The notes: generated by a model from the sequence alone, not told the origin. A DNA stretch of 64,000 nucleotides from Vermamoeba vermiformis (GCA_045837725.1 JBEWZL010000184.1:1-64000); one strand, 5' to 3'; counted from the first letter of the stretch, positions 1 through 64,000 are shown. Numbers and translations are program-made.

Positions 1-211
1 TCCCTCTTCGGCCGGCCAATGCTTTTAGATAAAAATTATACAAAAATTCAGGACCTTTGATTTCCGTTAATCGCCAGAAGAGACTGTAGTACAAAAAATG
101 GTACAATTTTGTTGGGCGATGTCCATTGACAGTGCGCCACACCCCTGCGTGGATCCAGATCAGCCCCGGATCCGATCCACTTCCCCAAGCTTATTTCTTT
201 GTTTTATCATT

Positions 212-600
212 AAAAAGGGATAAATCGCAATACAAGACTTGGTTGAGCAAGCCTAAGTATTCATAGGGAGGAATTTGGCCGGGCCCTAACCCATCCAAGT
301 GTCGAAGTCACGTTGAGGTGACTGACACGGCCAAAACCATGCGATTCATCAAGATAAAGGTCGCAGGCATCAAGATGACACCCCTCCATAAAGGAGACCG
401 TACAACAAAAGAGTGTCCGCTACGGCAAGTGACAAGTCACTTTCTAGCCCATCCAACTCAGTGCCAGTGAGAGTGCTGTTCCGAACCAGTGGTGTCACCG
501 AAGCAACACGACCTCCAGACCATACTCTGACCCACATCGTCGAGAATCAACGCGTAACTTTCTCGTTGTAGCGGCGCTAAGGTTTCACCCTTAGACGCCG
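212..600 (-). ncRNA. Candidate structured non-coding RNA, family unknown
   Basis: No ORF of 60 aa or more. At least six hairpins (572-600, 541-565, 492-509, 427-442, 299-328, 229-261). Two stems need G-U pairs that only form on the minus strand. One stem carries a C(UUCG)G tetraloop, and the element ends in TTTTT (212-216). Confidence 0.45.
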
Positions 601-1603
601 GATTGTTTAACATTGTTTATTGATAATTAATAGTGTCCAATAGTTTTAACAATCCTAAATATAATACACAGTGTTAGATAGGCGATGAAATTCACCTTGG
701 AACTGTAAAAACTTGAATTTTGCTGGCACGCATTCGCCGCAACTATGGTACGTAAATTATTACTTACCGTTGCTGTTTCCGTATTGAATTAGTCATTTAA
801 AATTACGTAGTGCATTGTTTTACCGCATCGATACCTGTTGTATTCAGATCGTGCGCGAAAAACTTGCCGCCTAAAAATATAGCCGTTAGAATTTGCACAT
901 TAATGATTTAAATTTAATAACTGCAATCTATAAAGGTAAGTGTAAGTTTAGAAGCATTGATTTGTAACAGTGCTCGTGCAGAAAATATTTAAAAATTAAA
1001 AAATTCGAATCTGAAATTTTTATACCTGTTTGCTTCTCTTCAGCTAGTATTTTATCGACAATGCATGGCTATATATAAGACAATTTTTTTCCGATTATCA
1101 AACCAAATATAACTTGCAGTTCGATAATTTCCCATGAATGTGGCCGCAGCATCTCCAGTGGACGCGGCCAAGGTGATTTGGTGTCACCCCAGCTTATTCT
1201 GGTAGATGATTTGGTCGTGCTTCATGGTACTGTGATTGCGGAGTGAATAATAAATCGGTTTTGCCAGCGAAAAGACTATTTTTTTGGCAGCGAATCGCCC
1301 GCAACTACAGGGCAGCAAGTGATAAGCTTGCTAAAGTTAATTGTATGCTATTTCATCAATATTATCAAAGATAAAAGACAGAGCGACGCGTTAAAGACCA
1401 GATCGAGTAATAATTTATTTATTTTTTTTACTCGAAGAAATTCAGCAAAAACCTCCCTATAGCTAGGTGTAAATAGCTTATAAATGCGCAAAAAAATGCC
1501 CAATTTAATTGAAATACCAATATCTTCGCCCGAAATTAATTTTTTTTCGTGCGCAGGGATCAAAGGGATATTGTACAGTGCACAGGGATCAAGTCAACAG
1601 AAC

Positions 1604-3553
1604 TTAATCGCTGACATAAACATCACCATCACTACAATAATTATTATAATCACTCTCGCTGTCTTCATACTGCACGCTATCACTATCATTGCTATCGTCA
1701 TCAAGTACCTCGCTCATGCTAGAACTGTCAGATCCACTCGGTTCCACGTCATATTCATGAGAGGTACTATTATTGCTGTCACTACTGTCACTTTTCAAGT
1801 CAGGAGCGCTAATGCTGCTGTCATCCATGGCAATATTTTGGGCACTTACTGAGTCCTCATCGGATCCAGATCTCATCGGCGACGAGTCATCAACACTACT
1901 GCCACTAATATCACTATCGCTATGACTACTGTCAACACTGTCGTCATATTGTTCGTATTTGACGCCCATTGAACTGTCACTGTGTTCGGAAATTTTATCA
2001 GCGCCATCCGGATCTTCATTGCCGTCGTACAACTGCCTCTCAGGAGCATCACTATCATAATAGGCATATGATCGAATTGGATAGTGGGTAGTATTATATC
2101 TGTCATGGCTAGTACTTGACGCATCATTCGTGTCAGATCCGGATCCAGATCCGACGTCACTATCTTCGTCACCGCTGTCATCAGACTCGTGCGTATAATC
2201 CATATTTAGACTGTCACTATCATCGTCATCACGTGACATGACATCAGCGTCGTATTCATCGAACAGTTCCTCGTCTTCTTCGTCAATGCTGTACGCCAAG
2301 ATCTGCGATCTGGCAGTGTCGGACAAGAAGGGCATAATCAACTCTAATAGTCTATTGCTCATTATTAAGGGCTGTTGACCATCGATTAAGAACCCTGGTC
2401 GTCGTCTGCTGCGTGGTTTGTTGCGCAAGTTCTGCTCCAATGTTGCGACAGATCCGTCTCTGTTTCTATGCGCGTAAAAACAGGCTGCATTGAAGGGACA
2501 ATAGCCCGTGCCGTACTTGAAGTATTTACATGGTATTTGCTTCAATCGATTCAAGTACCGCGCAGTGATTTTGTCCTTGATCTGCCCCGTCGCGTGTACT
2601 GGCGAGGGTACGACGAACAAGGACAATTGACGGCACATGGGACACGTGTGACTGACCGACTCCACGGCCTTGTCTGCGTAGTGTTGATCTGTGGCGCGCC
2701 AGTTGCGAATGCAGTCGAGACAGTACACGTGATCACAACTGCCTAAAAAGGAAATAATGTCAGATCCTCCAAATCTATAATCTCTTTAATCTCGTTAAAA
2801 TTGATTTAAGGTATCATGATGCGTTCAGTAATATGTATATAAGCATTATTGGTCTATTAGACTGTGAGAAGAAGGTAAGTGTGGATGTAGCTAACTTACT
2901 TAACAAACCGAAAAGTCGTTTCTGTGACACTACGCCATCAAAACATATCGAGCACTCTTTGTCCTTAGAGTCGCTTATTAACTGCTGCATAGTTTTGTCG
3001 AGTAATATATCTGCTGCTTCGACTTTTCCGTCACTGTTCTTGGATGTGGCATCTGGATTCGTTTCCTCATCATCAAATAGCAATTCGTGCGAATAAGGAC
3101 ATGCATTGCCTTTCATACAATTGCCGCTGAAGTAAAAGAAGCAAGGCTGCGGGTTCTTCTCGACTGGATTTGGATTCGAGGGACCAGATCCAGATTTGTT
3201 GTTTAATTCCTTTTTCTTAGTTTCATCGTGCAACCATGCGCACTGCGCTCCATTTTTGCAATTTCCTTGCAAGAAAAATTTGCAGAGGATGTTGTCTGGT
3301 GAAAGTCAAGATTAGTCAGTTGAAAACCGATCCACGCGAAAACAATTTGCTTAAAAACGCGAAATTAATTATATATGATTATACGTGGTATTTAAGAAGT
3401 AATAAAGCAATTTGAGTGCGTTCTCCAATTTGAAGAATTTTGAAAATTATTCGGATCCGAAGAAAATTTGGGTGCAGAAATCGAAATCTGAGAATAGCTA
3501 TGCATTTTACTGTACATACCTTTGTTATTAAAATTTCTTGTATTATTATTCAT
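1604..3553 (-). CDS. Makorin-like CCCH zinc finger / RING E3 ligase with acidic Ser/Asp-rich tail (spliced)
   Basis: Two CCCH fingers (CKFFLQGNCKNGAQCAWLH, CFFYFSGNCMKGNACPYSH). RING CSIC...FGLL / YCLDCIRNWR...CPMCR, then CKYFKYGTGYCPFNAACFYAH. First exon 3553-3520 ends at a GT donor. Confidence 0.85.
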
Positions 3554-3767
3554 AAACTATTAATTCAGAAGATCTCGTACTATTTCTACTTTTCTTTTCT
3601 TTTTAATCGCTGAACGGATGAACAAAGTAATATCCAACGTCCTATCGGCAAGTACAAGCAGGAACAACTTGTTGTTGTGTATCGATACACAATCTGATAA
3701 AAATAGGCCAATTAAAAAAGATCTGGTCAAGAAAAAGTTCTGAAATGGTGATTACTTTATTACGAGA

Positions 3768-6036
3768 TTAAAGATTAGTCTTAGGTTGGCAGTTGTTACC
3801 GCAAGGAGGATACGGCAAGATATCAGGAACGATGTTAACCTCAGTAGTAATCTTGAACTCATGGAGTACATTGACGGGATCCTTTGAGGGCACTTCGTAG
3901 ATCAATTCAACGAGGAAACCAGTCCAGCCAGAGAGAGGAGCATTTTGACTAAAATAATGGTTAGATTGGATTTAATCTAGATTGCCATGCTAAGAAATTT
4001 AGTGTGGATTCGAGAAACCGAAATGGATTTGGAACGAAAAATTATGAGGCAAAACAATTAGCTCGAGTACTTACGTAGCAACATAGACGCCATTGCCTTG
4101 ATCTTCCAATTGATGATACCACCACATGACTGGTTGAGCGCAGCCAGGGAATTGATTGATGCAGGTGATCAAACGGAAGTCTCGGCGCGTAGCGCTCAAG
4201 GTTCGTGCGTACCACATATAGACACTGATAATAAGGCCGTCAGTCTCAATACAATACAAGTAAAGCTTGGGAAATTAGTCGCTAAGACGTGTCAAAAAAG
4301 TCGCGTCAACATACCCCTTAGGCTTATCTTGGGTCTTCACGATAATTTGTGCATTAGTCGAGTTTGAGCGGATCAATTGCCACGAGACACGAGGTTGCGG
4401 CTTGTTACCGAGCTGCATATGAATGAAGCTTGAGATCGATAAGGCAACGTCAGTTTGAGAGCCCAAAAGTGCGTGCTCAGCATTGGGTACCATGCGCAAA
4501 TACTTGCTGCCTTGAAGTTTGTCCCAGAAGAAGCTAGCACCTATAATAATTGTTAGCCTTATTCAATCAATAAAATAGATTTCTATCGACGTACCGTCCG
4601 GCAAGAAGAACTCGTCACCAGTGGCGCAAATGACGTACTTGGCCTTGTTGACGTATCTATCGAGGTACTTGATGGGATCAATAATGTCAGCCATCAATTG
4701 GAATTGAGGCGAGTTCAAGTAGCTCATGACATTTTCTTCCAACTGCAGCACGAGAGTCAGTTCCGTACAACACTTTTATTACGAGCACTTACGTAATCAC
4801 CGAATGCAAAAGTCCATTCACCGAGTGCTTGCCACATCTTGTTAATGTTGGGAACTGTTGCAATCATCATTAATTACTGTTTGATAGTGCGTACTTGTGT
4901 CTTCACAACTGCGACAACATACCCATATCTAAGATCGGAATGACAATAGGAATGAAGACAGTGACACGCTTGTCAACGGCAGCGACAGTCCAAGTGGTCC
5001 AGCCACGCTTGGAGGCACCTGTCATATCGATAAGTACACGATCTTAATAAGCTCAATTAAGAAGACAAACGTACCAGCAATAGCGAAGCTCGTGATCTTG
5101 GGGATGTTCATGTTCTTGGTGAAATCTTGTACGGTGTCCCTAATTTGACACGTGTCATCAGCACCGAAGTGTCACAAAGTAGTCTCGATCATTACGTACA
5201 TTGCACGAACGCCAGCCTTGGTCATGGGCATACGAGCCAACCAATAAGGTGACTTGGTGTCGTTGATGAAGTGCGCCCAAGTGTAGGCAATCATCGCATC
5301 CTCTGAACGGTGCTTCTTCTTGGGATCAGCGCTGAAGATAATAGGCTGGTTGGGAATATCTTGCAAATCTATTAAATAGCATAGTGTCATTATTAAGTAC
5401 GATGTATCATTCGCATAGATATTTCTTACGCGCTGTCACGGCTTTGGTCGATCTGCACAAAATGTCAATAAAGCTGATCAAGCTCGTGGGTTGGGAATCG
5501 CTTGTATGACCGCCATCCATATAGATCAATGAGGTGTTGTACATCACCTATTTAATTAATAATTAAGCTTCGTTGAAACAGAAAGTTCCGATCTGATCTC
5601 AGATTTCAACTCAAACTTTGACTCGACATTAGTATTCAAGAAAATATGGTACTTACTTCATCGGGAATGCAGACCATCAACCAATGCTTCCAGACGGGTT
5701 GATTAGTGTCAGCAGAAGTGAGCCAGGTTTGAGAAGTCATGTGTATGGCCTTCAATGTTTAAATATAATTATGATTAGTATTGATAAATTAATCAGTAAT
5801 CATCTCATAACGAATTTTAATTTTAAATCGTTAAATTCTTGCCAAATAAAATATCCTTTTAGATTTGTGGAAACGAATCCGGTTCTTACATAAGCAGTAT
5901 AGCCAAATCCTCTGAAGTTTCCCTTGACTGAATAAGTATAGCTCGAGTCAGGCATATTGACATAATCATCCAACGGAGTAGTATTGACAGTTGCGATCAC
6001 CGACAACAAGGCGACAATAACCGCCAATTTATTCAT
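3768..6036 (-). CDS. PqaA / AprA (autocrine proliferation repressor)-like secreted alpha/beta-hydrolase-fold protein (multi-exon)
   Basis: Signal peptide followed by TPLDDYVNMPDSSY. Family motifs IPNQPIIF, RSEDAMIAYTW, RMPMTKAGVRAMD, GASKRGWTTW, ATGDEFFLPD and VPNAEH. Confidence 0.85.
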
Positions 6037-6183
6037 GACGGTCAGCATTATTGCTAATATGGTGATATATAATACAACGAGAAGGATAATGACAATTCAA
6101 CCAAAGGACGTAATTTTGATTCTCCTATTTTTGGCTGCAGATCACGTGTTTGCCTAAAAAATTCTTTATTACAGTATTAATAT

Positions 6184-9100
6184 CTATATTTTAAAATGGG
6201 ATGCTTCGTCGTTGATTGGTTGATATGGTACATGTTTTTTACAGCGATCCAATCCAACAGCGAAGAGAGCAATGCCGACCAACAGGGATGCACCCGCTAA
6301 AGTCGCCAAGATGTAGAAGTTGTACTTCAATACTGCTTCAGGCACGGTAACCTTGCTCTGATAGACCTGGAGTTGTGGTTCATTGATCTCCGAGAGTTGT
6401 CTGGCGTAGAACAACGGATAAAACAAGCCAGTGGTTACTTTAGGACTGAACTTGGCGAACAAAGACTGCTTTTCGACGTGGAAATTTGCTTGAACACCTC
6501 TGTTAACATAAACGACTACAAAATAAACATATTAGTACATTTCTAGAACAAATAAAATGACTAAAGATAAATTTCCTAATTTGGAATAGAAGATCCGGTT
6601 GTGCAGCTTACTTCTTCCGAGAACAGGTGCGACATAAGCCAAGATCATGTCAGTCTCCCAATTAGGCACCATGCCTTCAACCTTATTGATCCAATAATGA
6701 TCCACGTTGAACATGTGAATGTACGACAAGAACAGCGGGGCCCGTTTGATAGATGTCAAATTCACAAAGCCGGAGATGGCTGAGTTATAAAAGTAATGTG
6801 CTTCCATAGTCTCGTTGTCTAGTGAGTACCGCATCACTTCAATACCCTATTCAAGTATTAGACAGGTCAGTACATTGACCCAAACCACGTGTCGTACCTT
6901 GAAATTGAGTCGTTCGCCCGTGTAAATGACATTAATAGGACGGAAAAACGTCTCGTCCCACAACTGAATGATCGTAGACTCATTGAAATATGGCGAGTAG
7001 AAGCCTAGAATTAGCATTAGTACAAAGCTGATGATTTTTTTGTTGGAGCCGTACCATCGTCAGTCTTTCCAGTAATAGGAATAGGCTTCTCATATCCGCC
7101 GTTGAAAGTAGTTATTCCGTCCCACTGAACGTACTCCATCACCTTCAAGTCATCGTCAATGCCAGTGTAAATGATATTTTCACCCTTGTTCTTCATCACA
7201 AACTCCGAGGACGTGTCGTTGACTTTAATCGGTGCGGAATAATTGCCCGTCATTAGGCCTAAGAGTTCGTCATGGCCCACAAAGATCCTGTAAATAAGAC
7301 ATTAATACAACTGAAGTTCAATGTGCCGAAGATGAGCCCGTACCAATCATTGACAGTTTGGTTCTTGAACATGCCGTAGCCCTGTGCAATAAGGCTCTCT
7401 AATGTCGGCGTAGTGTAGCTCGTGTAGACTTGTTCGAAATAAAGGTCTGTTTTAATTGCGTCTTTCTCCGTCATGCCCCACAACTCTGTCAACGTAGTGT
7501 AATTGCCAGACAAAACAGCATTGGCATTGTCTTTAAGATACGCTCCAAAATTGAGAGGAGAGAATATGGAATTATTTCCCTAATAAAGAACGAGTTAGAT
7601 CCGGATTAAATGAAAATTAATGTAAGTTGGTCTTACGTAAAGCAGCTTGTTGCAGGTATCAAGGGAAATGGTCGGATTAGGTTCTTTAATGCCACTAGCC
7701 CAATAGTGATACTCAGGAGGAATGCAGCTCGAACAGTACAGATCTGGGTACGCGCTCTTGATAGACTCTTTCCATACGCTGCCCATGCCCCACTGCGCGC
7801 ATGAAAAGTCGGTGAGTGCCTTGATGCCCTTAGGCGCTAAGATATTCAATGTTTGAGGCACCACAACTCCACTACAATTGTCAAAGCATCAGTACAAATA
7901 ATTTCCTTTTTTGGTAATGCGAATTAAAAACTTACGATTTGAAGTCTTCGCGTTGCAGCCAATTAGAAATCAGTGCCAATTGAGTATCGGACACTTGGAA
8001 CTGTGCTTTGAGTTCAATTTTAACGCTCAAATTGTACGGAGCTCCCATCCAAAGGCGAGCAGATCCGCCCATCAAGTGCTGAGTCTCGTAGACCAATGAA
8101 TTTGGTACTGACTTGTCAAACAACATCTTGGCAGTGTTAAGAGATATTTCAGAGCTCTGTTTGTCGAGACTGAGTTGCAACGGAGTCAAGCCCTTGTACT
8201 CAGACGTTTGATTGGCCCAAATAGCGTAAAACTTCAGCTCTGCCTCTTCTTTAGTCATATTGCCTGTTTGCAACAATTTGACGGCATTATCAAAGGCGAT
8301 ACTTAGAGCTTGAGGCGTCTAAAAGTAAATGATTAGCGGATCCGTTATTAAACTTCAATACAAAGACAATCCATCGATGTATTATTTTAGTATAAAAGCT
8401 TTATATATAAGAAATAGTACTTACGTAGGCCAACAGAGCATCGTCCACGAATCGATTGCTCAAAGTGTCGAAGATCAGCTTCATTTGAACACCATTAAAA
8501 GCAATTGATAAGCCAAAGTCACCTCCAGTTTGACTTAATATCGCCAAGTAAGTAGGATTAATATTAACAATCACATCGGTCATTGGATCTCCTTTTGATT
8601 GGTCCTTTTCGAAGTGGTACTCGCTGATCCAGTACAAAATTAGTAAATCGGTGCTAACCTTAATGCATATACTTACACCATATCGTAGTACTTGATTTGC
8701 TTGCCATCATTGATAAATTCAGGATTGACCTTTACGCGGTGAAGCCTACAAAAATAGGCCGTTACTAGATGCGCTTTACCAACACATTTTTATGCGTAAA
8801 TGCATCGCATATATGCACAAATAATATTCAAATATTTGTTAAAAATTTGTTGAGCTTACCTGTAGCAATAGGGTCCTGTTTCATTCAGGATGGGCTTTGC
8901 TGTGCGTAACAAAACATCGTCCTTATTTGTCAGGTTGTAAAATGAATAGCACTCGTAGAATGGAGGGGCGTCAGGGAATTCATTGTCGACCCATTGTTGA
9001 TACACCATTGAATCCTTAAAATGGATCACAATTAGCAATTTATTGAAAAGACAATCAATTAATTTTGATAAATAAAATTAATCAACGTGTATAATATTCA

Positions 9101-9372
9101 AAATATTCAAAATAACGCCTAAATATAATTTTATGAGGATTCGATCAACTTTTTCAAAAGGCGCATTTAAAAATATCTTTATAATTAAACTGTACCTTGC
9201 CAGTAATCACTGAGTTTTGTACTACTAAGTCATGGTACAAGCCAGGCAAAGTAAAATGTAGTACAATAGCCACAGCGAAAATGATCGTGGCTGTAGTGAG
9301 CCAACCAATCCCGCAGCACAAGATGCGCCGATCGCGCTTCGGCAAGTTTCTCGGTAGTCCACAATCACACAT
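6184..9372 (-). CDS. CD36 / LIMP-II family lysosomal membrane glycoprotein (LmpB-like, multi-exon)
   Basis: N-terminal TM segment. CD36 motifs FYNLTNKDDVL...KPILNETGPYCY, YTGIDD...WDG and APLFLSYIHMF. C-terminal TM with a YQPI sorting motif. Confidence 0.85.
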
Positions 9373-9629
9373 GAATATATGTACTTGCCTCGTTGCGTTC
9401 CAACTGAAATTAAGATCCACCAGGCGCTATTTTTTGTGATCCAATTTTTTGGCGAGCAAATTCAAGCTCGAAAAGATTCAGTAGTTCCATTGTATTATTA
9501 GTGTTGTCAACAAAGGTACATATTTTTGTAACGAACGGCATTACGCAATAACGATCTATGCTGAAAATAACCGCCACATCCACTTTCAAATCTAACCGAA
9601 ACTAATTATGTCGCATTATTACAGCCAAA

Positions 9630-11114
9630 ATGAAGTCACTATTTGTTGTATTTGCTTTATTGGCTTGTGTTTATGCTCAGAGTAAGTTAACCACGAATCT
9701 CAACTTGGAGATTTTTTTTAATATTTAAAAACCAATCTAACTATATTGCCATATTTTTACAATAATAATATAATATTCATTAAGAAATAATTAGTATCGC
9801 AGTTTGCAAATCGCACCATGATTTGATTTCGAAATATTAACGTATCAAAATTATGTAGGCTGCCCTGATGGTCAATATGGCACAGATTGCTCATGTACAG
9901 CTAGTAAGCATTTTAAACACGATGTATAACACGATAATATCATTTTCCAGTTTCAAAGGGTTAGATCTAACCGCTAAGTTTTTTAATTTGAAATTTATTT
10001 TGATTCGCCGTAAAATAATTCAATATATTAATCCATATTGTTTCAGACGTACTGGAGTTCATGTCCACCGCTACTTGCACTGCTGGTCGTTGGTCTATCA
10101 CAGGAAATCTTACCATTGACGATCGCAGAACTTTGAACGTTTCTCTTGATTTTATTGCCATTAGTGGCAATCTTATTCTCGGTGGTACGTATAATCCAGC
10201 TAAAATGCAATTTACAAACATTACTGTCTCGTGGCTCAATGAATTCTTCAAATTTCAGATGCAAGTCAAAGCTTCAAAATTTAAAAATAAGCGATCGATT
10301 TCATTATTAAATAGATATCAGCCTAATATTATTATGAACAGGTGAGAATGCAGCTCTCCAATACAGCGTTAATTTGAAGGACGGCAAATTCGGCTTCATG
10401 AACATCACCGGTGATGCTAACTACGGCAAGGGCAAATTGAACATCGATTTTACCACTATGCCTGGTACGTACTTATATCGTCGTATATTTTAAGCCTATT
10501 GATACGCACGTGTAACGAATTCGCTTGATATCAAATCGAACGAGGCGAATTACTGCCAATGAGCTCTCTCAAAATCGATTGAATATTACCGCTATTGTTA
10601 AACATGCATATTAATGATTTATTATATTAGTTGGTAACTGGAGCATTTTCTTGTCTCAATACAAGACTCGTTCTGTTGGATTTGGCGCAAACAACTTGTT
10701 TACTTATCCCAAGACCGAGCAATTGTGCCGTGAGCTTCCTGGCGATAGAAACCCTCTCATTAGTAAGTTTTAATACGCTCTTATTCCTTCGTACCGCAAA
10801 ATTTTGGGCCAGTGCGCGGCAATGTTTTTTCGCTCAACGTTTATTTTGCGAAGAAATTCTTCGGAGAATAATTCTAGGAACGAAATATTAATCGTCTTGT
10901 TTTGCTAGACTACGATACTCGCATGTTTGTGACGATCAATATTGTCGATAAGGCCAACTGCAACTTGAACAACCTCGTGCCCGGCAGCCGCTACTGGGTG
11001 TTTCAAACATTCATTGCCGCAGGTGCTATTGGTTTAGCTGTCGGTCTGTTCTTTATCATCACTTGCTGCGCTCCTCAGCCTAAAAAGAAGATCTGGGAGA
11101 AGCTCGAGGATTAA
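9630..11114 (+). CDS. Single-pass membrane protein, unknown function (multi-exon)
   Basis: Signal peptide MKSLFVVFALLACVYAQ, small GT-AG exons, and a C-terminal TM (VFQTFIAAGAIGLAVGLFFIITCC) with a basic tail. Confidence 0.65.
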
Positions 11115-11444
11115 GAAGAACGTCATATTTACTGGCGCGAGTTTGATAATCGCGAAATTACAAAGCTTATTTAATATTTGTTTTTTTATTGTTCGTACAT
11201 AACAAGTAAAATCTGTTTTATTAATGTAAAATGGTTTATTGGTCAACAGCGGATCTCGGTCACCACGCACCTTTTACGGTAAAATAATTTATTTGTATAA
11301 CAGATATTACATTCGCAATTGCTTTTGTACAGTTGTCTTGAGTTGCTTTCTTATTATTTGCATATCTTACATTATGTAGGTTCTTTGGGTGGATAATGAG
11401 CAGTTGTTAGTAACGTGTTTTACACTGGCTCTTTTTGCATAATT

Positions 11445-12208
11445 TTATATTAATGATGAGCGTATATTTAACGAAAGAAATAACGTCAATGATATTATGA
11501 AACAGCGTACTTTATAGCAATCAGTAAGACAAGTTGCTTCATTTGGTGGATTTGTTAAAGTGGATCGTGTCACGTACCTCCAAGCAACAAAAACAAGTAC
11601 CAAAGCAACAGATCCAGTCCAATAGCCGCGCTTATTCGTCCCATGCCGCCTCTGATAAATAGCAAAAACACCGTTAGCCAGGAGTACTATAGAAATACGA
11701 GAGCAAGTGCCGAAAAAGGGCATCTAACGAGATCGGTCGTGCGTCATACTTACTTTAACATGGCCGATTTAAATCGTTCAAAACTTGCACTTTGTTGTTC
11801 TGTCCGATTGTTGTATGATTGTTGGTTACTGCTATTGTTGTAGCCTTGATCTGTTTTGAAGTATGATAACACTTTGTTCTTCGTTTGTACAGCTTGGTTG
11901 AAAATAGAGTACGATCTGTTCATGATAGTCCATTAGTATGGAATATTGCTTGGGGTGTAATTGATTTTTTAAAATAAATTTCAAATATTGATCAGATGAT
12001 ATTAATTTTTGCTTTAGCACGGCACTTACTGGTTTAAATTATTTACATTATTTTGATATAAATTTTTCTCGAACGTAAACTGTGTTTTGTTTTGCTGTTT
12101 GTTCGCGTTTAGTTTCTGCAGCGGATTGGCCTGAGTTACCGTTGCTTTTTGGCTTCGAAGGGCTGCCACGCCCTTACGCAACGCTCGCCTTAGTGTTGTC
12201 CTATACAT
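11445..12208 (-). CDS. Hypothetical protein, probably mitochondrial membrane (3' end uncertain)
   Basis: Arg-rich presequence MYRTTLRRALRKGVAALRS, GTAAGT donors near 12029 and 11753, and a hydrophobic exon (GLDLLLWYLFLLLG). Confidence 0.4.
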
Positions 12209-12363
12209 GTTCTATAGCACTCTACTGAAACTAGAGCAAGTTAAGGAAACAGATTATGGCACTTTATCAAGTTTATGTTGGATCGAAAAAAAACGGTTAG
12301 TCACGTCGATTTTTTCGATTATTTATTGTTCTCGAATAGCCATAGAGGTGTTAAATACGAGCC

Positions 12364-14178
12364 ATGGATAAATTCAAGAAAATCTTCGGCAGAACTACCG
12401 CTGTAGTGATCGGCATGGTGCACGTTGATCCATTGCCTGGAACACCGCGTAACACGCTCTCAATGGACCAAATCGTTGAAAATTCTCTTAAAGAAGTCAG
12501 ATTGTACCTCGAGGCTGGTGTGGTAAGCTGACCAGCTCCGATTATGCTTTCATTGAAATTACTCAAAATATTATCTAAAATAATAAGTTGGCCCCAAGCA
12601 ATAACAATTGCTAAAATATGGCTTATTAGAATATTCTTGACGTAGATTGGCAATTAATACTTTTTAAAAATACTTCCTGCAACGGTCGTGTCTGCCTTGA
12701 TCAGATCTTGACATAGCTCTTTCGTAGGACGCTCTGATGATTGAAAACATGCACGATGTACCATATTTGAACACTGTAGTAGGTCCTGAAATCGTTGCTA
12801 GCATGACTATCGGTACGTAGCGGATCCAAGTGTGTGGATGGCACGCACTTTTCTTGGCTTACCATTCGTCTTATTAATATTTTATATAAAGTCGGCCAAG
12901 CAGTGCGTAAGGCTAGCAAATTGCCCGTTGGTATTCAAGTACTCGCTGCTGCTAATAAGGAAGCAATTGCTATCGCACAAGCAGCAGATCTACAGTTCAT
13001 TCGCGCTGAAGGTACGTGTAGACGCGAGATATATGCTTAACTATATGCATTCATTGACATACTATGTAATTTAGGCTATGTCTTTGCTCACGTAGCGGAT
13101 GAAGGCACAATGAACTCTTGTGCAGGAGAAATTATGCGCTATCGCAAACAAATTGGCGCCGATAACGTCTTAGTATTCACGGATATTAAGAAGAAGCACA
13201 GGTAAGTCCTCTATGTAATATTTCTTCGAGCTTGTAAATTTTACTCGAGCAGATCCAATTTTAAGTACCTTCATTCGCAATTATCTATCTTGATGGTATC
13301 GGTACTATTGTCCTGTATGATATTATGTTATCGATATTAATAGTTCTTTATTTACAAGTTGATACGAGAAATTTTAATTACAAGTTCTCTGTATCTGCTG
13401 AATTTCGATTATAATCTTGATGTTCGTTTCATAATTCGTTTCTGTAGTGCCCATGCAATTACAGCTGATGTTAGCATCGCTGAGACGGCAAAGGCAGCCG
13501 AGTTCTTCCTCAGCGATGGCGTGATCGTGACCGGAGCGGCTACCGCAGTTCCAGCGGATTTGAAAGACTTATTATCAGTAAAAAAAGCCGTCAAAATACC
13601 AGTCTTGATAGGTAAGAATAATATAGTTAGTATATAGTCCTATTACATCACCTTAAAAGGGCTGTTAACGCTCCGAGGAAAGGTTGTAGCAAACAAGCTA
13701 TGATTCATAAGGTTCTTGTGTGATAATCGATGGAATATCTAGTTGAAAATACTGAATTCGATGCTTGATTTGTTTAAATCGAACAAAATTGTGTTTCTTG
13801 CACTTTCAGTAGGAATCCATCGAGATCGCGAAGAGAACTGACAAAATTATGATTTTTGGGAGTATTCCTGCTTAGGAAAATACTCAAAATAGGACCTTTT
13901 GGATCTATAGTTAGTTTTGTACAATCATAGTATATTCTGTTGCATTATGGCTTTAAGGATAACAATTTCGTTGCGGATCTGTCGAATTTACCCGTTTAAT
14001 ATCAGGCTCAGGAGTTACAGAGGAGAATATGGAGACTTATTTGCAGGCTAACGCTCTTATTGTTGGTTCGTACTTTAAGAAAGACGGCTATTGGGGAAAC
14101 AGCGTGGATGTCCAGAAAACAAAATCGTTTATGAACAAGATCCGCGCGTTGCGAATGAAAAGCGAAGCAAAATTGTAA
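12364..14178 (+). CDS. BtpA/SgcQ family TIM-barrel protein (multi-exon)
   Basis: Motifs IGMVHVDPLPGTP, IENMHDVPY, PVGIQVLAAAN, FIRAEGYVFAHVADEG, DIKKKHS, DGVIVTGAAT and VGSYFKKDG. The protein ends ...SEAKL*. Confidence 0.9.
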
Positions 14179-14554
14179 ATAGATTTGGTGTGATACATGA
14201 TCACATAAATATAATAAATGACCCGATTGTTGTTTGAACGGCATTGACCCGAACGGCAAGGCTGAACTCAATCCAATGCCGCTCCGGATCTGAATGACAT
14301 TGCATTTCAAAAACTAGCGCGACGAGATATGAATACTACTATATATTCAAGAGCGAGCAGGCAACAGTTCAAAATGATATGTGTCCAACTGAAAAGCTTT
14401 TGAAATTACAGAGAAAATCAATTTAGATACGCCAAATGAGGTAAAGAATTGAAAAGGAGCAAAATCCGCGAATGAGAGGCAGGAGTTATGGTTAATAGTA
14501 TTATGATACATATTTACAGTTTATTTACACGCAGTTTGTACAAGGCAAAATTTT

Positions 14555-15767
14555 TCAGCAGATCTTGCAAGATCGCTGAGAGACGTTCTCGCTTTGGTAG
14601 TTTGCGAGAGGGAAGATGGGCTTGAAGTCCATGGAGAACATTTGTTTGTGCATGATTGGCATATTATTGCATTCTTGCGAAACAGTCTCGGATTTGACTT
14701 CGAAGCCGGTCAGCTCTTCCATAGAGACTTGAATTAAAGCATCAAGTGCGCTAGGGAGGATTGTGGTAGTAGTGGTAGTGGTGGTAATAGTCTCTTCAAT
14801 GACGGTGTCGAGGCGTTGACGCTTGCGAGGGCGCGAATCTTCCTCATCTTGTTCCTTAACGCGAGATTGCATGAGAATGTTAGCGCAGCTGTTCTCGGAG
14901 GTGCTGTCTTCGTTGTCGCCAGACATTTCGTTTGATTCCCAGTGCTCGTCGTTTTCAGAAAGATCGACATCCATGTCGTCTCCGTCGAACTCTTCGAGAG
15001 ACAAGTCGTCTTCGTCTTGGCTGCTGCGGCTGCTTCTCTTTCGCTTGCGGCCTTGTTGAACGCACATTCTGCGGAGCATTGTGTTCCATTGGTTCTTGAT
15101 GTGGTTGGCAGTTCGGCCGGGGATGAGTTTAGCAATGTCAGCCCATCGGTTTCCTAACTTCTCGTGAGCGGCGCGTACGAGGCTCCATTCCTTGGGAGTC
15201 AAGGCGTCCTTGCGAATGTGGGGATCGAGTTGGTTGCACCATCTCTCGCGGCATTGTTTGGGAAGGCGGCCCTTCAAGTGAGAGGCAATAAAACGCCAGT
15301 TCTTGGTGCCGTGCTCCTTAACTAAATCAGCAAGCATTTGGTCCTCCTATAAGAATGAAACGAATCATTAATATTTTATTCTTTCAGTCAAAATCTGAGA
15401 ATGAGTCAGCGAATCCGCAATAAAAGTTAACCGCTGATCGTTAAAATGTAGGAAGGCTTAAGCTTACCTCAGGAGTCCATCTTCCTTTGACTTTAAGGGT
15501 ATCAGGGTTCAAGCTGGCCTTGTAGCGGTGCATGCATTGAGCGGGGGTCTTGCCCGGGATTTGCTCCGCGATCTTTTTCCAGTTCTTCTCTTTACATAAG
15601 ATGACGGCCACTCTAAGCTTCTCGTCGTCGTCTTCGGTCCAGTCCGCCTCAACGTCGTCCATGCGAGAGTCTACCTCGCTGAAACTGTCGGATGAGTTGG
15701 AGATTCTAGAACCACGGCGAGTTCGACCGCGAACAATTTCGTCTGACTCTTGGTTGAATCGAGGCAT
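14555..15767 (-). CDS. Three-repeat (R1R2R3) Myb transcription factor, one intron
   Basis: WTEDDDEKL...NWKKIA; KGRWTPE|EDQML...NWRFIA...KQCRERW; LGNRWADIAKLIPGRTANHIKNQWN. Confidence 0.92.
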
Positions 15768-16664
15768 AGTTAAATAATTAAGCCCTCTATTTTTTTTTTA
15801 AATATGGAGTTGTGGTAGCGGCTCAGTTTAAAAAAATCAAATTATGCTGAACGCAAAACTTTTTATGCTTTCCGTCGTGTGAGTCAGCATATCAAAATGG
15901 TCGGTTTTCTCCCAGTTTCACTTCAGTTTTCAGTTTCGTTTTTGGCAATTTTTCCTTATATAGCGGCCACGTGGGCAGACTAGGCAAATAGTCGTTGAGT
16001 TTTCTAAATTTTAATGATTTGGCGAGAGCAATAATAAGCTGCATAAGAGATTCTATTTCTATTGTTTGCCGCTGAATTTTCTCGACGGCGTTGTCTCCCT
16101 ACATCCGCTGCTGATCAGGCTTGTAGAACACAACTCCAGCGATAACGCGCCAATATTGCGCCACTATACTTAACATAGAAATTGAATTCACCATTCAACG
16201 GCGAAGAAAAATGAAATAGTGTCTATATAAAGCAATGTATTCGGTACGAACCCGACAATTTCAATGGTTGATGCTATATTTAACGAAGCGCATAGACTAT
16301 ATTTGCCTTTATTATCCGATAATAGGCAGCAATTTCAATTTTCCTAACTTAGATGACAAAACGCGGATCTGACATTTATAACTCCACGAGCTCCTGCAGC
16401 CGTTCACCATCAATTGTGCGACCTTTATCAAAGCAATTCCAGTATTGATTTCTTTTAGATTGCTTTGAGTTTTCTGTGTGCGAAGGATCGGGTTGCCAAG
16501 AGTAACGCGACTCAAAGTTGAAAAGTTTTTCTCAGTCAACGGGATCTACATCGGCTTAAGTCTTGATCTTTGGTATAAGGCGTTCCTTTATTAACATCGG
16601 CTCGCAACAGCGAAGATTCTTCTCAAATTGAACCGAAAGCTCGGGATCTACGGAGTTGATCGGC

Positions 16665-18721
16665 TTACCAGTCCGCGATTTGGTAGTCCTTGAAGAATCG
16701 TCCGTAGTAGACTATGCCCTTTAGCAGGCATGTAAAGATCTTCAACGATAGATTAATTAGATTGGTTTCCGATTGAAATGATTCAGTAAACGCTGGTGAT
16801 TTAGCGGATCTGCGAGAAATATAGCGATTCTCTACACAAATCCAACGGAATTGACTCGGCTCCGTCGGGAACGTGAGCGCAGGCAGTACATATATCACAC
16901 TACTAAAATTTGATATTGCAAAATTTGAACCGAAAAGTTTGATCGAGCGCGAGACTTTTGAAATGATGAGCGTTAACTATTCTTACCGGGTCTAGGACGC
17001 GTGAGGCACCATCCAGGCAATCCAATGGTGTTCTAGAAGGTAATCCTTGAGCGTTTGCAATATTCTCTGCTACCGAGTGTGGGACAAGTTCGGATACCCT
17101 TTTGATCAAGAACAAAATTAGCATCAAAATCACGATATAGAGGAGAAAATCGATGGAATATAATTGTAGCAATCTGGCCTTTGACTTCGTTAACCGCTAA
17201 ATGGTACTAAGAGGGAAATGTTCGCGGATCAGCCGTAGGAAATTTCATAAAGGTGTTTGGTTTAATAATAAACAGCTGTCCGTTCTCTAATTGATCGTGG
17301 ATTCGCATCCATAAAGATCTTTTGATAGAAGGCGTAAAATAGGAACAATTAAAAATGACATAAAGTCTAAATTTCTTGCGGCTAAGTTGAACGATCTAAA
17401 TCTGCAATCCCTCGCCGTTTAGACGTTCACCAAAAGGCAAATTTAATAGAAGTTGCTCGATTTGAGCAAAAAATCTAATCTAGACTTACCAGCCGGGGTC
17501 AACTGCGTTCATCCAAATGCCATCCACAGCGAATGTAGCAGCAGTTGTCTTGGTAAGCATATTCAAACTCGCCTGTAATACCACATTAATATCATAAAGC
17601 AGGTAATCCATTAAAATGTGGCGTATCCCTGAAGCACATTAATTTCTCGAGTCTAATTTCTCCTGTGCTTTGGATCCGAAACACAAAATCAGTAAGAAAT
17701 GTCCGTCTGTTTTACTATTATTTCAACAATACCCGCGCGATGGAGTTACAACAATATAAATTTGTTTGAATTGATGCTAAAACGAGCTCGGGCCTTTAAG
17801 TTCAACTTCCAAAACACAAATCCGGAGCCATTTTATCGCGAGAGTATACTCAGCGCAACGCGATTAAATTCAATTTGTAATACTACTAAGCAATATATAC
17901 AGCTGCTTGCACTGAATGACGCAATAGCGCAGAGCAAGGCCAACCGTCAAGCCGACCAGGATTTGGGCGTTGAATAAAAAACATGCGATTTTTGTTCAAT
18001 CGTCTAACTCGGAGGTGTACTAGCCACGTCAGTCGTTGCGGAGTACTAATGCACGGCGTTTTGATTCGGAATGAAGCACGCATATTTTCCGAATTTGTAG
18101 ATCTGCAAAGTCAGGAAGCGTCGTTAACTTCCCTCGAAATTCACGGCCACTTGTGAGCCAGTTGTGAATTAAGTAGGCGTCACGCCACACTTAGCGATTC
18201 AATTTAATGGTTAAAATTTGAGTCATATTTCAACGAACGATGGACACGCTTCGGAACGCGGATGTAGGCACAAAAAGACAGCTTGGGAATGGTAAATAAA
18301 GCTTACCTTTGCCATATTGGTGTGCGGATGGTTCGTGGATTTTCCGTCGTAGTTAAACTGGCCTTCTACCGAGGAGACATTGATAATGAATCTGTTTTTC
18401 TAGGGAATAAAATGGATTAGCTTTCAACGACCAATTCAACTGTAAAACAAATAGATTTCCAATAGAATATATCCTGATAATTGCACGTGCATATCAATTA
18501 AATGTATTGCTCTAGCCAGCAACGCTGCTATTGCAGATCAAAAAAACACTGTTGGAAAGTACTTTCAAGTCGCGCTAACGCGTGCATAAATTATTAATGA
18601 TATTTCGGACGTAAATACGCACCTTTGGTGACGAGAGGAATAGCGGATGCATCTTTTGGATCAAAATGAAAGGTGCGCATGCATTGATGAATTGATCTTC
18701 AACCAACTCGGTAATAGAAAT
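16665..18721 (-). pseudogene. 3' half of an atypical short-chain dehydrogenase/reductase (HPHTNMAK type); 5' exons not found
   Basis: Five phase-compatible exons (18721-18623, 18399-18307, 17572-17490, 17098-16987, 16739-16665) encode ISITELVEDQFINACAPFIL...IINVSSVEGQF...HPHTNMAKASLNMLT...MNAVDPGW...PLDCLDGASRVLDPI...GRFFKDYQIADW*. Confidence 0.7.
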
Positions 18722-18779
18722 CTAAACAAAAAGGTTAGTATGCGATACTAGAGTATTGTGGAGCTTACTTCTTCAATAG

Positions 18780-19093
18780 GATTCACGGGCACAATTCCTA
18801 TGACCGCACCAGTTGAGCCAGTAGCAGCGCCTGTTGCTACTCCAACAGCAGATCCGCCACTCAGTCCCCCAATCAATCCGCCAACAACGACCATGCCTCC
18901 AGTGTCACAAGCACCTACAGCCATCAATGCACCATTCGCGCCAATCACATGGACTCCTGTCGATAAGATTCCTGTGGCTTTAGTGCCGAGTGCAGAAAAT
19001 TCAACCGAAGAAGCAACGAGCGGTGCAAGTCGATCTATTTCTATCGTGTCCTTCTTATGGATGGCTACTATCGCATTCGGTGTTCTTAATTAG
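18780..19093 (+). CDS. Terminal exon of a Pro/Thr/Ala-rich surface protein with GPI-signal-like C-terminus; 5' exons not found
   Basis: AG acceptor at 18778-79, then PVEPVAAPVATP...SGAS and a hydrophobic tail ISIVSFLWMATIAFGVLN*. Confidence 0.5.
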
Positions 19094-19219
19094 CATGTTG
19101 AGGTGTCACCAAAGCACGTGCATAATGTTCCTCGAAATACTTGTAAATTCCTTCGTTAGATTGAATAAATAATTTAAAAGCAAAACGGTTCAATTTCATT
19201 TTAGATCTGACCACACAAA

Positions 19220-20544
19220 ATGCTATCCGAACTTCAATCGGGTTTAAACAAGCTCAAGAAAGTCGATGTTAAGCAAAAAGAGGCACCCAAAGTCGTCATC
19301 TGTGCTGACAGCCAAGACTACACCAGATTAATGAAGGAAGCGTACTTCGAAGAGTACTACGAAGATATTAAATCATTTACATTCAAGACGGAGTTTCAAT
19401 CCTTAGCAAAACAACAGGCCAAGCTTTTAACGCAAGCTCACCAAGCGTATCTGAAAAATTCGAATTCAATTCAGGATTCGTTAAAATCAGAAGGAATACA
19501 ACAAATAATTAAGAATATAGATGAGAAGGCAAATCAATTAAATACGCGAATTTTTGTGCGATTGTCTTCGAGATCACCGAAGGATGCAGCACTTTTGGTT
19601 CCTCAATTTCCACAGCTGTTCCAGCAAGTAGGATAATAATACTATATTAAAATAATGTTAACATTAACGTATTTATTTAGGAGCTTACAGCGATCAAAGA
19701 AAAAGATGAAAAGAACGGCAACAAAAATACAGATCATAATCAACGGCTCCACGCTTTGTAAGTAGATCTGCAATTAAATAATTTAATAACTGTTCATTAG
19801 ATATATTGCATCGACTAAGGCTATGAGCTGCGCTAATGGAACTGAAGGTGTGGAATTGCTGATTAAAAGTGACAGAATCCAAGGCGACCTTGAGACTTAC
19901 GCTGATAGTCCCGATGATGCTAATAACAACGAGCCATTCAATTTGATAATACGAGAGTTTGTTCCGTTTGATGTAAGCTGAGCGAGATCTGGTCGCGATA
20001 AATCGATCTGATCTAATTTTTAGGTCCAATACGAATTCCGTGCATTTGTGTACAACAAAAAATTGACTGGCTTAACACAATACAACGAAGTAAGTATATT
20101 AATATCGCATCGAATGATTTTGAATCTAATTTTTCTTAACAGTACGTCTACTTTCCAGATTTGGAAAACGAGAAGGACGAGATCCACAATCTCATCGCTG
20201 AATTCGTGCACAATACATTAGTGCCTCATATTAAATTGACTAACTGCGTCGTTGATTTTGTATTGGTCAAAGAAAATGGAAAGTTGAAAGTACGTACACA
20301 ATTTTTCCATATTTGGCTATCTTTCGTTCATGAACTAACCAATTCTTACTAAACATAGCCATACGTTATCGAATTGAACCCATTTGCAGAATTTGCAGGC
20401 GGAGGATTGTTCAATTGGGTCGATGACATGGATCTGCTCCTCGGCAAAAAGCCGTTTGAGTTCCGTATTGCCAAACAAATATCGGACTTTGCATTGCAGA
20501 ATATTAGCGCTACTTGGAAGCCTTTTGTATTTGCAGACAAATAA
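19220..20544 (+). CDS. CDC123/R2K-clade ATP-grasp protein with N-terminal WH2-like motif (multi-exon)
   Basis: Motifs IFVRLSSRSPKDA, EFRAFVYNKKLTGLTQY and VVDF...YVIELNPF...GLFNW. N-terminus LSELQSGLNKLKKV. Confidence 0.8.
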
Positions 20545-20634
20545 ATTGAGGCCAACATAAACTCCGATCCTGTAACCCTCAAAAATTATTTTTGTATTTT
20601 TGATGTGTTTTCTTCGAATTAATAATCGTTAATT

Positions 20635-22611
20635 TTATTCCGTGCAATACGAGGCCAGTTCGTTGACAAAGCTGTTCTCATACTTCTTTTTCGCGCAGTC
20701 AACGACACTAAGACCCTTTTGGTCTTTATAATCGACCAGTGCACCTAGTGCTATGAGGTACCTTATTATCTCCATTGCCATGCCTGATCGTACTGCGATC
20801 ATTAACGGTGAGCACATCCGCCGTTCAAACATGCACGGTGCATTAATGTCCACACCGCGCTGCAGAAGCAAGTCAATTATGGTGTAACGCTTATTTGTGA
20901 GCCCTTTAGGACCGATATGTTTGCATAATAATATTGCAAACGGTGATAACTGGTTGCCACCGTGTCTTGCTGGATCTGCTCCATTTTCCAGTAACATCGC
21001 CAAGCCACTAAGGAGCTCAGCGTCCTTCTTAAAGGACCTTTCCATGAAGGACATAAGCGGTGTAAAGCCTCGCGGGTCTATGTGGTTCATATATCTTTTG
21101 CACACGGGAATAATCTCCAGTATTCCGCCGAAATAAGATTTCGGAGGGAAGAGATGGTCGGTAGTGCGCGTGCTGATCCAATGATTAAGCAACGATATTC
21201 CACCTTTTGATATATCTGGTCGAATTTTACCATCTCTAATCATTTCCAACGCGTATTGTTCGGCACCAGGGATACTTAATACTAAGAATAATTTTTCGGG
21301 ATCTGTTACGTCTTTGAGGATGTAACGCAACTTCATATAACGCAGGGAAGATTGGTCAACGATACAGCCACGCTGAACCATTGTCCAAAATAAGGCATGA
21401 CTGTCCATACGAGCTGGTGCTGTTGACCAATCACGTAACGAGGCAATTTTGTTGAATTGTTCAATCGATGTAACAAAATCATTGTTTTTAATAATCTTCT
21501 CGACGCAGGGGAGTATATCCTTATGCACAATATCTTCCGTAGTGATTTGGTCAGAATCTAATAAGTCTCTGAAAGCGGAGTGTACCGAATCCGAGTGTTT
21601 CAATTTTTCATCGCTGATCTGCTTCAATATTTGTAATGCTGCACCATATTCGCGTTGATAAATAAGAGCTTCCATTCGTTGTACTGGAGAATATGGTACG
21701 TATGTTGTAATTACACTCCCCACTTCTTCGTCTGCATAATAATACGGGTTTCTGACTGAAAATTCAACTAGTTCAGTCCGCGAAGGAAATCGATACTCCA
21801 AGTAATCATACAAATACTCTTCATATTCCATCGACGTTTCTGTTGTTAAATAGTTCGCTGCCTCCTGCCATTTGCTTCGCTCGCAAGCTTCTTGTAGTTT
21901 GGTCGATCCAAAGTAACGGAGGTAAAGTTCGTAGGGAAGACTAGCTACGTCGATCATATTGCCATTATGTTGAACATTTTTTGGCATTTCACCTATAAGG
22001 GTGACTTTCACATTCGACGGAACGTTCTCAATCCACGGTACTTGATCTTCGTAAAAAACAACGAGTTCTTCGAGCTTAGGAGGTGCGCTAATGCCACCTC
22101 TATCCTGAGTTGATTGCAATTGAAGCCGCTTGACATTTGGAAACAACGGCCATAGTGAAAGCAGAGAATCTGCATGGTAAAACGCAGAGCGCAGTCCAAT
22201 GACCAGTGTTTTTATTTGTTCCAATGACTCGGACGGATTGATATGTTTAGCATTGAGTTTGAAGCCGCGCGTAATCAGCGTATGTAATTTTTTGGATGCT
22301 TCAATAATTTTCGGGATGGCGTGTTTTGGGGCCTTTCTCCATTGCTCGTTTAATGTTAATATCGTTGGCTGATATTTTTTAACAATTATAAGGGATATTC
22401 CAAGGTCTAATTTGTCCATTCGGCGGAGTTTTATATGTTTTGGTTCCACCGAAGAATTTTCACAGATGTGCTTCCATCTCTGACAAACTGCAGCAAAATT
22501 CGCAATCCAATAACCAAATCCAAAATATTTAAATATGTACATATCTAAAATTTCATCGGGTAGCGCATTAATCAAGCCGTTAGGTCGTTGTTTAGATCTC
22601 GTGTTCACCAT
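20635..22611 (-). CDS. F-box protein with LRR-like middle and C-terminal ankyrin repeats (intronless, 658 aa)
   Basis: F-box INALPDEILDMYIFKY...AAVCQRWKHIC. Ankyrin-like GFTPLM...LLENGAD, LLLQRGVDIN and SPLMIAV...YLIALGA. Confidence 0.8.
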   Translation of the reverse strand: MVNTRSKQRPNGLINALPDEILDMYIFKYFGFGYWIANFAAVCQRWKHICENSSVEPKHIKLRRMDKLDLGISLIIVKKYQPTILTLNEQWRKAPKHAIPKIIEASKKLHTLITRGFKLNAKHINPSESLEQIKTLVIGLRSAFYHADSLLSLWPLFPNVKRLQLQSTQDRGGISAPPKLEELVVFYEDQVPWIENVPSNVKVTLIGEMPKNVQHNGNMIDVASLPYELYLRYFGSTKLQEACERSKWQEAANYLTTETSMEYEEYLYDYLEYRFPSRTELVEFSVRNPYYYADEEVGSVITTYVPYSPVQRMEALIYQREYGAALQILKQISDEKLKHSDSVHSAFRDLLDSDQITTEDIVHKDILPCVEKIIKNNDFVTSIEQFNKIASLRDWSTAPARMDSHALFWTMVQRGCIVDQSSLRYMKLRYILKDVTDPEKLFLVLSIPGAEQYALEMIRDGKIRPDISKGGISLLNHWISTRTTDHLFPPKSYFGGILEIIPVCKRYMNHIDPRGFTPLMSFMERSFKKDAELLSGLAMLLENGADPARHGGNQLSPFAILLCKHIGPKGLTNKRYTIIDLLLQRGVDINAPCMFERRMCSPLMIAVRSGMAMEIIRYLIALGALVDYKDQKGLSVVDCAKKKYENSFVNELASYCTE

Positions 22612-23076
22612 GGCCTACAATTAATATATGTGCTATCTACTGAATTAAATATAGCTTTGAACTGAACTGTTCAACAACGATATTACAAGCAAAAAATAAT
22701 TTTGGCGCGCTATTTGCAAGCAGAATGGTCGACGTTATAGTTATCATGAAACTGATGTTAATAGTTGACCGTATAAATTAATACTACTCTAGTATATTTA
22801 AAGTTTGTTCGCATCGATATTGGTGTGCACAATGGTGTTCTACGCGGATCTAGATCGGGAATGATTTATACAAACTTTACAAAGCACTAGTCCATTAACG
22901 GCTCGTTATTCTCTTCAGGTTCACTGTCCATGCCTTCATCGTCATCGAATTGATTGCCGTAGTAGTCGTGGAACTCATCGTCATCTTCATTGGCCATGAC
23001 TTATCTTCCTGCTTCTGAAATACAACACGAATAGTGGCTGAGAAGTGTTGTGTTCCTGTGTAGCTCGGGCGAATGT

Positions 23077-26000
23077 TTAATTGATCAAGTTTTGCGCGTT
23101 ATCATTGGTATTATTGTTGCTATTATTGATATTATTATTCGATTGAGCTGATAAATCGAAATCGCTCTCCATACTGGGCTCAATATCGTCAAAATAAGCT
23201 TCGGAATAAAGTTGATCCATCTTTTCGCTAATCGGCGGAACAACGAATGGAATCGCGTCAGATGATTGCATTAGCCCTGAGCGACCACTTGGCACCATAT
23301 TATTGTTGTCCCTATTGTTATTTCTCGGTGTTGATTTGAATGGCGAAGGTGTGGGCAACAGCTCGAAGGCACTTTGACTGACAAAATTGAGCGAGTGTTT
23401 GACAGGACTTGATATCAATGAGTGCGATTGTGATTGAGACTGCGAGGCTGAACTCGATTTTGATGGCGACGGGCTCACTGAATTGAAATCGAGCGATTTT
23501 TTGACGGGTGAAGGTAGTACCTCTGAATCACTGCGTCGCAAAGTATTTTTGACCGGTGAAAGAATCTTTTCTTCGACTTTTTCTTTCTGCGACTGTGAAT
23601 TTTGTGAGCTCGGCAGTGCGATATCTTCAGCGGATAAATGTAACTTTGATGGCTGTGGTGGTGAAATTTCAGTACTGTTGCGCAAACTACGACTCTTTTC
23701 TTTGATCTCTTGCAATCTGAATAGCGGCGCACCCATGACCGACAACAAGGCCTCGTTGTTGCAAAAACAGAATGACTTGCTATATAGACACAACGCACAG
23801 CCCCAGCCTAACAAAACAAACATTAGGATTGGTTTAATATGACTTGTTTGCTTACCTTCGGAGCGTCTCTTAGCGCAGTTAGCGCACGTTTGACTAAATT
23901 TCTGCGCTTGATCGACAAAATCTTTGAACTTGTCGAAGACCAGTTGACACGCACCCGTGCCACCATCCACACTGTCGACCAAATAGCTGTGCAACAATTC
24001 AGCATTGAGGCGTATTTAAGGTATATAAATGACCTACCCAGAGGCTCCTAATGGATTTATGTCTTGTTCTTCAATGTCTTGATGTGACTGCTGCAGCAAC
24101 AACAGCGGAATAACTTGTTGCACTTGATGCACGAGTGAATGCATGGCAATGAACCAGCCTTCATATTTCTTCAAACTAATGCCTCGTTAAGTATATTAGC
24201 TAATATCAGTAGTATCTTACGTTAAGAATCTCGTGGTAATTTCAGGATCCGAGATCCGCTTCTCATTCATGCGCGTGTCAAGTGCGGACATAATCTTCTG
24301 AAATTTCGCATTGAGCATTCGTTTAGTGTCCTCTGAGAACGCTATTTCAAGGCACGGTGCTTCGTAACTGATTTCATATGGTTTTTCATAAGTCTGCTCG
24401 TTTGACGGTTTGACACCAACTGCGACGTCATCATCGCCTTGACTTTCGTTCAAATTAATCGAAGCTTCTTGCGATGAGTTTAATTGACTCGATGATATTT
24501 GATTGTTGCTATTAAAATCAATAACTTGTGCGCCATACACGCAATCAATCGCTGTGCCCCAACCTGTTCACGGCCATTAGCTGCCATACAAACGTCAATA
24601 AAATACTGTACCAAACGTCAAATCGATAGTAGCACTCGGGTTGTCAATAAACATGAACGATTTCTTCTTAAATACTCGCGAGATGTTGATCTTAGTCCTC
24701 TTCAAGGCCTTGGTGCGCACTGAACTCGATTTTTCAGTCAATTTCAACAACGCACGGCCAGTCTTCATGTCCAACGCTGTGACTTCAAACCTACGAATCT
24801 ACAATGTATTAGTACAATAAGATTAAATGGTGTTGTGCTTACATCGCCCTTGCCGTCCTGTGACATAAACACGGCGCCAGGGAACAATCGAGTCAAGGCC
24901 TGACGAGCAGACAGCACTTCAATCACGACCTCTTTGTTGTCTTGTTGGACCCACACAGCCGAGACTTTGTCTTTCAAGGCCTCTTTTTGGTTGCCAGTCG
25001 ATGTAATCGAGTCACCACGAATTGAAATTTCACGGTGTGGAAATCCATTGCCGACCCACTTCTTGATCGATTTTTGCAAAGATTTGTCTTTGATCACGTC
25101 GTTCAGTGAATTATCGGATAAATTTACCGTCCACACTGATCGTTGGGTCGATAATTTGTTCAATAATCCATACGCTTGACTTCCAAAAGTCCTTCAAAAC
25201 AAACATTAATATGTTAATACTTCTATAATAATGCATTATACGTACTTCTCGACGTTATGCGACATTAAACCACTTTCAACACAACAGCAGTGCAAATGTT
25301 TTTCGAGGGCCTTTGGATAGTTCGGATTAAAGCTAACATTTTCCATCTAAATCACACCATTAGCACTTGATATGTCATATTCAGATACACTCGTAGTATC
25401 TTACGTCAGAGCTTAACAGAGCTGCAGGATTTTCAGCGAAGTAAAAGTCCATCGCGTTGCGTTGTGACGGCAAAAACACGACGAGTCCAGGCTTAGCTCT
25501 GCCAACACGTCCAATCCGCTGCCAGAAACTCATTCGTGAGCCTGGATATCCACGCAATAAGCAAACATCAAGTTCAGCGATATCAACCCCTGCTTCAAGT
25601 GCATTTGTTGTAATCACCATTTTAATCTCGTTTCTTTTGAGCTGGTTCAATATTTGTTTCTTTTGGTCCTCTGGCAACGATGCATAATACGTCCTAATCT
25701 TCGTGTAATATTCGCGGAATTCAGGGTGGCCTTTGATAAAATTCACTAAACTATTTACAGCGTTGATCGTGTTGCAAAACACAATGCCCCGAAATCCGTC
25801 TTTGATCCACTACAAAGTATGAGAGATTATAGTACTATCGTAGCATTATTCTTACCGAACAAATGATCCTTGAAGAAGTTATTTGTGGTGATGCTTCAGC
25901 GGCCATACAAATGATTGTTCGGTCACTTGTTGACGCGCCACTCTCTTTGACCCAGTGCAGCCTGAAGAAATGGCTTTCACGGCTAATTAAAGTATTAGAC

Positions 26001-27466
26001 GGGCATAGTATAATGAATATAATACTAGCCTTATCAACTTCAACGCCATTTCTGTAGAGTTGCCGACAGTAGCGGATGCGAGAATGAATTGAATTCTGTT
26101 CGTGTTTGCTCCAAGACTTTCAACAGCGTTAAATAGCCGTCGTATTATATTCGTCATATGAGTGCCTAGACTTCCGCAATATGTATGGGCCTCGTCCAAG
26201 ATGATCAACCTTTGACACGTGTCAATTAAAAGTGTCAAAATTATTTAGCTTACTTTAAGCGGGAAATAAATTCTCGCCAATTAGCCCATTGCGGATCTAA
26301 TAATTTGTATAGTTGATGATGCAAAATCTCCGGATTTGTGATTAATATGTGCGGCGGTCCTTGCTGAAACATTTTAATTCGTTGTTCTCGCGACAATTCT
26401 CCAGTAATTGTGAATATTCGTAATTGTTTCTGTGGTGGTAATGCTGAATTTAATTTTCTAATTTTTTCTTCTTGATCTTTTGCCAGTGCATTCAACGGAA
26501 ATATGTACAGAACTGAATTCTTTTCAGGTGCACCGAGCAAAATTTCAAAAGCCTTAATTTGGTTAAAATGATAAATACTTAATCATTATACTTACAGGGA
26601 TGTTAAAGCATAGAGTTTTTCCTGATGAAGTTGGTGTTGTAATCATAACGTCCTTATTTTGTCGAATTTTTGTTCGCGATTCAACTTGGTGCGAATACAG
26701 CGATGAAAATCCTTGCTTCATTAATGCTTTTTTCAATTCTTCTGGTAAATTATCGGGCAGAGGCAACATGCTAACGGAATGTAAATGAAATTATTTCTTT
26801 CGCGCCAAATATTTGCACGTACTTGTTTTTCTGTCCAGGAATATGATGCAGCTTTACTGTGCTTTTTCGAAGTGCGTGGGCTAAATGACGGAATTTTGCA
26901 ACGGGAATTTTGTTAATATCTGCAATTGGTGGCTCTGTAATATAATTTAGAAATTAATGCAAGGGCGGGATCCGGTGATTACCAGATAGCCGGCTCGATC
27001 GAACGCCTCCGATGAACTGTGGGGTCTTATTATCAACTTGAGTCGAATTTTCACTGTTATTATTGTTTAACTCGGCTGTGGCGGGAGTAGCACTGCTTCC
27101 ATAAACGGATCCGTCCTCTTTAATTCGTAGAAATTAGTTTCGAAATTCAATATTCATTAAAATTATTAACAATATCACCAATATTACACTAATAATTCGA
27201 ATTAATTATTTTACTGCTGAGATTCGAATTTGAAGCAAATTTCAAACGAAAGACACGATCTACTTACCTTCAAACATCAATAAATTGATCGAATTATCCA
27301 CATTAAATTGCTGAGTATTTTTTTGAGACAGTTTTTGAGCTAATTGTGATGAAGTAAGAGAACTCGGCGATGAATCCGTTCGTGATTTTTTACTCGATGG
27401 AGAATCTGCCTCTGCTTCATCTTGCGGCAAAGGTCTTTTGTTCCCTGTAACATCGGATATCTCCAT
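23077..27466 (-). CDS. HRQ1: Hrq1/MrfA-like DEAH-box helicase with DUF1998 Zn module and low-complexity tail (multi-exon)
   Basis: LYSHQ, TPTSSGKT, IFPLNALAKDQ, ITNPEILH, LDEAHTY, ASATVGN, TNALEAGVD, QRIGRVGR, DSVDGGTG...C..C...GC..CL....C. Confidence 0.85.
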
Positions 27467-27551
27467 TTGTGTTGTTGTGGCTAAAATACTTCACAAAAGC
27501 AAATTTTAATATACACAGAATAATTTTACACATTTCGCGAGAGATAGCACG

Positions 27552-30222
27552 TTATTTCTTTACACTCAGATTAAGACCAGACATTAGTTGCCCGATAGCT
27601 TTAAGAGTATCACCAGTGTTGCCTAGTCCTTGCTTAATTTCTTCGCTAGTTGGCATATGACCTTGCTTGACAGGAGCGGTAAAGGCGACATTTTGTCGCT
27701 CTTCAGGCACGTTGCTTTTGACCCACAGGAACTGCAACAAGTTGAGGAACCTTTGCCACTCCGGGCTGCGTCGACCGTGGAACTCCAGCGGTTTGTCTGT
27801 GCAGGTTAGTATTGCGGAATAGTACTTCAATCGAGGCACGTACCATGACCTCGCCGATCTCTTATGTGCACCGTGAGTTGATCGAAAACATTATGAGATA
27901 CTTCGTAACTACCACTGCCGTAATCTTCTTCTGAGGCGAATATTTCTGCGCCTTTCATCGAGTAATTTTTCTATTGCGTGAAGCTTGTCAGATCCAAACA
28001 CGGACATTACCAATTACGCACCTTATCAAGCTTGAACACCGATTCACTTTCAACGCAAAATGCAAAATGATCGTGTTCTGGGTACCAAGCGCGAGGTACA
28101 TTGTCGTTATCGTGATTCAAAATCGAAACTTGACGGCCAGTCGGTATGCCAACTTTGAAGATCAAATAATCGACCATGGGCAGACACTTGCACGACAAGG
28201 CCAAGTCTAATGTCTTCTGACCAAAGTCGTCAACAAACACCTTCAGAATACTCGGCAATTGATTAATAATTTTCTGAGCTGCAGGCCAGGCATTTTGCAA
28301 TAGTTCGTTTTTGAAGTCAAACTGCGCTGCTAACGTCAAAAATGCTCGAACCAAATCTGGTTTTGTCTCATCGAACTAATAACGGTTAAACATCTAACGC
28401 GGAATAGAATTAAAATTGGGCTTACGGTTGCTCCAGCAATTAACAGCTGTGCCATTGCGTGTTGCAACTCGAAATCGGTTTTACCGACCTGACTTAGCAC
28501 TACCTATGAAATAATGTGATTAGTGTATTTGTTGTAAAAAAAAAGAATAATTTTTAGCCTTACTCCCATGGGCGTCAATCCGGCGTTGTTCTGAGCATTA
28601 ATTTTCAGTCCTTTCTTAATTAGATACTCCACGGTGTGTGGTCTAGGAGCACCATTCACGCACAAATGTAACAGCGTGTTATTTTTGTCATCGACTACAT
28701 TCACGTTGACTGTAGGGTCATCTCCAATCTTGTACATTGTTTAGAAAATTCGTGCATAATCAAGGTGACTTACTATCGCTAAGATATTGTCGAGTGCTTT
28801 GACTATAAGTGAGTCTAATTGACTGTCAAGGGCGTATTGGATCGCATTCTTGAGCGGGGTGCCAGCGCGGAACTGAAGAAGGTACTCTTTGGGGACCTGT
28901 CTGAACGAATCCTCCTAATGTCTGTGTTAACAGTTATTGGCTTAATATTGAGGTGGCTTACGGCGGCACTTTGCGTAAACTTTGGAATGAGAATGTCAGT
29001 GGCTTTGTCAACAATAGTTTGTGATTCGTATTTGAACGCATAATAAATCACTGGGCCTATTGTCTTCGTCGAGCACACGAATGGTATTTTTCTGGTTAAT
29101 TCCGCTTCAAGTTGTGCTGCGACGTACTTGACAGCCAGCGCGTAAGTAACAACAAAGGCCTCTTGTGAAGGAACGCTTTTGAGGAAACCTGAAGCGATAA
29201 TATTAGGTATAATAGTCAAAGGAGGCTATTGCGCACCTCTATAGACGTAGTGCAGCAATGAATCGAAAGCAATTTTGAAAGCATCAGGCGTCACATCCTC
29301 GTGCAATTCAATCGTCACTTCGCGTGCACTGCTGTCTTTCATGCCCGATCGGAACAAGCCTTGAAAGTACTCCAAACCTAAGTTCCACTCATTAGCACCA
29401 CTATTTGACGTGTATTGGATGGTTCGTACCATTAGCAAGGACAACTGAGTGACAGTGGTACGTGTACTCCGTGCCCTTCAATTTGACCAGCAGATCCCCG
29501 TCATAAATGTTGTCGCTATTCGCTTCAGGCAACGACTCGTATATGATTCTGCCGAGCTCAAAGAAATGGTTCTTGTTCGCTGCCTCTTCGGGTAATTTGT
29601 TTGTCAGTGCCCATACGAATGCGTACAACTCATATTTCTATCAATAGTCAGCCTCTATTATGAACCACCGAGCCTCTTCGTACCGTAAATACATCTAATA
29701 GTGGGTAGCATTTATCGTTGTCCCAAGCAGACTCATCGTACAACACGCGTAGAAAAAGTTGGGTCAGATCCGCTTTGCCTTCGAGTTCCTCGACAATAAG
29801 AACCTTCTTAATTGATGAATTGTTATCGATGTTATCGGTATTTAATCGTCGATCTGGACGTTCTAAGCTCGCGACTAATTTAGGACTCCTTCGTCTTAGC
29901 AAGGTAGTATTACAATAAAAAGACGGTGCATTTTCTTCTCGCGACACAAATATTTGAACATCGCTTAGCAAGGGCTCGTTAAACCAGCGAGCAAGTGAAA
30001 TTACATTTTGCTCCAGTCTTCAAAAAAATTCGGGTTAATACTGGCTAATTCTACAAAACCTATTACGACCAAAATGTGTACAAATAACTTGTAATTTAAT
30101 TATCTAATTAATAAAATTATTTCGTGGTGCATCTCGTGTTTAGTTAGATCAATCAATACTGTAAAAGCGATGTATTCAAAGCTTTACCTATTCGCTAAAG
30201 ATTCTACCAGAGGTGTATTCAT
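27552..30222 (-). CDS. Tandem BTB/POZ domain plus ankyrin repeat protein (multi-exon)
   Basis: FNEPLLSDVQI...LLRRRSP; DLLVKL...YHCHSVVLA...EYFQGLFRSGMKDS...EVTI; ankyrin NTLLHLCV...YLIKKGLKINAQNNAGLTP. Confidence 0.75.
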
Positions 30223-30392
30223 TATGGTAACTTCCTCGAATTTCAAATAACTTGATGCGTAACGGCTTGCTCGAGTTTTCCCTGTTTTTTTCTGCTCTAT
30301 TTTGGGACACGCATAAAACTCTCTTTAGAACATTCGAAAGATAACTTTTTAAATCTAAACACAATAAACCTCATTATACGTGAAGGTTCGTG

Positions 30393-33300
30393 ATGGCCGA
30401 ATTGGAGAGCACGGTCCTAAACGGGCTGACGTTTTCAATTTTCGAATCAATCGCTGCCCCGAAGAAGAAAGAGCTCACTGAATTGATCAAAAAATATGGC
30501 GGCGCAGTGTCTTATATGATCTCTAATAGCGTAAGCAAAATACACACACTTCACAATTTACGATCAGACTTTGGTAGTAGCTTTAGAATTCAAAAATGGT
30601 TAATAAATTTGTTTTCATTTATCAGGTCACTCATTTAGTAGTACGCGATGAGGATTTAAAGAAATCAGACAATCCAAAAATCAAGAAAGCTAAGGAAAAG
30701 AAGATCACGCTGATCACAGAAGTTGCCTTAACGAAATTGGTTGAAACAAAGAAAAAAGAAGCCTCTAGATCACAGCCATCTTCAGGACTCGCTACGCCAA
30801 CCAAAAGAACCTCGAAAACTCCCTCAAAAGAAGTAAGCGGATTCAGTTGCAACAAAGACCAACTTTAACGTATCTTTCAGGTTTCGAGTACTAATGGAAA
30901 AGAAACCCCAACTCGTACCCCTTCTTCACCAACCAAGGTTAAACCATCAGATTCTATCGTCAAAGCCAGCGAATTAAATATTTCAGTTGTCTCGCAGTCA
31001 AATCCACACAAAGGACCTCCCACAGTAACCCTATTATTGCCAGACCACGGTGCGTCATAATTTACCAATTTAGATCAATTTAGAAGCGAGTTTGAGCCAT
31101 CGATGCTTCTAGAGCCTTTCCATTGAAAGTCTAGAACTGACTTCCATTTTAGGAGCTATTACTGGTGACTTCCAAGTCGCTGTGTTTGGTCTCGGTTTTA
31201 CTCCCAATCCTAAGTTTAGGTATGACGTAATTACAGCTCGACACGAACTAATTTCTTTCAAACAGAGTAAAGTTCGGATCTGTCACGAGTGTGAGTTATG
31301 AATTCCACAGCGCGACATCTGTAATTTGTAAAATTCCCTCGACGCTTGTGCAAGCAGGAGAGGTTCTTGTCGCTGCATCTAACGACGGAGGACGTACTTA
31401 CGGTTTCCCTGCTCGCTTCAAATTCATTGGTAAGTTGGTCCCTCACAATGCTGTCAAAACTATCCAAACTAACATCGATCAGATGCTGTGTTCTCCACGA
31501 ATGTATCGAGTCCAGACGTACAATTGTCATTGCTGAGCGGTCAATTGCTCAATCTTCACCGTGCCATTCAAAACATTCAACGCATGGAAGTGGACATTAA
31601 GAACCAAATCCAAGCCGTGGCTGGTGTTGACATTGTGGCCCTTCAAAAACAATACGCTCTCGACAACGACATCGAAGAGGATTACAGCGGCGAAGATCAA
31701 GAGACTGAAGATGAGTATGAGGAAGAGCCCGATGAAATTCCAGCCGCCAAAGTCCAAACCAAGACCAACAAGAAAGGATTGCTCGACCGTGAAATTCGCT
31801 TGTTCATTGCCTCGCCCTTCAGAGACATGACCAGTGAACGAGATCAGTTGGTAAGGCGGGAGATTTCCTCATTTTTTGCCAGGTTGCTGACAGTTTCAAT
31901 AGGTCAAAATGGTCATTCCTAAGCTCCGCAAGATGTGCATGGAACGCGACATTGTGTTCTCCTACGTTGATTTACGCTGGGGTGTCACTGACCAACAGAA
32001 CGAATCGGCTGCCACGATGTTGATGTGCTTGCGCGAGATTGAGCGTTGTAACATGTTCATCTGCAGCTACGGTGAGCGCTATGGCTGGTCTATCTCGCCG
32101 GAGCACGACGGTGCTGCCAACGAGCTGTTGACGCGACACTTTGAAACAGCGGCCAAAGAGTTCCCTTGGGTTGACAAGTTCAAGGACAGAAGTGTCACCG
32201 AACTCGAGCTCAGAATGGTCTTGGAGAAGCGATACAACGGCCCCGAGAAGAGTGCTTGGTTCTACTTGCGTGATCCTTACTACATTGAAGAAGTGCCCGA
32301 CAAGGACAAGCACCTCTATTTGTCCGAGGGTCAAATCTCCGCCAAGAAGCTCGCCAAGTTGAAGCAATACATTCAAGAGTCCGAGCACCCCGTCAAGAAC
32401 TACAACAGACCTACGCAAATGATTGAATTCGTCTACGAAGACTTGAAGAACTGCATCGAACAGAAGTACCCGAAGGACACCACTTTGTCCGCTCTCGAAC
32501 GTGAAAGATTCCGTCACGAAATCTACAGCCGATCGTTGCTGCGCGTCTATTTGCCGCACGAAGACAGTTTGATGTCCGTTGACAAGTACATTGCTGGCTC
32601 TGCTCGTGCCCCGTTTGTGATCTCTGGTCCTTCTGGTATTGGTAAAAGTGCTTTACTTGCCAACTGGGTCACCAGACACCGCGAGCACTTCCCCGAAGAC
32701 ATCGTCATTTCACACTTTGTTGGTGCCTCCCCCAGCAGTGCCTTACACACCAACATGATGTACCGAATCATGGCCGAGTTGCACGAAATTTTGGACCTCG
32801 ATGAAGTCTTGCCGGACCCTGAGACTCAAGGCCAAATGATCGTTCGAGAGTTCTTCAAGTGGCTCGAGAACACGATGATCGATAAGAACCCTAACAAGCG
32901 TCGCTTGATCATTGTTCTTGACGGCCTCAACAAGTTGGACGACCGAGAAAATGCTCGCGAACTGATCTGGTTCCCTCACAGCTTCCCCAAGCGCGTAAGT
33001 ACCTAGACAGGTGTGAAATTTCAAGGCTAACGCGTGACATGCAGGTCCGTGTTGTTGTTACCACCACTCCTGGTGCTTCGTTGGACGTGTTGAGAAAGCG
33101 CAAGTGTGAAGTGTTGGACATTCCCTCGTTAACTGAAGGTGACAGAAAGAGCTTCTTGCGCTTGTTCCTCAACTTGAACTCGAAGAAACTCACTGAAAAC
33201 CAAGAACTCAAGATTGCTACTGCCCCTCAATGTGCTCACCCGCGATTCTTGCAAACCCTTCTCGAGGATATTTGCGTCTTTGGTGCTCACGAAGAGTTAG

Positions 33301-35575
33301 AAAAACGAATCGGTCACGACTTGCGTGCCAAGAACGCGGCGGAATTGTACGAGATTGTGTTGGACCGCATGGAAGTCGATTTTGATCTGCGCAACAAGGG
33401 CGTGGTCAATCTCTTCTTGTCGTACATTGCTTGCTCGCGACGAGGTCTCTATCTCGAACAAGAGCTCAAGCCTTTGTTGGCGCAGAAGAAGATCAACGAG
33501 GAAGACTGGTCCGATTTCTTCGTCACTGCCGAGGAACAATTGCTGTCCAATAGTAAGTCACAGTAGCAGTTAAGAATCATTTTCTGACCTTGATTTTTCT
33601 AGCCGGTGGCTTGCTGTCATTCGTCAACGAAGATATTCAAAAGGCCGTTGAGCGCAAGTACCTTTCAGACAAAGAAACAACCCGTCAATTGCACGAAGAA
33701 CTCGCCAACTTCTTCCTCAAGATTGAAGACCTCAGCACCCGCAAGATTGAAGAGTTGCCTTGGCAATTGGAGAAGGCCTCCATGTGGGACATGTTGAAGA
33801 CTACCTTGTCTAACTTGGCTATCTTCGACAAACTCTGGATCCCGGCTAACAAGTTCGATTTGCTGCGCTACTGGAGATCGATCGAGAAGAACTCGCAATT
33901 TGAAGCTTACCAATGCTACAAAACTGTCATTGACTTGTCACAATTCCCGCCAGGCATGATCGTTGGTGACTTGATGTACGAGCTCGGTCAATGCTTGCTT
34001 GAAATGGCCAAGTACAACGGTGCCGAAGAGGTCTATTACAAGGCCATTGAATACTTCCAAAAGGCCTCGCAAAGACTCAACGTCGCCAAGGTGTACGTTG
34101 ACTTGGCCACACTCTACAACACAAGAGTAAGTTGTTATTATATGCAGCTTTCAATGCTCACTTTTCACAGTCAAACGAGAGCGAGAAATCCGAAAAGATG
34201 TTGTTGCAAGCCCAAGAAGTCTACGAAAAAGAGAAGGGCAGCGACGCCGCCGAAGTTGGTCTCGTGTTGAACAAATTGGGTGTCGTCTACACCAACACCA
34301 ATCAACCTAAGCGTGCCTTGGAAGTCTTGGCACGCGCTCTTCGTATCTGCGAGAGCACTCTTGGCGTCGATCACTTGCAGACTGGTGAAGTCTACTACAG
34401 CTTGGGCTGCGCTCACTTGTCACTTCGAGACCTGCCCGTAAGTCCAGCGAAGCATCTTTTCGATACGCTGCTAACCTGCCTCGAATTAGGAAGCTGAAAA
34501 GTGTCTCTTGCGCGCGTTGAAGATCACAGAAGAACAACTCGGTGACGGTGATCCAGACGTGTCCAACATTCTCAACAGAATCGGCACGTTGTACATTGAA
34601 ATGGATCAGTTCAACGACGCTGAAGCTGCGTTCAAGCGCGCCTTGTTGATCAGAGAAAAGAAGTTGGGTGAAGACCACAGCCGTGTCGCACAGACCCTCA
34701 AGCACATGATTTCACTCTACGAAATGCAAGAGAACTACGATGACGCCATTCAAGTCGGTCGCAGAGCTCTTGAAATCTCCAAGAAAATCTTCGGCGAGGG
34801 ATGCTTGCAAGTGGCTAACATCTACATGCGTCTTGGTGTCATCTTCATGGTCGCTGAACGTCCTGACGAGGCACGCGATGTATTGCGCAGTGCATTGGCC
34901 CTCAAGGAGAGATTGAGCGGCAAGGGCAGCAAACAAGCCGAAGAAGTGCAACACATCTTGGATGTACGTGCTAACGTGTCAAAAATGTCACTTGGTAGCA
35001 TCTTACTAATTAACTTCACCATAATAGGAAATTGACAAGCCCAAGAACGTGCCACCTCCTCCACCTCCACCTGGTGCTCCTCGTCCCCCTGTCAAACGTA
35101 AGTTGACGATATTTTTTGCAAACCGCGCTGATCACTGACCTGTCACTCAGCACCCATGCCTGTCATCCAAGAGAAGCCCAAGCCCCAAGTCGTGGTGGAC
35201 ATTCCATTGGGCCCAGGTGGCGTGCCTCCCCCACCTCCCCCTCCACCTCCTGCAGGCCGCAAGCCCACGGAGGCCAAGGTCCAAGAACAAGTCTTCAACG
35301 CCGGCTACCTCGAGGACTTGCAGAACTACAACAGATCTGCCCTCAAACGCGCGCAAGTCGTGGACAAGTCTGACGGCAAACAAGCAGCCATTACTATGTT
35401 GGCGCAAAAGAAGGCCAAATTGAACTTGAAGAAGGCGACCTGGACCACTGAGAACGATGACGACGTCGATGTGTACGTAGAACCTGGCTAATACTGTTCG
35501 TTATGATTGAGTTTAATTTATAATATTTTCAGTCCTAAGACGAGAAAGTTGGAGATGTTGAAGAAGAAAAAATAA
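30393..35575 (+). CDS. NPHP3/TEP1-like STAND protein: BRCT - IPT/TIG - DUF4062 - NACHT-like NTPase - TPR - polyPro/WH2-like tail (multi-exon)
   Basis: BRCT LNGLTF...IKKYGGAV...VTHLVV. IPT-like PDHG...VAVFGLGF...FGSV...VICKIP. DUF4062 IRLFIASPFRDMTSERD...VDLRWGV. Walker A GPSGIGKSALL and Walker B IIVLDGL. Kinesin-light-chain-type TPRs (RALLIREKKLGEDH). Confidence 0.85.
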
Positions 35576-35716
35576 GACGACCCGATTCGCGTGACTTCAT
35601 AACTACAACGTGAAGCCTATTTTATTAGTCGATGGATGTTAGATGAATAAATATGTAGATTATCAACAAAATAAGCCTCTATTTCTGTACATTTGTTCGG
35701 AGATCCGAATCTGCTT

Positions 35717-37633
35717 CTACCAAATACTCCAGCTTCGTGCCGGCTTGTTCTGCCTGTTTTGCCGACAACCTGCAGCAGCTTTAATTAATTTATCTTCTTT
35801 TAGCCACTCATTAATCAAGTTGATTCGTCGTTCCTGAAAATAATTGGTTAGATCTCTTATTTCAGCGCAAAAAGTTCGCCTTACGAAGCTAGGATGAGTT
35901 GATAATATTTCATTGGTATTAATCGTTATTTTCGTAGTATTCTCGTCTTTCTTATCTTCAGATCCTTCTTTCTGATCTTTCTCTTCGTCTTTCTTCGGAC
36001 TAGTGGCCTTGTCCATTCTTGCGAACACTAATGGTGCTTCTTCGAGATTATAACAAGCCTTAGCAGCCAAATATAACCTAATAAAGAATTCTATGAATTA
36101 TGGATCCGCTACAATAGCATGAAGAAGACTATTATAACACTTGCAAACGGTATAATAACATTACTATAATATTCATACCCTATATAATCGGCTTCACTCT
36201 CCATTTTCCTGCTACGAGGCAGATCCACAACTAATTGGCCAATCTTATGAAAAATTATTAGAATGACGTATGAATGCTTCAGTAATTAGCAAAAATGAAA
36301 TAATATGAGTCCTTAACGTACGAAATAGCTCAGATCACTGCCTAAGACACCGCCAAACAGTTTCAAAAAAGCGAAGAACCCTCCAACTATCGCTAACAAA
36401 CCCAATCGCTCAGCCATATGATCTATATTATTATTAAATATACCATGCATATAGCGCATAACGTGATCTATTACCGGCTAAAACGTGACCCATCTCGTGT
36501 CCTAAAACGATCGCAGCACCGTCTTTGGTTTTTAAGACAGGCAGCATGCTATCCGTTACAAATACATGTCCTTTAATCACAAACGCGTTAGGTTGTGCGT
36601 CTTTGACCACGTAGTACTTCTGTTTTGGCAAATTGTTCGCTGCTGACAATCGATCTCCGATCTCTTTAATTTGTTGTAGCGCCTGTAAGGAGTGGAAATA
36701 TCATATTAGTACCTTACTATTAGCTTATTACTAACGTATATTAATAATACAATGAAAAGGCAACGCTATTTCCAAAACTTCATTTCAATTTAAAAATTGT
36801 CAGATCTGCCTTAAGTAACTATTAATTCAATTAAATATATTTTACCTCGCTGTATTTTCCTTCATCTCCTTCTTCAACAAGCGCGCCTTGTTCTTTATAT
36901 TGCGAGATCATTGACTGGACCGAAGTCTCGCTGATGAATGAACTCAGTTTGGGTCCAATAAATCTTAATCGACGCCGTTCAGTGACAGGAATAGCGTCGA
37001 TGCTGACATTATGATACGCGTAATATGCTGCGCCGATTGTTACAAAGGTACCGAGTGCTGCGTATGAACGAAAGTAGTTCGGATCCACCACTGAAAAGAC
37101 GACAGTTAATACTCGTGTAATACTGCTAAGTGATAATGACATCATTAAAGGGTTAAATAAAGCATTATAAACGTTACTAGAAAAAAAACGAGCTAGATGT
37201 CGTTTCGAAAGAATTACAACGGTTAAATTTAATAAATAGGTAATCTAATAAATAATTTTCCTATTGAGAAGTATAGCCAATAATTACGAATTAGAATGGA
37301 AACGAGATACGAAATCACTCGTTAAAATTAAGTTCATAAATAATAGAATAAATTAAATCACAGCGTATTATCACAAACATAATTGTATATTAACTATTGT
37401 GAGAGTTGATTTTATAACGCTTCAATGCTAAAATAATTATTAAGCAATAATTGACTCTACGTACATTCAGGAGGATCATTAGGACCACCCAATGAGAAGG
37501 TTCGTCTCTTGTATTGAGGTTTGAGCTTTTTCAACGGTTTTAAATCAGATCCAGTTGTTATTTTACGGTTGGAACCAGATCGAACGACAAACCGTCTAAC
37601 GAGACTGCTGGCCTTATCAAACAGTTTGAACAT
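35717..37633 (-). CDS. Peptidase M48 (Oma1-like mitochondrial metalloprotease, multi-exon)
   Basis: IPVTERRRL, PNAFV..GHVFV, LGHEMGHVLA, SRKMESEADYIG, AAKACY and LSTHPS. Confidence 0.85.
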
Positions 37634-37733
37634 TATATTGTGATATAAATATACATATATGTGTTATTTACAATGGTCTTTTGAATAAAAATACGAAGTT
37701 TACGAGCTGAATTCATTTTTATTTTTGACCGAG

Positions 37734-39033
37734 ATGTGGCGAACACTTTCGCGAGTGACGCGATTAGTCGCAAAGCCCGTGCGCGTCACTAATGTAAATA
37801 TATTCCATAAACACGTGAATAAGCGCAAACAATATTCGAATGCATCAAAAGGACTCGTAGAAAAAAATGAACTCGATAAATTGCTCAATGACGAAATAGA
37901 GCGACTGAAGAAAAATAAAAAATTATTGCCCGAAGAAGATGTAGTGCCTGCTGAATATAAATCTATATTAAAAGGTAATTTATTTAATTTTGACAATTTT
38001 TGGGACGATCTAGATCCAGCAAATAGAATGTAATGCGTTTAAGCACTTGCCAATGCCATATAATTACTCACAATATTGATTTATATAGAACTTGATATCG
38101 AATATGAACGAACACTCGAAGATTGTCGCGAAGCAGTGCGCGATCCAGAGTTCCAAGAGTATTGGGCGCTGTTAACTTCGAGAATACGTCAAGCTGAAAT
38201 AGCGTAAGTACATATATCATATTTAAATATATAAGAATGAATACGTCGTCAAAATTCCTTGCTTTTAATGGAGATCCAGTTCCGCTAACTTTACACGACG
38301 AGATCTGACTTGAATTATTTGCAGATGGTGTAAAGACTCTGCCCCTATCACCAAACAGAGCCAAGAAGCGTTTGACGCGCATATAGAAGACATTATTCAG
38401 ACTACAGACGAAGAGTTCTTTTCCAAGATGAAAGAGCGACGGATGAAAGAAAAAGAACAAGGAGTTAAAGCCCCTGAACCTTCTAATATCACTGACGAAA
38501 ATGCTGATGAGCTTATACGGCAATACCTCGGTCTAGGAATCGATCTCAGCCCGGATGCGCTCAAGGATTTGGATTCGCTGAAATTGCTGAAAGACATGCC
38601 GGACATGGAGATCAATAAGATGTTAGAGCAAGGTGCCACCGAAGCTAAGAGTACTGATAGCGCAACAAATAAGAGCCACCAAGAAGCACTAAGCAGTTCT
38701 GCATCCAAGTCAGTTGCTGAAGCAAATCCGAACTTGCCAACGACCGATGTGAACAAAGACGATAAGCTATACACTGAATATGAGCGCTTAATTATGTACA
38801 GCAATCGAGACATTGACGATCAATCGCGTGAGGCTGCTGCAGATCGGATTCTCGGACACATCAAGATGCGCGACCGCGAGAAGGTTTTGAAGGAGCGACG
38901 CGAAAAAGCAGCTAAAGAAGATGAACAGCTAATGAAGGATATTAAAGAAATGATGGACAGAAGACCAGGTTCAAATTATCCAGATTCGCTGTTTGACTTG
39001 CCTGATCAGTTCGGCCACATGAAGAAAAAATAA
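37734..39033 (+). CDS. Hypothetical protein, probably mitochondrial, acidic/coiled-coil (multi-exon)
   Basis: Presequence MWRTLSRVTRLVAKPVR and an open 201-aa last exon. No recognisable domain. Confidence 0.55.
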
Positions 39034-39104
39034 AACTAAGCCGTTGTAAATATGACATTAGCTTACTTTAACACAATAATTTACTAAACAGATTAAATTA
39101 CATA

Positions 39105-39644
39105 TTACCGGTTGTAATTGAAATCCGGATGGTTCTCAGCCATCCTGAGTCATATAAGCAGCAACTTCTTCGTAGTTAATATAGCCATCACCGTCAAAAT
39201 CAACTTCTGAGACAAATTCTTCGGCCTAGAGTGATATTAGTACGCGAATAATAAGTCAACTAAAAGATTTTCTAAATATTAAAAAATTGAAAACAAAATC
39301 AAGGATATTCCAATAGAGATCGTAGTATTAAGATAATATACCTCTTGTGCGCTGAATTTTGAGCCCTTAGTCATCAAAATAACGCGAAGGTCCTCACAGC
39401 TAATGAGTCCATCTCGATCGTTATCAAAATTGAAAAAAGCTTCCTGTTCGCAAAATAATTCCACATTAATATTTCATTGTCACCAGTAACATTATTGCAC
39501 GTACTCGAAGAGCGTTGACCTCGTTTTGCTTCTGTTTAATAAAAAAGAAATTACGTTAAGGAAATCCTGCATAAAAAATCTGCAATAGTTGTCTATTAAA
39601 TCGAGATGTTGGCATTATATTAGTAATATTAAGGATACGGCCAT
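39105..39644 (-). CDS. Small calmodulin-like protein (two EF-hands)
   Basis: EAFFNFDNDRDGLISCEDLR and EVDFDGDGYINYEE. The first intron has U12-type signals. Confidence 0.8.
39532..39638 (-). other. Probable U12-type (minor spliceosome) GT-AG intron
   Basis: 5' splice site GTATCCTT directly after ATG GCC. Branch-site match TTTCCTTAAC (39564-39555), followed by 23 nt to the AG end. Confidence 0.6.
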
Positions 39645-39833
39645 GGTGTTTCGATCAAATAAAATACAAAATTGAATTAAAAAACGGTTTCCGAAGATTT
39701 TTTGTGTCAAACTCGGTCAAAATTTCTTAGCCCCGGCTGATAGAGCTCTTTTTACGTTATTGACCTTGTTGTCTTACACATAGCACCTAATGCGCGCATT
39801 GGCACTCTATTTGCCTTGTTAGAAGATGAGGAA

Positions 39834-41906
39834 ATGGAAGTAACGAGTTCCGAGCTACATCCGAATTCAAAGGTACACGTTCAGCACAAAAACTATGCCC
39901 ATAATCACTACATAATTATGCGCTATATTTAATGCTATTTTCAAGCATACAGCTTATCAACATTAGTAGATCTAACTTTTATTTATTTTTTTATGCTCAG
40001 CTCGGGCCAGTTGAATATATTTTGTATGAGACACGATGCACAACAAATGGAACGGCAATATATGATGCCATTTCAGCTGAGGATTACGAGCGGATTTATC
40101 CAGTGCTGATGTGTTGCTCGTTTCCAATGTGCACGTTTGAGAACTTCCATCAAGGTAATAAAGCAATGAATAGCTTACCTTCGCGTAATATCATTAATAA
40201 GCAAACAGGATTGTTTACCGTTGAAGACCAGATCGCGTATGCAGCCGAAGGAGAGTTATCATGCTTACGTAGCAAAATTAGATCGATCACGAATAATCGT
40301 ATCAATCTATTGCCAATACCTAGAAGTCTGTATGAGCTGTTTTATCTGAAGTAAGGATGATCGACAAATTAATTAGATCTAGTCACTTAACGCGAATGCT
40401 CATCATACTCCAGGCAATATTTATATGCACGCGTCGAGACAGACTTTGGCACCGAGAGTGTGGATGAGTATTTCAATCAGCAGAAGAACATGCTTCTCAT
40501 CAGACCGTTCTTTTTTGATCACAATTCCAAGTTGACACGTGTAAGTCACTTCATTTTACAGCCCGTCTAATGCACAAGGCTAACATTCAATATTTGAAGA
40601 TTATTTTGGACGAGTTCTGTGCCCAGGCGCGCACATTTGTACTTGAAGATCCTCATTTGTGTCTGCTGCACTACGAGCTCAACACACGACTCGTCGAGTA
40701 TTTCAACATGCACGTCAAAGCAACGGACTGGTCCTCCATTACATTCACCGACCTAGAGCTAGTTATTAATGCCCTGTGTGACGAGTGTGAAGCACTTCAG
40801 AAGGGCAATGACTCTGACATTGCACGAGAGTTTGGCACGTGGCCTTTGACGAGTCCAGCGTTAGGTGCTAGAATGGAACAACTGTACGCGTAAGTAATGA
40901 CAGCTAGATGTGCATTACGCATGCTAATTAATATCGGTAGTCATCTTAGTGACGTTGAATTTGACCAAAAAGAGGATGAGCTCGAAGCCGTGTTTCTGAA
41001 CGAGCTTGAAGTGGACCTCAAACAAGTTAAGAAAGTTATTAAGACAATGCTCAACGACACGATCTATCGTACTGAGGAGTTGATAGTCTTGCTCGAGCGC
41101 ATCAACAACAAAGTTAGCGAGAGCGAGTTGTATGGTCTGCTCTACAACCAATTCTGCGCTGAGCTGTCTAGTTTTGATCTCGAGGCACTGGATAGCAAGG
41201 TACTTAGTTTAATAACACGTATTGATAAGTCTAACCAGCTTCACCAGACCTTGAACAAGATGCTCAACACGATTAACTTCGTTGATAAAGTGGACACGTG
41301 CGTGGATCGATTTCGCAAGCGAGGTTATATTAATAGAGAGCTCATCAAGCGCTGCATTCAGCTGGAAATGGAGCCGCAGCAAGAAGACACATGCTTTTTG
41401 TATCGTGCTACCAATAGTATCCATGACGAAGGCAATACTATTCTGAAAAGTAAGTTCATATTAGCGATACTAATCAATTGCGTAAACTCATGATTAATCG
41501 TGTTGTAGACGATTCAGTGCCGCATTCTTTGTCATTTGGGCCTAGTCTCTTTGCTGGCGCTATGCACGACAAGACGGCAACGGTCTACAATTACTTGATT
41601 CAAGGGAAGTACGCGCAAGGATACTTGATCAAGTTGCCTAAAAAAGAGTTCTTTGGTGGGCTTGGCTCTTCATTGTTCTTCGTGCCACCATTACCCGCAA
41701 TCGTTCAGTTGGCGAGCATTGGCGAGCTATTCCACCCTCGCTCTAAAGTATTCATCGAGGAGGCGCAGATGCAGTCGCGAGAACACTTTGTCTCTGGCAT
41801 TCTCAACTGCTCTTATGCTCGAATCCCTACATTCTTAACAACGTCTAACGAGTCCACGAGCCGGCTTAAAGAGGTAATACAAGCTAACCGGGTAATTATT
41901 AAATAA
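39834..41906 (+). CDS. Hypothetical protein with possible ADP-ribosyltransferase-like C-terminal domain (multi-exon)
   Basis: Chain of open exons. C-terminal FLYRA...HSLSFGPSLFAG...GYLIKL...LFFVPP...GELFHPRSKV. Confidence 0.55.
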
Positions 41907-42157
41907 CCTTCAAATAAAAAAATATAACCTTATGCTATTTGAGCGTAACAAACCTTCTTAAATCCAAAATATGCTCATTATGGCCTATTAAATCTTACAG
42001 ATATGTTTGGATCGTACATCTGCGAATCTGGGATAACTTTTCTTTTGCCCGCCAAAACCTGGTTTTGTGCGCTTTTTTTGGCTTTAAATAATTTTTTCGG
42101 CATCTTCATTTCTATATTCGATTCGTCATAGAGCACAACACCTTAACCTCGTCAAAT

Positions 42158-42587
42158 ATGTCTCAAGAAGCCGTCGCCTTCGAAGTTGATATCAAGGAGA
42201 GCACTCCTCGCAAGAAGAAGCCGACCATCCAGTCCCGTTTGGAGAGCTCTCCTCGTCCTGCTTCGACGCCTGAGAAGTTCATACAACGACAACAAGAGGC
42301 CCAAGAGCGCAGATTGGTAAGTTATTCGGCAAGCAGCGTTAATTCGGGCGAGGTACTTTAACCTCCATCCGCCGAGATAATGTACTTCAAAGTCTAAATC
42401 GATTGTTATATGATAAGATAGACTAGATATAAGTAGTAAATATTCTAACGAATTATTTTAGAGCTTGGAGAAGCAGATCAAGCAAAAGGCGCAAGCTGAG
42501 GTTGAGAAGGCCAAGCGCGTCGCCGAGACTGTCAAGACCACTCGCAAGGAGGGCGACAAGGAGAACGTTGCTGCTGATGCTAACTGA
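42158..42587 (+). CDS. Small stathmin-like coiled-coil protein (2 exons)
   Basis: VAFEVDI...SP/TP sites...PEKFIQRQQEAQERRL|SLEKQIKQKAQAEVEKAKRV. Confidence 0.6.
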
Positions 42588-42891
42588 GTGCGGTTCAAGT
42601 AAGCGAATCCGTTCACTGAATCCATTAGGATCGACGAAGAGGTTGTACATAAGATTAGCTGTCTCGAGCCGAATACGTTCAAGATTGCTTAATAAAATTG
42701 CCTCTTGTATATGAGATCCTCTAGATAGATATCTCGTCGTTGCGATCCGCTTTGAAATTTCCTAGCTCAACCAAAAATCGCAAAAAACAAACTGATCTTT
42801 TTTAAACACTCTTTTGTTGTAACACCACAAGCAAAATAGTTTGCTTGATTGTTTAATATTGTAGTATATATCCTATATTGATTAAAAGACG

Positions 42892-44975
42892 ATGACAGAT
42901 TCAGCATCGGTTCTTAAAGAACTGAGAAAACTTCCCGAGAATAAAGTGTGCATGGATTGCACTGACAAGGTAATGGTCATAATATTAGTATAGGGGATGA
43001 CTAAATACTAATATCACGCGACTTTTCTTTCAGATGCCGTCGTTCGTTTGTCTTGAACTCGGAACTTTTGTTTGCGCAAGCTGCGCAGGCATTCAGTACG
43101 TATTAATTAAAGCCTAATTTACTTATTAGAGAATTATTACTAATTTTCCAAATAATATTTGGTCAGGCTGTTTTTCTAATTTTCGATTTTAATATTAATT
43201 TTACAGCCGAGAATTGGGACACCATATTAAATCTGTGACTTTGTCAATATTCACTCCTGAGGAAGTCGAGTTGGTTTCAGCAGGTGGCAATCAGGTAATT
43301 TCATCAAGAATTTACAAAATTCAAGATCCATTTAAAAAATTAAAATTCGTTCGCAGAGCTCAACACTACTGCGTATGAACACACGGCATCATTTAACGGC
43401 CGTTCAATTTTTTTCGTAATTTTTAAGGAAAATTAACTTGCGATCTATGTGGATTTTCTGTGTCAACAGCAGTACACTGATATCATTATAAACTAGAATG
43501 CAAAGAAAATTTGGCTCGGTAAATGGACTCCCTCCGTATTCCCGCAGCCAGGTCCCACAGACAAAGCCAATATCCGCGAGTTTATCAAGTTAAAGTACAT
43601 TGACAAGTTGTGGTACGCCATGCCGAGCAGCCCTCTTGCTGCACCTGAGAGCAAACCTGCTACAGTTAATACCGAGATCAGTCAAGCTGCTTCGGCCAAC
43701 ACTACGTCGTTGGCTGTGGACCCCGTAGAACAATACAAGTCCCCTTTTGAGACACCGAAAGTTAACCCTGTTGAAAGCTCAGTGAGCTGGCGAGCCAATT
43801 TTGATCAATTTGACGCAGCTGTGAACAAATTGAACAAGAGTTTGGATATTTTAGAAATTCAAGAACAGAGTGCCAAGACACCGAACAAGCCAGCTGAAAA
43901 TCAGTATCAACACCAGAGCGGAGATTTAATTACATTTGATCTCTTGACTGGTGCAGTGCCGCCACCCAAGCCACAAGAACAACCGCAGCAAACACAGTAC
44001 ATTGTGCGCGAGAGCTCACCGCCGAAGTTGAACCAAAGCCAAGGTGACTCAAATCAAGTTCAGTCCCCGCAAACATCGCAATATGTCGTTAAAGAACAAC
44101 CACCTCAATACATCCAACAGCCTCAATCACCGCAACCTTCACCGTCAAATCAACGTGTCGCGAGCCCGCCTTCGCCGTCAACAACTTACCAACAGATGAC
44201 GCATCAATCACCGCCAATGATGCACGGTGCTCCCATGCCACAAATGGTCTCAAATTATCCTTATGGCACGCAGTTCATGGGTCCTCAGATGGTACCGCCA
44301 ATGATGCCACCAATGGGAGCGATGCCCATGCCTGTCTATCTCAATCAATATGGTCAACCAATGCCCATGCCTCCAATGGGTAGTCCGCAGCCTATGATGA
44401 TGCCAATGCCTATTGGCGCCAATGGCATGCCGATGCCCATGGGTCCTAATGGCGTGCCTATCGTCGTTGCTCCAGGCAATCCTAAAGCTACCCAAGGCGG
44501 AATGCCTCAACCAATCATTGTGAACCAATACGGACAGCCAGTGACACTTCCACCTGGCGTGCAACCGATCCCGATTATGTTGCCGCCCGGTGCTCAACCT
44601 CCTGGCTCGTGGCTGAGCAGACCTAACCTCCCCGCACACCAAGCCAAGCCTAACACGAGTGCTCAATCCACTCAGCACTTGTCAGACTATGAACTCGCGA
44701 AGAAGTTGCAAGAAGAAGAGAACAGACAGGCTAACAGCGGTGCGAGCAACAACAAGAAGCCTGTCGTGTCACAGCCCTCAAAGCCTGCATTCAAACCAAT
44801 GAGTGACGAGGAGTACGCACGTCGATTGCAAGAGGAAGAGAACAGCAAGGGCGGAGGTGGCAATAGTGGCTACAAGACCACACCTAATGTCATGAACCCT
44901 GGTCGCGGTGCTTACTTCAAGAGCGACGAGGAACTGGCTAGACAATTGGCTCAAGAAGAGGAAGAAGACGATTAA
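42892..44975 (+). CDS. ArfGAP (AGFG-like) with Pro/Met/Gln-rich region and three UIM-like motifs (multi-exon)
   Basis: LRKLPENKVCMDC...GTFVCASCAGIHRELGH.IKSV...GGN..AKKIW...IREFIKLKYIDKLW. UIM-like SDYELAKKLQEEE, SDEEYARRLQEEE and SDEELARQLAQEE. Confidence 0.88.
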
Positions 44976-45152
44976 TCCGTTCTATCTTGTTGAAGATCTA
45001 TTCGACTGAATTGTACATATAGTTTGCGTGAATAATAAATCTTTGTTAATAGGAGGTGTTTTAGTCTTGTTTTTCTGCGGCAATTCGCAACACACAACAA
45101 ATCCATCCAATGATTCAGGTTTCGAACTATATAGATATATTTAGCTAAGCAA

Positions 45153-46758
45153 ATGTCTAGAACGGTCCAATTAACTTCTGACCAAGTCGTCAAATTGCTG
45201 CAAGCAAGGTAAAGTTATTTTAAAGGAGTGTTTCAGTTAGACAAATTTCTAAAATACAGATAATATCTAGCATCGTATAATGGCATATGATACTATTATT
45301 GTTTGATAGTAATTATTTTATTCAAAATTCAGGCTTCCAAATTTCCGAACGTTGGAGTTATTTCAACCGATCCCAAAGCCAGGAAGAGTAAGCGCAGTTA
45401 TAAATCAGCATTGCCAAAATTAATATGGGGTTTGATTAGGTTAATACTGTTTACAAAGTTGATACACTCAACGAAGACAGATCTCCATCGAGTTACATTT
45501 TAAAAATTACCAATCCCACTTGGTGCACGAGAAAAACACGCAACGAAGCTAGAACCTTAATGGAGTTGGCCAATAAGACAAAATTGCCTGTATCAAAGGT
45601 AGCTGGATTTAAATACACCCGTGCCAGATCTAATTACAACATTAAGGTCGTGTGCTATGAAGCAGACCGCGCTCATTCAGAAATCGATCAGGAATTTATA
45701 TTAATGGAGTACTTGGAGGTGTGTTGATAAGCAAGTGATATTTATTGCCGTATCTTACTTTTACTAGGGCGTGTCGCTAGGTGAAGTGTGGAGCACCGTG
45801 ACCGAAGAGAATCAGTTTTCAATCCTGTCTGAAATAGCTGAGATAATTAAGACCTTTAGAACGCTAGAATTTGATGCCATTGGCAACTTTACAGATGATT
45901 CGTAAGTGCTGTAAACGCTCGTGTCAAAAAATGTCAAAAGGTAATTTATCTTTTATAGTGACCCGTGGAAGGTCGGTAATATCGTAGCGCTTGAATGGCG
46001 AAGTGATGAAGAAATAAAGCGAGGTGAACCTGTCAAAATGATCGGTAATCGAATTCTTTAGAAGAATACATATTCTAATAGTTCTAATATAACTACCCTT
46101 AGGTCCCCTCGCCTCGTTCAAGGACTACATTTTAAACTATCTATTGCCGCACTTTGATATGATCGAGCGAAGAAACGACCCACGTGTCATTCCTTATTTA
46201 GCACCCTCGCGTCAGTTCTGCGACAAAGTCATCATGAAGAGCGGTGTGACGACCTCGCAGCGAGAGAGATTTGTGTTCACGCACGGTGACTTGAACGAAG
46301 GCAATATTATTGTCACAAAGAACAGCGCTGGTAGCTACACGATCACAGGGCTGTTGGACTTTGAATGGGCAATGAGCGCGCCTGAAGAGATCGAGTTTCA
46401 CAGAGGATTTCGCTGGATTAAACAAGCTGACCCAGTGCTAAGAGAGGTCTATTGGCGGAGATTATGGTCGGAACTGGAAGCACGTGGTGGTAAGTGTCAA
46501 AGAATACGAAAAGATTTTTGTGAGCGATATTCATACTAACGTGCATTCTATCTGCCTGCAGTGCACAAATCTCCATGCTATGAAGAGCGCGAGGACATAT
46601 GTTCTTTTGAGAGGATGATATCGCACCTCGAAAGCTACTGCGATTACTTTCCGGATCTGGCCGAGCGTGAAGCCTTCCTCGTGTCAAAACTGCACCAATT
46701 ACACGAACTTCTAGAAAAGTTTCAATGCACAAAGAATACAACGTTGACCAATGTTTGA
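45153..46758 (+). CDS. Aminoglycoside phosphotransferase (APH)/choline kinase-like protein (multi-exon)
   Basis: TPVPDL...FILMEYLEGVSL, FVFTHGDLNEGNIIV and ITGLLDFEWA. Confidence 0.8.
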
Positions 46759-46844
46759 CCAAGAATATGTCACGTGCTGTGATTTCAAGTATTTATTTAA
46801 GAATTGACAGTTGTTCTTACAAACCAATTCTTGCTACCACAATC

Positions 46845-49767
46845 ATGGCAGAGCCTACAGGAACTAATACGGCTCCTACCGCAGAGTCTGGTGCGGCACC
46901 TGAAACAGTTCCCCAAGTCGCAACAGATCCCGTGCCCGATCCAGCTCCCAGCAACCCTACAACAGTAGTCGTGCCTAATCCACCTTCAGAAGAAGCACCA
47001 AACGTTGTGCCCAATCCAGCCCCCGGCAATACTACACCAGCTGTCGTGCCCAATCCACCCAATGTTGCGCCTAATCCAGCCCCGAGCAATCCAGCTCCCA
47101 GCAATGCGCCAAATCCGATTCCAGGCAATCCTATCCCAGTCGTAGTACCCAACAACAATGCGCCCGGTCCAATCCCCAATAATCCCGCGCCTAATACCGT
47201 GCCCGATCCTGAAGAAGATGACGGATTTGATCCCTCCCAAGTAATATTGAAGCCACCGGTTATGTCACCAAACTAACGTAATCGTCATATTTCAGGTCTA
47301 CATATCTCAAGCGAGAAAAGCAACACGGGAAACTAAAAAAGACGTGCACGAGTGTGCTGCGATCCTCGCCAACTACGCTGCAGACACCAAAGAGTTGCGG
47401 TACTTGATTGAAGATTGTCTGTCGTACATCTTCAAGGAGTTTGAGAAGCAAAGTGAGCGCATTAAACTTCGAATGTTTGACGTATGTAAATAAGAGGATA
47501 AAGCTGTAGCTAACCTTATTCAGAAATTTGTCAGTGGCTCGCTGAAAGGCGACAAACCCGATGTAGGCAAGAAGAAAAAACAACTATTGGAGTCGATTCT
47601 TGCGCTCGAGAAGTGGAAAAGAGAAGAATTTGAAGTCGATTTGAACCTGTTTCATCAACACGTGCAAGTTGACCCGGAGGCACAACAAACAGTAGTTGAT
47701 AACGTCAATCTCAAGAGAAGCTTGGACGACTTCCTAGTCAAGCTTCGTCAAGTCAACAGATACATCGTTGATATTGTTCAGTACCAGAGCCCGCAACAAA
47801 TGACAACTACGATGAGTTCTGGTGCTTTGTTGCAGGATTACGAAGACAATGACAGATTGATCGTAAAAATGATTGAAATGAATCAAAAGGAGAAGTTCAC
47901 GATCGTCATCATTGGCTTGGAAAAGGCGTAAGATTTTTCACTCAAATATTGATGCCTTAACACGCGACTCATGCTTGCGATCAGTGGCAAAAGTACTTTT
48001 GTCAATGTATTGCTCGGAGCTGATGGGGAAATAGTTCCGACCAATGAGAAGCGATGCACACAAGTGCTCACCATCATCATGCGCTCATCAAAGCCCGGCA
48101 CCTCTGCCACAGTCGAGTTCTATTCTCGTGAACAATACGAAGCCAACATCGCCCAAAGGAGCCCTGATAGCGTGTCCGAGGCCGAGATCAGAGCCGAATG
48201 TGACAAATATATTGGCTCACCTCCCTGTGCCGTTAATGCTGGTAACGAGTTTGCTGCTGAGGTCCGTAAATTCATTGCCGACGAGAGATTGATGGTACGT
48301 ACAACAGTTAGCAAGTGCTTGTAGCAGTGATTAACTTGTGCCTAGTACGTCGTGAAAAAAGTCACCATTTACACCGACAAGATTGAGGCGTCAGTGCCTT
48401 TCGAGATCATTGACGCACCGGGCATTGACAGTCCACTCAGTGAACACAAGAAGGCTGTCAGTGAGGCCATAGCCAAGTCCGATGCATTTGTCTTGCTCAT
48501 GTCTGGTCAACGTCCAAGTCTCACCGAGCCTCAGGTCAACATTCTCAAGTCAATCTTGAGTCAACACTATGACGCAATGAGCAATGCATTTGCAGGCATC
48601 ACGTGGCTCGACACCATGCACACTGTCGAGGTCTACAACAGTCACTTGGAGAAGTGCAAACAAGAACTTCTTCGCTTCAACTTCCCTCCGCAGAACATTT
48701 ACCCGATCTGCTCCAAGCTCAAGCTGTTGAAAAAGACTAACCCGAAGTCCGATGAGCTAGCTCAAATGACCCACAAAGCAAAGCTCTTCCCTGACCTGGC
48801 CAAGGGCTATGACAGTAAGTGCCCGTACTCGACGGGTCATGTAAAAAAGTAACACTAGAACTAACATAGATTGACAGGCCTAGAAAAGGAGTTCAAACAT
48901 GTTGTCAAAAATGAACTGCCGTTGAAGAGATTGAACCAAGCAATGGAATTCGCGCAGAAAAAACTGTTTGCAAACGTGTCTTCTGCCATTCAACTCGGTC
49001 GTCAATTTATTCCCGAGCACATTAACGAAGTCACCAAGCTAAATGACGAGGTCAACAGCATCAACGCCGAGCAATGGGGAGTTATTTTTGCGACAAAAAG
49101 GTGGGCTCCGACTATCGAAAGAGCACTGCGCTGGAAGAAAGAGACGTTAATTATGCACCAACACAAGCTGTTGAAAGACCTCAAACTGATGTTCAAAGTT
49201 CACTTTGATGACGCAATGAAGCAGAGCAATGTCCTCGAGAGCGTGATGCATCTCAGTGCGCTCATGTTAGGCAGTTCAGACACCGCGCACGGCCTCGTAC
49301 TCGATCATCACCACGTGGAGGGACAACAGCGCGCACGATTGGTTGAAAAATTCATTGACGTGGTGCAAGTCGTGTCTGCTCACCTCGCACGCGATATTTA
49401 CAACAAGTACATCCAAGAGTTTGTCAACTTGCTGACGTCCATATGTCCCGAGGAGCCAGACATCTTTCAGACCACTCGCAGATTGGAGCACTGTCAGCTC
49501 GAGATCTGGGCTCTGCTCAAGCGCGTGGCAGTGCCGCTCATTCACGCAACTGTCCGCTGGCCGCACGACCACAGTACTCCTCGCAAGACAGCTGCGCAAG
49601 AACTTGCACGCGTGGTCCCGTGGGTGGCTTTGCAACTGTGCAGCAAGCCAAACGACACTCCACAGTTAACTAGTCTCGTTGCGAATGCGCTGGGCTTTGA
49701 TTCTACCGGGGGCGTCAATTCATTGACGGTGTCGCTGATGGCAGACTTATTCCCAGGCGGTGTTTAG
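46845..49767 (+). CDS. Dynamin-like (Dynamin_N, bacterial-dynamin-type) GTPase with Pro/Asn-rich N-terminus (multi-exon)
   Basis: G1 IIGLEKA|GKSTFVN, G2 RCT, G3 IIDAPGIDSP, G4-like ITWLD, and a helical C-terminus. Confidence 0.8.
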
Positions 49768-49994
49768 ACACTTCTTTTGTAACTGCATGTTAAATGATGG
49801 CCTTACATCCACAAATTTCTTCTTGTACAATTAACTTAACTTCTGACCGAGTCGTCACAAGGAAGTACTAAAAAAGAGCTTTGGTTCACACCAAGTGCAT
49901 AAATAAAATTCGATTAGTTTAACAGTTCAAAGCCAATATGACATGCATAGATTATAAAGAGCTACTTGCAACATAATGAACAGAATAGCTTAGT

Positions 49995-50611
49995 GGGTGT
50001 CAAGGAGACGCTCCTATTAGAATAAGAAAACATTGCCTGTCGATGATTGGCGTATTTCAAAAGAATAGAAAAAGATTTTGGAGTCACTTGATGGACTCAT
50101 GTTAGGCAGCTTGATCGGTGCACGTGGCTTGGTTCTGGATCATCACATGGTGGAAGAGGAGCAACGCACGCGATTGGTCGACAAGTTCATCGGAATTGTG
50201 CGCACTGTGTCTGGATATCTCGCCTGTGACATTTACACCAAGTACATCCAAGAGTTTGTCAACATTTTGGCTTCCATTTGCACTGAGGAGTCAGACATCT
50301 TCCAGACCAGCAAGAAAGTGGAGCACTGTCAGCTCGAGATCTGGGCTCTGCTCAAGCGTGTGGCAGTGCCGCTCATTCACGCAACTGTCCGCTGGCCGCA
50401 CGACCTTGTCACTCCACGCAATGCCGCCGCTCATGAGCTTGCGCGTGTTGTCCCTTGGGTCGCGATGCAAATCTGTGGCCAGAAGAACTCGACACCTGAA
50501 CTCGCTAAGCTAGTTGGAACTGCTCTTGGTTTTGTGTCGAATGCGAACACAGGCGCTGTTACTGTGCCTACCGAAATTGTGAAGCTCATGGGCACACTGT
50601 TTCCCAAATAA
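49995..50611 (+). pseudogene. Tandem partial duplicate of the dynamin-like C-terminal region
   Basis: Shares the HCQLEIWALLKRVAVPLIHATVRWPHD block with ~49489-49569. The upstream part is degraded (KETLLLE* versus KETLIMHQ) and there is no GTPase domain. Confidence 0.65.
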
Positions 50612-50634
50612 CGCTATTCAGTAAACTTTGCTAT

Positions 50635-52823
<2,189 letters not shown>

Positions 52824-53036
52824 CTACGAATCAAACATGGCATGTTGGTATCGTTTTAAGTAGATACAACTGTCCCAGGGTCCCCCTTAGGTGAGCCTAT
52901 TGAGCGTAATTTAGAGGCCACCCAACGGTATGCGTTAAGACAATAACAATCCCAAAAATCTTATGCTATTTGACAAAAGTTTGACCGCCCGAACAAAAAC
53001 GCTCAGTTTTGTTTTTTCTTGTTTGCCGCACGAAAC

Positions 53037-53741
53037 ATGCAAAGCAACACCACGAAAGAAAAAATTGAGGAAGCAGAAGAGTTCTACCAACAACTCGTAG
53101 AGGAACAAAAAAAGTTCAGCAAAATATTGGCGGAAAGAGAGCGCAAACTTGCGCTGGCTCGTGCTGCGTATCTGAACAAGTTCCAGGGTGCAGGTTCATT
53201 CGAAATCTTGGATGAAGTCTTCAACTGCTTCATTGCCACAAACGAACGGAAGGGTAAACATTGGAGCTGGGATGATATAATCACAATTGAGACTGAACAC
53301 CCAAGGTACTTTACGTTCAAACACGACGAAATCAAGTATCTAGCGACAGTGGTCCGCGTCGATTCCCCAAGCAACGGAGAGTGGCTAAACATTAAACTCG
53401 TGAACAACGGGTTTGTTTATATACAAAGGAGCGGTCGCCGTGTTTTCCGCGGCCAGCTGAACGATGATTGGATTGTTCTCGATCAATCTACGAGTTATCG
53501 CTACTTCCAACATCTGCGCTCGCAAACACCAGAGTATGGCCAAGTTAAAGTCTACTACTCTGCTGCTCATAGGCTAGATATTAAGCTGTACACCAACAAT
53601 CCAAATCGACCAAATATACAGATTACATTCGAAGATGGCTACCCTTACGAAGAAGATGATGAGGTTCCCGAACCAATTTTACATCCGGGTGAAAGCCTTA
53701 CTTTGTTGTACGCAGTCACAAATGTGTCAACAAGCTTGTAG
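53037..53741 (+). CDS. Hypothetical protein (intronless; N-terminal coiled coil, beta-rich C-terminus)
   Basis: Uninterrupted ORF of ~234 aa. No motif recognised. Confidence 0.55.
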   Translation: MQSNTTKEKIEEAEEFYQQLVEEQKKFSKILAERERKLALARAAYLNKFQGAGSFEILDEVFNCFIATNERKGKHWSWDDIITIETEHPRYFTFKHDEIKYLATVVRVDSPSNGEWLNIKLVNNGFVYIQRSGRRVFRGQLNDDWIVLDQSTSYRYFQHLRSQTPEYGQVKVYYSAAHRLDIKLYTNNPNRPNIQITFEDGYPYEEDDEVPEPILHPGESLTLLYAVTNVSTSL

Positions 53742-53957
53742 GAGACGAAAAGAGCCAACTACAGTGCTTTCTTTATAAATACTCGAGGGATGACCCTATT
53801 TTATTCCTCGGTAACCTAATCTACATCCCCAATTTTCATGAAGCGGATCCAAAAATAACTCTTTTCCTATTGGTCGATCATTTTAACCAAAAATGCACTT
53901 CGAAGATTAACTTGTCTTCATTTTTAATTAACCTAGTAAGCATCCACAAGTCTCATT

Positions 53958-55122
53958 ATGGGCTCAAGTCAATCTGCTCACACTCCAGATCCCAACGCAC
54001 CTGTAGCTCGAGTGGATGTCGCTCGCTTATTGGCAGATGATCCAGACGTTAAGCCCCTCTTCTTAGAGAATATGTTACAACGTGGATTTTGCGTCCTATC
54101 GCTCGATCCACAGTCGATAGAAGCGATAAACGCTTATGTTGAAGCTGGACAGGTACGTAGCAATTCCAAAATTTTACATAAGTAAAATATGTTGTATCAA
54201 GGCATAAATTGACATAATTTCTTCATTAGAATTTTTTTAATCAAGATCAAGCAAAGAAAAGTGAGCTTCAAAAAACAGACGATATTTTGGGCAAGAAGAA
54301 CGAAGGCTATCTATTGGTCGAGGGTGTAAAAGAATTCTTAAAGGTATTTAGCGGCAAATTTAATATTTCGATCGTTGAATTCTAATTTATTTGAATAACA
54401 GCTCAAATCCGGAGATAAAGTCCCTGATCACCCAGCAGACTTGAATGAGAAGTTCAACAATGTATTTAAAGTATTCAACGCCATATCTAAACAATGTTTC
54501 ACTATTTTGGCGCAACATCAAAGCCCTCAAACAGGAAATAAGCCTTACATTTCAGAAGATCTGACCAAAACAGTTCTACAAAAAGCTGATGCACGGTAAG
54601 ATTGATACAAGTGCCTATATATCACTCGGTAACTAATCGCACTCGTAATACAGCTCATCGGTCTCATTTATTCATTATTTTGCTCGCGAACCGCCCAGTG
54701 ACCGAGCAATGGACGGCACTCTTCCGAGCCACTACGACGAGAACGGTCAAAATATTCCGAGCAAAGTGCACACTGACACGGGTGTGATGACATTTATTCT
54801 GTGCAACGATGTGCCGGGCCTGCAAGTCGAGAACAGATTGCTGGGACTGAAGGGCGATGAAGAAGAATTAGATCCGAGCACTTTTATTGACGTCGAGAAG
54901 ATCTGCAAGCCTAGACTAGAGATGTTTTGTATTATGGGACGTAAGATGGAATTGTTTGCACAACACTCTCCTCCTGCGTTCAAGGCCACCATTCATCGTG
55001 TCGTACGTACAGCAGGTCTGTCTCTACCCATAGATTCGTATTAACACTTCTATTATGATTAGGCCCTGCCTTACAAAACTGAGCGACATTCACTTCTGTA
55101 TTTTATGGACGTACCTGTCTAA
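53958..55122 (+). CDS. 2-oxoglutarate/Fe(II) oxygenase, IPNS-like (multi-exon)
   Basis: RGFCVL, HTDTGVMTFI...VPGLQV, KATIHRV and RHSLLYF. N-myristoylation-like MGSSQS. Confidence 0.85.
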
Positions 55123-55317
55123 CGTGATTACATAATCACCAACGAATTGTAAAAAAGAATGTATATAAAGGCTAATATCGCAATAATTACAGTTTTATTT
55201 TGTGTTGAGATTTCTTCTCAACAATGTATTGTGAAAATTCGAGGCTCCAAATCCTCGTTACAAGTGAGGACTTGGAATTAAATAAATTAAAGGGGAATTA
55301 ATATTATAGTAACAGGG

Positions 55318-57818
55318 TTAAATTAAGGATTGAGACCTGACACGGTGTGCAAGTCCTCCATCTGTACATCCATAGCGCTGTTCAGTCTCGCGCCATTCGC
55401 TCGGATCAATTAATCCATCGCGATTAGTGTCGGCCACTAAGAACACGGCCTTGGATAATGAGACGTCAGGTAGTGACTCCAACATCTCATTTTGATCGAT
55501 AAATCCGTCTCGATTCTTGTCGAGATCATTAAATGTCAAATTGCCAAAGATTTCATTCCAATCTTCAGTGATGAGTGCGGCAATGATGCACTCCACTACT
55601 GTTGGATCTATAAACACAACATTAGAGCCAATTTTAATAGGTGTGAGGTACTATCGTTACGTACATTCGTGGTGTGGCTTCTTCTTCTTGATAGTCGTAT
55701 TCAGGTACCGCAACAATGGGTCGTTGGTGGCCTTGGGCTCGGTGTTGTTGCGCATACTAAGAGGCCAAAGAGTCTTGTAAAGTTTATCGGCCTCGAAGGG
55801 CTTGTTGTTGATTTTGACGATATTTCCGTCTGCGTCCAGCTTGATGCCGTCATCGAATTGCAAAAATCCAAAAAATTCACCTGTCAGCTATGTTAGCCAA
55901 ACATTACACGAACTTTGAGCGACGAAATTACCTTTGCTTCGTGAGAATTTGATCGACTCGGCAATGACATGGCCTGGCAAGTCAATGGGACAGAGTTCAT
56001 CCCATCGAATCTCGTGGTGCAAATCGACCATTGTCACGCCATTAGGAAACGCTTTTTTGCCTTTGAACACACCGCCGTGCACTAAGACCGCGTCCACGTG
56101 GTTGAAGTTGCGTACTTTGGTCAATAAATAAGTAGCAAAAGTCGTGTTGATTTTCCTAAAGTGTATGGTCAGATCTGCTATCAATGATGAAATTGATGCT
56201 TGCACTTACTTAGGATCCAATGAAGACAGTGGCTTCTTGCGCAAGAACTTGTTCTTAACAAAGTTCAATATTTGTTTGCCTGTGCTAATGATTTGTTCAA
56301 CTGCTGGGTCCGTGTCCATATTCGGATCTGTAATTTCAAACATTTCTACGTTCATCGAAATATTCTTAGGATCTTCGTTGTCGATTTGTATAGTGGTCAC
56401 ACCAACCTATTAATACCGTACGTTAGTGTCTCAAATTTGAATTTCAAAACGAAGAAAATTCATCTAAACTTACGTGAGTGCAATTACAACCGACTTTGAC
56501 GATCCAGCAGTCACGGCCAACCCTGTTAATATTCTTCTCGATGAAAGGTACGTGATCATGACCACCAAGAATAACATCAACGTCCTCATGCATGGCCATG
56601 TTTCGATCGAGCGGAAAGTCCTGATGCGTTAATGCAATAACAACATCGGCCTTCTTCTCATTACGCATGAATTCAATGTGCCTTCGGGCCACTTTAGCGA
56701 CAGGTTCGATTGTAATATCATAAGGAACGTTAATACAGAGCCTCTTTGTCTTCTCAGTGCAGAATCCAAGCCAACCAATCTAATCGTGGCAAAATTAACA
56801 TCAATTGATATAAAAATCATCTACAAATTATGTAACATGTTCATTTCGCATTTATCGCGTTCACTCTACGTTTTGAATCCATTACTTGAACGCGATCGAA
56901 AGGATTACAGAAAATAAAAGGGGTGCATAAAATCGATTGCTTACCTTGTACTTATTCGGTCCTACTTCAGTAACTTCATAGGGAATAGTTCCTTCCAGCC
57001 TAAATTAATGTCCAGTCAGTACTGAAGCACGCGTTTTGCGAGATCTCGCGTGCTACGACCATACAACCCTCAAAAACGATCATAAATAGTTTAGAATTAA
57101 AATAATAGGCGTTATTGATCTAAACTTACGTGTTTATGTTCGTATTAATCCACTTGAACTTGGATTGCTTGATTCGCTGTAACATGTTGCTTACAGATAA
57201 ATCGAATTCATGATTTCCGACACCAACATAATCAAATCCAACCTATTTAATTATTAGTATTAAGTAATGCGATTAAGCCGCAATTTTTGAGAAATTGAGC
57301 AGATCAGTTTGAAAGAGAATAATCCCTGGCTCTATTATTGTGTAATACAATCACCCTTATGTACATAAGCCATACTGGGTAATAATTTTTCAATCGATAA
57401 TAATTTTCGTTTCGAAATTCTTCCCACAAAAAAACCGATCGAGCAAACAAATTGAAAACTTCTATGCCAAGAGATTTACACTGATAAAATTATTCGCATA
57501 ATTACATTAAATAAATATTTAACAAATGAGAAGGGAAATTATCAAATGTTGTCAAAATACCTGATTCATTATGTCGATTTTCGTTTTTCCTTTATCGATA
57601 GACGAGAGGAGTGAAGGGCTAAGGAAATCTCCATTGAGAGTGACGTAGTGGGCATCAGGTTGAAGGTCTTTGACTCTGTTTTTAATAAAAGCCGCTAATC
57701 TGCCAAAGTGATCTATCGCGTAGATGTCATTCACGGAGAACAACATCACCGTAGTATAAGCGGGCTTGTTATTATTAGCGCCGGCTGGTGCGCTGGTATT
57801 ATTTTGCTTTTCTGCCAT
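55318..57818 (-). CDS. 5'-nucleotidase/apyrase family metallophosphoesterase with C-terminal EF-hands (multi-exon; 3' end uncertain)
   Basis: SVNDIY, GDFLSPSLLS, VGNHEFD, WINTN, IALTHQ and ILGGHDH. EF-hands DKNRDGFIDQNE and DTNRDGLIDPSE. Confidence 0.85.
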
Positions 57819-58176
57819 TTTGATCTCGTTAATTTACGGCAGCGGTTGGACTTTGAGATGTAGAGAGCGCTGGTTATAACTTAGTACATCTGCAATAATA
57901 AAGACTAGCTGGTTTCTCTTGTGGTTGACAAATACAGTAGAAAGAGAACAAAAACATGGTCTCCAGGTCTGCTGAAAAGACAAAATTTCATGAACAGAAA
58001 CACGAAAACTACCAAACGTCATGAAATCCTGGCTGGAATTGTCGACGATTAACGCATAAAGCTTGACTCAAAATTGAACTAAAACTAAAAGACAAATAAC
58101 CTTTATTGGTCGTGCAGATCTGATCAACAACATCTGTTTCTCTGTTGTTCATCAGACGGTAACAAATGCGAATCGT

Positions 58177-60337
58177 TTACTGGATCTCGTCGTAACCTCT
58201 CTTACGTCTCATGTAAGCCCAGGCAATGAAACCAATGACGGCAGACAAGACAACAAGAGCACCCATAACAATGAGGACGATCATTTCAGGGGACAAACCA
58301 GAGCTAGCAGCTGTTAGGATAGAATATTAGTACTTTGCATGAAAGCATTCACTTTAAGCGTACTTTGGCTGCAGTCAATGGCAGTGAATCCTTCAGCGCA
58401 CTTGCAAGTACCCATATCCTGGCCGGAAGTGTTGCAAGTTCCGTGATCGCCACCGCAGTTGTTGGGGCAAACAGCTAATTAAATCAAATTAACGAATGCT
58501 GCTTACTATGACAACAGAATCATCAACTTACATCCGTGCCAGATGCCAAAATCGTACTTTTCAGAGGTGTTGGCAGCGGCAATGACACCAATGTACCAGT
58601 CACCAGCAGAGCCGCTGAGCACTTCCAAGTCGATTTGGTTGACAGCGCAGTACTCAGTAGAGCAGCCAACATAGTCGTAATTGTTCTCGTCAGGAAGGTT
58701 ACCCCATCGGACGTAGACGCGAGGAGTGGGAGCGGTGGTCATCGAAGCGACGGAGAAAGAGAGACGAGTCTTGTTGAACAAATCGACCTTGAGCTTGTAG
58801 TAGGTCATATCTGGACCAGCAGTACCGCTGACCAATTGACCAGTGGCAGGGGCCAATTCAACAACTGAAGTAGTGCAGTCGGGGCCAGCAACGTTGGCGC
58901 TAGCATTGCAAACTAGTGAAAATATTAGGTACACGCGCTAAAGAGTGTTTGTCGTAATTCTTACCCTTGATGGAAGAAATGAGATCGAAGTCAGTCTCGT
59001 TCGTTTTTCCGTCCAACAGAGCAGCAATCAAGTAGTCACCAGGAACAGGGTTTTTAAGAACTAACTCGCCATTGGCAGAGTTGGCGTCGTTCCAAGCGTA
59101 TTCAGCAGGGTTAGTGAAAGGATAGCCTTCACGACGCAAGTGGAGAGCGACATTGGGGTTAGTCTTGAAGGTAATGGAACCGTACAAAACGTTGTTGATC
59201 GAAGCAGAGAAACTGTCCAAGCCAGCAGCACCACCGAGGGTGAATGACACGTTGCCGGGCAAAGGAGCAGCGACAGGGGTCATCGAGCAAGCGAAGTCAC
59301 CAGACTTGCCGGCGCAAACAGTAGCGGTCAACTTGAAGTCCAGAGAGTGAGAGAAGTTGCCAGTGGGAGGCTTGACAAAAGCAACACCAACAACGTATCT
59401 GCCAGAGGCCAAGAAGCCGTGAGCGTTGACAGCAGAGAGGATCATAGCGGGCTTGGGAGGCTCAACAGGAGCAGCAACAGGGGCAGCCTTGGGAGCCTCG
59501 ACAGGAGCAGCAACGGGGGCAGCCTTGGGGGCCTCGACGGGAGCAGCAACGGGAGCAGCCTTGGGAGCCTCAACAGGAGCAGCAACGGGGGCAGCCTTGG
59601 GAGCCTCAACAGGAGTCTCGACAGGAGCGCTGACAGGCATGCTTACAGGGACTGTCTCGACGGGGGCAATTTCTTGGTAGTAAGTGCAAGAGTCTTCGTT
59701 CCAACGAGCGGGGTTAGCAAGCTGCGAGTAGCGTTAGGAACGGAGTTCAGTCCAGTTCAACGAGAAATAAATACTAGTATGATAATTATCAAAGGAATTA
59801 CTTACACCTAATTTGGCTTGAATGCAGATCTTGAGACCGTAATCATTGATGGCAGTGTTGTTGGGCACGACGATCACAAGTTGTGAAGCCAAATCCGGGA
59901 GATTGAAATCGCTTCCGCATTGCCAGTTGTCGTTAGAAACGACGGCAGTGCAGTTGAATCCCCAAGGAGCTGTTAATAATAGATCAGAAATCCGAGATTA
60001 GGATGCAGTTTTTTTGTGATAGAATTAATAATTTAATAATATTGTTTCGCAATATATTGCTTATTTACTGTGCCATAAGAAAATTAAGTGATTTTAAATA
60101 TAAAGGAATAAAATGCCAAAAATAATTCGATCTGACACAAATATCCTATGATGAATCATTATGATTGACGCATCAAGTTAATAAATGTCCAAAACATATT
60201 ATCATTTTACGAGCACAATTATTAAGCGAATCTTTCTATTGAATCTAATAACGGCAAAAACGTTGATGCCTACCAGTAGCAGCAATTGCAGCGCTAAACA
60301 AAGCAGCAAAGATAAGGAGTACTGCTTGATTCTTCAT
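58177..60337 (-). CDS. Type I membrane protein with beta-sandwich domains, EGF-like domain and Pro/Ala repeat (multi-exon)
   Basis: Signal peptide; YVRWGNLPDENNYDY...GDWYIGV; EGF-like CPNNCGGDHGTC...CKCAEGFTAIDC; TM segment; tail RGYDEIQ*. Confidence 0.75.
59455..59627 (-). repeat. Coding 36-bp tandem repeat (APVAAPVEAPKA, ~4.5 copies)
   Basis: Repeated ggagcagcaac(g/a)gg(g/a)gcagccttggg(a/g)gcctc units with synonymous variation. Confidence 0.9.
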
Positions 60338-60541
60338 GGTTCAATTGGCTTCAAACAAATACGAATGAAAAAACAGAAAACCGAAATTTTAAGAAAACGC
60401 GTAAAAGTTCTGTGGACAATTCGGATCCCAGATCTGGGAGTACTTTACAATAAATACTTCGGTCTTAAAGCAACTTAACAGATTATACATGTCTTTTCTC
60501 TTACAACCTTGACAGATGCGGCCTCTCACATGTAAGGTGCA

Positions 60542-62225
60542 TCAATCCCGATTGTATTTCTGAATGAGAGCGATGATGTCGCGATAAAAATCATTGTACG
60601 CTTCAATGCACCAACCTGCAATAATATTAGTAAGCTGTTTCACGCAAAAGACTGACACATACAGAAGTCCAAGTGCGCGTAGTTCTTCAACTGCTTCGCG
60701 TAGACTGGAGGGTTGGACAAGATCTTAATCAGATTGCGCACGTCAATCGGGTCCGCTAGCAGATCTTTGTCGCCATATACGAGTGCAAGAGGCAGGCTGC
60801 TCGGAATAACGTCGAGTTTGTAGACTGGCGGCGAGGTAGCATTGTACACTTTGAGATTGCCAGCAATGCCGTAGTCGTACATGGCAAACTGGCCGCGTCG
60901 CACAAGTTGTGCCCAGTGAATGACGTTCTAATAGACGGACTGTGAGTCACCGACACGAATAAGAACTGTGACCAATGTTACCTTGACACTCGTGCCACCA
61001 GGCTCGTGTGTGCTCACAACAGGCATGCGGCTGTCATTGAACGCGTTCTGGTGTTGACCACAGATCAGCTCAACAATGTTCGCGCAGATCTGGGGCTCTA
61101 GAAGAACAGAGTTAAGATTGGAATGAAGCAGATGACATAATCGATCACGTACCCAAGTAGCAGAAATAGGACTCAATTATCCTGCCTAGATACGAGTCGG
61201 TAGGAATACCAAATCTTTCTGCGCCGAGATACTGAATCAACAAGTCAACGTCCCAGTCAGCGAGGAACCTCAAGAATTTGTTCTCAATGTTTTGCACCGA
61301 AGCCACAGGACCCAAGCCTGGCCGATGCAGTATTAGCTGTGCATGCATTAAGGGGCCCAAGGGGCATATTACGTACCAACAAAGAGATTCAACTTCGATG
61401 CGTAGTGCGGGTGCAAATTGAACGCAGCAAATGTCATCGTTGTGCCTTGGCTAAAAGTCATTGTGAGCTTTTGCTAGTGTTGATTAGGCTCAACATACCT
61501 GTGTCCAATGTACGAGAGAGTTTTATAGCCAGTAGTGTCCAAGACGTAGTCTACTGTTTGAGGCAAATCGTAACGCGCAAACTCGTCAAATGAAAAGTCC
61601 CAGAACTGCGGAGAGGTAGGAGGAATGCTAACATGATTGGTCGAATAAATATTTCCGCGAACATTGCCCATCCAGACGTCAAATCTAAGCAGCATTTAGG
61701 CATCAAAAACACAGATAGATCTTATTTTCTTCATACCCTTGATCGGCAAGAATATAGGCCAAACTCTCATGTGGCATATTAATAATCCAAGTTATACTAT
61801 TGTCCATTAAGCCGTGGAACAGCAGCACAGGGCGGCCAATTTTCTGTGAGTCTAAGATCCAACAATTAATCAATTGATAAGCCATTAATAAGATGTTAAT
61901 TACGTACTTCTTCCATGCGGAATGCGAAATGTTCCTAAAATATAGCCGTCTGTAGTAATAACTTCGTGATACTCGCACGGGTAACCTGACACATGACGAA
62001 AATTCAAAATTAATTTCGAATTTGCTTATAAATGCAATGATTTGCGTATTCGATGGCATAGTAAATGTATTGACAAGTACCTTTACTGGTAATTATTTCA
62101 GTAAAATTGCGCCAAGTGTCCGGGTCCATCTCTCTGTCGAATTCATTTGCTCGTTGCACTTGGTTAGCGTATATGAATGATACAAAAATGCATAGTAAAA
62201 TAAATATTAGCGGGTGTTCTCTCAT
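60542..62225 (-). CDS. Lysosomal acid / gastric-type triacylglycerol lipase (multi-exon)
   Basis: [40 protein letters not shown]...YDLP, GHSQG, GDKDLLAD and YAHLDF. Confidence 0.93.
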
Positions 62226-62324
62226 TTGGTTTTGCCTGTGTGCTGCCACGGAAGATCCACAAAATTGAAAATAAACCTTTCCCTGCAGGAATTCTATTTT
62301 ATTCACTTTTTTAAATACACAACC

Positions 62325-63300
62325 ATGGGTAACAAGCAAACTGCTGAAGAAAAGGCTGACGTTGAAGGCACTTTGACCAAGTGGCGCAAGAAGTACAAGG
62401 TTCCCGATGCAGCTTGGGAAGCTTTGAGGTAAATTGCTCTATGTTCAATTAATTGATGTATTAGAAAAATATTTGTGCATAACTTCCCGTCGTGGTAATA
62501 TTTGCTAAGACCATTTTTCAATTACGGTGTGGATTTTAAATATATCCTTAAAATTGAAATTTTCTGTGTGATATCATATTTGAGAGTAAATAATTGTAAA
62601 ATTTAGTATTCTATAATATTTCCTTAATACTTGAGGCTCAGTTTCAAATTCTTTGTTTTATTTCGAGATTCGCTTCTGGGACGCTAACATTTTGTGTTTT
62701 AGGTCCAACTTCAATAAAATGGCTGGTCCTAGCAAGGATAGAGCTAGCTTGGATGCAGTTCAAAAGTGGTTCAGCAACGCTTTGGGCGCTCAAACCGCGA
62801 AACAGCTTGCCCGCGCAATTGACACAGACAAGAGTGGATACGTCGATGTTTTGGAGTACATGCAATTCTGGTGCGTGCAAATTGGTGGTACTAACAACGA
62901 AAAAATTACTACTTTCTTCAACTTGTTGGATGCTGACGGTAAGTACACAAGCTCGATCAGACCGGAATTGAAATTCGTTGTGTAACTTACCTACACCGAA
63001 ATTCGTTTATATTGATACTTATTATTCTTTTCAGGCAACGGTAAATTGGCAAAGGACGAAATGACCGACTTTTTGATCCTCGGTAACAAATTGGCTGCTG
63101 AAGCTGCAGGCACACCTGTTGACCCTTCAGTGCCCCAATTGATGCGCGATGTTGTCGAGAAGGTCTTCAAGGACATTGACATCGATAACGACGGTGCTTT
63201 GACTTTGGACGAAGTGCTCAAGGCTTGCGCCAAGTACCCCGACTACGAGAGCTTCTTCACTCAATTCGCCAGCGGTGTTGCAGGCAAGTTCTCTAAATAA
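62325..63300 (+). CDS. Myristoylated EF-hand calcium sensor (NCS / calcineurin-B-like; 3 exons)
   Basis: MGNKQT start. EF-hands DTDKSGYVDVLE, DADGNGKLAKDE and DIDNDGALTLDE. Confidence 0.85.
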
Positions 63301-63408
63301 GAAAATATTATTACACAAGTCGTCGAATGAGCTGTGTTTTAGTAGCACAGGTCGCTTTATAATATTTGTATTAATGCTAAAGTAAAAAAAAGAATCAAGT
63401 CGAAACCT

Positions 63409-64000
63409 TTATTGTAATATCAGCAAATTATACAAAAAGTCTTCTACGAGCTCTTCGTAAGCATACAAATCTAGCTCTTTTTGTATTTGAACGAGTTGTT
63501 GCAACTTTTCGCGAGTTGAGAAGTTGACGATAAAATCGAACTGTTTGTCGTTCAGCACGTAAGATGGAGTAGCGAGACGAAGGATCAAATACCGTATTTC
63601 AGGTGGGATGGCAGCAAATAGACCCATGTCTCGCGCAGTAAACAGTTGCAAAGTCTGCAGAGTATGTACTGCCCAGTAGCGTTGCATGGTGGTTCGAGCC
63701 TTTACTTTCTCCGCCAATAACTCACAGGCTGGAGTGATCGCACTCGGCTCTTCATAGCCAAATGACATTGCACCAAGCCACTGCGGAGATAAATTGACCA
63801 TTTCGATTGCTCTGTTAAGTCGAGTGAGGTTAAATGGAGCGAATTGAAGGCGCATTAATTTCTTTTCTGCGAATAGGGGATGCAGTACCACGTTCATGCG
63901 CAACCTCCGCAAGCTAGTGTTAGATTTAATCGCTTCATAAAGCTCTTTTTCTTCCACTGCCCATCGCATAGGCATAGAAATGTTTTGTATGATATTCTTC
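63409..64000 (-). CDS. C-terminal part of a hypothetical protein, possibly RNI-like LRR (runs off window)
   Basis: Open frame with EAIKSNTSLRRLRM and FAAIPPEIRYLILRL. Confidence 0.5.
   Translation of the reverse strand, partial: KNIIQNISMPMRWAVEEKELYEAIKSNTSLRRLRMNVVLHPLFAEKKLMRLQFAPFNLTRLNRAIEMVNLSPQWLGAMSFGYEEPSAITPACELLAEKVKARTTMQRYWAVHTLQTLQLFTARDMGLFAAIPPEIRYLILRLATPSYVLNDKQFDFIVNFSTREKLQQLVQIQKELDLYAYEELVEDFLYNLLILQ

Follow-up and report, generated by a model that had tools for sequence, protein, structure and literature searches.

What does the minus strand of positions 212 to 600 encode in a 64,000-nt stretch of Vermamoeba vermiformis DNA (GCA_045837725.1 JBEWZL010000184.1:1-64000), here called the window, meaning the whole stretch that was analysed? 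An earlier note on this segment described a highly structured RNA-like element and proposed either a Pol III-type noncoding RNA or the structured end of a mobile element extending off the left edge. Our analysis favors, with a probability of roughly one half, a different reading, in which the segment forms the structured core of a spliced noncoding Pol II transcript that is restricted to this lineage and is the product of a lncRNA gene. The window is eukaryotic, with spliceosomal introns and with genes for F-box/ankyrin, NACHT-TPR, and Myb proteins, among others.

The stability of the fold was assessed against shuffled and natural sequence. The description as highly structured was borne out, as the minimum free energy (MFE) of the minus strand of 212-600 was -143.8 kcal/mol, compared to -121.6 +/- 5.8 for shuffles (z -3.81), and none of 100 dinucleotide shuffles was as stable. 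The plus strand had an MFE of -112.9 (z -2.54; 2 of 100 shuffles as stable). As a control, 50 natural window-strands of matching length, taken from both strands at 25 positions, gave shuffle z-scores with a mean of -0.11, a standard deviation of 1.08, and a minimum of -2.47. Upon regression of MFE on GC content in 389-nt windows (425 positions on 2 strands), none of the 850 window-strands reached the residual of the element's minus strand (residual z -3.58), and the plus strand of the element was ordinary after this correction (residual z -0.28). The asymmetry between the strands is due to G-U pairs, which account for 20 of 135 pairs in the MFE structure of the minus strand versus 1 of 107 on the plus strand, and the earlier assignment to the minus strand was right. 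The next three outliers of the regression had shuffle z-scores of only -2.40, -2.39, and -1.38; since they drop under shuffling, their stability derives mostly from G+U-rich composition. The segment 34951-35339, which folds with a z of -2.40, is antisense to a gene with an NLR-like architecture (DUF4062, a P-loop NTPase domain that is NACHT/NPHP3_N-like, and TPR_12) found in several ORF pieces at 31909-35035 (+). Exceptional folding was limited to 212-600, with 1-211 being unstructured (z +0.08). Two 150-nt windows stood out as the strongest, 201-350 (z -4.31 on the minus strand) and 551-700 (z -3.53); 401-550 taken alone folded unremarkably. No other part of the element folds as well as domain B (Table 1), which the first of these windows covers. 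We conclude that 212-600 is a real, strand-specific, and statistically exceptional RNA fold.

Base-by-base reading confirmed the position of the 5' hairpin CGGCGTCTAAGG-GTGAAA-CCTTAGCGCCG (H1) at 600-572 of the minus strand. Also recovered on this strand where the earlier note had them were the CGAGAA/TTCTCG stem (565-560/546-541), the UUCG hairpin GTGTTGC-TTCG-GTGACAC with its two G-U pairs (509-492), the stem TTTGGCCG/CGGCCAAA (335-328/281-274), the hairpin AGGCTTG-CTCAAC-CAAGTCT with one G-U pair (254-235), and the T5 run (216-212). For AAGTGAC/GTCACTT, the position (442-427) stood and the pairing did not; because a 2-nt loop is impossible, the real stem is one of 6 bp with a CUUG loop. Ensemble pair probabilities were approximately 0.8 to 1.0 for four of the six stems (H1, 442-427, 335/274, and 254-235), and the 565/541 stem and the UUCG hairpin were out-competed (probability 0.02 to 0.05) when 212-600 was folded alone. 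The UUCG hairpin forms in the MFE structure of 96-600 (z -2.94) and is absent from those of 212-600 and 1-654. H1 and domain B were essentially unchanged across the folds of these three segments, with the outermost pair of H1 (600/572) open in the MFE structure of 96-600 and all 11 pairs retained in the centroid. The centre of the element refolded among the three, with alternative pairings in about 540-360. The coordinates of all features are given in Table 1.

Table 1. Features of the structured element, of the spliced transcript around it, and of the neighboring genes (positions in the window)
Feature	Position	Strand	Basis or remark
Structured ORF-less RNA domain	212..600	-	Fold statistics, G-U asymmetry
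H1, 11 bp with a one-base bulge, GUGAAA loop	572..600	-	Pair probabilities 0.89-1.0
Direct repeat copy 1, UUGGAUGGGCUAG	444..456	-	Family D6
Hairpin AAGUGA-CUUG-UCACUU	427..442	-	Pair probabilities 0.78-1.0
Domain B, ~130-nt multi-branch, closing helix 350-341/229-219	219..350	-	Recurrent fold; inverted repeat I9
Helix UUUGGCCG/CGGCCAAA	274..335	-	7 of 8 pairs in MFE, probabilities 0.83-0.93
Twin hairpin 1, AGUCAC-CUCAAC-GUGACU	306..323	-	Nested in helix 335-328/281-274
Direct repeat copy 2, UUGGAUGGGUUAG	286..298	-	Family D6
Twin hairpin 2, AGGCUUG-CUCAAC-CAAGUCU	235..254	-	Pair probabilities 0.97-1.0
T5 run, 3' edge of structured part	212..216	-	Internal T4 runs precede
Exon 1, part seen	1026..1089	-	X5 record 2 ends at 1089
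Intron 1, 155 nt, GU...AG	871..1025	-	Joint in X5 record 2
Exon 2, 103 nt	768..870	-	X5 record 2
Intron 2, 113 nt, GUAAGU...UUUAG	655..767	-	Loose end of each X5 record matches the exon of the other
Exon 3, 654 to at least 400	400..654	-	X5 record 1
Makorin-like CCCH/RING gene	exons 3272-2814, 2728-1604; stop 1604	-	Immediately upstream of the present locus
Multi-exon PhoPQ_related (PF10142) gene	about 6096-3786	-	Beyond the makorin-like gene

Within domain B, the helix UUUGGCCG/CGGCCAAA encloses the first of two twin hairpins together with a GGGU-UAGG-GCCC hairpin. The twins, which are 70 nt apart, differ in their stems but have an identical hexaloop, CUCAAC. The word CTCAAC occurs 35 times on the two strands of the window and is closed by a stem of at least 4 bp in only 2 cases, both in the element; other loci, 162,221 nt in all, contained 89 such words, of which 1 was closed by a stem of at least 5 bp. 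When hexaloop hairpins with stems of at least 6 bp were counted, the element held 7 (shuffle mean, 1.76), and of 5,000 dinucleotide shuffles of the element, only 1 contained a pair sharing one loop. Same-loop hexaloop twins were present in 5 of 1,274 natural 389-nt windows, 3 of which represent the element and 2 a single other place, the only other one in the window. This second place (hexaloop TTGTTC; about 43,700-44,100, minus strand) is antisense to a 455-aa ORF at 43608-44975 (+) that has no Pfam family, and nearby, 44401-44789 (-) had a low GC-corrected MFE and a shuffle z of only -1.38. The best internal direct repeat of the element is one of 13 nt (UUGGAUGGGYUAG; 456-444 and 298-286) and is marginal, 5 of 100 shuffles matching its score; as there was nothing beyond this repeat, internal duplication was rejected. 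The twin stems have no extended similarity, so that pairing has been kept with different letters, and since no extended internal duplication was found, a recent copying event does not account for the twin loops. The twin CUCAAC loops come as close to covariation as one sequence allows. No described hairpin motif matched the CUCAAC loop in the titles and abstract openings listed by a literature search.

The surroundings of the element differ in composition. The earlier term "GC-richer island" holds for the enrichment but not for the extent, as a GC content of 0.50 spans 100-600 and not only 212-600, versus 0.22 to 0.41 in 601-1089. The island thus continues about 110 nt beyond the T5 run, as far as a T6 run near position 100 (CCAUUUUUUGUAC; 96-127, minus strand). 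Positions 107-127 (21 nt) show 76% complementarity to 390-410 (inverted repeat I2), and the RNA may therefore extend about 110 nt past the T5.

Evidence on the transcript comes from two contigs of one environmental biofilm run (X5; depth 2.7), the library source of which is given as TRANSCRIPTOMIC and which is yet flagged "RNA? (probably DNA)"; a processed DNA copy would look alike. With 100% identity, these contigs join 1089-1026, 870-768, and 654-400 of the minus strand across two GT-AG introns. Record 1 spans 400-655 uninterrupted, and its loose end matches exon 2 (769-777). Record 2 joins 1089-1025 to 869-767, and its own loose end matches exon 3 (643-653). The joint 869/1025 skips 155 nt and reads CT..AC (cut +1), with 65 letters on the shorter side and 0 other letters. 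Exon 3 probably runs on toward ~100-190. The sequence is AT-rich (GC 0.22 to 0.41) throughout exons 1 and 2 and in the initial 54 nt of exon 3. Position 600, proposed earlier as the 5' end of an RNA, sits 54 nt within exon 3; being inside an exon of a spliced transcript, it points to a transcript of the Pol II type. Two RNA runs with the same species label (X21 and X23) yielded 0 and 1 poor reads, and the presence of the organism in them is not established. Identical pieces of the stretch occur in metagenome runs from biofilm, wastewater, freshwater, and groundwater. These habitats, taken with the nearest named relative of the makorin protein described below, hint weakly at a free-living amoeboid protist. 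Runs carrying three other organism labels (X11 to X13 and X19) contained 0.03 to 0.19 of the sampled words of 150-700, with X11 to X13 sharing 0.17 to 0.19; these could stem from relatives with a conserved part or from carry-over of this organism. Upstream of the first exon seen, by about 170 to 200 nt, TTCGCTGSCAAAA occurs twice in tandem on the minus strand (1259-1271 and 1282-1294, within 1259-1312), and a related motif of ~24 nt, TAGTTGCGG..CGA.T, recurs in intron 2 (721-748, minus strand). Neither motif was enriched beyond chance elsewhere in the window; this could be a local promoter or enhancer element.

The coding capacity of the region was negligible by each measure applied. The element had been called ORF-less, and rightly so, the longest ORF within 1-700 being one of 55 aa, for which no relative was found. 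The best-frame codon log-odds was -0.014, compared to 0.312 +/- 0.153 (minimum 0.088) for 19 coding pieces, and falls inside the range of noncoding controls (maximum 0.112). Six-frame translations of 1-701 gave no Pfam match at an E value of <=1 apart from one at 0.24. Short upstream ORFs are present in exons 1 and 2, and an ATG-initiated ORF of 51 aa (613-458) starts 11 nt ahead of the structured block. Its frame is poor in stops (4 in 204 codons, 3 TGA and 1 TAA, versus 11 per other frame). Reassignment of TGA found no support, since in terms of ORF lengths in the window, TGA read as sense gained no more than TAA read as sense. The read-through frame from ATG 613 (P0006) had no Pfam match and no true relative among 1.84 billion representatives, and its 51-aa part likewise had no relative. 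The sole database match of the read-through frame, P0007, was rejected as a repeat-inflated chance alignment (spurious E 1e-7 via 17 repeated stretches); P0007 is a 1202-aa database "protein" read from tandem copies of a ~62-aa unit, resembling satellite DNA. The segment 212-600 is without coding capacity, and neither the coding statistics nor the protein similarity of a protein-coding exon or pseudogene was found. On two low-depth contigs, the locus thus combines canonical introns with the lack of any ORF longer than 55 aa, as in spliced lncRNAs.

We then used the makorin-like neighbor as an anchor for comparison with relatives. Relatives of the makorin protein were found at 91, 67, and 63% identity, the nearest with a name being a transcript from a set with the label Amoeba proteus, which is 50% identical across 29% of the query. 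A metagenome scan with an alignment of the makorin relatives yielded 20 loci, none of which showed similarity to 1603-1 in blastn and nhmmer searches at an E value of <=1 and none of which contained the twin CUCAAC hairpins. Only one of the 20 (L001, the relative at 63%) carries sequence downstream of makorin. Its upstream 3.1 kb are collinear with 3000-6037 of the window, with 84 to 96% amino acid identity in most exons of the PhoPQ_related gene. Collinearity (L001 1-4151) ends directly past the makorin stop codon, at the expected place of the element; the 4.2 kb downstream hold a convergent multi-exon gene that starts about 150 nt after the makorin stop and has no match anywhere in the window. 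The 1.6 kb from makorin to the edge of the window may therefore have been either added in this lineage or lost in that of L001. An exact 29-mer of H1 gave 0 matches in genome_contigs and viral_contigs, and a scan of viral_contigs with the makorin protein revealed no homologous locus. As far as these comparisons reach, the gene appears to be narrowly lineage restricted, and the element may be young.

The locus might instead have no function at all, being either a young, weakly transcribed intergenic stretch or the relic of a decayed gene, with its fold and twin loops accidental. The conservation that went undetected in the searches made, the low read depth, and the stop-poor frame, which could be a decayed ORF, are consistent with this, but the fold is extreme compared to both shuffles and natural sequence, identical twin loops arose in only 1 of 5,000 shuffles, and the six-frame translations match no protein family. 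We therefore regard absence of function as unlikely, and as the least improbable of the alternatives to a structured lncRNA.

The transcript is spliced like an mRNA, and the element might accordingly be a regulatory untranslated region (UTR), either a long structured 5' leader of a gene with its coding exons to the left of the window, the 3' UTR of the 51-aa ORF, or a spliced 3' UTR of makorin. The window stops at base 1, and downstream coding exons could lie to the left, but no GTAAGT-like donor was seen in 1-211 of the minus strand (read by eye, not a scan), and an AAUAAG with an A-rich stretch follows the T5. The ATG of the 51-aa ORF and the few stops in its frame would also suit a UTR; ahead of ATG 613, however, are several other ATGs that open short ORFs, and the 51-aa ORF has no relative. 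As for makorin, its 3' UTR would contain two introns more than 500 nt past the stop codon. Introns in a 3' UTR far beyond the stop codon make an mRNA a target of nonsense-mediated decay. Moreover, an AATAAA lies 181 to 185 nt past the makorin stop, and relatives have uninterrupted makorin ORFs of 526 to 528 aa on contigs of 1,741 to 1,823 nt, so that, if these contigs represent mRNAs, the two UTRs together could not exceed ~240 nt. Because of this early AATAAA and the short makorin contigs, the spliced transcript is probably a gene of its own and not a makorin 3' UTR. A UTR of any of the three kinds ranks second among the readings that we find unlikely.

Alternatively, a stable RNA of ~390 to 500 nt might be cut from exon 3 of the spliced host transcript as the subunit of an RNP of an undescribed family, for example, the telomerase RNA of this lineage. 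The GC-rich structured block begins abruptly 54 nt into exon 3, where GC content rises from 0.22 (601-654) to 0.50 (100-600), and its 5' and 3' edges are marked by a terminal hairpin and a U-run, respectively. A precedent exists in Ustilago maydis, the telomerase RNA of which derives by processing from the 3' part of a precursor that is capped, spliced, and polyadenylated, according to an excerpt of PMC9564094. By that excerpt, the present locus resembles the Ustilago RNA in having a structured RNA in the 3' portion of a spliced precursor, and the Ustilago case indicates that this arrangement can yield an RNP RNA; it differs in that the exons seen here hold no upstream protein-coding ORF and in that the transcribed strand lacks a template-like stretch for the telomere repeats tried. 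The latter was assessed for 1.5 repeats of 11 known telomere repeat types, and the minus strand contained no word complementary to any of them, although the repeat of the host may be of another type. Telomere-like words on the minus strand of the element were G-strand-like (GGGTTAGGG at 292 and CTTAGGCTT at 257), and template-like words were confined to the plus strand (CCCTAACCC at 283-291 and AAGCCTAAG at 249-257). CCCTAACCC is directly 3' of the helix arm 274-281 on the plus strand, and AAGCCTAAG is 30 nt away. Both plus-strand words occur in the window at chance frequency (2 versus 2.9 expected and 3 versus 2.9 expected). A role of CCCTAACCC as a telomerase template was rejected on account of its strand, its chance frequency, and the ordinary fold of the plus strand after GC correction.

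Searches with Rfam covariance models bear on the same question. The earlier note found no match by eye to tRNA, SRP, RNase P/MRP, U3, or spliceosomal snRNA motifs, and this was borne out, with 0 matches in the whole window at the gathering thresholds of Rfam 15. Even at an E value of <=10, 1-1200 gave only 4 chance matches (14.5 to 17.5 bits versus thresholds of 36 to 100), none of them to RNase P/MRP, SRP, 7SK, U3, snRNA, or telomerase RNA. An excised RNP subunit comes third among the unlikely readings, and the fuller version, in which the 390- to 500-nt block is released as the core of an undescribed RNP made by an mRNA-like route, its twin hairpins binding a dimeric protein and the RNA conceivably being that of telomerase or an equivalent, is a longer shot still.

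An independent small RNA gene running from 600 to the T5 at 212, transcribed by Pol III as proposed earlier or from an snRNA-type promoter, did not withstand the transcript data. The contig crosses 600 uninterrupted and is spliced to upstream exons, and T4 runs at 410-407 and 336-333 precede the T5, although a four-T criterion may not be that of the host; the position of 600 inside a spliced exon and the two internal T4 runs are evidence against such a gene. An AT-rich TATA-like stretch is present at 633-615, about 15 to 33 nt upstream of 600, but the surrounding sequence is AT-rich in general. In plants and ciliates, telomerase RNA genes belong to Pol III type 3, according to an excerpt of PMC12133305. 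The element falls within the size range (about 300 to 450 nt) of these and the other type-3 RNAs (U6, 7SK, and RNase MRP) and resembles them in folding compactly, in having a U-run at the 3' edge, and in being preceded by AT-rich sequence; unlike them, it has its putative start inside a spliced exon, internal T4 runs, and no Rfam match to any Pol III RNA family, and a tRNA scan detected no tRNA-like element. We hold this origin to be very improbable. No better are the prospects of a repeat, whether SINE-like or the end of a mobile element off the left edge, for which the A-rich stretch after the element and its absence, as of an insertion, from the syntenic place in L001 could be cited, but which has no second copy of 1-750 within the 64-kb window, no tRNA-, 7SL-, or 5S-like head, an unstructured 1-211, and no Pfam match in six frames.

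We therefore return to the structured, spliced lncRNA as the preferred reading. Its gene would lie just downstream of the makorin-like gene and in the same direction, and its fold would serve as a scaffold that binds protein. In domain B, the twin CUCAAC hairpins might then form a bivalent site for two copies of one RNA-binding protein or for a dimer, with H1 serving as a terminal clamp and the central part (about 540-360) as an adaptable centre.

Spliced, polyadenylated, structured lncRNAs are known in protists and fungi, an example being dutA of Dictyostelium. The present locus is like these lncRNAs in having a Pol II-type transcript with introns, no notable ORF, and a stable fold; the likeness is one of kind, and no sequence relation is expected. 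RNAs with repeated identical hairpin loops serve as protein-binding platforms. Similar to such RNAs, the element presents two identical hexaloops on nonidentical stems in one domain, and in contrast to them, its CUCAAC loop matches no motif described in the titles and abstract openings cited above. Overall, the element is most like the structured spliced lncRNAs of many eukaryotes and belongs to no curated RNA family.

The case illustrates a trap in reading sequence alone, in that a compact fold followed by a U-run resembles a Pol III gene and here lies inside a spliced transcript. The element is a candidate rather than a discovery, and its recognition as a new family would take the finding of either compensatory changes in orthologues or an RNP form released by processing. 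Hardly any work, to our knowledge, has been devoted to structured noncoding RNAs in free-living protists. Provided that the fold is conserved and that protein binds to the twin-loop domain, the element would constitute a tractable new RNA-protein module in a group of organisms with few known regulatory RNAs.
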